Source: Chiloscyllium plagiosum (Eukaryota). Taken from it: a stretch of 43,235 bases of DNA. The stretch is from assembly GCF_004010195.1 (NCBI RefSeq), contig NC_057718.1, forward strand, positions 80,415,484 through 80,458,718. Reading direction: 5' to 3'. Made by a program: the position numbers and the translations under genes. The notes beneath the pieces were generated by a model that searched no databases, was not told the origin of the DNA, and was given only the letters and a program-made list of their open reading frames with translations. Within the stretch, counting starts at the first letter, position 1. Each line of letters begins with the position of its first letter. This document shows positions 1-43,235 of the stretch, in pieces.

Positions 1-268
1 TGGAGGGTCCCAAGGCAGAAGATGAGGTGTTCTCCTTCCAGGCGTCGGGTGGTAAGGGAGTGGCGATGGAGGAGGCCCTGCACCTGCATGTCCTCGGCAA
101 AGTGGGGGGGGGGGGGTTTAAGTGTTCAGCCATGGGACAGTGGGGTTGATTGGTGCGGGTGTTCCAGAGATGTTCTCTGAAGCACTCTGCAAGTAGGCGT
201 CTTGTCTCCCCAATGTAGAGGAGACCACATCAGGAGCAATGGATACAACAAATGACGTGTGGAAGTGA
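1..268 (-). mobile_element. Penelope-like element fragment (GIY-YIG endonuclease region), runs off the window start; interrupts the ERV integrase
   Basis: Minus strand reads ICCIHCS*CGLLYIGETRRLLAECFREHLWNTRTNQPHCPMAEH, a GIY-YIG motif; homologous to 42950-43235. Confidence 0.85.
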
Positions 269-271
269 GAG

Positions 272-815
272 ATGAGTGGGCTAGAGCCACTGCTAGGATT
301 AGACCCATCTGAGCCAGAAGTAGATGGAATAATGAAATATAAGTGGTTTAGAGTATAACTAATATGGGAAGGAAGAAATAACAAAATAAGATTCACTTGA
401 CTCCAAGACAAAGCCAATGGAGCTTCAGGTGATGCAACAGGTAATGATACCTGTTCATCAAAAAACATCTTTCTTGGCCTCTGGATTTGCAGGACCATAC
501 GAAGTGATAAACAAAGCAAGTCCATCAGTATACAAGATGCTAATAGCCCCTATCAAGCATGGCTGGTATCATATTAACCAGTTAAAACCATTTGAAGGGG
601 GCCATAATAATTATCACTATTCACACATAATGTTGGGAGAATGTGATACCCCAGAGTCTGGGCACTTAGACTGGGACTGGTTTTGGAACCCAGACAAGGG
701 GATTGTGGGATCAGAGCAACCTGAACAAATTGGACATCTGGAAAGTATAACATTATCTCCCATCTCCTTAGGGGTCAGATGGACTCCTCAGGCTCACCAA
801 TGGAAATTAAAATAA
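272..815 (+). pseudogene. pol: pol integrase C-terminal region with GPY/F module plus a C-terminal extension
   Basis: ORF 417-815 reads LQVMQQVMI...GFAGPYEVINKASPSVYKM...WYHINQLKPF, the GPY/F module of Gypsy/retroviral integrases; upstream codons carry stops and frameshifts. Confidence 0.8.
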
Positions 816-1151
816 AGGAAAAAGGAAAAGGGGAACAAAATGGATGAAACACCCACCCTCCAACTGAAATGGATGACAGGAAGGGATGGTAGGCTGAAAC
901 CTTGATGTACATGAATTGAATGAGGGGGTGAAGACATTCACACTATAAATATAATAAAAGGAATAAAATCTGATTGACTACAGATAAAAGCTGAAACTAC
1001 ATTTGTTATGTAAGAAGAAGGGCCAGCATGAGAACATGAAAATCAATATCTTTGTTTTCCTTGGAATGAGGGTTCCTTCCATGGTGAATGCTTTGACTAA
1101 TATTTTTTATGAACAAGAGAAAATAACATTGGTTGATTGTGAACATATTAA

Positions 1152-2156
1152 ATAGAGTCATGGAGTCACACAGTACAGAACCAGACCTTTTGGTCCAACC
1201 TGTCCATGCTGAACTTAATCCCAAACTAAACTACTCCTACCTGCCTGCTCCTGGCCTACATCTCTTCTAACCTTTCCTATTCACGTATCTATCCAAATGT
1301 CTTTTAAACATTGCAATTGTGCCCACATCCACTACTTTCTCAGGAAGTTCATTCCACACGCGAACAATCCTCTGTGTAAACAATTTTCCTCATATGTCTT
1401 TTTTTAAATCTCTCTCTTCTCACCTTAAAAATGTGCCCTCTAGTCTTGATTTTCCCCATCCCAGGGAAAAGACAACTACCATTAACTCATAGATAGATCT
1501 CTCATTATTTTATAAACTTCGATCAGATCGCTTCTCAACCTCCTACAGTCCAGTGAAAAAAGTCCCAGACTATCCAGCCTTTCTTTATAATTCAAACCTT
1601 CTATATCCAGCAACATCTTGGTAAATCTCTTCTGAACCTGCTCCAGGTTGATAATGTCTCTTCTATAACTGGGCGACCAGAACTGGACACAGTATTCCAG
1701 AAGCAGCCTCACCAATATCCTGTACAACCTCAGCATGACTTACAACTCTTAAACTGAAAATGTGTTGCTGGAAAAGTGCAGCAGGTCAGGCAGCATCCAA
1801 GGAGCAGGACAATCGATGTTTCGGGCATGGGCCCTTCTTCGGGCTCATGCCCGAAACATCAATTCTCCTGCTCCTTGGATGCTGCCTGACCTGCTGCGCT
1901 TTTCCAGCAACACATTTTCAGCTCTGATCTCCAGCATCTGCAGTCCTCACTTTCTCTTACAACTCTTATACTCAAATAACTGAGCAATGAAGGCAAGTGT
2001 GCCAAACACATTTTTACCTACACTGTCTATATGTGACGCAAACTTCAAAGAATTATGTATCTGCACCCCAAGGTCCCTCTGTTCTACAACACAACTCAAG
2101 GCCCTAACATTAATTGTGAAAGCCCTATCCTTGTTTGTTATACCAAAATGCAATAC
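1152..2156 (-). mobile_element. CR1 LINE 3' fragment inserted in env
   Basis: ORFs 1947-2153 (MHFGITNK...VVEQRDLGVQIHNSLK) and 1482-1736 (LYRILVRLLLEYCVQFWSP...RLRSDLIEVYKIM) match CR1 ORF2 C-terminus; microsatellite-type tail at ~1152-1168. Confidence 0.92.
1752..1955. mobile_element. Short palindromic Penelope pLTR-derived element inserted in the CR1, with 13-bp TSD
   Basis: TSD CTTACAACTCTTA at 1739-1751 and 1956-1968; ~80-bp inverted arms around a TTCTTC loop; same sequence family as 9655-9772 and 42587-42710. Confidence 0.88.
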
Positions 2157-2545
2157 ATGTTTGAATAAATGTCACAGTAATGGTCATGTGTGGGAAGAAA
2201 TGTAGGCTTTTGTATCACCATGACCTGTCCCTGGATAGTTCCAAACCTACTGTCCAATCTTTGCTCCGGTGACCAAGAAAGCAGAATTATCCATTACATG
2301 GTCTGCGCCAAAATTAATCCTGACTTGACTTACATTGTTCAAGGAAAAATTTCCTAAAGCTCCAAATTTGCATGCAACTATGAGTCCAATAGACACAATA
2401 ATGGTGGGATGTAAGCCTGGGGTTATCCCAAGGTTCAGATACGTTGAGGAAAGTTTAGCTGTGTGTCCAGCAATAGGATCATCTTTCATGCTTTACAGGG
2501 ATGATCCACCCATTAGTACAACTCAACGTACTACCACAATGACCC

Positions 2546-3240
2546 ATAAGACAGTAAGACATAGGAGCAGAACTTAGGCCGTTTTACCCATTGAATCTGT
2601 TCCACCATTCAATCATGGCTGATATGTTTATCAACCCCATTTTCCCCACTTTCTCCCATAACCTTTGATCCCCTTGGCAATTAAGGATTCATCTATCTCT
2701 GTTTTAAATACACTCAATGACCAGGCTTCCATAGCCTTGTGTGGCAATGAATTCCATAGATTCACCACTCTCTGGCTAAAGTTTCTCCTTATTTCCATTC
2801 TAAAGGGTCTTCATCTTCCCTTTACTCTAAGGCTGTGACCTTGGGTTCTCGCCTCTCCGGCCAATGGAAACATCTTCCCAAGGTTCACTCTGTCGAGGTT
2901 GTTCAGTATTCTGTAAGTTCCGATCAGATCCATCCTCATTCTTCTAAACTCCATCAAGTATAGTCCCAGAGTCTTCAAACGCTCCTCATATGCTAAGTCT
3001 TCCATTCCTGGATCATTCTTGTGAATGTCCTCTGGACCCGATCCAGGTCCAATACATCCTTCCTGAGGTATGAGGCCCAAAATTGCTCACAGTACTCTAA
3101 ATGTGGACTGACCAGAGCTTTATAAAACCTCAGAAGTACATCTCTGTTTTTATGTTCTAGTCCTCTTGAGATGAATGACAACATTGTATTATCAACTACC
3201 AACTCAAACTGCAAGTTTACCTCAAGAGAAACCTGGACCC
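2546..3240 (-). mobile_element. CR1 LINE 3' fragment inserted in env
   Basis: ORFs 2993-3214 and 2811-3080 (FYKALVSPHLEYCEQFW; YEERLKTLGLYLMEFRRMR); GACCC at both junctions (2541-2545, 3236-3240). Confidence 0.92.
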
Positions 3241-5154
3241 CTGGAACGAGCTCAGAACCACGGTGTAGCGAATCACTGAGAGATACAGGGGAAGTAGGAT
3301 TAGTTCTGGAAGAGATAGTTTCTCTAGTACCAGGACATAGACACTAACTGGCAGTGTTTAACCTGATGGAGATGCAGGTGCCATCCTGATGTGATAGCAC
3401 AATCCGGTAGCTCTTCAACCACCTCCTCCAGAGTCAACTTTGTCATGGTGAATCTAGATCAGAAAGAAAAAGGAGGACGAACGGGTTGATAGAGTTAGCG
3501 GAAGCAGGCTATGCATCAGTGATAGCGACTGTTAACACCACTGATATAGTAGAATTGGAGGGTTAGCTAAGTTCCCTCAGGCAAAGATGAGGATAATAGT
3601 AGGTCAGGAATATTGGGGCTAAAAACAGATGGGTAGGAGAGGACAGCAAGCAGCACAGGTATCCCTAAGCACCATCAAAATGTTAAGACCCCTTATTAAT
3701 AATGAGATAATAAACAGAATAGCCTTTGAAGCAACTTGCAGTGATAAAGCAGCATTTTGTTCAACACAGACCAGCTCATTCTGTCTATGGTTCACACAAA
3801 TATGTTGCGATTAGATGCGCAAAGCATACCAGATTGAGTGTCAGATGAGGAACTGAGGACATGGGTAGGGAGAAGATGCCCCTCAGAAGTCTCATTCTTA
3901 CCAATCAGGGCTTCGTACCTGTGATGGTAATAAAGGTCAGCCAAACATTGTTCATATATCAAAACATGGGGACAATCTGACACATTCCCTAATGCGAGTT
4001 CATAATATGGGTAAATACCATGTTTTGGTATTTACATAACTTGGATATTATTAAGTAACCCACCAATCCATGCTATAGTTCGAGAGAGATATAAAAAGTG
4101 AGTGGATTTATCCTGATGCCATCAAGGGGGAAACCACAGGGCATGTCCGAAAGAAATTATCAAAGAGGAGCTAACTCCGTGTGGGTTTACCTCTTATGAG
4201 AACCATTCATTGCCTATTCTATCAGTTAATAATAAACCTTTCTTAAGTATGCCTTAGTAGGAGACACCTATGTCGCCACAGCAGTCTCAGAATACCAAAA
4301 AGGAAGGACATGGTATATTTTAGATGGACAGAATGTGGCAATCAGCAATATCTCTTCTGACTTGACCACTAACCATAAAGTTTTATTTAAGCCAGAACCC
4401 AATGATAAAGCATGCATAACTCTATCCATCCAGCCAAATGATACAAGTGATGATTTACGCCAATTCGTAGCTACAGAACATCCACCTATTTCATAGTTCA
4501 CTGCAGACAGGGTGAAGATCATTTTTGAGGCAAAGTGAGTTATCCATAAATAGGAAACACATGATAAAGATTAAAAGTCATGCAGAAGATGCAGAGAGAG
4601 ACTTGCAGGCTTCCCAGTTTCTGGAGTAAAATTTGGAATTGGGGACTGAACGCTCAGGTCCACCCGTGGATCAAGATTGTGACTCATGATTGTTCTATTA
4701 CAATTTGATATACTTACTGTTGTAATACTTAACTTTGTGTTTTAACAAACAAAGTAAGAAATGGAAGGGACTGTAAGATACCAAAAGATAGCTCGTATGG
4801 GAAAGAATCTGTAAAGACTTATTATAGGGTAGGAATAACGTAAATATAGCTAGTTTGTAGTATTTCTTACTATTCATTCGTCATTTGTATTGATATTATA
4901 TGTATCTTACAAGATGCGAAATGTGCATAAAAATGTATTTACGATGGAACGAGACTGATTTGCAATCTTTTGAATGTTTATGACAATTGTTTAGAAAAGT
5001 ATAATGATCTAAATGGCATTTCAGATAACACAACTGAAGTAATGCTTCATTGAGCATACAGTACTGTAAGGAGGTAATGCTCACCGTTGTCTGGAGGTGC
5101 CCTGGAGGATGTGGCAAAACCAATAAAGATGATCCTCAGACAAATATTTGGATC

Positions 5155-5166
5155 AAAAGGGGGAGA
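5155..5166 (+). promoter_or_regulatory. Polypurine tract of the ERV
   Basis: AAAAGGGGGAGA directly before the LTR start TGTTGGA. Confidence 0.8.
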
Positions 5167-8100
5167 TGTTGGATAAGGCTGAAGATAACAGGAAGATAAC
5201 ATGATTTGGAGAAGCTGGTGTTGGACTGGGGTGTACAAAGTTATAAATCACACAACACCAGGTTATAGTCCAACAGGTTTAATTGGAAGCACACTACCTT
5301 TCATGCAGTTTTTGAACAAAGTGCAATGTAACTCTGCAAGTACAAATTCACCCCACAAATATATATGTATATATGTGTATGTGTATGTGTATGTATATGT
5401 GTATGTGTATGTGCGAGAGAGCGAGAGGTTGTGACCGTGAGAGTGTATATGTGTGTATGTGAGTGTAGAGTGTCTTAAACCTGTGAGGGGATGCATGTGT
5501 GAGTGTGGGAGTGGGTGTGTTGAGTCCGTGTGTATAGGAGTGCCTATGTGTGTGTGTGCGCGCATGTGTGTTTAGGAGTGTCCATGTGTGTGTATAGTGC
5601 AATGGTGGTCACCTGTAGTGTGACATGAACCCAAGGTCCCGGTTGAGGCCTTCCATATGGGTACAGAACTTAGCTATCAGCCTCTGCTCGGCCATTTTTC
5701 ACTGCTGCCTGTCCTGAAGTCCCCTTACCCGAAGGTCCAAGTTCAAATATCCTGGACCGCTGAAGTGTTCCCCAAGTGAGAGGAAACACTCCTGTCTGTT
5801 GATTGTTGTGCCCATTCATCCGTTGCCGTAGCCTTTGCTCGGTTTCCCCAATGTACCATGCCCAGGGCATCCCTGCCTGCAACGAATAAGATAGGCAACG
5901 TTGGCTGAGTCACATGAGCACCTGCCATGTATATGGTGGGAGGTGTCCCCACGTGTAATGGTGGTATTCATGTCCACACTCTCACACGTCTTGCAGCGCC
6001 TACCGTGACAGGGTTGTATGGAGTTGTCCTGAGAGCCGGGCAGCTTGCTATGAACAATGATCTGTTTGAAGTTTGGCAGTTGTTTAAAGGCAAACAGTGG
6101 AGGTGTAGGGAAGGTCTTGGCGACCTGCTCATCCTCATTGATAATGTGTTGCAGGTCACGAAGAACATGGCGTAGCTTTTCAGCTCCTGGGAAGTACTGA
6201 ACAACGAAGGGTACCCTGTCGGTTGCAGCACGTTTATGGTCGAGTGTGGTGCTAAACAAAACTAAATAAAACTGATAAAACTACACATTGATATTAACAG
6301 GTTTCATCCCATCATCAAACTCACCATGAGCTACTCTCGACTATCTGTCTCATTCTTGGACACATGCATCTCCATCAAGGATGAACACCACAGCACCACA
6401 CTCTACCACAAACTCTCAGACAACCTCACAAATGCTACACTTCTCCAGCTTCCACCCAAAACATATTAAAACAAGCCCTACGTGTACACCGGATCTGTTC
6501 AGATGAGGAAGAACATGACGGACACCTGGAAGTACTCAGGGATGCCCTCAGAAGAACGGGGTACCATGCTCAACTCATCAACCGCCAGTTGCGACATGCC
6601 ACAGCAAGGAACCGTAATGACCTCCTCAGAAAACAGACACATGCTGCAACCGACAGGGTACCCTTTGTTGTTCAGTACCGCCAAACCTCAAACAGATCAT
6701 TGTTTGTAGCAAGCTGCCTGGCTTTCAGGACAACTCCATACAACCGTGTCACGGTAGGCGCTGCAAGACGTGTCAGAGTGTGGACATGGATACCACCATT
6801 ACACGTGGGGACATCTCCCACCATGTACGTGGCAGGTATTCATGTGACTCAGCCAACGTTGTCTATCTTATACGTTGCAGGCAAGGATGCCCTGGGGCAT
6901 GGTACATTGGGGAAACTGAACAAAGGCTACGGCAACAGATGAATGGGCACCGCATAACAATCAATAGACAGGAGTGTTCCCTCCCAGCTGGAGAACACTT
7001 CAGTGGTCCAGGACATTCGACCTCGGACCTTCGGCTGACCATCCCCCAAGGCGGACTTCAGGACAGGCAGCAACGAAAAGTAGCCAAGCAGAGGCTGATA
7101 GCTAAGTTCCATACCCATAGGGAGGGCCTCAACTGGGACCTTGGGTTCATGTCACACTATAGGTGACCACCATTGCACTATACACACCCACACACACCCT
7201 TATAGACACACACACTCCCACACGCACCCCCTCACAGATTTAAGACACTCTACACTCACATACACACATATACACTTTCTCTCACACTCATAACCCCCAA
7301 GCCAGACAGACAGACACACACAAACACACACACACAAAGACCCACATGCACACATGTACATATATGTTTGTGGGGTGAATTTGTACTTGCAGAGTTACAT
7401 TGCACTTTGCTCAAAAACTGCATGAATTTATGTAAGACTCCGTTATCTCACTTTTTAGATTAGAATCAGTCTAAACATTATGGCACAGACGGAGAATACA
7501 GGGGGCTAACACCTTCAACATATTGTCTAGCTAACACCAATTGTTACAGTTAACCTGAGAATACAACCTTTAAAAAAGGTTTTGTAATTTACACATGAAA
7601 GAAATGAAACTATCATGGTATTCAAACAGATGAAAGACTCCACAAAAAAATCAAGATATTTTTCAATGTATAATTTCAGTTACATCCCACTGTAAACTTT
7701 TGCGATAAGTTCTGTGTCTTACAATTATGCCCTCCACAACCATCTGATGAGGGAGTGGCTCTTCGAATTAAACCTGTTGGACTATAACCTGGTGTTGTGT
7801 GATTTTTAAGGAAGATAACAGGAACTGATAAGAGGCCTAACAATGGGCTGCTATGTGAAGGGAAGTATGCGGAGTCAGACAGATCTGTTAATAGTTAAAA
7901 CTACATGAAACCAGGAACTGCTGGCTCTACCAGATAAAGCATACATTGGGACAAAACATTTAGGATTGTACATATGCATGGATAAGTCCCAATAAGACAC
8001 ACATTTGCACAAAACGTTTGGGACTGGTCATGGGCACACATAATTCCAAATAAGGCACATCGTTGATACAGAGACTTGTGTATAAAAACCCTGAAGAAAT

Positions 8101-8419
8101 CCCTTTGTTCAACAACATTTAGAAGACTAACATTGTAAAAAGGTACCCTATGTCAGGAGGCGTGATGAAGATGTCGAGCACAGCTTTCAGCCTGGCCAGC
8201 TACAAACTCTCCCAGGTAATAACGTTTGGGTTTAGTTACAGAAATCAGGGTAGTGAAAGACGACGATTGAGATATCTTTCGTAGCTAAATGTGTGTTCAA
8301 GTACTTAGGAAATGAATTGTGGCTTTATAGAGCTCTAAGTGTCTCTGCTGTCTCTTCTTCTATGAATGTACTGTGGTCTCTCGGAAACGGGCAACACACT
8401 CTGGTTCTCACTTCCAACA
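5167..8419 (+). repeat. ERV 3' LTR (~635 bp once reconstructed from 5167-5201 plus 7821-8419), split by a Penelope insertion
   Basis: Perfect 7-bp terminal inverted repeat TGTTGGA/TCCAACA; TATAAAA at 8081-8087; the halves rejoin at the AGGAAGATAACA duplication. Confidence 0.8.
5202..7808. mobile_element. Penelope-like element with inverted structure: minus arm 5202-6253, plus arm 6254-7808; 12-bp TSD
   Basis: TSD AGGAAGATAACA at 5190-5201 and 7809-7820. Plus arm has RT C-terminus (DINRFHPIIKLTMSYS...SFLDTCISIK) and GIY-YIG (NVVYLIRCRQGCPGAWYIGETEQRLRQ, ORF 6780-7166); minus arm mirrors it (ORF 5816-6259). CA/TG-rich 3' UTR on both arms. Confidence 0.92.
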
Positions 8420-8972
8420 ACGTAGATTCTAATTGAGAAACTGAATCTTGTCCAAGGGCAATTATACTATCTTTGACCAAGACTGCTACACCCCCACCTC
8501 CATTTTTACCCACCCCTGTTTCTACTAAAGCTTTATAACTCAGGATGTTAAGTACCCAGTCCTGTCTAGCTTGAGCCAGCATCTCTGTCAACGCTACTAA
8601 GTCATAATCTCCTAGAATAATTTCTGGTTCCTGTCGCCCATGTTGTTTGCTGAACTCTGCGCATTTTTATACACACATTTTAAATCCACTCATCTCTTTT
8701 TTGCCCATTTGGAAGCAACCATTTCTTTGTACACTGTCACCACTCAAGCCTTCCCTTACTTCTTATTCCCCATCTTCTCTTTTGCCCTCTCTGGTACTTG
8801 CATGACTAGGACCATTATTTAAACCACCCCACTGCCTTACAAGTTTAAATCCATCCCCAGTACACTGTTTACTCTCAGCCAGGAGATTAGTTTCATATCT
8901 GCTCAGGTGGAGCCCATCTCTTCTGAATAGCTCTCTCCTTTCCCAAAAGTGATCCCAATGTCCCAAAAATCT
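8420..8972 (-). mobile_element. Old CR1 LINE, ORF1 esterase C-terminus to ORF2 endonuclease N-terminus; probable ERV integration target
   Basis: ORF 8763-8966 GHWDHFWERRELFRRDGLHL (SGNH esterase-type ORF1); ORF 8325-8591 TEMLAQARQDWVLNILSY...GGGVAVLVKDSI (APE endonuclease), whose homology ends at the LTR end. Confidence 0.85.
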
Positions 8973-9337
8973 TGTATGGAAAGATTTTCATGTCGAGATT
9001 TCTTGACATTTAGCTTGTTTGGTAAGATAGTATGCTGGATATTAATGAGACAAGTTGATCAAGGAGCCAACAATAATCCCCTTTATTGGACACTCACCCC
9101 TGCCTAGTGAGAAACTTGAATCACCATGCAGCAAAAGCATAAAAAATGGTTCAAGATCCTCCCATTGTTAAGATGGGCCTCAGCAGACTTCTTTTCTGAT
9201 TTTGTCAAATACCTCACCATAGTCCACATCACTCAAACCCACTTAAGATTCCACTAGTGGTAAAAGTATTCCAAAATTCAACAATTTTCAGTGTAAATAT
9301 ACTTCACAATCTTCTTTTCTCACCAATTTTAAATGGT

Positions 9338-9772
9338 GTCACGGAATGCTGATAGAGGAGGGGAGGGAAATATATCCTTGGTGGTGGGGTCCGTTTGGAG
9401 GTGGCGGAAATGGCGGCGGATGATGCGCTGTACATGGAGGTTAGTGGGGTGGTAGGTGAGGACCAGTGGGGTTCTGTCCTGGTGGCGGTTGGAGGGGCGG
9501 GGTTCAAGGGTGGAACCTTTGAGTGGACTGTCAGAAAGCATTTGACAGTTGTGTTAACTACTGCCCCAATATTAGCCACACCTAGATACGCAAAGCTAAA
9601 TACCTCCCTACCCTTTATCTTAGCCTGCTTGGCACACCTTCCTCATTCCTGAAGAAGGGCTTATGTCCGAAACGTCAATTCTCCTGCTCCTTGGATGCTG
9701 CCTGACCTGCTGCGCTTTTCCAGCAACACATTTCCATCTCTGATCTCCAGCATCTGCAGACCTCACTTTCTC
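9338..9772. mobile_element. Penelope-like composite: minus ORF fragment (9338-9510), unrelated ~90-bp insert, plus-strand pLTR (9601-9772)
   Basis: ORF 9329-9541 DRTPLVLTYHPTNLHVQRIIRRHFRHLQTDPTTKDIFPSPPLSAFR is the Penelope linker; 9601-9772 matches the reverse complement of 42587-42760. Confidence 0.85.
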
Positions 9773-10159
9773 CTTATAAGAATGCAGAATGGGCTTCCAC
9801 AAGGAGTTGTGAAAGTACAATAAATAGAAGTGTTTTGGGTGGGGGCGGTGGTCAGATATGACGGAGAAAGAAAAAGAAAGAACAATATACTTAGGTGAAA
9901 TAAAGTAGGCTGCAAAGAGGTTTCTATGCAATATAATCAATTTGGACTAAATAGTCTTTTTCTGTGGTATATACGTGATTTAATTCAGTAAACTCTTACG
10001 GTCAAGGATTCATCAATATTTTCAGTGTTATTAATAGCTTTTTGCAATGAGTAAGTTGGTAATATCAATTGAATCGTAGAAAATAATGAAGGCAAGTTTT
10101 TCTTGTCATTGCATTATCAGTGATTTTGTGGTGGTACAATATTTTACATCAGCATGACA

Positions 10160-10266
10160 AGGCCTCAGGTTAATGTCTCAACCAAAGGACAGCACAACTT
10201 TCCCTCAGTACTGCACTGACATGTTAACTTGGTTCATGTGGTCAAGCTTTGAAGTGTGGCTTGAAC
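10160..10266 (-). mobile_element. DeuSINE (SacSINE1/AmnSINE1-like) fragment
   Basis: Reverse complement has GTTCAAG (B-box-like)...CAGTGCAGTACTGAGGGA...GAGACATTAACCTGAGGCC, resembling the recalled DeuSINE consensus. Confidence 0.65.
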
Positions 10267-11068
10267 AATATGCCAAAGTTGGCACAACTGTTAATCTCGG
10301 TACATTACTGGTTTTAATTAGACAACTCAGTGTGCTTTGGGGAAAGTAATTTAAATCTTAGACATTACTGGGTAGAGCAAGCAGACTGTACAATAAATTG
10401 AATAAATACAAACTGAATTACATTTCAAATTTTAACGAAAGACTGTTGTATTTAGATTCTGTAATTACATGCAAAATACTGCATGTGAATTTTATCTGCG
10501 TGGTTTCCCTCCAAATTAGGGATTTCATTTTCTCTTTCTGTTTTAAGTTTTTAGTTTTACATATCTGCTATCTTCTTTTCTTACAGCATAAATAACAAAT
10601 AGCATTTTCTCTAAATTAGGAAGTTAGATATCCTTGGCATTATAGAGTTTTAGGAGAGTAATTGTGTGTGTGACCACTCCTGACTACAATTGATCCAATT
10701 AATTTTCCTTACTTATTGACAAATAATGCTGCGGGTGAAGTAATCATGTCTGCATAATTGCACCAATTTTTTTTTGCTGAATACAAATAATGACTTGTTC
10801 ATGCTATTGTTGCAGCAGTACACCATTTTTTTCTCTCTATTACTATTTATACCACCCATAAAATGAAAAGGCCTAAAAATTACAGTTAGCATGCAAAAGG
10901 TGTCCTGACTCCATTACTAATTCACCTTGCTGGTTTTTGCCACATTTGCAGCCATTTCTTCTTTTGTGTGACTTTAGCATAATCTGTCTTGCTACTTGTT
11001 ACAAACTTTTCTGCAGCAATATTTGTACAACTGTAATGAATTCCCATAGCTAGCTACTGAAGCAATTA

Positions 11069-11242
11069 CAGAGGTACCTTAATTATCCAGCATTCAATTA
11101 TCCGAATATCGGATTATCTAGCAAGATCGCAAGGTCCCGATGCTTGGCTAAGCTATGTTATCCGGCATTCAATCATCCGGAATTTAAATAACTAAACTAA
11201 ATGCTCGCTGCCCATGTCCTTCGGATAATCGAGGTTCCTCTG
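11069..11242. mobile_element. Tc1/mariner-pogo (Tigger-like) MITE, 174 bp
   Basis: TA duplications at 11067-11068 and 11243-11244; TIRs CAGAGGTACCTTAATTATCC and GGATAATCGAGGTTCCTCTG (17/20 match); internal ATTATCC subrepeats. Confidence 0.85.
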
Positions 11243-12000
11243 TATTTAGTATTCAACTGATAATTATAATGTGACAGATTGTTAATATCATGCAGCAGTA
11301 AACAATACCTATTGGCAGTGGCAGCTGCTACATAACAAATTGAAGTGTAGGTCATGGATGAACCTTTGCAGCATTTGCCTCAGGAATGCAGCACTGTGCA
11401 TTTGACCAAATGTTCATGTCACAGATCAGGCAGAAAGAAGGCAGTAACTGATCGTGAGAACAGTGACCCACATCCCAGTGGAGAGGAACAGAATTCCAAC
11501 AAGTTGATTTTGCTATGAAGCTCATTGATGTTAGGCGTTATTATCAATGTAAAAGAATAAATGTGTACCATTTCTAATTATACTAGCTGTTGGACGGTCA
11601 AAGTTTCTGATTTCTTCTTTGCTTTCTGAATTTTCGAAGTTTTTATTCTGATATGCTTTCCTCTTTCTATCCTATGTGGAGTAGTTAAATCATGGTACAT
11701 ACTTTAATTCAGATAAAATCATGGTATATTTCCTGTGTTTATCATAACCTCTAACTTGTTCACAACAGTAGGGAGAGATTCTTTCTTCTTCCTTATGAAC
11801 AATTAATTTAAAGGCAAAACAAAAATCCAACATGTAAAAGGAAGGAGACAAGATGAGTCAGATGATTTTCCGGTGTCTGTAATGCACAGTACGTAGCTTC
11901 ATCACCTAAATTATTTTTATTGTATTGTACATTAATAAAATGGGCACAAGGTCAAATTTCTACTCCTGAGTTTGGTTCCTCTGTCTTCTGAATTCTGTAG

Positions 12001-12070
12001 ATGCCTATGCTACGGCCTCTTGTGCCTGCAGCTGTGAATATTCTGTACTGGTATGAAGAAAAGACCAAAG
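12001..12070 (+). CDS. Candidate 70-bp internal coding exon of an unidentified host gene
   Basis: Pyrimidine-rich acceptor TTCCTCTGTCTTCTGAATTCTGTAG, donor AG|GTAACT; only one open frame (MPMLRPLVPAAVNILYWYEEKTK); lies in non-repetitive sequence. Confidence 0.45.
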
Positions 12071-12394
12071 GTAACTTTTGCACATTTGTTTCAAACGTCA
12101 TTTACTCCTTAATCCATTGCACTTGTAGCGAGGCAGACTATGATAAGAATCTTATTAACAGAATCAGAAGCAGCGAATTCAGCCCACTAATTCTGAGCTG
12201 ACTCTTTTGAAGTTGGTTCCATTTTGCTCTTTCTCAATATCCTTAGAATTTTTATCCTGAAGTATTTTCCAATTCCCTTTTGAAGGATATTATTGTATCC
12301 ACTAGCCTCTCAAATAGTGATTCGCAAACCTAAATAAATTAACTAAAACAGCTTATTACTCAAGACTTCTTTGGCTATGTGCAAACCAGAGTTC

Positions 12395-12508
12395 AGTCAG
12401 AGTCTGATGGTTGGGTTCAAGTCCCATTCTAGGATCTGGGCATAGAAATCAAGGCTGATTGCTACACAGTTTAGAGGTGCCATCTTTTGAGGTGGTGTTA
12501 AACCATGG
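12395..12508 (+). mobile_element. DeuSINE fragment
   Basis: GGGTTCAAGTCCCA...AAGGCTGA...GAGGTGCCATCTTTTGAG...GTTAAACCATGG. Confidence 0.6.
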
Positions 12509-12519
12509 CGTACTAACTT

Positions 12520-12720
12520 TCTTTAGTATTGCATCTTGGTCCCTCCAGAACCCTATACAATTGCAGTAAGACTATCTTCCTGTTATACCCCAACCCCTTG
12601 CAATAAAAGCTCACACATTGGATGTCTTTCTAATTGTTTGCTGTATCAGCATGTTACCTTCATGTTTTCTTTAACAAGGACACTCGTCATTTTGAATTCT
12701 AACATTTAAAAGACTCCTAT
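12520..12720 (-). mobile_element. Degraded CR1 ORF2 fragment
   Basis: Reverse complement is similar to 41130-41290 (QQ.I.K..G.L.FIARG region). Confidence 0.65.
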
Positions 12721-12721
12721 T

Positions 12722-12861
12722 GCTCAGGCAGCATCCAAGGAGCAGGAGAATCAATGTTTCAGGCATAAATATTCATCAGGAATTCCTGATGAAACGTTGA
12801 TTCTCCTGGTCTTCAGATAATGACTTGCTGTGCTTTTCCAGCACCACACTTTTCAACTCTG
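12722..12861. mobile_element. Degraded palindromic Penelope pLTR-derived element
   Basis: TCAGGCAGCATCCAAGGAGCAGGAGAATC arm, central CATCAGGAATTCCTGATG palindrome, inverted arm; same family as 1752-1955. Confidence 0.75.
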
Positions 12862-13903
12862 CTACCTTTATATCCAATTGTAAGTTAGCTACCTGGCTGC
12901 ACAAAACCTTAACATTCATGCAGACAGATTGCAATTAAATAAACTAATTTACTTTTATTGTCTGATTTTGTATAGAAGGTGGCAGGATAATTGGTGTTCA
13001 ATATGGGGATGTTTTACCTTTCTGAAAACGTCTTTATCTTGACATCAATGCAGACATTCATTGCCGATCACACCAGTAACACTCATTTACTGGTGATGTA
13101 CATAGTCAACTTTACATAACTAGATTTCATGTTGTAATTCAGATGTACAAAAATTCCATCCTGCTGCCAACATTAGAAACAGTTACACATGAGCCAGCAG
13201 CTGCACTTGGGATCAAATGTGCATGTACCTGCTGTGTTTCCGGTTGGCAACAGGAGTTACAGTGGCCAGTAAAATGCCAGCAGAGGCAGGAAAATGGCGG
13301 GCATGGCACCCACCATCATCATACCTCATCTGTCTTTGCCCTTTCATATTACTTCCTTGACTTGGCTGATTCCATTACAGATACACCAAAATAAAGAAAA
13401 TCCTATCCTTAACCCAGAAGTTATCTTGAAAAATTATACATTACATGAACATGACCTACATCAGTACAGAAACTGTTCAGAGCACACTACCTCTAGATCT
13501 GTTTTCCATAAACTCCAAGAGTATGCGAACCAAATCATGATGAAAAATTTGTGCTTTCTGCACTCAACATCGTATTAATTCTCTGAACTCATAAAATAGG
13601 TAACAATGATTTATATGGTATGGCAGGAGGCATGATTTGTTGGCCATGGTTGGCATGGCAATGCAGCAGGAACCATGAACTGTCTATCTCAATTAGTTGA
13701 AAAAAAACTGCTTAGTGATCAATTGTGCACAACCTAGTCACTTTTTCAACTATTCACAATAAAAGTCTCAGAAGCTGGTGATGCTGGGAGGAAACAAAAA
13801 CAGTAAAATCTTCAAAAAAAATGTTCAACATATGCACAACTACACTAGTCTAGCTGGTTGAGCATGCTATTAGTTAAAATGTTTATTGCTTATTATCTAG
13901 CGC

Positions 13904-14572
13904 TGAAATACCTCCACACAAGCCAAGTCACCATTTCGGAGAGTTCTTGACCCTGACCCAGCTCCCTCAGAGCCTGGTCTCTGAGTGAAAGGATGCCTGA
14001 CACCTGTTTTTTTTTAACCAAGCCCCCCCCTTTATTTACACGGGGAGGGTCTCTGACACTGATCCAGTTCCCTCAGAGCCAGCTCTCAGTGTGAACAGAA
14101 TCTCTGACACTCCTATTTAATTTTTTTTCCCCATATGTGTGCGCAGGTGTGAGACACAGTGAAAGACACAAGGTGCAAGAATCTTTATTCAGTTTCCACC
14201 ACCAGGAAGAAAAGAAACACCCGAGTAGCCAGTGACAAGCAGTGCCCTTCACATCAAAGGGCAATGCTGTGTGATCAATGAAGGGGAGGGCAGGGATTAA
14301 ATCAAAATAGAGTTGGAGGGGGAGATAATGCATTCCACTCCCTGCGGCGCCCACCTCTCCCTGAACAACTCCAGGGTGTCGGTGGATACCATGTGCTCCT
14401 TTTCCAGAGACACCCGGGCTCTAACGTAGCCGCGGAAAAGGGGCAGGCAGTCGGCCGACACTCCTGTTCTTATCTGTCAGCCAGGGCTCTCTGATTAGAC
14501 CAGATTAACACCCCCAATCAGGGAACCATATTCTAGGAGATCTACCTGGCTGACCTCATCACAATCACTACA
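13904..14572 (-). mobile_element. Solo LTR (Gypsy-like) containing a Tx1 insertion and a duplicated segment
   Basis: Minus strand starts TGTAGTGATTG (14572) and ends GGTATTTCA (13904); segment 13950-14008 recurs, diverged, at 14055-14114. Confidence 0.7.
14115..14456 (-). mobile_element. Tx1-clade LINE 3' end (5'-truncated)
   Basis: Minus strand reads ADCLPLFRGYVRARVSLEKEHMVSTDTLELFRERWAPQGVECIISPSNSILI*, resembling Tx1 ORF2 C-terminus; AATAAA near 14185; A-tail at 14116-14128; GACACTCCT at both flanks (14106-14114, 14457-14465). Confidence 0.85.
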
Positions 14573-15182
14573 GTTTCTCCTTTTTTTCCTCTTCCTTCAC
14601 GTATAACATCAATGTTTCTTCGTGTTTTTGTGTCTGTCTGTATGCATGTGTGGATTTTTTAAAGAAGGGAGTTAGACTTTTAACCAATAGTTAGATGTCA
14701 ACAATTCATAGTTATTCACCTGTAGTTAGAGTCTAGTTACTTGTCAAAATTAACAGTTACTTTTAAGGCCAGAAACCTAACCCAAGTTTTGTGTTAACTT
14801 GGATCTATCTGACAGGTACATTTGGGGCTTTGCATATTTTGATAAAACATTTTAACTTATGTATGACTCCAGCAATAGCAAGGCTTGATTCTAGCACACT
14901 ACCCCAGAAAGACTTAACAAATTTAATCTTAAGTTCCTGGAGACTCAGGCCACCTACACACTCTATCAGAAAGAGGATCCTGACCGAGAAGAAATCCAAA
15001 GAAGTAAGTTCCAAAACATTTTTTTTTTAAAAACTCAAGAACAGAATAAGTGATCATGCTTTAGGTTCCATCTTGTGGTTCCTATCACCAAAAATTTGCT
15101 CACACCCTCCTATCAGTCACATTTGCTTGCTTATTTTTAATGGACAGTTCACTTGAATTATGCAAATGTGATCTATTATAAT

Positions 15183-15830
15183 TGTTATGGACTAGGCCAG
15201 ACCACTCAAAACATTCTTAAGCAGGCAGCCCAGACCATAACTATGCTATTTGTTGGTAAGTGTACAGTGAAAATTACCCGGAGAAAGTTAGCTAGGTTGA
15301 CTACCAAGTTTTAAAAGAGACCAAAATGTAATCACAAAATTACAGAATGAAACACAGAATAGAATATAGTATACCCACAGAACTCAGTCTATCCAAACTA
15401 GACTTAATTATGCTGTTCCAATAAAATACATGCAATAGTCCCAATAAACAAATCCCTTAAACACAGAGCAAAAATGAAACAAAGGCTTATAGGTCAAGTT
15501 AGAAGGGCAGAAGGAGAGAGAGTCGAACAGCCTGCTTCCACACAACCTATTGCTGAATTGACTGAAACAAGACTTCTGCTTTTAGGGCTGACCATTCCCC
15601 CCCCCCGCCACCTCATTATACAGGTCACTTGTAAAACATAACAGCTTTGACCTAAAGTCTCATCTGTTTATGTATAAATGAAAAGGCCTCTCAGTAAACT
15701 CTTTCATCTCTGTACCAAACCAGTCATTTCGGAGCCCGGACTGTTTTATGACCGCTCTGAAAATGACCAAGGACACAGTATTCTTGAGAAGAAGGACCAG
15801 CTTTTAGAAAAAGGGACCAGCTTTGTGACA
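15183..15830. mobile_element. Solo LTR, 648 bp, 4-bp TSD
   Basis: TG...CA ends (TGTTATGG / TTTGTGACA); TAAT at 15179-15182 and 15831-15834. Confidence 0.7.
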
Positions 15831-16164
15831 TAATATTATTATAAACAACAGTAATTGATTAAAATATTGTAACTGAGAGTTTGAAAATAGCCATACTTTA
15901 CTCTTGACTAAAAATGTAGCTGTACACAAATCATGGTGCAAGAATATTCTGTTAATGTTTATCATCAATGCTTAATGAACCACTATCAGTGCATTATCAT
16001 TGGTTGTTATAAATAATCATATTGGACTATTCATCTTCAAATCCCATTGGTTAGCTTAAAAGCCTTGGACGTTGGTTTGAGAAACAGTAAAAATAAGCTG
16101 ACACAGTTACAAATGCCCACCAATGTAACCTAACCTGAACTGTTGTCAATGTCACAGAAATACA

Positions 16165-16380
16165 CAAAGAACAAAGAAAAACGGAAATGGTTGGAGAAAC
16201 TCAGCATGTCTGGCTGCATCTGTGGAGCGAAATCATTTAATGTTTCAAGTCCAAATGTGGAGAAGAATCACTGGATTTGAAATGTTAACTCGGTTTTCTC
16301 TCCAGGCCTGCTGAGTTTCTCCAGCAATTTCTGCTTTTGTTTGTCTCAGTTCTCCAGCATCCACAGTTCTTTGTTTTATT
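16165..16380. mobile_element. Palindromic non-autonomous element (second Penelope pLTR-like family), degraded
   Basis: Inverted arms TGGAGAAACTCAGCA / TGCTGAGTTTCTCCA; homologous to 29722-29950. Confidence 0.7.
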
Positions 16381-17619
16381 TAATATACAAAGGAATGTCT
16401 TAATAACATGGCTGCAACAGCCTCCCATCCCCTGAAAAGTGTTGCCAAAGGATAATTATCTGAGCATTAAAATTCACTATCTTGAATATATAGCTCAAAG
16501 TGAGACCTTCAAATATCTCTGATGAATGGGATTTCCAAACTGCAAGCAACTTTGCAATTTCAAAAAATTGAATCCAAAAACTATTGTGTAAAGAGTAGTA
16601 GTGAAACCTTCCCTCCATCACCTATATCAAATAATAATCAGAAACACTGACTGTGGGCAATCGAAGTTCATTTATCGAAATTGACTGCTTGACTGTGGAC
16701 CAATGGTCAGATTTTCATTTATCAAAACCAATTCTTCATGTGAGCAATCATGATATAAGCTGTGGAATTTTTTGCTGCAGGAAGAGACATCCAATAACAT
16801 GGGATGACTTTGATCATTTTTAGTAAAGTATAATTTCGCTGAGTTTCATGGATTGTTTCCCTGCACAAGATTGCAGTTTTCTCAACTAGTCATCCCAAAC
16901 TCGCCTTATTAACGACCTACTACACTCCCATGGAGCCCCTCTCATTTGATGCTAGCTTCATTCTCCCACTCACTGCAGCCAGATGTTTTAGCCACTGCCA
17001 GGACACATTAGCGTCCTGAGCACTGACATCTAGCCATTCACCTAGTCAAGGGTTGACAGGCCAAAGTTATCCTTTATTGTAACATAATACCACAGCAGCT
17101 ATAAACCAATACTTCTCACAATACAAAGGTGGCAGGGCTAACATTTCCTTGCACACAAAACTGCACAATCCTACGGTTATCGCTGTTTAAACACCAGTCC
17201 ATATGGCTTACTTGTCCTAAGCCACATCCCATCTAAGTCACTGCTATTCTTTCAGCAATGACCACTATAGTCCAGCATCTTATCATTATAGAAAGGGAGG
17301 CCGTTAGTCACCTCAAAAAATGCAATTTTATTTTACAAACATTAAAAGTAAACAGAAATCCAACAAACAGAAGCTGCATTTACCTCTAGGAACACAAACA
17401 AATTGCTTTCTTGTCATGCATCAACAATGTTACAGTCAATAAATGATGACTGTAACCACATTTAATCTTGTGAATCAGTATCAATTAAGTTCTGTCTGGT
17501 TTGTAGTGTCCAATGCAGCAGTGCTCTGTCATGCACAGTGACATTTCTCCTGCATAATGACTGCTTTCTCTCTCTCTCAGTTCATCAGTATCCATTACAT
17601 CCCCTCTTTGCCTGCTACA

Positions 17620-18430
17620 GATGTGTACAGCACAGCATTTTAGGATACGCAGCCTACTCTAAGGAGTGTACTGCAAGATTGGTCCAAGCAGCAGAATCAC
17701 ATCTTAAGCAGAAAACCAAAGATGAGTCCTGAAATGTTAATTCTGTTTTCTCTCCACAGATCTGAGGTTTTCCAGTAATTTTTGTTTCTGTTTCACATCT
17801 GCTCCATGATGTCCTGGTCAAAGAATGGGATGCATTGCATCTGGACTCCACTGCAGTAAAGGGGTTGTTTAACAAAATCAACAGCCACAGTTGCAATGGG
17901 TAGCCTTTGTCTGTGACCACTTTTGTAAGGCATCTGGATCCTTAAACACAAGCATTCTCAAGGATTTACATAACATGGCAAATCCAAGTACTGGGTACAA
18001 GCTTCAAGGAAGTGATGACACTCCTGCTCCTCAGTTGCTGCCTGACCAGTTGTGCTTTTCCAGCACCACACCTTTTGACTCTGATCTCCAGCATCTGCAG
18101 TCCTCACTTTCTCCCACTTTTAGGAAGTGGAATCAATGATCACAGATGACTTCCTAACTGACAGAATGAAACCCTTTTCCATTGATGAGTTCAGCTATGC
18201 TTTGATATGGTTCTCTTACGCAATTGCCTTGCACATGGGAAAAGCAAGCAATGTTATCAAAGCCTACTGTTTGGACTGCAACACTGAACTTGTCACAGGG
18301 AAATGAGATGATGTGGTTTGATGTGGCCTAAACTGCATCATTCACAGTTTCGATGTATTTATGGCGAACAATTGAGAGATCGCACACAGAACCCTAGTGG
18401 TTCCTTGGAAGGAACCAATCTCACAGTTTA
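17620..18430 (-). pseudogene. PIF/Harbinger DDE transposase remnant, interrupted by short pLTR-like inserts at ~17728-17796 and ~18021-18115
   Basis: Minus strand motifs in order: GSFQGTTRVLCAISQ; IISFP...GFDNIACFSHVQG; INGKGFHSVS*EVICDH; DKGYPLQLWLL...T..E..CN..H..TR (ORF 17654-17920); LLKM*FCCLDQS..LQYTP..CCAVH. Confidence 0.85.
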
Positions 18431-18634
18431 CTGCAACTGTTGCAATGAGAGAAGACCCAGTTGGTAAAGTGGATACTCAATAGTCTCTACTCGCATGGTC
18501 ACCACAAAAGTGAATAATTTAATCAAAATATGTAAAGTCCCCAGTTTATCTGCCTGATGGAAGCGATTTAACAGAAAACGCTGCCCAGGGTCCTGTACTT
18601 ATCTGTAATAAGCAGTAGTTCTTGATAAGTAAAT

Positions 18635-19938
18635 TGTAATGACAAGAAAACAACTGTGAACTATTGACATATGTCTCGACCAGTTAAAACACAAATCCCC
18701 TTTTTAAGGACTGGTTTGATGGATGGATAGAAAAAACGCGGGCAAACATATTAAAATAGCACCAGCTCAGGTTAGTTAAAATATTTATTTTGGCCAGCCT
18801 GGACCTTCTGGTCTTCAATCTCCTTTCTCCAGATTCTTTCACTTCTTAGTAGGAGGCACAGGGTGATTGGAACATTAAATACAAAGTCTCTTAGTTATTG
18901 ATTAAAGGAAGAAAATAATTGGCTTTCTTCGGGTTTCAGGTATTTCTCTGGTTTATCTGACTCTAATGTTTACCCTTTTAATTATCTTATTTCTAACTTA
19001 TACTATTATAAGATATTGTGTTATGATATATTGCGTAATAGGCTGTCTTTATTAACACATTCACCAGTTCGCTATATTCATTAATACTGGGTTCATGTTC
19101 ATTCATTCATAACCCTTTACTAACCTGTTATTTACTATAACATGGTTTCATTCATCCATTCATAAAACCACAGTTTTGTAGTATCCAAATTTAAAAACAA
19201 CCCAATATCACTGCATTCCTAAACCTTAGTCCCTGCTAACAGAACAACACATCCCTATTAAATCTCCACGAAATATTATAATATTAATCAGTCCTCACCA
19301 ACTATCTCAGACAGAACAATACCAGCCTCATCAAGTCTCCACAAAACATTATAATAACCTGCCCTTACCAACCATCCCCTGGACCTGAATACATTAACTA
19401 CCTATCAACTACCTTTTAACTAGCCATTTTATCCTTTTAAGAAACGAACTGACAAATCAGCGCTTGCACGAAATTGCATGATTGAATGAAACTCATACTG
19501 GCAAATAGTAAATAAATCTTACAACACAGCTGCAGTAAACAGTTTAATATCCTTTAGTCTTTTATTACAATGTTTAACTTATTTAGAGCATATAGGCCTA
19601 GCATTTTTACTAATTATTTACTAATTTAAAATACAAAAGGGCTAACACTTCCTAATTATGCAAGCAGACTGGACAGACATCCCATCAGAAGAAAAACCAG
19701 CATTTAGCACGTTTTAACCCATCCCAGGACATAAGCCCTTCAAACCTTTGTGTACTATGGATAAAACAATGTAACACCATGGTAATGGAATCTTAATATA
19801 TGTAAGAACCATGTATAAAGGGGCTTTTGTAAGAACTGTATTTCAGGATTCTATTGCCGCCTCGAACTTGTGCCGTGATTGCTGAATAAAGAGGTTATTT
19901 TCACCACTCACTGACTTCAGTCGTTATTTGAACACAAT
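18635..19938 (+). repeat. Possible long solo LTR; 5' boundary uncertain
   Basis: TATAAA at ~19814, AATAAA at ~19885, ends ...TTTGAACACA; diverged ~72-bp tandem units at 19236-19379, as seen in U3 regions. No TSD found. Confidence 0.35.
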
Positions 19939-19950
19939 CCCACACTATGA

Positions 19951-20118
19951 ATCACTGTAAGGTAATGTAATTTCTTATTTTTTATTATTCATTTTGTATC
20001 TAAGATTTGTACCTAAGATGGTGCCATGAGAGGCGACATTGTAAACTTTTCACTGTACTGCTGTACTTGAGTACATGTGACAATAAAGAATATTCCTCCA
20101 TTCTATTCTTCTTCTATT
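19951..20118 (+). mobile_element. Rex1/Babar-like LINE 3' tail
   Basis: Ends CACTGTAC...GTACATGTGACAATAAA...ATTCTATTCT; similar to the reverse complement of 33845-33885. Confidence 0.55.
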
Positions 20119-20119
20119 T

Positions 20120-20126
<7 letters not shown>

Positions 20127-20153
<27 letters not shown>
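20127..20153. repeat. (AG)n microsatellite
   Basis: About 13 perfect AG units. Confidence 0.95.
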
Positions 20154-21191
20154 CACATGCAACCTATTTTTCCAGCAGTGTGAAGGCTTCTTACTATATT
20201 GCTCATATGCACAAGTTGTTCAGCTGCCTAGGAACCAGAAAGTTGTCGTCAGCCTGATCTTTGACATCCACAATTGGTCACAATTGCACAAACCAATCAA
20301 TCAATCAGCTGCTTGCTGCCAGCCATCTACAAATATCTTCTCTTGCTGCTTGAATAAAGCAGCAGTGGAAATGCCACATACAATAGTTTTCAGTAACTTG
20401 TTTTTAAAACTGCAGCACAGTCTTTGACTTTAAAACAGTTTTTTTTTCATTTTAATCCACAATCAAAAATATGGGAAATAAAATGATACATTCATTACAC
20501 TGCAAACCATTTTTTTTTAAATGTGTGGATATATTTTCCACACAACCATTTACAGAAGGATAACCAGCTCAACACAAAAGTGAAGAAGAAGTGAGAATTG
20601 ATTTTAAAGAGGTTTTATACTTCACTTAGATGACTTTCATTAAACTACCATCTGAGTTTTGATTAGCTCGAGGTCTGTCTGGAATGTTTCTTCTCTAATG
20701 TATGTTGAACATATTGAATGTAAATGTGTCATACAAGGTTAATGTGCATGTTACATTATCTCCACCCATTATACTGATGTTATATTCAGCCTGTGGGTGG
20801 AAAGAAGAAATTTTGGAGGGAGAAATATTTCTAACCAGCTCCCTAATGTCCTAGTAATTATGTCTGCCCAAATGTAGCTGAACTTATTGCAATCAATGAA
20901 TAATCCTTTTCACTGTCTAAGAATAGTGCATCTTCTCGAGATGGTAATGTATTCTCTACAGTTCTTCACCAGATATAGCTCAACAAAGCAAAGAAAGAGG
21001 AGGGTTGGTGGCAATGAACTACCTAAAACAATCCTTTCCCAGTATCACCTACTTGTAGAGATGTCAAATACCACAAAGAAATTACTACAGTAGGCACACC
21101 TTTTTAAGAAATTTAAAACTCTTATGCCAACATCTGAAGTGAGAGATTAATCGCTCCTCTGGATTTGTTTGTCACAATATATTTAAAACAT

Positions 21192-22167
21192 TGTTATGAC
21201 ACGAAGACAGACAAATCAAATCAGTCTCCCTATCCCTAGATTCACAACATGGTAAAATTAAAATATTCAAAGACCCTCAAAATTTACCACAATGGTTCCT
21301 ATCCAGAATGTTATTAATAAGCAGAACCAGACTTTGAGAATAAGTGATACCAGATACCAGGTTTACAGCTTAAACAAAAGAACTAACAATTTATTATTAA
21401 TATGGAAGTTTTAGCTGAGTAAAGTTAAACAAAACGCTAATCAAATTAATGTCAATGATTTAAACCCAATCTTCTTTGATTCTAGCCCCCACACAGAGAC
21501 AGACAGACAAACAAACAGACAGACACAGTTAAGGGATAAATCAAAAGAAAATAAAAGCTATAACTGTGTTATTTCACATCAACTGTTTCCATGATTCATA
21601 CTATCACATGCACATGGAAGTGTATCTTCGCTGGTTTGTGATGACACTGGTCAATGCAAATAGCTGCCAGTAGGCTCTGAGGAAAATTCATTTAATACTT
21701 GTAACTGGGATTCTATTCTCCAAAATGTAAATAAATTAATATGAAGGATAATCAGAGTGCAATCAGATCTCCTTCCTGTAGCTTTGGTAACCACAAACAT
21801 TCTGAAAAAACCTACAGTTCAAAGACAGTTTAAACGTCATTTTATTCTTTTTGATTTCTTTAAAACATTTTCTTTGTAAGACTGATTGGCATCATGACCT
21901 CCCTGTTAACACTCAATCGTCTGCCATGTGTTTGAGCATAATGTCGCTCTGAAGTCAAAATGTCTATACAGTACTGCGAACAAGAATCAATCTGCAATTA
22001 ACTTCCAGGCCTGGTCTCATATCAAGTATCAGTATGTTTGTTGATTTTTTTTTTTTAAAAAGTAGCTGTTGCTCACAGTCCATAGATCACCTTCAGCTCT
22101 CAGCTTACAATTCACAGCTCCATATCAAAATGATAAAATTAAAGAAAAATCAGCAAATGCTCTAACA
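21192..22167. mobile_element. Possible solo LTR (~975 bp)
   Basis: TGTTA...TAACA termini; flanks ACAT and AAAT (3/4 match); internal ACAG/ACAA repeats. Confidence 0.4.
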
Positions 22168-22328
22168 AAATCAAACACAAAGATCAAATTGCCAATTGGT
22201 GCAAGATTGGATGCCTTGCTTTGAAATTTGTAGATCTCTCTCTTTTCTGCTGCAAGTACATTGTAATCAAAGTCTAATTTTGCATATTAATCAAAGGATT
22301 TGGATTTTGTTTTGACTTTTTTTCTTGG

Positions 22329-22399
22329 TGCTTCGAAAGCTAGTGCCTCCAAATAAACCTGCTGGACTATAACCTGGCGTTGTGTGATTTTCAACTTTG
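22329..22399 (+). mobile_element. Penelope pLTR 3' fragment
   Basis: AAACCTGCTGGACTATAACCTGGCGTTGTGTGATTTT matches 7770-7808. Confidence 0.8.
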
Positions 22400-22960
22400 A
22401 TTTTGTTTTGCAATTCTTTGGGGACTTGCAGTCTACTCAATCAAATAAGTCTTCATTTTGGATTGTTCAGTAAGTGTCATAATCTCTTTGGAGAACGAGG
22501 CGTACAGAAGTGAAGCAGAAATTATTTACATTTGAGGCTGAGACAACAGGAATCAATATAACAACCCTTGTCTAATGTTTCTATTCGGATTCCGTTAGCT
22601 TACTTTATAATTTGGCACCAATTTTATTTTAAAAAGCAGTTTTTAATTCTAATTCATGCCAAAACAATAAATAGCATTTAATGAGTAACACTACAATAAA
22701 CATACAGGATTATACTAACCATTTCAAATTATGATTAACAAATTTACAACAAAACTGGAAGTCACTATACAGGATTACAATTTTATGGTCATAATGAAAC
22801 ACACAAATTAAAATAACCTCTTCAATTACTTTGAATCCTTTATGTTGTAAAGAAAGACATATTGAAAACGATCAGTCACAGGTAATGTCATCATTAGTTA
22901 GAATCCCAGAATATATTATATAGGGGTGTAGGTTTGCTCGCTGAGCTGTAGGTTTGATAT

Positions 22961-23000
22961 CCAGACATTTCATTACCTGGCTAGGTAACATCATCAGTGG
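22961..23000 (-). ncRNA. Minimal hammerhead ribozyme motif in Penelope pLTR
   Basis: CCA-CTGATGA-T-GTTACC-TAGCCA-GGTAAT-GAAAT-GTC-TGG. Confidence 0.7.
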
Positions 23001-23627
23001 CGACCTCCAAGTGAAGCGAAGCTGTTGTCTCCTGCTTTCTATTTATATCCTTCTCCTGGATGGGGTTCCTGGGGTTTGTGGCGATGTCATTTCCTGTTCG
23101 TTTTCTGAGGGGTTGATAGATGGCATCTAGATCTATGCGTTTGTTTATGGCGTTGTGGTTGGAGTGCCAAGCCTCTTGGAATTCTTTGGCATGCCTTTGC
23201 TTAGCCTGTCCCAGGATAGTTGTGTTGTCCCAGTCGAAATGGTGGTTTTTTTCATCCGTGTGTAGGGCCACGAGGGAGAGAGGGTCGTGTCTTTTTGTGG
23301 CTAGCTGGTGTTCGTGTAGCCTGGTGGCTAACTTTCTTCCTGTTTGTCCTCCGTAGTGTTTGTGGCAGTTCTTGCATGGAATTTTGTAGACGACGTTAGT
23401 TTTGTCCATGGGTTGTATTGGGTCTTTTAAGTTTGTTAGTTTTTGTTTGACAGTGTTGGTGGGTTTGTGTGCTACTAGGATTCCGAGGGGTCGTAGTAGT
23501 CTGGCTGTCATTTCTGAAACTTCTTTGATGTATGGTAAGGTGGTTAGGGTTTCTGGACAAGCAGACCAAACACAGCCAGAAATAAATAGAAAGCAGGAGA
23601 CAACAGCTTCGCTTCACTTGGAGGTCA

Positions 23628-23667
23628 CCACTGATGATGTTACCTAGCCAGGTAATGAAACGTCTGG
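23628..23667 (+). ncRNA. Minimal hammerhead ribozyme motif in Penelope pLTR
   Basis: CCA-CTGATGA-T-GTTACC-TAGCCA-GGTAAT-GAAAC-GTC-TGG: core CUGAUGA/GAAA, 6-bp stem II, stem I CCA/UGG, GUC triplet. Confidence 0.8.
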
Positions 23668-25775
23668 ATATCAAACCTACAGCTCAGTGAGCAAACCTAC
23701 ACCCTAAATCTCAACCTGAGCTACAAACCTTCACAAACCTTGCATATATTATATAACGATGCATAATTGGATGAACTTTGAATGAATTAACATTTCAACC
23801 AATTTATTCTAGTCCTAAATAAATATTAAATTAGCTAATAATCAATAAAAATAACCAAGTAATTTTAAAATTAAACAAAGATGTCTTGTCAATTAGACTG
23901 ATAAAAGTGACACATGAAGAGCAGACCAATAAGATATTCTATTCATCTAATTCTATAATTTCTCAACTTGTTGTGCAGCAACACATCGTTTTTCTTGTCT
24001 TAGATATGTGTATTTACTGGGATGTCTTTACAATTTATTGATAGAAGAGTTATAAACTACAGGCAGAATTCTAAAGGGGCCTGAATGACATGAGTCTTGC
24101 CAGAAATCTGGTAGAATCGTACAGAAGGTACAATGAGTCTTTCCTCAATGTTCAAAACAACTTGTAATAATTGTAGCTTAAGTTCTGAACGTCAAGGTAA
24201 GATGTTCATTAGGCAGCACAAGTTGTCTATTAAGGGCATAATTGCTTGTTAACAACTTTATTAACTGCAAATCTGACCTCATTAATGTGCTGGTTTATAC
24301 CAATTTGCTGCAAGCAAACTGAATGTTGACAACTCTTCATATGCAAGTCAGAATGAGTATTTGGTGACTGCAATTCCCCACTTGCTTCAAAAGGACACCA
24401 GGATTCCATATGCACCAGCCATACCTATCCCACATCCATAGACATAGGCATCCAACATATGCCAGCCTCCAGGAATCCACATGGCACATCTCCAGTTCAC
24501 TTACAGTAAGCTTCTGCACATCAATGCTGCCCCTTGAGCTGCAGTGACAATTGTAACGTAGCACCCATGGACACATATCCATCTCATGAACAGGACCAGA
24601 CTATAACTCCAGGCTGTTCTCTTGGCATACATGCACAGCACCAGTGTCTTTCCATGCCTTTTTGTGCCTTTCCCTTCGACCAGAGGTACTAGGCTCATGG
24701 CACTGCAGTATTGCCTTACTATTTAGGCAATGCAAAGGCAGGAAGCTTGCCATGGCTGTCAGCCATCCTTCGTCAAGTCGAAGGAGATTGCTTTTAGACC
24801 GGGGATCCCAGTACGTTGAGGTTTGCCTTCAATATCAGTCCAGGGGCTTGGATACAGTCAGTCACTCAGGGCAATCAGAGTACGAATCTTCTCCTAACAA
24901 GAGGTAAGGAGCAAATGCAGTTGTTGTGGGTGTGAGCTGGGCTAACGAAATCTGATTCCAATTCTTCACTTTTACCAATCTAGCCTTAAAATTCCAACTC
25001 AAGAGTCAATCTGTCACGGACTACCTCAATGACTGCTCCTGTTCTGGTCGATCATCCTCCTGTCCTGGAGCCACATTCACCTACACTCCAGTACTTATTC
25101 ACAGAGGCAACTCCAGATTTTTCCTCTCAGCGAGATTTAACAAGTTACACCCGGTCCCTGGATTTTCCCTGAACTCTAATCTTGTTCAGCTGTATGAAGC
25201 AAATAATGCTTGTGGTTTTTCAATCCCCACTTTCAACTGTACTGTCCTACAGTTGAGCCATCACAACTTCCAGGCTTTTCTGAAGCCCTGACTCCAACAA
25301 CTAGCTGGCTGATTTTAGATCTTGACCGGAGTTTCAGCAACACAGAGGGGCTTAACTCATGCCCATGGAGAACCAGTGCAATTCAGCTGACTTCCCTGAA
25401 ATACAGCTAACAATCAGCACTTCTCACACACAGTCTACCCCCTATTTCTCTCTCAACCTACTGATCTTCAGTTTGTGTGCGTAAACTTTTGAACTGCCCA
25501 TCTGTGACTCCTGAACTTTCCTGAGTGACCTACTGATAAGCTTGCAATAGATCTTTCTCCAGCTGGGCAGAATTCGATGTTACCATCTGACAACACTTGG
25601 AATGGAGTGCACCTTCAATGTTACCAGTCATAAATAGCTGGCTTGCTCAGTACAAAAAAAAAGAGTTCTGCATAATGAGAAGATTTCATGACAAATTTTA
25701 TTCATGTTTGGTAGTTTATCACAATTCTTAATTATTCACCATTCTCCCAACCTCACCTGTTTATTCAAATTGTCA

Positions 25776-26225
25776 CTGAATCACAGAAATGTTATATCAC
25801 AGGAGGCCATTCAACCCCATTGAGTCCATGCTGGGTCCCTGCAGATCAATCTAGTCAGTCCCATTACCCCGCTCTATCCTTGTTGTTCTACATATTTATT
25901 TCCCTCAAGTGTTCATCTCATTTCGTTTTGAAATCATTCATCTTCTCTGCTTCCATCACCCTTGTACGCAGCTTTTCCCAGGCCAGTGAAAAAAAAAATC
26001 AAAATTTTAAACAACTGTGGTCACAGCATTGATCCTTGTGGGACTCCAATTCCCACCGCCAACCACTGAATTGTCACAACTCACATCTCTTCTCTGCTTT
26101 CTGTTTTAAAGCCTGCCAGATTTCCATTCTACTACTTGTAACCTGCCTCTACCTGCACTGACCTTGTTCATTTATCTATTATGTAGTACCTTACTGAAGG
26201 TGTTTAGAAATCTATGTGCTTTTAG
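25776..26225 (-). mobile_element. Degraded CR1 fragments (3' UTR plus RT GVPQGS region)
   Basis: TGATCCTTGTGGGACTCC at ~26031-26048 is GVPQGS on the minus strand; CR1-like tail at 25776-25975. Confidence 0.6.
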
Positions 26226-26584
26226 AAGTTTATCCTCACGATAACATCCATATTTTCCAAATAACACTTTCCCTAATTTGACCCAAATTAAATACCGGAG
26301 TTTAGGCCATGTTACCTATGAAGAAATGTGTTTCACATTTTTTGATGGGTTATATCAACTATACTATCCCAAGTAGCAGCAGTAGAGGTAGCTAGCACAA
26401 TAGTGAAATTCAGCATAAGCCACAACATCGTAGTGTAGCAGGACAACAAAGTGTTTTCTGAGAAGTCAAGAAAGAGCAATGCCTCCCAAATTGAAGGTGC
26501 ATTGCAGATTTTAGCTCTTTTTCAAAAACTGAATCACAGCGACTGCAAAACTATTTTGAATGTTGCTGTGAACTCTTTGCAGGA

Positions 26585-26756
26585 ATTCAGAGTCATACAG
26601 CGAAAACAAGATTCTTCCGTCCATCTGCACATGCTGAAAATAATCCCAAACTAAACAAATCCCACCTGCCTGCTCCTGGCCCATATCCCTCCAAACCCTT
26701 CCTATTCATGTACCTATTCAAAAGTTTAACTGTTGTAATTGTACCCACATCCACAA
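26585..26756 (-). mobile_element. CR1 3' UTR fragment
   Basis: AATCCCAAACTAAAC...CCTGCCTGCTCCTGGCC is shared with 1217-1257. Confidence 0.8.
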
Positions 26757-28919
26757 GTGAAACCAACAGTTTTTAACACTGCCACTGGAGGCTGTCACAG
26801 AAAAGGAAAGTAAAAATGTGACTAGGAATGCTCCTACTGCCATCATATCAAAAATGTGTTCCACTGGCTGTTGAGTCCCCATCGCTTCCAACCAATCCTA
26901 ACCATGATTTTGTTCTCTCCCATTAATTCCTACTGACCAATCTTTACCTTCATCACAGAAAGTGCACTGCCCGTTAGGATATGAGTGACATTGCCCACCA
27001 TCTTGGAATTAGGATCATTTTATAAAGAGGAACATATGGACATTGATTAGAACTGTGCATATTTTCGGGTCAGAAATTCATTCTGGAACAGTGACTTAAA
27101 TGCAACCGCTCCAAGAAAACATGTGACAACAAACAAAGGCTTGGAAGAACACTTGAAGTGTAAGTACAATAAGATGCTTATATTTCTGGGTTTATGACAA
27201 GCTGTGTAAATCTATTAAGTCATTCCTTCTGTTTTTGCTTCAGAGCTGAAAATTCAGAGATTTATTGACAAGAATTGAATAGAGTTCAGAAGCAAGTTTA
27301 GTTTCTTTCCAAGCTATTTCAGTTCAATTCAGATGAAACCAGTCACAAGAGCAGCAGTGCTTTCTCTAGTCTGTGAAGTGTCAATGCCAAGAGAGCTTGG
27401 CATAGAAATCTTCAGGTTCTTAGAGTTGGAATACATTTAGGTCATCAGAATTGTGAAAGATACATCCCATGAGACTAAGGCAGTATTCATAAAATTGTCT
27501 CTACAGTTCAACAAAAAGAAATTTAAGGAGTCAATTAAGTAGAAACTTATTGAGTATTTGTAATGGATAATGTCAGAAAACTGGTTGAAACTTTGGGCAG
27601 AATTGTCCCAGGCTCTAAGCAATGTGGGCAATGGCATATCAATTGGGAAAATATGGCGAGATTGGAAAATTAAGATTCTTGATATTGGGAAAACAAGTCA
27701 GATTTTGCACCCAAGGTTTTATCAAAGAGATTAGAATCTTACCAGTGAGCATCAAGAAGCCTACTTCATACCTTTGTATCTCATTGATACTTATGTCATC
27801 TCATTTATATGAAATTTGCTATCCTCCCATGAGGCAGGGAGAAACCAAATGTTGACAATTCCTGACATGCAGGTTTGAGCGGGTGCCTGATGGCTCCAGT
27901 TCACTATCCATTCCCCCAGGCCTCTGTCATGGCCAGCGGTCCCCAAAATCTTTGTACAGTTCATAGGAAGTGACAAACTTTGCACATGGGTGTTGGCATT
28001 GGACATGTACTAGCTTTACCATAGGCTCATGTCGCATCTCCAGCTCACTTATAATACAATCCACCACCTTGATATTGTAGTTTGGATAACACCAACATCT
28101 GTTGTAGCTGTGCTGCTTGTAGGGCACTTTAGGTACAAGGACAGGCACAAACCTCATGCATCAGAACAAGGAGGACTTCAGGGCTCTTAGTTTGCTTGTT
28201 GGCACTCACTCACTTTGTGCCTACTTGGATGCTAACTGCATCACTGCCTTGTCTTGTCTGCCTTTTTGTGAACTGCCAGCTTATTCAGAACTTACAGCCT
28301 TGCAGTCCTTATATCTTTCCTTGTCTTTTAGCACCAAAAATAATCCAGCCATCTTGACATATTTACCAGCAATGATCAGCCAAGGGGGCAGAAGATTGCT
28401 TAATGGCACCATGCTATGTCAATACTACACATACTGCAAGTGTTAGTAGCTTACATGGCAAACTACTACAACTAAATGACCATAGGTCTAAGTCCAGGAG
28501 GACTTCCATGAGGAAAGGGTCCCCCCACAGTCAGTCAAGGAAATCATTGTCTCAGTCTAGAGACATGGGCATGGTCAGTAGGCAACTTGGGGTGGCCAAG
28601 GTCAGGAGTTCCATATCATTACAGTCTGGAGATTGGGCCACAGTCAGTCCAAGTCTAGTACAACTAGTCTAAAAACTAGGAGGATGTCAGTCAGGGGCTG
28701 AACAGATATTAGTCAGAGGGCTATTCAGTTATTTGTTGGCTCAAGCACATGCCATGAAGGTATTCACATACAGAATGAGGTAAACAGCAGAGAATTGCAT
28801 GAGATAACTCACTTGAGCTCCCCTCCTGGCACTTACCCCTGCCACCGCAGGAATTGCAAAACCTGCACGCACACCTCCCCCCTCACCTCCATCCAAGGCA
28901 CAGGGAGAATATGCATGGG

Positions 28920-29018
28920 GAGAAATTCCACATACAGAGTCACCAGAGGGTGTAACTGAACCCTGGTACTTGGCACTGTGAAGCAGCAGTGCCAACCACT
29001 GAGCCATCATGATGCCCC
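28920..29018 (-). mobile_element. tRNA-derived SINE head (HE1/V-SINE-like)
   Basis: Reverse complement has A box TGGCTCAGTGG, then CACTGCTGCTTCACAGTGCCA, and B box GGGTTCAGTTAC. Confidence 0.75.
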
Positions 29019-29303
29019 TAGCATTGGCATAATCAGTTGAATACATTCAAAAGATTATTTAACTACAGATGGTTCTGTCTTTTTATTTTGCATCGGAGAT
29101 TGAAGAATAAAAGATGCCTCTAATTTTGAAAATTTTGATGGGCAAGAAAAAAGGGCAAGGGAAAGAAGGTTTGTGTGGGTGGAGAGTTAAATCCCCTCAA
29201 ATTGATGTTGGGCCAGAATAAAAAATATCATCCTGGACTCTTTTGGTCAATGGGAACAATTTCCCCGGTGAAACTGACAGGTAGGGAAAGTTTTAATCCC
29301 TAC

Positions 29304-29506
29304 CATAGCTGGGGGGCAGGTTGCTTTTAAAAGCACTTCTCTCAGACATGCGCTTACTGCTTGATGGGTGATTACCAGCTTTTTCCTGCGAGCCTGGTCC
29401 TTGACCTTGAGAATTTTTTAAAACACATAGCTGGGGGGCAGGTTGCTTTTAAAAGCACTTCTCTCAGACATGCGCTTACTGCTTGATGGGTGATTACCAG
29501 CTTTTT
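29304..29506. repeat. Perfect 81-bp direct repeat (29304-29384, 29426-29506) with a 41-bp spacer
   Basis: CATAGCTGGGGGGCAGG...GATTACCAGCTTTTT occurs twice, identical on reading. Confidence 0.92.
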
Positions 29507-29721
29507 GGAAGACACTTCACCTGCAGAAGATTTCACTCACCTTCCCCTGTACTTGCCTGCTGCCAGCTTCACAACCTGGCAGCAGCTTTTACAGTGGCAT
29601 CTTGCATGGCTAATGAGGGGCAAGAATAGAAGTCACACTATCACCAATTACATGACTAACAGCAGCACTTTCTTCAGTTCACTTCTCCTTAGGGCAGAGG
29701 GATAGACTCAAAGATCTAGCT

Positions 29722-29950
29722 GGATAAAAACCAAAAGAACTGTGGATGCTGTAAATCAGAAACAAAAACAGAAATTGATGGAAAAGCTCAGCAGGTCTGG
29801 AGAAAAATCAGAGTTCACGTTTTGGGTCCAGTGACCCTTCTTTTGAACCATTCTGAAGAAGGATCACCGGATCAGAAACATAAACTCGGATTTCTCTCCA
29901 CAGATGCTGCCAGACCTGCTGAGTTTCACAACAATTTATTTTTTTTTGTT
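29722..29950. mobile_element. Palindromic pLTR-derived element with degraded back-to-back hammerhead motifs
   Basis: Inverted arms CTCAGCAGGTCTGG / CCAGACCTGCTGAG; CTGAAGAAGGATCACCGGATCAGAAAC at 29853-29879. Confidence 0.75.
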
Positions 29951-30018
29951 AAAGAACTCGCTGGAGTTAGGAAAACCTTTATCAAGGATTCACAAATACA
30001 GGATCTTGTTTCCTAACA

Positions 30019-30145
30019 GTTCTGAGCATCAATGCCTCAAGAGACTCAGGCTCTCATGGTAAATTGCTGCTGACATCTGCAGCCTCTTGAAAGAAGATAC
30101 CCCGCCCAGTCAAAAAAGTGGGCACATGCTGCCCTTAGCCGAGTA
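30019..30145 (+). pseudogene. Harbinger transposase N-terminal remnant
   Basis: SEHQCLKRLRLSW*IAADICSLLKEDTPP...GHMLPLA resembles the SExQCxRRLRLS..IC.LL..DL.P..LP motif of HARBI1-like transposases. Confidence 0.7.
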
Positions 30146-33123
30146 GCTGCCTGTCACTAAAAGGCAACCCACCCCTTACCAATTTGCGGTCTCTGCATTT
30201 TGCCAAAATGTGTGCCCTCGTTTCTTCTAAGGACAAACATTAGAGAGATATAAGTATTTGTAGCAGTTTGTGCAGTGGGAAGGAAGGACAAACTTGGAGG
30301 GTAACTGTAAGGAATGAGGGCAAGGGGAGATGAGATGAATGTTTATGAGAATGTTGGCTGCTTGGATTGAAACAGGAGGTGTCTAGCGAGAGAGAAATGA
30401 ATGGATTTGTAAGGAGTGTCATTCTGAAGAGTGCTCTGTGGTAAATTAAGGAATGGAGCTAAAACACTAATTACTCATGACTGACTAACCTGTCGTGCCC
30501 TCCAGATGTCCTTAATCCTTAGTCTCGTGTGTCCAAGCTGGAAGGATCACAAGACCGGTAAAAGTTAAAAACCAGAGGAGCAGTTATCGTCTCTTGAAAG
30601 TTGTAGCTTTACAACCTCAAAATCTAATTACTGATAAGCATGATATGCCTTGCTGCCATCTCTTTTATTTGAAAATCTTCTTTTTCAGATTGGACATGCC
30701 ATCCCAGCCAGTCTCCCTAATTTTCAGCAACCAAGAGCTAGGATAATAATTCTATGCCTCTGGACAAGACCTTTGTCAAAATCTACTTCATCATCATTTG
30801 GGCTTCCAATCTACAAATGGTCCTGTATTATGCCAGAATAAAGTTGATAAAATTCTTTCCAGATTATCTGATTATTATCACATAATATTTCCATAACCTT
30901 TATGAGCACAAGGTCAATGCTGTAATTTCAACATTAAAACAAAACCTAAACTGCTCAAGTAATTATTTGCTTGGAAAAAGGGCATCAAGACACCTTGAGA
31001 ACATGAATTCAATGTCTTTTATTTTTAATTGTTTTATTAATTTAGGTACATTTTCTAGGAATTCTCTTTCATTGTGCACTGCACACTGAAAATCGGCATT
31101 CAAAACCAAACAGCCTCTTGGCTTGATACTTTTATGACTTTTGCAGTTGAAATAAAGAGAGAATACTGTGATTACGTTTACCTATAGCTGTTATGAATGG
31201 TACTGTTCTATCATTTCATCTCCATAAAAAATGTCATTATTCATCGAAAGCATCATAATCTCAAGTAGTGTTCACTTCATCCAGCCATTCGTGCTTTTAC
31301 TAAAAGATTTATAAAGCTTCTAGGACAGAAATTGATGAATTCATCAGTAGCAGAGCCATGTTGATTATAATCAATAACAATTTTATCCTGGAAATGAAAT
31401 TTCAATTAATGAGCATTTTCATTGTAATTTTAACTTTATCACACATGGCACTGTCAAAGTTTCTATTATTAACTTCTTATAAAATACATGTTATGAAAGC
31501 AAAAGAGGGTAGAAAACAATATTTTATCCATCAAAATTATGCAGTAGAAGATGATCAAGCACTGGATTGATGGATTCCCATTCCAAGCATTTCTTTGAAA
31601 TTCAGACTTGATCAGGACAAATCAACTCTCATGAAGGAATAACCTCTGTTGCAAATAAATGAGTTCTAACTTAAAAAAACATTGCTAGACCAGTCTCGAG
31701 GATCAGTCTGATCAGTCAATCTGGGAATGGCAGTATCACCAGCTAAAAAACACATAATAATCTAAACTACAATGTAGGAATGTGGTATTTGCAGCTCCTG
31801 TATTCTGGTCCCTTAAGGATAGTACAAGTAGCAACATGATCAAACCAAATCAAGAAAGATTTTCAAAGCTTTTACACTACAGAAAACGTAAGAGATTAAA
31901 ACAATCATGAATGCTGTACAAATGATGAAAAAATGTATTCGAGCAAAAGAAAAAAAAGAGATGGTTGATGAATTTAATTACAAAAATTTGATCTGGGATT
32001 TGAAAGAGAGATCATATATGTTGACTAGTTGTTCATTGACCAAAATACATCTTTGAAAAATTAGGTGTGACTAAATCTAAATGTATTAGGAGACAAATTT
32101 TCATTCTCAACATTTCTGCATATCGTAAAGAATTTTTTTGTGAATTCAGACATTTCACCTGAAATATGAAAAATAATTGTTCAGATGTACAAACCCTCTC
32201 AGTCAACTTTAAAATGTTAGTGTTAAAAAGAAATATTGCTGCCAATATTTGCTTTGTTCAAATGATTGTCATGCATTACACATCTTAAGAATTCTCTGTT
32301 TAGATGACAGTAAACAGTTTAGCCAGGTTAATACATGGACTGATCACACCCCAAGAGTAGGCAATTCTAGCTGGCAGAACCTAACCTGAAAATGAGAGTG
32401 GAAATGTGCCTGAAAACACCCAGCATAGAATCTACTGGGTGCTATTGAGAGAGAGTATTGGCTGATTTTGGAAGCCTTCAAGAAAAAGAGACGACTTACC
32501 TTTGGTACCTATCTGGTCTTACTACTTGATTCTTCAAATATGAGAGAGGGTTATATGTTCGAAACACACCATTAATTGCTTGAAGAGGCATTGAAAATGG
32601 GGACTGTTCAAGTGCAATGCTAGGAACCCTGAAATTCCAAATCCTACCTTGTCATCATGATTGCCCTGAACCTACAACTTTTCCACAAATCCATATCCAC
32701 TCATGCACAATTCCCTCTGCATCCTTAAACTGAACAATTTCCAGTTTGAACACATTTACTATATGATGGTGGTGATATTTATTGCGTTATTTGTTTGAAC
32801 TATATTAAATAGAACCAGGCTGCTGCCACACATTCCAAGATACTATCCAAAGCCAATTCTTCTAGAAATAGAGAGAGCACCCTGCAAGGCCAAATTCAGT
32901 CTCCCTGACCAAAAGGAAGCAGGCTTCTGCTAGCCATTTGGCCACAACTACATAGGAAAACTAACACAGGAAAAGGTTCCTGTATGGCAGCCAAAGGAAG
33001 TTACAGGAATGACTTGCGAAACTTCTTCTGCAATATTTGGTCATTTATTTCATAAAGGTTAGTTTAAAATGTTGAGAAAACATAAAATTGCCTTGGAATG
33101 ATGAATTGTAGACTCAACAATAA

Positions 33124-33500
33124 TCAATTCAGATCCAAGCCCAGAAGACGTGGTGTCAATGTGATTTTTGCTTCGAGACAAATGTCATGAAAGCAAATAT
33201 GGCATGAGGATTGCTTTCACTCATCTAGTGAAGGCTTATGATCATGTACCTGGGAAGGAAGTCTGGAGATGTATTAGAATTCATGGAGTCCCTGACAAGC
33301 ATGTAGAACAACTACAGGAGATATGCAAAAAGTACCAGGCAAAATAGGAAGCAATCTGGAGAAAGTTTTAAAGCCAAAGTTGGATTACATCAAAGACTGC
33401 AACTCAGCGCTTTCCTCTTATTAATTGCTTTGCATGTTCAAACTCAGAAGTGAGAATGGGAAGTGCCATGTGCAATATTAGTAGATGACATTAACCTAGA
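33124..33500 (+). pseudogene. RTE-clade LINE reverse transcriptase remnant
   Basis: IAFTHLVKAYDHVPGKEVWRCIRIHGVPDKHV...FKAKVGLHQRLQLSAFL...VPCAILVDDI, i.e. the DLEKAYDRVP, VGLHQGS and ADD motifs. Confidence 0.8.
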
Positions 33501-33624
33501 AGGCTGGGATTGATGAGAACAGAACAGATAATCAAAAGAATTGAAAACAAAACATGGGAAGACAGGGTTTTGTATACCAGTACACCAAAGACTCAATTTA
33601 AGGATTGTTGGTTTGAGATTACAG

Positions 33625-33790
33625 AAGGAACATAGAAACAGAGGAACAGGGATAGGCTATTCGGCTCTTTGTGGGAGTTGTGTCGCTCTAAATCAGGGTT
33701 AATCATCTACCTCAATAGCATAGTTCTGCACTTTCTCCAGTTTCTTCTGGTATGTCATTAGTCAATAGAAATCTATCAATCTCTTTCTTA
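33625..33790 (-). mobile_element. CR1 3' tail
   Basis: Similar to the 2546-2705 tail (CATAGGAGCAGAA..AGGCC..TTC..CC..TCTATCT). Confidence 0.55.
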
Positions 33791-33844
33791 GCCAATTAAG
33801 TCACTTTCATTACTTTCTGGGGTGAAATTATTTGAAAATGTTAT

Positions 33845-34243
33845 TTATTTGACTTCTTATTTTCACATGTACCAAGACACAGTGATAAGTATTGTATTTT
33901 GTGCTAACCAGACAAATCATACCTTACATAAGTATATCAGGGTAATAGAACAGAGTGCAGTTAAGGAGAAGTTGCGAGAAAGATCAACACGAATAAACGA
34001 TAGGTCTGTACATAAGTCTGTTTACAGCTGGGAAGAAGTTGTCCTTTAATCTGTTGGTACGTGTTTTCAAACTTTTGTATCTTTGGCCTGATTGAAGAGG
34101 GTGGAAGAGAGTATAACCAGGGTATGAGGGGTCATTGATTATGCTGGCTGCTTTTCCAAGGCAGTGGGTAGTGTGGACGGAGTCAATGGAACGAAGACTG
34201 GTTTTTCTGATGGAGTAGGCTGCGTTTACAACTCTCTGTAATT
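33845..34243 (-). mobile_element. Rex1/Babar LINE 3' end
   Basis: LQRVVNAAYSI...CLGKAASIINDPSYPGYTLFHPLQSGQRYKSLKTRTNRLKDNFFPAVNRL. Confidence 0.88.
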
Positions 34244-34245
34244 AT

Positions 34246-35195
34246 ACATATGGAAACAGACTCATTGTTCCAACTCATCTGCACTAACCAGATATCCCAA
34301 TCGGACCTAATCCCATTTGCCAGCATTTGGCCCATATTCCTCTAAACGCTCCCTATGCATTTATCTATCCAGATGGCTTTAAATGCTGTAATTGTACCCT
34401 GCCTCCACCACTTCCTCTGGCAGCTCTTCCATACATGCACCATCTTCTGTGTGAAAAAGCAACCCCTCAGGTCCTTTGTAAATCTTTCCACTCTCACTTT
34501 AAACCTATGCCCTCTAGCTTTGCATTACCCCATCCTAGGAAAAAGACCTTGGCTATTCACCCTATCCATGTCCCTCATGATTTTATAAACTTCTATAATG
34601 GTCACCCCTCAGTCTCTGACACTCCTGGGAAAAAAGCATCAGCCTATTCAGCCTTTCTCTATGGCTCAAACCCCCCAGTCCCAGCACCATCCTTGTAAAT
34701 CTTTTCTGCACCCTCTCAAATTTAGCAACATCTTTCCTATAGAAGGGTGACCAGAAGTGTACACAGTATTCTAATAGGGGCCTCGCCAATGCCCTGTACA
34801 GCCACAACATGACATCCCAACTCTTATGCTAAATGTTCTGACCAATGAAGGGAAACATGCCAAAAGCCTTCTTCACCATCCTGTCTACCTGCAACTCCAC
34901 TTTCAAGGAACTATGCACCCGTACCCCTGTTTATTCAGGCAACACTCCCCAGGGGTTATTATTAACTATATACGTCCTGCCCTGATTTGCCTTAACAAAA
35001 TGCAACACCTCATATCTATTGAAATTAAATTCCATCTGCCACTCCACGTCCATTGGCCCATCTGATCAAGTTCTGAGATAATCTTCTTCACTGTCTGCTA
35101 TGCCATCTATTTTGATGTCATCTGCAAACTTATTAACCATAACTCCGATATTAATATCCAAATCATTTATATGAACGACAAAAAGCAGTGGATCT
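34246..35195 (-). mobile_element. CR1 LINE 3' ~950 bp
   Basis: ORF 34583-34810 LYRALARPLLEYCVHFWSPFYRKDVAKFERVQKRFTRM; KFADD motif at ~35115-35130. Confidence 0.92.
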
Positions 35196-35734
35196 GGTGG
35201 TACAGTTTGGCTTGATGACAAACTCTGGTGCCGAACTGGAGCACTACAGTTGGGATATTATGAATAGCCTTTTGCAAAGGATCCCAAGTGCTGTCGTGAC
35301 CCTACATTAATTTTGATTCCTGTCCGCAAGTGATGACAATTGTTACTAGCAGCTTTGCGATTCAGAGTTGGGACTTCTACTGAGGCTCTTGGCAATCTAA
35401 TGTTTCCTGGTTTCTGGTTTTACTGCTTACTTTAGTTGTGATACTATACCTAAGCCCTTTTTTGGTCAGGAAACAAGAGTTTAAAGCCAACTACTGATAT
35501 TCTTTCTGTGTTGATTCATAATTACAACATTAAAAGAATTAAGTTACAAGTATCTGGGTGTCAAAGTCATGGGTTGAGTTGAAGTATTAGTGGCCACATA
35601 TGGTGAGCAAGGGACATACACAATTATACTATATCAGAAAATTATAATCTTTTCAAGTTGATCCTACAATCATGAAACAGTCTTATTTGGCTATGGTTGA
35701 GAGTGCTTTCTTTTTGGAAATCTTGATTGGAATT

Positions 35735-35855
35735 CGTGAGTTTTGAGAAGATTTGTAGCTCAAGTTGAGGTTCTGGATGTAGGTTTGCTCGCTGAGTTGG
35801 AAGGTTCGTTTTCAGATGTTTCGTCACCATACCAGGTAACATCTTCAGTTAGCTG
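35735..35855 (-). mobile_element. Solo Penelope/Poseidon pLTR with hammerhead motif (35811-35850)
   Basis: TGTAGGTTTGCTCGCTGAG is shared with 22927-22945; minus strand CTGAAGA-T-GTTACC-TGGTAT-GGTGAC-GAAAC-ATC. Confidence 0.8.
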
Positions 35856-35999
35856 GTATAATTGTCTCAGGTAAGCAAATTTGAAAGTCTATAAAGAAGG
35901 AAGGGTATTTATGAGATAATCCTCTTTGATGAAAGCTGCTTTTGAAGAATTTTCACAGAAGTTTGTCATGAAAGAGCGAGGGTTAGGGTTAAGTGGGAA

Positions 36000-36300
36000 A
36001 TGTACCAAGCATTGGTGAAACCACACGTGGAGTATTACATGCAAAACTGGTCTCCTTACTTGAGGAGGGATGTAGTTGAATTGGAAGCACTTGAGAGGAG
36101 GATCACTAGATTCATTCGAGAGATGAGGGGTTTGTCTTATGAAGAAAGATTAAGCAGTTTAGGTCAATCCTCTCTGGAGTTTAAAAGAATGGGAGGAGAT
36201 CTAACTGAAATATAAGATGTTAGAGGGGATTGACAAAAGTAGATGTAAAAAGAATGTTTCTTCTTGTGGGCCAATCTAGAATGAAAAGTCTTGGTTTGAA
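36000..36300 (+). mobile_element. CR1 ORF2 C-terminal fragment
   Basis: ORF 36000-36215 YQALVKPHVEYYMQNWSPYLRRDV...LSYEERLSSLG. Confidence 0.9.
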
Positions 36301-36304
36301 GAAA

Positions 36305-36385
36305 AGGAGTAGCAGTAATGGGAATTAAACCCATGGTGTTGGCATCACACTGCTCAATAAACCAACAGTCCAGCCAACTGATTTC
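36305..36385 (-). mobile_element. tRNA-derived SINE head
   Basis: Reverse complement CAGTTGGCTGGAC...GATGCCAACACCATGGGTTTAATTCCC has A- and B-box-like elements. Confidence 0.5.
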
Positions 36386-36399
36386 CATAGCTATCTAGA

Positions 36400-36925
36400 G
36401 TAATGACTACAACATGGTAGACTTTCAAATTCGGGTCTCAAACCAGTGACTTCAACTTAAATAAGGGCAATTACAGACTACGAGCTATGAAGAAGGAGCT
36501 GTCCAAAGCTGGTCTGAGAAAATTGATCAGTTAATGAGCAGTGGCAGGCATTGAAGCAGATACTTAATAACAGTCAGAAAAATTTATTCTAGTCAAAAAG
36601 GACATGATGCGATGGATGAACCACCAGCAGTTAACAAAAATGATCCAATCAAAAAAAGGCATAGGAAATGGCAGAAACTAGTGGAAGGCCTGAGGATTGG
36701 AATTTTATAGGAATCTGAAAAGGATTATTAAAAAGCTAAGAACTTCTATGGATATTGGAAATGAGAGTAAGTAAAGTCAGTGTGAAACCTTAGGAGGATG
36801 TGACTGGGAAATTTATAACAGGGAATGGGAAAAGGCTGATGATACAAAATGTTGTATCTAACTTCACGGTAGAGGACATTATAAACATCCAAATGAAATC
36901 AGATAAGGATGGTGCTAATGGGAGG
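36400..36925 (+). mobile_element. Degraded CR1 ORF2 central fragment
   Basis: NDYNMVDFQI (cf. SDHNMVEF), NLNKGNY and EQWQ motifs. Confidence 0.6.
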
Positions 36926-36939
36926 AAAGTCAGTTTTTT

Positions 36940-37940
36940 ATAGCACAGAAAGAGAACACTCAGTCCATATGCCCATCTAACATCCATCTGTTCTAATTCC
37001 ATTTTCCAACACTTGGCATGCCATATTTTCAAGTACTCAAATACTTCTTAAATGTTTTGAGCATTCCCAACTCTTCCATACTTTCATATAGAGATCCCTG
37101 TTGGTTAAAAAAAAACTTCCTTGCATCCATGCTAAACCTCCTGTTCCTCACCTTAAAACTATGCTCCCTGGTTATTGACCCTTCTACTAAAAAGGAAAAT
37201 TTTTCTCTCCATCTACCCTGCCTATGCCCCTCAGAATTGTACACATTTCAATCAGATCTCCCCCCAGCCTTCTATATTCTCAGGAAAACTACCTCAGCGT
37301 ATCTACTCTCTCTTCACAGCTCCACATGAGGCAACTTACTAGTGAATCTCTTCTGCAATCTCTAATGCAATCACATCCTTTCTAGAGTATGGCACTCCAG
37401 CTATGGTCTAACCAAGGTCCTTTACAGCTCCAACGTAACCTCTCTGCTCTTATAATCTTTGTCATGACTAATAAGTGTCCTGTATACCTTCTTAACTACT
37501 TTATTAACCTGTTCTGCCTACTGCAGGGATCTGTGGACAAGCATCTCAACATTCCTCTGAGTTTCCTAATGTCCTGCTATTCATTACATACTTCCTTGTC
37601 TTGTTACTTCTTCTAAAGTGCATCACCTCACACTTACCAGGGTTAAATTCCATCTGCCACTGATCTGCCGTCTGACCAATCAGTTTATATCCTTATGTAA
37701 CCTGAGACCTTCCTCCACACTATCAATCACCAGACCAATCTTAGTGTCATCCATAAACTTACTTATCATTCATCCCCATTTTCGCATTGACATCCTATAT
37801 ACATTTCAAAAACAATAAGGGGCCCAGCACTGATCCCTGTGGTGTGCACTGCATACCATGCTCCAGTTACAAAAATAGCCTTTTACCACTACCCTCTGCT
37901 TCCTGCCACTAGGCCAATTTTGCATCCAACTTGCCAAGTT
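36940..37940 (-). mobile_element. CR1 LINE 3' ~1 kb, degraded
   Basis: ORF 37029-37244 GSITREHSFKVR..RF..D.RKFFFNQ; PQGSVLGP encoded at ~37819-37842. Confidence 0.88.
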
Positions 37941-38379
37941 CATAGAATCATACAGTACAGAAGGAATCTTTTGGTCCATCAAGACTGTATCACCAAAGTT
38001 ATACTTAAGTCATTGATAATCCCTTTAAGTAACACTCCCTATTCATCTTGGCAAAGTAAAGGGAGGGTATGGCATGACATGCTGCTTTGACATTATGAAC
38101 CCTCTACTCTGTGGCTGTATATCCATGCTAAGATTTTATTCAATATCGCATTCTGTATGACAGAAGTGCATAAGTGGGATTCAGGTGCCATTTTGGGTCC
38201 CAGACAGCTTTCACAGCATCCAAACAATGAGCTCAATCTCACGCCTGTTAAACTTCAAGATATAATTTCATTTAAACCTTACATTTTGTTTTCCTTGAAA
38301 TTGTGATGATGTTTCTTTCTTCTAATCGTAGCCAGAGAATCCCTTGAAATGTCTCTCACTGTTCCTGCATTATAACCTC

Positions 38380-38850
38380 TGATGTCCCCCAAAGATCATT
38401 TCATGTCCCTCTCCTATTTCAAATCAACATGCTGCTCCTTGGTGACATCACGTAAGAGAATGGCATCAGTTTCATGTGCAAGTAACTCCGAGTTCTACCC
38501 ACCACACCCTCTTGACTCCTCCACTGTTGCTAAATTATCAGAATGCTTATCTGCTACCCAGTACTTGATGAGCGGACCAAAGCCATTGTTTTCAGTCCTT
38601 CACTCCAAACCCTATTCTCTAACAACTGACCCTATCCCTCTCCCTAGCAAAAGCCTGAGAAATACCTAGTTTACTCAAAACCTTGATGTTACATTTAATT
38701 CTAAGGTAAGCTTCCAATTTAATATTCATGCCAAACTTAATACTACCTGTTTCCATCTCCGTAACATCACTCAACTTCACTCTGTCTTGGCTCATCCAGC
38801 CCTGAAACACTCACCCATACCTTTGTTAGCTTTAGACTTCTCACTCCAGC
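38380..38850 (+). mobile_element. L2-clade LINE RT fragment
   Basis: LDSSTVAKLSECLS..QY.M; TDPIPLP; NLDVTF; FHLRNITQL; ETLTHTFV.FRL. Confidence 0.75.
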
Positions 38851-39121
38851 TGGCTGGGTACATTCACATGCATGCAGCTTGTAGGCATTATTTAAATACC
38901 ATTTGAGGACCCGATGCACTTTTGGTCTAGCTCATCAGACAAAGGGATTGCTTCCCTATAGCTAGATACAGAGGATTACTACAATCACAAAAATGTTATC
39001 CCCAGACCACTCTTTCGGCACATTTAGCTATTTGACAAAATCAACAAAAAAAATTAATATTTAAATTTGTAAATATTTGTATAGCTGAACTTTGCTTGTT
39101 CCTAGCTTTCCATGTGATAAT

Positions 39122-39375
39122 TAAGATCCTATGGCACTATTCAAAGAAAACAGTGTCTTATTGACCCAGCTAAGACTGTACGTCAACCAAAGTTACCACC
39201 AATATCAGATTCATTTGTCATTTCTCATATTGCTCTTTGTGGGATCTTGCAATTTTCAAAATGGCTGTCATCTTTACTAACATTACATTAGTCCCTAGTT
39301 TTCGATTCACTGGATCTAGAGTGCTCTGAGGCAACTCTCAGTGAAATGAAAAACAATATATGAAAGTAACTGGAA
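39122..39375 (+). mobile_element. DeuSINE Deu-domain and 3' part
   Basis: AAGATCCTATGGCACTATT...ATTGCTCTTTGTGGGATCTTGC...AAAATGGCTG...ACATTACA. Confidence 0.7.
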
Positions 39376-40789
39376 AGACTGTTTCCACTTTTGCAGATCA
39401 TATTGAGTCACTAAGACTTCCCTTGGCTAATATTTTGGTTCTTTCAGTGATCACCCACATATGCAGAAACACTTCCTTGTTTACTTTCATCTTTTGATCA
39501 AACAATTCATAACAATCAGTACTTAATTTCCACCCTCGGTCTCAATTTATACAACCTGGTCATTCCTTTTTCAGGATGCAAAGTTTGTTAGGCATGCCAG
39601 CACTAGTGTATCTAACTATCATATAAACCTCTACTGAATCAGTTGCTTGTCTCCTGTTTCAAGACCGTAAATCTTTCAAAATTGCCAAATCTTGCCATTA
39701 ATTATTGTTCAATAAAAGACAAATAATAATTTGGAGGCAGAGGTAAGACACTTGTGTGTTTCTGTAGCACTTGAAATTTGAGGAGTCAGTATTAATTGCA
39801 AACAAAAGGACTCTGCTTTCCATGAAGAGCTTTGAACTAATACACCAAAGAACTCAGGAGACATCTTACATAAACTATAAATTTGGTTCAAGAATTGCTG
39901 CAATGAAACTTGGCAGCTTGTTCTGGCAGATAGATCAACAGGTCCAAACTGCTCAGGAGTTCTGAGGTGTTCCTGCTTTTATGCCAGCACAAAACAATTT
40001 CGTATTTTGGCTTTTCCCATCTCTCATCTTGACTGGGAAAGGGGAGGTAAAAACATAATTTGCAAAAGAGTATCAGAAACATCTACAATGAGGAGGGTAT
40101 CTACAAACTAAGCTGATGAGAACAAAAGTCCTTTAAACATACTCTATAAAATTATAGATCATAGATCAGTGTGTGTTGATTAGAAAGGTTTTAGAAATTT
40201 TCCACATTATGAAGGCACTCCATATGAATATGAAAGCATTCTTCAAATAGATAATCCTGTTAGTTAGTAGGCTTCAATCTTCATTTGACTGCAGAATGCC
40301 AGGACTGTGCAACCTTAAATTGAATTGACAATAGTATATATCAATGGGTTTACACAGTAAATAGGTGAGTTGCAGGCTACAAAAGCCCTAGGTTCATATT
40401 TTGGCTACTTTTGTTTATCTCGTTCATGGTAGGAGTAAGGCTGCTAATTGATGTCAGAGTCTCTGGTTGATTATTTTAGAATTCCTGTTTTAATTACAGG
40501 AAAAGGCTTGTCTTAACAATGCTTACCCAGACTTAGATATAAAGAATTATTGCAGTGAAAATTAGTGCCCATAGAATCCAATTGAATGAAGAATCATTAC
40601 CTTGTCCTGTGACAGAGAAGGGAGCAAATTGACATTTAAAAAAGTCTGAACAGTGTTCATTTAATGCAATGTCAGTATTAACAAGAGACAGAAAAAGTTC
40701 TGCATCAAGCTGATATTCAAATCTTAAAATGCAAAATTAAGGGAATCAGGTGCAATTTTCCATTTTGAAGTTAAAGTATAGCATTGTGT

Positions 40790-42570
40790 GTGTTGGATGG
40801 CTTACAGGTTGGAAAGACGCAACTAATGGAGATCACAATGATCAGTCCTCGGGCCTCAGCTATTTACTATCTATATTAATGATTTGGAAGAGGGGGCAAA
40901 ATGCTATGTATCCAAATTTGCTGACAATACAAAAATAGGTGGGAGGGCATGTTGTGATGAGAACATAAGGGATCTACAAGGGGATATGGAGTAAGTAGGC
41001 AAATACTTGCCAGGTAGAATTTAATGTAGAAAGTGTGAAGTTATGCAGTTTGGCTGGATGAATCAAAGGCAGACTTATTTAAATTGACAGAGACTTCAAA
41101 AAGTGCAGCATAGAGGAATCTTGGCTTTCATGTACATGTAACACGAAGGTTATCACGCACGTGCAGCAAGTGATTAAGAAGGCAAATGGAATTTTGAACT
41201 TTATTGCAAGGGGTTTGGATTTTAAAAACAACAATGTCTTTTTACAATTATTTAAGTTGTTGGTGAAGATATATCTGGAGTACTGCATACAGTTTGGTCT
41301 CTATTTAAAAAAGGATGTACTGGCATTTGTGACAGTTCAAAAAGATTCATGAGGCTGAATCTTGGGATAAAAGGATTGACGTATCAAGAATGGTGTTTAA
41401 TTTAGATAAATGTGAAGTGCTGCATTTTGGGAAAGCAAATCTGAGCAGGACTTATACACTTAATGGTAAGGTCCTACGGAATGTTGCTGAACAAGAGACC
41501 TTGGAGTGCAGATTCATAGCTCCTTGAAAGTAGAGTCGCAGGCAGAAAGGATAATGAAGGTGGCGTTTGGTATGCTTTCCCTTATTGGTCAGAGTATTGA
41601 GTACAGGAGTTGGGAGGTCATGTGGTGACTGCACAGGACACTGGTTAGGCCACTGTTGAAATATTGTGTGCAATTCTGGTCTCCTTCCTAGTGGAAAGAT
41701 GTTGCGAAACTTGAAAGGGTTCAGAAAAGATTTACAAGGGTGTTGTCAGGGTTGGAGGCTTTGAGCTATAGGGAGAGGCTAGGGCTGTTTTCCCTGCAGC
41801 GTCAGAGGCTGAGGGGTGACCTTATACAGGTTTACAAAATCATGAGGGGCACGGATAGGATAAATAGGCAAAGTCTTTTCCTTGGGCTGGGAAAGTCCAG
41901 AACTAGAGGGCAAAGGTTTAGGGTGAGAGAGGAAAGATATAAAAGAGACCTAAGGGGCATTTTTTTTTTTTTTAAAACACAGAGGATGGTACGTGTATGG
42001 AATGAGCTGCCAGAGGAAGTAGTGGAGACTGATACAATTGCAACATTTAAAAGGCATCTGGATGGGTAGATGAATAGAAGGATTTGGAGGCCTATGGGCC
42101 AGATGTTGGCAGGTGAGCTGGTTTGGGTTGGGATATCTGGTCAGCATGGACAAGTTGGACTGAAGGGTCTGTTTCCGTGCTGTACATCTCTACGAAACTA
42201 TGACTCTAACAGCTAAGGTTAGGTCTTATTCATTAGCATTTAGAAGAATGAGGGGTGATCTTATCAAAACACACAGAATTGAAGGGTAGATGCTGAGAAG
42301 ATGATTCCACTAATTGGGGAATGTCAAATTAGGGGACATATTCATTTAAAACTAAAATTCCTTCTCCCAAAATGTAGTGAATATCTAGAATTCTCTGCCC
42401 AAAAGAGTTAAGGAGGCAAGGTCATTGAAAGCATTTAAAAGAGGAGGAAGACAAATTTTTCAAATGTTGAAGAATTGAGAGCAGGGACAGGTCAACCATG
42501 ATCTTAAACAATGTCAGGGCAGACCTGAAGAGACAAATCTCCTACTCCTGCTTCTATTTCTTATATTGTC
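40790..42570 (+). mobile_element. Older CR1 (40790-41393 and 42209-42570) split by a younger CR1
   Basis: QGSVLGP-like and SKFADNTKIG motifs; ORF 41161-41352; homology resumes at LGLYSL/FRRMRGDLI near 42220. Confidence 0.85.
41394..42208 (+). mobile_element. Younger CR1 3' fragment nested in the older CR1
   Basis: FNLDKCEVLHFG...; ORF 41740-42069; CTATGACTCT tail at 42198-42208. Confidence 0.92.
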
Positions 42571-42586
42571 ACATCCTTATATCTAG

Positions 42587-43235
42587 GAGAAAGTGAGGAT
42601 TGCAGATGCTGGAGATCAGAGCTGAAAATGTGCAGCTGGAAAAGCACAGCAGGTCAGGCAGCACCCAAGGAGCAGGAGAATTGATGTTTCGGGCATGAGC
42701 CCCTCTTCAGGAATGAGGAGAGTGTGCCAAGCAGGCTAAGATAAAAGGTAGGGAGGAGGGACTTGGGGGAGGGGCATTGGAAATGCGATAGGTGGAAGGA
42801 GGTTAAGGTGAGGGTGATAGGTCGGAGCGGAGAGGTCAGGAAGAAGACTGCTGGTTAGGAAGGTGGTGCTGAGTTCGAGTGTTGGGACTGAGACAAGGTG
42901 GGGGGAGGGGAAATGAGGAAAACTGGAGAAATCGGAATTCATCCCTTATGGTTGGAGGGTTCCTAGACGGAAGATGAGGCGCTCTTTCTCCAGCCATCGT
43001 GTTGCTATGGTCTGGCGATGGAGGAGTCCAAGGTCCTGCATGTCCTTGGTGGAATGGGAGGGGGAGTTGAAGTGTTGAGCCATAGGGTGGTTGGGTTGGT
43101 TGGTCTGGGTGTCCCCATAGGTGTTCTCTGAAACATTCCGCAAGTAGGTGGCCTGTCTCCCCAACATAGAGGAGGCCACATCGGGTGCAGCGGATGCAGT
43201 AAATGATGTGTGTGGAGGTGCAGGTGAATTTGTGG
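42587..43235 (-). mobile_element. Penelope-like element 3' end (GIY-YIG, 3' UTR, pLTR with hammerhead motif at 42681-42715); runs off the window end
   Basis: CTRCGLLYVGETGHLLAE; ORF 42946-43179 HFNSPSHS..DMQ.LGL...LEKERLIFRLGTLQP; minus strand CTGAAGA-G-GGGC-TCAT-GCCC-GAAAC-ATC. Confidence 0.92.

Follow-up and report, generated by a model that had tools for sequence, protein, structure and literature searches.

A dead env gene in a shark genome, probably from an ancient endogenous retrovirus with a paramyxovirus F-like fusion protein and a pol outside the lokiretroviruses

The window analysed here, a stretch of 43,235 nucleotides from Chiloscyllium plagiosum, contains on its forward strand, from position 1036 to about 4840, what is probably a dead env gene left by an ancient endogenous retrovirus (ERV) that is present in multiple copies, with an F-like fusion protein and a non-lokiretroviral pol that groups with coelacanth and Xenopus sequences. 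Two repeat insertions split the gene, which lies downstream of the C-terminus of an integrase and upstream of a 3' LTR ending at 8396. The copy is a dead relic without function; between 3237 and 4773 the reading frame shifts at least seven times and is interrupted by about a dozen stops. The original prediction of one decayed glycoprotein over 1036-4745 holds in that there is a single env, but its end moves to about 4840, and the approximately 420 codons counted after the cleavage site become about 455.

The gene begins with an ATG and a hydrophobic stretch, predicted to be a signal (1036-1142, plus strand, as are all env parts below), whose homology to the family copies L004 and L008 extends to 1142. 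A decayed, SU-like N-terminal part follows at 2146-2543; it aligns with L004 (960-1341), L008 and L024 and is matched by open reading frames (ORFs) of the family. The N-terminal subunit ends in an F2-like part at 3236-3464 (GLVLEE ... VFNLMEMQVPS.CDSTIR), where frame P0001 (1-97) aligns with residues 175-285 of P0005, an intact shark protein of 714 amino acids (BLASTP E 0.026), and the homologous region of P0005 aligns with F2 of the hPIV3 F protein in the model described below. A furin-type site, RKRR, is read at 3465-3476 and was presumably cleaved; the relatives have RKRRKR or KKRR (copies L005-L008) and RSKR (P0005 249-252). The post-cleavage peptide and a long heptad (HRA-like) helix occupy 3477-3910 and are spread over three frames, with VNTTDIVELEG ending at 3566 and AFC...RLDAQSIPD at about 3750-3850; the peptide is only weakly hydrophobic. 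The beta-rich core, similar to F domains I and II, extends over 3952-4580 and includes a cysteine cluster at 4090-4200 (P0003 249-330 against P0005 421-509, E 5e-6). The end of the membrane-proximal helix and a Trp-rich stretch (KIWNWGLNAQVHPW) are found at 4568-4708 (P0002 317-355 against P0005 621-659, E 2e-8). The last part, at 4690-4840, matches an ORF of L007 (2448-2843) and consists of a TM-like run at 4690-4745 and a short basic cytoplasmic tail that takes env to about 4840. The strings quoted in the original prediction were all recovered where it had placed them: the ATG at 1036, RKRR, VNTTDIVELEG, AFC...RLDAQSIPD, the cysteine cluster, FWSKIWNWG..HPW at 4568-4708 and the TM-like run.

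The three matches to P0005 are colinear. In addition, hhalign of the family pieces (A4) against the intact shark Env (A2) gave 96.3% and E 1.9e-9 over 134 columns, corresponding to P0005 247-380. The env region itself has 54 DNA matches in the genome at 68-86% identity and so constitutes a repeat family of at least 54 copies; at the protein level there are 80 matches. A chance mosaic of ORF scraps is ruled out by this family together with the colinear BLASTP matches and hhalign. Named shark proteins were 12 of the 13 relatives matched, and a profile search with 60 matches added a skate and three frog species. Intact relatives of the env therefore occur in sharks, a skate and frogs, and sequence comparison establishes that the window env is homologous to this intact Env family. 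Identity in the HRA region to the relative that supplies the fold evidence is only 23-25%. No relevant Pfam family was retrieved by hmmscan (E<=10 or E<=1) with the window frames, 13 family ORFs, the L030 Env, P0005 or the frog proteins, and phmmer with the L030 Env against PDB gave no match. A search with the 138 amino acid HRA piece found no homologue of longer length among 1593 candidates.

The evidence for the fold comes from an AF2 model of the intact relative P0005, not of the window copy, which is tied to this fold through the hhalign match. Confidence in the model as a whole is middling (pLDDT 67, pTM 0.47), with pLDDT rising to 80-95 in the core, and the model shows a helix at 248-366, strands at 399-561 (pLDDT 80-95) and a TM helix at 652-697. 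Foldseek against PDB gave a best value of 5.2e-11 and 244 matches with E<=1e-3, and among the matches listed all are paramyxovirus or pneumovirus F. With VIA-align, the 50 best entries listed are without exception F proteins (Z 11.7-8.2, 229-363 residues aligned). The rmsd to the PDB chains is large because the model is an extended, post-fusion-like monomer. Structure matches in BFVD include F-type glycoproteins, baculovirus F and paramyxovirus F0. The arrangement of F domains, with an F2-like strand, HRA, beta domains I and II and HRB, is present in P0005, and its residues 172-640 are predicted to have a fold matching F residues of about 25-490. In both proteins a furin-type site precedes the long HRA helix, and a second helix and a TM are also present. 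However, the shark Env has no sequence-level match to Pfam Fusion_gly (PF00523), has an extra Cys-rich N-terminal part of about 140 amino acids modelled with low confidence, has a weakly hydrophobic post-cleavage peptide when compared with the fusion peptides of paramyxovirus F and lokiretrovirus Env, and is encoded by a retrovirus whereas F is encoded by negative-strand RNA viruses. The predicted architecture of paramyxovirus and pneumovirus F type, with a large fusion subunit, is accordingly supported for the window env by the modelling of its relative.

The function of env can be suggested from the intact relatives. Besides a signal peptide, the precursor would have an N-terminal domain of about 140-240 amino acids, and a furin-type protease would cut it at RKRR, releasing a fusion subunit of about 455 amino acids. 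In this subunit the HRA helix would be followed by an F-like beta core, in which cysteines are conserved, and then by a second helix, the Trp-rich stretch, the TM and the short tail. As a class I trimer it might refold into a helical bundle and fuse membranes, in the manner of paramyxovirus F and foamy virus Env.

The surroundings of env are those of a provirus. Homology of the window to the repeat family begins at about 300, and the end of pol at 390-815 (plus strand, ORF stop at 815) contains an SH3-like C-terminal integrase domain, with a Pfam SH3_Tf2-1 match at about 450-600 (E 3.6e-5, under the curated cut-off). Copy L024 likewise has an SH3_Tf2-1 domain upstream of env. The 3' LTR is placed at 4850-8396 (plus strand); its start is not fixed, it ends with ...GCAACA at 8396 and it is broken by nested repeats at about 5200-7800, the family homology covering 4850-5300 and 7500-8396. 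The 5' LTR (L032 plus L009 1-83) is 82.8% identical to window 7818-8396 over 588 columns, and the divergence of the pair (K2P 0.179, 578 sites) indicates an old provirus. The pair was located by mapping of family homology and with 1.8 kb more upstream sequence; this did not recover the 5' LTR's upstream half, and a first search with L009 against the window gave unrelated repeats only. Pfam matches in L009 are zf-CCHC, RVT_1, RT_RNaseH_2, Integrase_H2C2 and rve, of which only RT_RNaseH_2 and Integrase_H2C2 are above the curated cut-offs. A TGG-initiated 18-mer at L009 90-107, read beside the LTR ends, is PBS-like, and an RNase H stretch read in the frame-3 translation of L009 aligns with P0157 631-681. 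The layout of a Retroviridae-type ERV is found in the LTRs, PBS-like site, gag, RT, tether, RNase H, integrase and downstream env; protease was not among the parts identified. From its 5' end the provirus has an LTR, then a PBS-like site, a gag that carries a zinc knuckle, and RT followed by an RNase H-like tether, RNase H and integrase; env and the second LTR close it.

The Pol tree was based on a quick search only and lacks references for SnRV, foamy viruses, ERV-L and class II; its row for the window is the read-through of a badly decayed gene with 732 of 1136 positions filled and a long end branch (1.66). The window family is found in a separate clade of seven rows with coelacanth and Xenopus sequences, and this clade is sister to the clade holding the epsilon- and gammaretroviruses. 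It matched no described lineage among the references used, and a new F-bearing LTR lineage is possible. The closest named Pol relative, P0157, scores almost the same against Ty3 (229 bits), MLV (228) and foamy virus (228), whereas WEHV-1 Pol gives 437 for MLV, 213 for foamy virus and 167 for Ty3. The integrase of the intact shark family falls inside a 20-row clade holding WEHV-1, and the window family falls outside that clade (SH-aLRT 99 on both sides). Since the integrase C-termini of the two families are barely alignable (E 0.13) and their Pol clades differ, the histories of env and pol may not be the same. By eye, the window family comes closest in its RT motif blocks to the snakehead retrovirus (SnRV) RT printed in the lokiretrovirus supplement, a judgement which could go either way. 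SnRV-like ERVs (CmiERV lineage I, Han 2015) have been reported in the elephant shark (PMC4422223); SnRV Env was not among the best 50 BFVD matches listed.

An unlikely alternative, though the one that survives best, is a foamy-like ERV of the shark and frog CmiFLERV/XtrFLERV group with an env that went undetected before, compared here without CmiFLERV or XtrFLERV sequences. The only significant PDB matches of the env profile are to foamy virus Env gp130 (8ozh, 8rm0 and 8rm1; E 7.9e-4, 9e-4 and 2e-3) and fall in the TM subunit, in its beta core. According to the available part of the cryo-EM report (PMC11468914), foamy Env has an F-like fold and a large TM subunit, as does the shark Env, but the shark N-terminal subunit is much shorter. 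In the FLERV paper the Xenopus FLERV clusters with shark FLERVs and pol alone was found in both, so that the host pattern is the same as for the env family. Against PDB, both integrases match PFV integrase best, but this ranking may reflect the holdings of PDB, with no MLV-type integrase core in the match list. Neither the RT motifs nor the scores of the pol are foamy-like: QYVDDLLL and LPQGFHNSP.IFHQ differ by eye from the RTs of SFV, CoEFV, AciFLERV and AliFLERV, the RT of L009 matches MLV at 1e-17 and foamy virus at 5e-4, and the best 120 integrase relatives include gamma- and epsilonretrovirus Pols and no foamy virus Pol. The CCHC knuckle in gag also argues against a foamy virus; foamy viruses are not known to have one. 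In BFVD the FFV Env (1.7e-5) is 40th, after WEHV and WDSV Env. Foamy virus Env was not among the best 50 VIA-align entries listed, which does not show that the folds differ. Pfam PF03408 (Foamy_virus_ENV) matched none of the Env proteins tested, and a genome-wide search with it gave no match, a weak negative in view of a silent control and a stricter filter. An endogenous foamy virus of cartilaginous fish was reportedly described in J Virol in 2023, and that paper may describe related elements.

An epsilonretrovirus-like (class I) ERV with an Env of WDSV/WEHV type is very improbable. Three points are in favour of this reading: the predicted Envs of WEHV-1 (6.8e-13) and WDSV (5.7e-11) are the best retroviral BFVD matches to the model among those listed, amphibians and a chimaera, the elephant shark, are known to carry epsilon-like ERVs (PMC4422223), and the intact shark integrase lies in the clade that includes WEHV-1. 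The available part of PMC9967133 describes WDSV and WEHV-1 Env as distinct and without gamma-type hallmarks. However, the window pol is outside the WEHV-1 clade, P0157, in contrast to WEHV-1 Pol, is equally distant from the RTs of Ty3, MLV and foamy virus, and the env profile retrieved neither WDSV nor WEHV Env by sequence. These Envs are 1159-1317 amino acids, about twice the shark Env, and no sequence-level link to it was found.

Contrary to the suggested loki-like lineage, the virus is not a lokiretrovirus, and we give hardly any credence to a lokiretrovirus or close sister that was overlooked by the original screen of shark genomes. The predicted signal, RXKR-type site, long helices (a putative coiled coil) and TM may correspond to those of lokiretrovirus Env, the F-like fold in Foldseek and VIA-align is shared, homologues of the shark Env occur in frogs, which are also lokiretrovirus hosts, and the Xenopus lokiretrovirus Env printed in the supplement likewise has a Trp-rich VW.WG.N. 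On the other hand, the fusion peptide is strongly hydrophobic in lokiretrovirus Env and weakly so in the shark protein, and the window RT motifs differ by eye from every lokiretrovirus RT compared. Eight teleost rows of the Pol tree were identified as lokiretroviruses by exact motif strings in the lokiretrovirus supplement, and the RT stretch of P0175 is identical to Loki-Lro as given there. In the proposed RT/pol phylogeny these rows form their own clade (SH-aLRT 99 against the rest), with the window pol in a different one, and an AU test rejects forcing the two together (delta lnL 66.6, p-AU 0.0006). The main text of Wang and Han (2020, PMC7947760) names five vertebrate host classes without Chondrichthyes, and the available part of the supplement gives 0 of 6 chondrichthyan genomes as positive, one of them from a species bearing the intact env family; the original statement that cartilaginous fish were absent from the host list was correct within that material. 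Lokiretrovirus Env matches PF00523 at E 2.2e-7 (PMC7947760), and the missing PF00523 match in the shark family weakens this reading, although the genome-wide PF00523 search, which found nothing, is a weak negative since its control gave no signal. No teleost proteins were among the env profile matches with source looked up; neither PF00523 nor the profile links the shark Env to teleost lokiretrovirus Env.

A gamma-type env is ruled out by an ectodomain without CX6CC; as predicted, none occurs in the ectodomains of P0005, P0031 and P0089. The CX6CC in window frame P0002 is off-frame and that in P0050 lies within the TM segment, and the fusion subunit is about 455-460 amino acids. Baculovirus F and errantivirus ENV are fold matches in BFVD (1.9e-11 to 5e-7) and neighbours by ESM features, but there is no Pfam match to Baculo_F and the shark pol is retrovirus-like with a tether and RNase H. 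LTR elements bearing an F-type ENV are known from invertebrates at large (eLife 2026; bioRxiv 10.1101/2023.10.26.564294), and that study reports no homologues of them in vertebrates.

F-type Env in retroviruses is known from lokiretroviruses (2020, PMC7947760) and from the cryo-EM of foamy viruses (2024, PMC11468914). The dead F-like env of the window extends this type to cartilaginous fish, gives one retroviral lineage an env of modelled F type, and shows that a single env family is carried by elements of two distinct pol clades. F-type Env seems to be widespread among deep retroviral lineages because the predicted WEHV-1 and WDSV Envs and foamy Env also match. A further, doubtful but conceivable step is that the Env family of sharks, skate and frogs marks a deep unnamed retroviral lineage, with an F-type fusion protein as the ancestral retroviral Env and the gamma type as a later arrival. 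If true, its basis would be the homologous env on two Pol clades in one shark genome and the F-type Env of foamy viruses, lokiretroviruses and, by prediction, WEHV and WDSV. A literature search of limited coverage found no paper that reads the Env of WDSV or of a shark ERV as F-like. The BFVD matches of WEHV and WDSV and the present finding bear on the four scenarios of Env origin left open by Wang and Han (PMC7947760), and the question of whether the first retroviral Env was F-like can be tested with existing genomes.

A 2089 amino acid open frame seen in the analysis is an artefact of masked N. The two nested insertions in env are repeats on the minus strand, probably LINE tails. The first (1143-2145) is missing from copy L008, which runs from window 1142 straight into 2146 (locus 3086 to 3084). 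The second (2544-3235), with minus-strand ORFs, is missing from L024, where 2543 continues into 3236 (locus 5055 to 5057). Both recur elsewhere in the family loci examined. The tails may be of CR1 type, judging by a LINE-tail motif only; Pfam gave no match for the ORFs of either insert or for the Penelope-like pieces. The original prediction of two CR1 insertions was therefore borne out for the insertions, with CR1 as their putative identity, and the joins it proposed (1152/2155 and 2545/3241) are right to within 10 nucleotides.

The env gene opens with an ATG and a hydrophobic stretch at window position 1036 on the forward strand, and re-reading of the sequence recovered every string quoted in the original prediction at its position. 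On the same strand the RKRR site lies at 3465-3476 and is followed by a peptide ending VNTTDIVELEG at 3566. Further on we read a heptad-like stretch with AFC...RLDAQSIPD, a Cys cluster near 4090-4200, the Trp-rich FWSKIWNWG..HPW (4568-4708) and a TM-like run (4690-4745). The gene had been taken to end at 4745, which is too short: it runs to ~4840, the end of the cytoplasmic tail, and therefore ~455 codons rather than ~420 follow the cleavage site. Matches to family ORFs trace at least seven frame changes and ~12 stop codons within 3237-4773. The closest named proteins are from sharks, with identity up to 88% (Chiloscyllium punctatum). The window spans C9:80415484-80458718 in a genome of 3.56 Gb, and the env copy in it is an ordinary dead relic.

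Two insertions had been proposed to split the gene, and both are evident from copies of the family that lack them. Copy L008 joins window position 1142 to 2146 and copy L024 joins 2543 to 3236; because these copies fix the limits of the inserts, the joins made earlier prove correct within 10 nt. The inserts had also been named as CR1, which was not confirmed, since neither gave a Pfam match. Both are repeated in other loci, and their ORF motif is what we take to be LINE-tail-like.

A DNA search of the genome with window 3400-4745 gave 54 matches of 68-86% identity (58 candidates, 40 scored). At the protein level, a 138-amino acid open piece of L024 gave 80 matches with E<=0.001 (150 of 186 candidates scored), 21 of which have 23-25% identity to the query and yet no internal stop. 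These 21 are a second, far better preserved env-bearing ERV family in the same genome; its identity to the window family is 23-25% in HRA, the long heptad helix downstream of the cleavage site. The loci of this second family are partly masked, and their open-frame lengths are overstated because of masked N, as seen at two of them, L030 and L031. At locus L030 (C1:75891300-75895300) an env frame (742-3135, reverse strand) with 578 visible residues comes after an integrase.

The second family has near-identical annotated proteins in other sharks. The Env of L030 has 13 database relatives, 12 of them shark-named (Chiloscyllium, Mustelus, Pristiophorus and Heterodontus), and no Pfam domain was found in any of the 13. 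The 714-amino acid Env of Mustelus asterias, P0005, starts with a signal-like stretch and carries RSKR at 249-252, long helices and the Trp-rich KVWDWGLNVNIHPW; it ends in a TM segment with a short tail, and by these features it looks like a complete protein. A profile of 13 Env sequences matched 60 proteins at E<=1e-3 in a library of 1.84 billion. The ten of the 60 that were identified by name include a skate and three frogs, namely Mantella aurantiaca (a cluster of 16 members), Pelodytes ibericus and Xenopus tropicalis; a bacterial protein among them is a false positive, and two are chimeric gene models. Stretches matching the env profile lie inside the Pristiophorus gene models P0036 ('Niban 1-like') and P0068 ('cadherin-related family member 5-like') and in P0073, which has a Pfam V-set match; in all three, the annotation has probably merged ERV env fragments into a chimera.

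The window copy can be aligned directly with the intact Env. Window 3291-3581 corresponds to P0005 175-285 (E 0.026), 3985-4230 to 421-509 (E 5e-6) and 4571-4687 to 621-659 (E 2e-8), and these matches, from three window frames, are colinear. A window-family profile built from six natural pieces aligned with the intact-family profile at 96.3% probability (E 1.9e-9, 134 columns); the aligned part begins at the cleavage site and takes in the HRA helix (P0005 247-380). On these alignments the window copy is assigned to the shark, skate and frog family of intact Env proteins.

The AlphaFold2 model of P0005, built from a 69-row alignment, has a mean pLDDT of 67 and a pTM of 0.47, with pLDDT 80-95 at residues 160-240 and 340-560. 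Foldseek found 244 PDB matches at E<=1e-3; only paramyxo- and pneumovirus F proteins were among the matches listed, led by hPIV3 F (5.2e-11), post-fusion RSV F and Langya virus F. With VIA-align, 93 of the best 1000 chains reached Z>=8, and the best 50 entries were F proteins without exception (Z 11.7-8.2, 229-363 residues aligned), model residues 172-640 corresponding to F residues ~25-490. Because P0005 was modelled as an extended monomer resembling the post-fusion form, the rmsd values are large. Residues 30-170 have low model confidence and no counterpart in F. The F-like architecture originally proposed for the window gene is upheld at the level of predicted structure, because the window copy is homologous to an intact relative with an F-like model.

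Among predicted viral structures (BFVD) there were 56 matches at E<=1e-3, including arli-, lispi- and chu-like glycoproteins, baculovirus F and paramyxovirus F0. Env of WEHV-1 (Q9WHI8) ranked 5 (6.8e-13), Env of WDSV (A4GTG3) ranked 8 (5.7e-11) and feline foamy virus Env ranked 40 (1.7e-5), so that the predicted Env structures of WEHV-1 and WDSV, two exogenous epsilonretroviruses, fit the F-like shark model more closely than that of foamy virus. When the env profile was searched against PDB sequences, the sole significant matches were foamy virus Env chains (7.9e-4, 9e-4 and 2e-3), in the beta core of the TM subunit. No CX6CC was found in the ectodomain across the env family, as had been noted for the window copy.

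The F-like Env had been read as a sign of a lokiretrovirus-like element or a new F-bearing lineage, and the pol evidence contradicts the first of these. The published hosts of lokiretroviruses fall into five classes without Chondrichthyes (PMC7947760), as had been suggested, and in the supplement to that study none of six chondrichthyan genomes was positive. One of the six, Chiloscyllium punctatum, carries the intact env family. The Pol set comprised the best 120 of 165 proteins matching the L030 integrase at E<=1e-10, and among these 120 the best matches to the decayed pol of the window element were unnamed proteins, P0157 from Xenopus tropicalis and two Latimeria proteins. P0157 scores evenly against Ty3 (229 bits), MLV RT (228) and foamy PR-RT (228), whereas WEHV-1 Pol scores 437 against MLV, 213 against foamy virus and 167 against Ty3; the window lineage therefore falls outside class I as narrowly defined.

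The Pol tree (IQ-TREE quick search, SH-aLRT, without SnRV, foamy, ERV-L or class II references) has 38 rows in 1162 columns and was rooted on a row lacking canonical RNase H. An 8-row teleost clade is sister to everything else. Its Labeo rohita row, P0175, has an RT stretch identical to Loki-Lro, and two 20-residue motifs of the clade are found 17 and 20 times in the lokiretroviral sequences of the supplement (PMC7947760); by these sequence identities the clade is classed as lokiretroviral. The window family, represented by a read-through of the decayed gene that fills 732 of 1136 positions and sits on an end branch of 1.66, falls in a 7-row clade (support 99) with Latimeria, Xenopus and unnamed rows. 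The sister of this clade is a 20-row clade (support 99) with the L030 integrase, WEHV-1 and gammaretroviruses. Forcing the window family together with the lokiretroviruses cost 66.6 log-likelihood units and gave a p-AU of 0.0006, for a clade chosen after the tree was known and a hypothesis taken from the original prediction. The window RT motif blocks (WP.KKPDGSWRLTIDY, LPQGFHNSPSIFHQ.L.NGL and QYVDDLLL) are by eye nearest to the SnRV RT in the same supplement and unlike the RTs of foamy viruses, CoeEFV and FLERV or those of lokiretroviruses. The elephant shark is reported to carry SnRV-like ERVs (PMC4422223), and the odds that the window family is SnRV-like are about even.

The window and intact families thus have homologous env genes and pol genes in different, well-supported clades, and their integrase C-termini are barely alignable (E 0.13). 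This points to one of two histories: either env predates the split of both Pol clades or it moved between them.

An F-type Env has been described for lokiretroviruses (PMC7947760), and an F-type Env structure has been solved for foamy viruses (PMC11468914). A review, in the portion cited here, says no more of WDSV and WEHV Env than that it is distinct and without gamma-type hallmarks (PMC9967133). Studies of shark and chimaera ERVs, in the sections cited, found pol only or reported no Gag or Env domains (PMC5512871, PMC10699275), and Han 2015 required an Env homologue downstream of pol, the Env type not being described (PMC4422223). In the literature searched, no paper described the Env of a shark ERV or of an epsilonretrovirus as F-like. 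What is added here is an F-type retroviral env in cartilaginous fish, carried with a non-lokiretroviral pol.

The rest of the provirus lies on both sides of env. The 10 kb upstream of the window (L009, final 2334 bases masked) contain, in order, a CCHC zinc knuckle (E 5.5e-4), RVT_1 (E 0.0026), RT_RNaseH_2 (E 1.9e-9), an RNase H-like stretch read in translation, Integrase_H2C2 (E 6.3e-13) and rve (E 1.8e-6). An integrase C-terminal SH3-like domain follows at window 390-650, upstream of env (Pfam SH3_Tf2-1, E 3.6e-5, below the curated cut-off). L009:83 is the last base of the 5' LTR (...ACAACA), and a TGG-initiated 18-mer (L009 90-107) begins after six more bases; the 3' LTR ends at window 8396 with ...GCAACA. 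The two LTRs are 82.8% identical across 588 aligned columns, with a K2P distance of 0.179 (578 sites). This gives an age of ~41, 90 or 407 My at neutral rates of 2.2e-9, 1e-9 or 2.2e-10 per site per year, the last being the rate that Han 2015 assumed for the elephant shark (PMC4422223).

The 3' LTR is interrupted by nested repeats at ~5200-7800. ORFs at window 2-229 (reverse), 5816-6280 (reverse) and 6385-7166 (forward) and at L009 1053-2056 (reverse) carry motifs that are presumably Penelope-like, of GIY-YIG type; a Pfam search of the ORFs gave no match. Two of these ORFs form an inverted pair within the 3' LTR, with TG/CA-rich microsatellites on either side (~5380-5600 and 7170-7300). A 374-bp piece of env from the cleavage site to HRA (window ~3423-3803) was found at nine further loci (C39, C31, C28, C24, C16, C11, C7, C4 and C1) with identical scores (73% identity, 218 bits), and it looks as if another repeat, or a segmental duplication, picked this piece up and multiplied it. 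Right where the provirus ends on its 3' side, a reverse-strand ORF (8325-8666) matches Exo_endo_phos below the cut-off (E 3.2e-4) and is probably, from this match, the endonuclease part of a LINE.

Follow-up and report, generated by a model that had tools for sequence, protein, structure and literature searches.

An old Tx1-clade insertion at the TATA-box position of a shark LTR, with a probable 3' transduction of the same target

On the minus strand of the 43,235-nt stretch of DNA analysed here (the window), an LTR at 13904 to 14572 is interrupted by the end of a Tx1-clade LINE and by an additional piece of the same LTR, in the order target, LINE, target, LTR piece, AATAAA, A9, target. Re-reading of the sequence confirmed that the elements reported in a preliminary description sit at the positions given for them. 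The LINE belongs to the Tx1 clade, its site in the LTR has been hit repeatedly, and the extra piece is absent from the LTR family. The extra piece has a well supported RNA origin, with its AATAAA, its A9 and the repeated target, and the best reading of its source, which we consider probable, is one-step 3' transduction from a donor Tx1 residing in another LTR copy.

Evidence at the family level came from reads and contigs aligned to window positions 13694-14743 at 80% likeness. Organism A was represented by raw reads (X19, 1934 Mb), and organisms A, B and C by contigs (X1, X5 and X7), 4 of 24 runs in all, and the read-derived tables hold the best 15 of 747 joints, the best 12 of 704 in-between rows and the best 24 of 2757 loose ends. 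The window is vertebrate-type DNA, rich in repeats. An Rfam scan of the whole window gave 0 matches, and no further copy of the LTR or of the Tx1 piece was found within it. Other repeats were present. A hairpin with 81-nt arms (1754-1834 and 1841-1921, 95% complementary, 6 nt spacing) is formed by a short repeat present twice in head-to-head orientation; the repeat also occurs at 9603-9774, 12724-12861, 18021-18113 and 42585-42756. A nested inverted duplication of ~1 kb at 5300-7426 has several arm pairs (86-95%) and similar frames on both strands, which we take to be Penelope-like. On the minus strand, a 210-aa frame (22981-23613) lies inside 22924-23704, flanked by inverted arms of 126 nt (97% complementary); it presumably resembles a Penelope GIY-YIG end, with no supporting match in Pfam. 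At 390-815 there is a decayed LTR-retrotransposon integrase C-terminus with weak matches, below Pfam cut-offs, to SH3_Tf2-1 (E 3.6e-5) and Integrase_p58_C, and at 29304-29506 an exact 81-nt direct repeat with its copies 122 nt apart.

The host LTR showed TG and CA ends, a TATA box and AATAAA in that order, and a high copy number, its 3' end at 13904 being read from the sequence; we assume that it belongs to the Gypsy superfamily. Its 5' part (14457..14572, minus strand) runs from the TG start to the insertion site, ends AACAGGAGTGTC, and has a depth of ~3100 at 14464-14498, compared with 0-2 in the left flank. The family boundary at 14572 was marked by a fall in depth and by 131 X7 contigs with loose ends there (agreement 0.38). 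Immediately before the LTR is a tract with 26 of 28 purines (14573..14600, minus strand), one of 4 such tracts in the window, which by eye is similar to the weak consensus of X7 loose ends behind 14572. It is a possible polypurine-tract remnant, and as such would make the host LTR a 3' LTR. No flanking duplication of the LTR matched at 4, 5 or 6 nt, and no second linked LTR within the window scored clearly above shuffles. The LTR adjoins the end of one copy of an old inverted repeat (14612-14903 and 18463-18749; 189 identities in 300 columns, score 133, shuffles at most 50). The empty site of the LTR was sought via the copy at 18463-18749, and the downstream side gave no signal (score 31; shuffles up to 48). 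The host 3' part (13904..13998, minus strand) runs to the CA end, which was read from sequence, contains no AATAAA, and has a depth of ~270 at 13939-13973.

The insertion site was located by two empty-site joints, 14105->14457 (78 reads, 10 letters shared) and 14119->14471 (66 reads), the second of which reads TATAAA directly before the target. Because these joints represent uninterrupted LTR with TATAAA before the target, the duplicated target is probably ~12-14 nt long, and the LTR-derived piece begins at ~14119, inside the TATA box, which replaces the start of the second target given in the preliminary description. The TATA-box position itself (14467..14472, minus strand), reading TAAGAA here and placed by the empty-site joint, is the putative promoter element and the putative bottom-strand nick site. 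Target copy 1 (14457..14468, minus strand), the 5' target-site duplication, has 10 letters that fit both sides of the empty-site joint. Target copy 2 (14106..14119, minus strand), recognised from sequence and from the same two joints, would be the 3' target-site duplication of the donor. Target copy 3 (13999..14006, minus strand), the 3' target-site duplication, reads CAGGTGTC and falls 2 nt short, with an additional letter at this place in organism B.

The extra LTR piece (14016..14105, minus strand) extends from the target to a putative poly(A) site and is of the majority LTR type, with a depth of ~1900. Its AATAAA was found at 14036-14031 as previously described, but the G run behind it consists of 8 G and not 7. 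The A9 (14007..14015, minus strand) follows 15 nt behind this AATAAA and would represent the poly(A) tail of the inserted RNA. The inner LTR duplication was recovered by blastn (81% over 57 nt, E 3e-9) and had a local score of 60 against at most 29 in 2000 shuffles, so it stands above chance. We checked whether the duplication and the T-run (the A9 on the minus strand) belong to the LTR consensus, and they do not. Reads of the LTR family pass 14028 and 14054 without an A-run, with 195 loose ends before 14028 (X5) and 135, 300 and 258 before 14054 (X1, X5 and X7, respectively), and the depth at 13996-14002 is 14-18 compared with ~1900 in the extra piece. Since the family continues without an A-run and depth is so low at 13996-14002, the extra duplication and the A9 lie outside the LTR family.

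The LINE portion consists of the last 52 codons and stop of a 5'-truncated ORF2 (14297..14456, minus strand), identified by its match to the TX1 protein and by reads that continue upstream, and of an incomplete 3' UTR (14121..14296, minus strand) with AATAAA at 14189-14184, a depth of 5300-6200 and its terminus missing. The assignment to the Tx1 clade made in the preliminary description was borne out by homology of the ORF2 C-terminus to Xenopus TX1. The 52-codon peptide matched the Xenopus TX1 149 kDa protein at 44% (residues 1251-1291 of 1308, E 3e-8) and P0024 at 65%, and P0024 in turn matched TX1 at 41% over 617 aa. A profile built from eight sequences (the window peptide and 7 relatives) matched the TX1 149 kDa protein at 6.5e-36 and an alligator TX1-named protein at 9.7e-30. 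Relatives carry PF00078, and P0026 additionally carries PF03372; the 52-aa peptide alone matched no family in a Pfam scan. The first protein search with the LINE peptide gave a single match, a protein of Hemiscyllium ocellatum that covered 58% of the query at 87%, which makes an orectolobiform shark the likely source of the window. A protein search with the frame crossing the Tx1/LTR junction found nothing. Among 22 representative-library matches (14 scanned), at least P0002 (SEA domains) and P0020 (immunoglobulin domains) were rejected as spurious. Four predicted proteins, pentraxin-like, CutA1-bearing and others (P0001, P0008, P0011 and P0015), contain a piece of the Tx1 ORF2 end, probably through annotation capture of intronic copies and possibly through exonisation.

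The Tx1 copy is 5'-truncated at 14456, has the target repeated at both ends and terminates in the A9. Upstream of 14456, 1512 reads continue as LINE with an agreement of 0.92, and for this reason 14456 is taken as the truncation point. The preliminary description had regarded the A8 at 14128-14121 as the Tx1 tail, which proved incorrect: 3466 loose ends before 14136 continue into further 3' UTR, where this A-run is internal. Only 115 reads cover 14135, compared with 4273 at 14142. By-eye comparison with the loose-end consensus showed that the window copy lacks 7 nt at the A-run as well as the terminus; the Tx1 copy or its donor has lost both the 7 nt and the distal end. The depth of ~5800 in the 3' UTR corresponds to roughly 9,000-15,000 copies, assuming a genome size of 3-5 Gb.

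To what extent this LINE targets one site was assessed from the joints between Tx1 and LTR. The best 12 of 704 rows contained six Tx1-to-LTR joints, five LTR-only joints and one Tx1-internal deletion. The six joints, all from organism C (X7), were 14258->14473, 14258->14470, 14269->14499, 14274->14457, 14353->14458 and 14415->14474, with 5 truncation points and the same orientation as the window copy. By eye, their in-between letters read as diverged or partly deleted target, and on this basis all six (6/6 among the best 12 of 704 rows) enter the LTR at 14457-14461. Taken as listed, 5 of the 6 fall inside 18 of 116 nt (14457-14474; P 5e-4 under uniform placement). These rows were chosen for depth, and the joint table by its nature excludes joints with flanks beyond the stretch. 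The results support independent Tx1 insertions at one LTR site and in one orientation, to which the window locus adds a further case, in agreement with the repeated hits on one site proposed previously. No Tx1-tail-to-LTR joint was present among the best 15 of 747 joints. L1-type endonucleases nick in a T-run, and here the bottom strand would have been nicked in the T-run of the TATA box.

The depth of the Tx1 3' UTR (~5800) is 1.9x the highest LTR depth (~3100), and only 17-22% of LTR sites are unlike the empty site, according to a rough mixture estimate from loose-end agreement. Many Tx1 copies are therefore stacked, or lie in LTRs less than 80% alike, or lie elsewhere, which weighs against strict specificity for the LTR site. 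The available part of one study of Tx1 families calls a family target-specific when one sequence type occurs in >20% of the family flanks (PMC4494074).

Contigs from two further organisms cross the A9 junction. The organism B contig (13694-14081) and the organism C contig (13717-14059) both pass from unique flank through the A9 into the extra piece, with 13 and 14 substitutions, respectively; 66 letters of the former and 44 of the latter lie beyond the A9. Because both contigs cross this junction the structure is not an assembly error, and it predates the split of organisms A, B and C. No listed contig of B or C spanned the inner junction between Tx1 and the LTR piece. A 14-15 nt deletion close to the 3' end of the host LTR is specific to organism A. 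A DNA-pattern search returned 2 loci in metagenome contigs, both 22-nt chance matches in DNA of 61-62% GC, and 0 in viral contigs and 0 in prokaryote genomes. Protein-based locus searches returned three short matches of 18-39 codons, one bacterial and two viral, which were taken as chance. None of these collection scans yielded a donor locus.

In the one-step reading, an abundant Tx1-clade LINE of the shark lineage would use the TATA box of a likewise abundant LTR family as the site of its target-primed reverse transcription, each insertion lying in the sense of the LTR and duplicating ~12-14 nt. A donor Tx1 copy would have occupied the same site in another LTR copy, and its transcript may have run ~100 nt beyond its own end into the LTR and been polyadenylated 15 nt behind the LTR's AATAAA, on the presumption that the LTR poly(A) signal was used. 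This RNA would then have been primed at its poly(A) tail and inserted at the same site of the present LTR, the LINE being 5'-truncated to its last 340 nt. Read-through would be more likely from a donor that had lost its own terminus, although the loss may instead postdate the insertion.

The hallmarks of 3' transduction are present at the locus, with AATAAA at 14036-14031 and the A9 15 nt later, enclosed between target copies at 14468-14457 and 14006-13999. The part of the earlier transduction claim that concerns RNA origin was upheld by these features; the part that concerns a one-step donor origin stands as the best reading, the divergence test being not significant. The extra piece and the host 3' part differ in 15 of 58 columns, 5 of the differences private to the extra piece (at 14090, 14068, 14053, 14052 and 14048) and 10 private to the host, and no differences shared by the two against the family majority were seen in these 58 columns. 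The asymmetry of 5 to 10 is not significant (p 0.27-0.30), and a drift of 8-10% in each copy would let local duplication account for 15 differences in 58 columns (p 0.05-0.19). The divergence of the two copies suits another LTR copy as the source, without being decisive. The extra piece starts TAAAT, with 1 mismatch in 5 nt to TAAAC of the family and 3 to AGAAC of the host, which slightly favours duplication at the donor over a second hit at this locus.

A full-length Tx1 copy would sit 10 nt behind the TATA box and ~70 nt before the poly(A) signal, so the LTR could give it both signals. It is a rather doubtful extension of this arrangement that the LTR serves as a full cassette, in which Tx1 transcripts start from the TATA box and routinely terminate at the poly(A) signal, and target sequence transcribed along with them anneals to the nicked strand of the next LTR and so positions the insertion. 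Visible transductions would then be rare mis-primings at the poly(A) tail, in ~1% of LTR copies or fewer as judged by depth.

The closest competitor to the one-step transduction is a pair of events, in which the site first received, in trans, a polyadenylated transcript of the LTR element, whose joining by homology restored the target, and a Tx1 copy later struck this restored target. We regard this as unlikely. It predicts the same layout, and the LTR site is one that is often hit, as the joints among the best 12 of 704 rows indicate; by-eye counts also put the divergence from the family majority at ~10% for the extra piece and at 5% or more for the Tx1 piece. However, it requires a precise homologous 5' join plus a second hit, and the inner target begins family-like rather than host-like (the same 1 versus 3 mismatches in 5 nt), although the host may have changed later.

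Two further explanations are considerably less probable than this. In one, a single RNA from the 3' LTR of an LTR element carried the purine tract, LTR 5' part, truncated Tx1, LTR piece and A9 together into an older LTR, and the 5' part of that recipient LTR disappeared by loss or conversion. The missing flanking duplication of the LTR and the purine tract before its TG would fit such a transfer, as would the lower divergence of the 5' part from the family majority (~8%, 9/116, versus 17%, 10/58, in the host 3' part), but this contrast is not significant (Fisher p 0.07). The transfer also needs more than 100 nt of target to have been lost or converted, and the 5' depth of 3100 exceeds that of the two 3' pieces summed (~2200), so the 3' region varies more family-wide anyway.

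An event at the DNA level is similarly improbable; here a tandem duplication in place, or unequal recombination of two LTR copies, would have produced the layout, and slippage the A-run. The 15 differences in 58 columns are compatible with an old local duplication, and A runs of at least 9 occur 8 times on the minus strand of the window. Yet such an event leaves unexplained the end 15 nt behind AATAAA, the A-run in place of family letters and the exact resumption at the target, and the two copies have no visible shared derived differences. The least probable alternative is that a Tx1 subfamily has the LTR piece as a constant component of its 3' end, that the piece belongs to the LTR family itself, or that it is an assembly error. 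It could draw on the ~115 reads that cross 14133-14135 and might represent a small sub-lineage with a shortened end, but these are 2.7% of the Tx1 depth, the depth at 14002 is 0.8% of that of the piece, an assembly error is excluded by the orthologous contigs from B and C, and for a high-copy subfamily the proposal is largely refuted.

If the one-step 3' transduction is true, a LINE that chooses its site had its transcript terminated at the poly(A) signal of the LTR that it parasitised, and such RNA returns to the same site. The choice of target would then be linked to expression signals taken from the host element, a connection already discussed for R2, R1Bm and SINEU, and the locus would mark a traceable donor lineage. 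It would also show how a LINE can inactivate LTR promoters while multiplying its own target. A single old, inactive insertion produced by two known processes changes no principle.

A literature search outside repeat databases and subscription journals found, in the sources available, no report of a shark Tx1 family or of Tx1 transduction of an LTR target; Tx1 repeats in the whale shark have been noted, without targets in the part of the paper available (PMC8455134). The nearest relatives in behaviour are the crocodilian Tx1-8_Crp and Tx1-4_AMi, which prefer specific LTR retrotransposons and thus resemble the shark element as Tx1-clade LINEs with an LTR-element preference, and reliance on a transcribed target is discussed in the same source (PMC4494074). 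The shark case differs in its lineage and in its TATA-box site; the main text of PMC4494074, so far as available, gives no in-LTR site and no 3' transduction, and its supplementary target alignments may already show LTR-promoter sites or transductions. Tx1L of Xenopus laevis is inserted in the DNA transposon Tx1D (PMC4494074, PMC1919474). According to the accessible parts of these papers, it shares with the shark Tx1 a homologous ORF2 C-terminus and the targeting of one site in another transposable element, but its target is a non-autonomous piggyBac element and that of the shark Tx1 is an LTR promoter.

For 3' transduction, the portion of PMC7265360 available to us reports the process for L1, R7Ag and R1Bm, and states that R1Bm needs downstream target sequence for accurate priming. 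The likeness is that read-through RNA primed at a downstream poly(A) brings its flank to a new site (PMC7265360). The shark locus itself is a genomic fossil rather than an assay. In contrast to those elements as described there, the flank transduced at the shark locus is the target itself, and the poly(A) signal comes from another transposon. Because the transduced flank is the target, the target now stands duplicated in tandem. The locus is apparently a fossil of two known behaviours, those of an LTR-preferring Tx1 and of 3' transduction, with no new mechanism.
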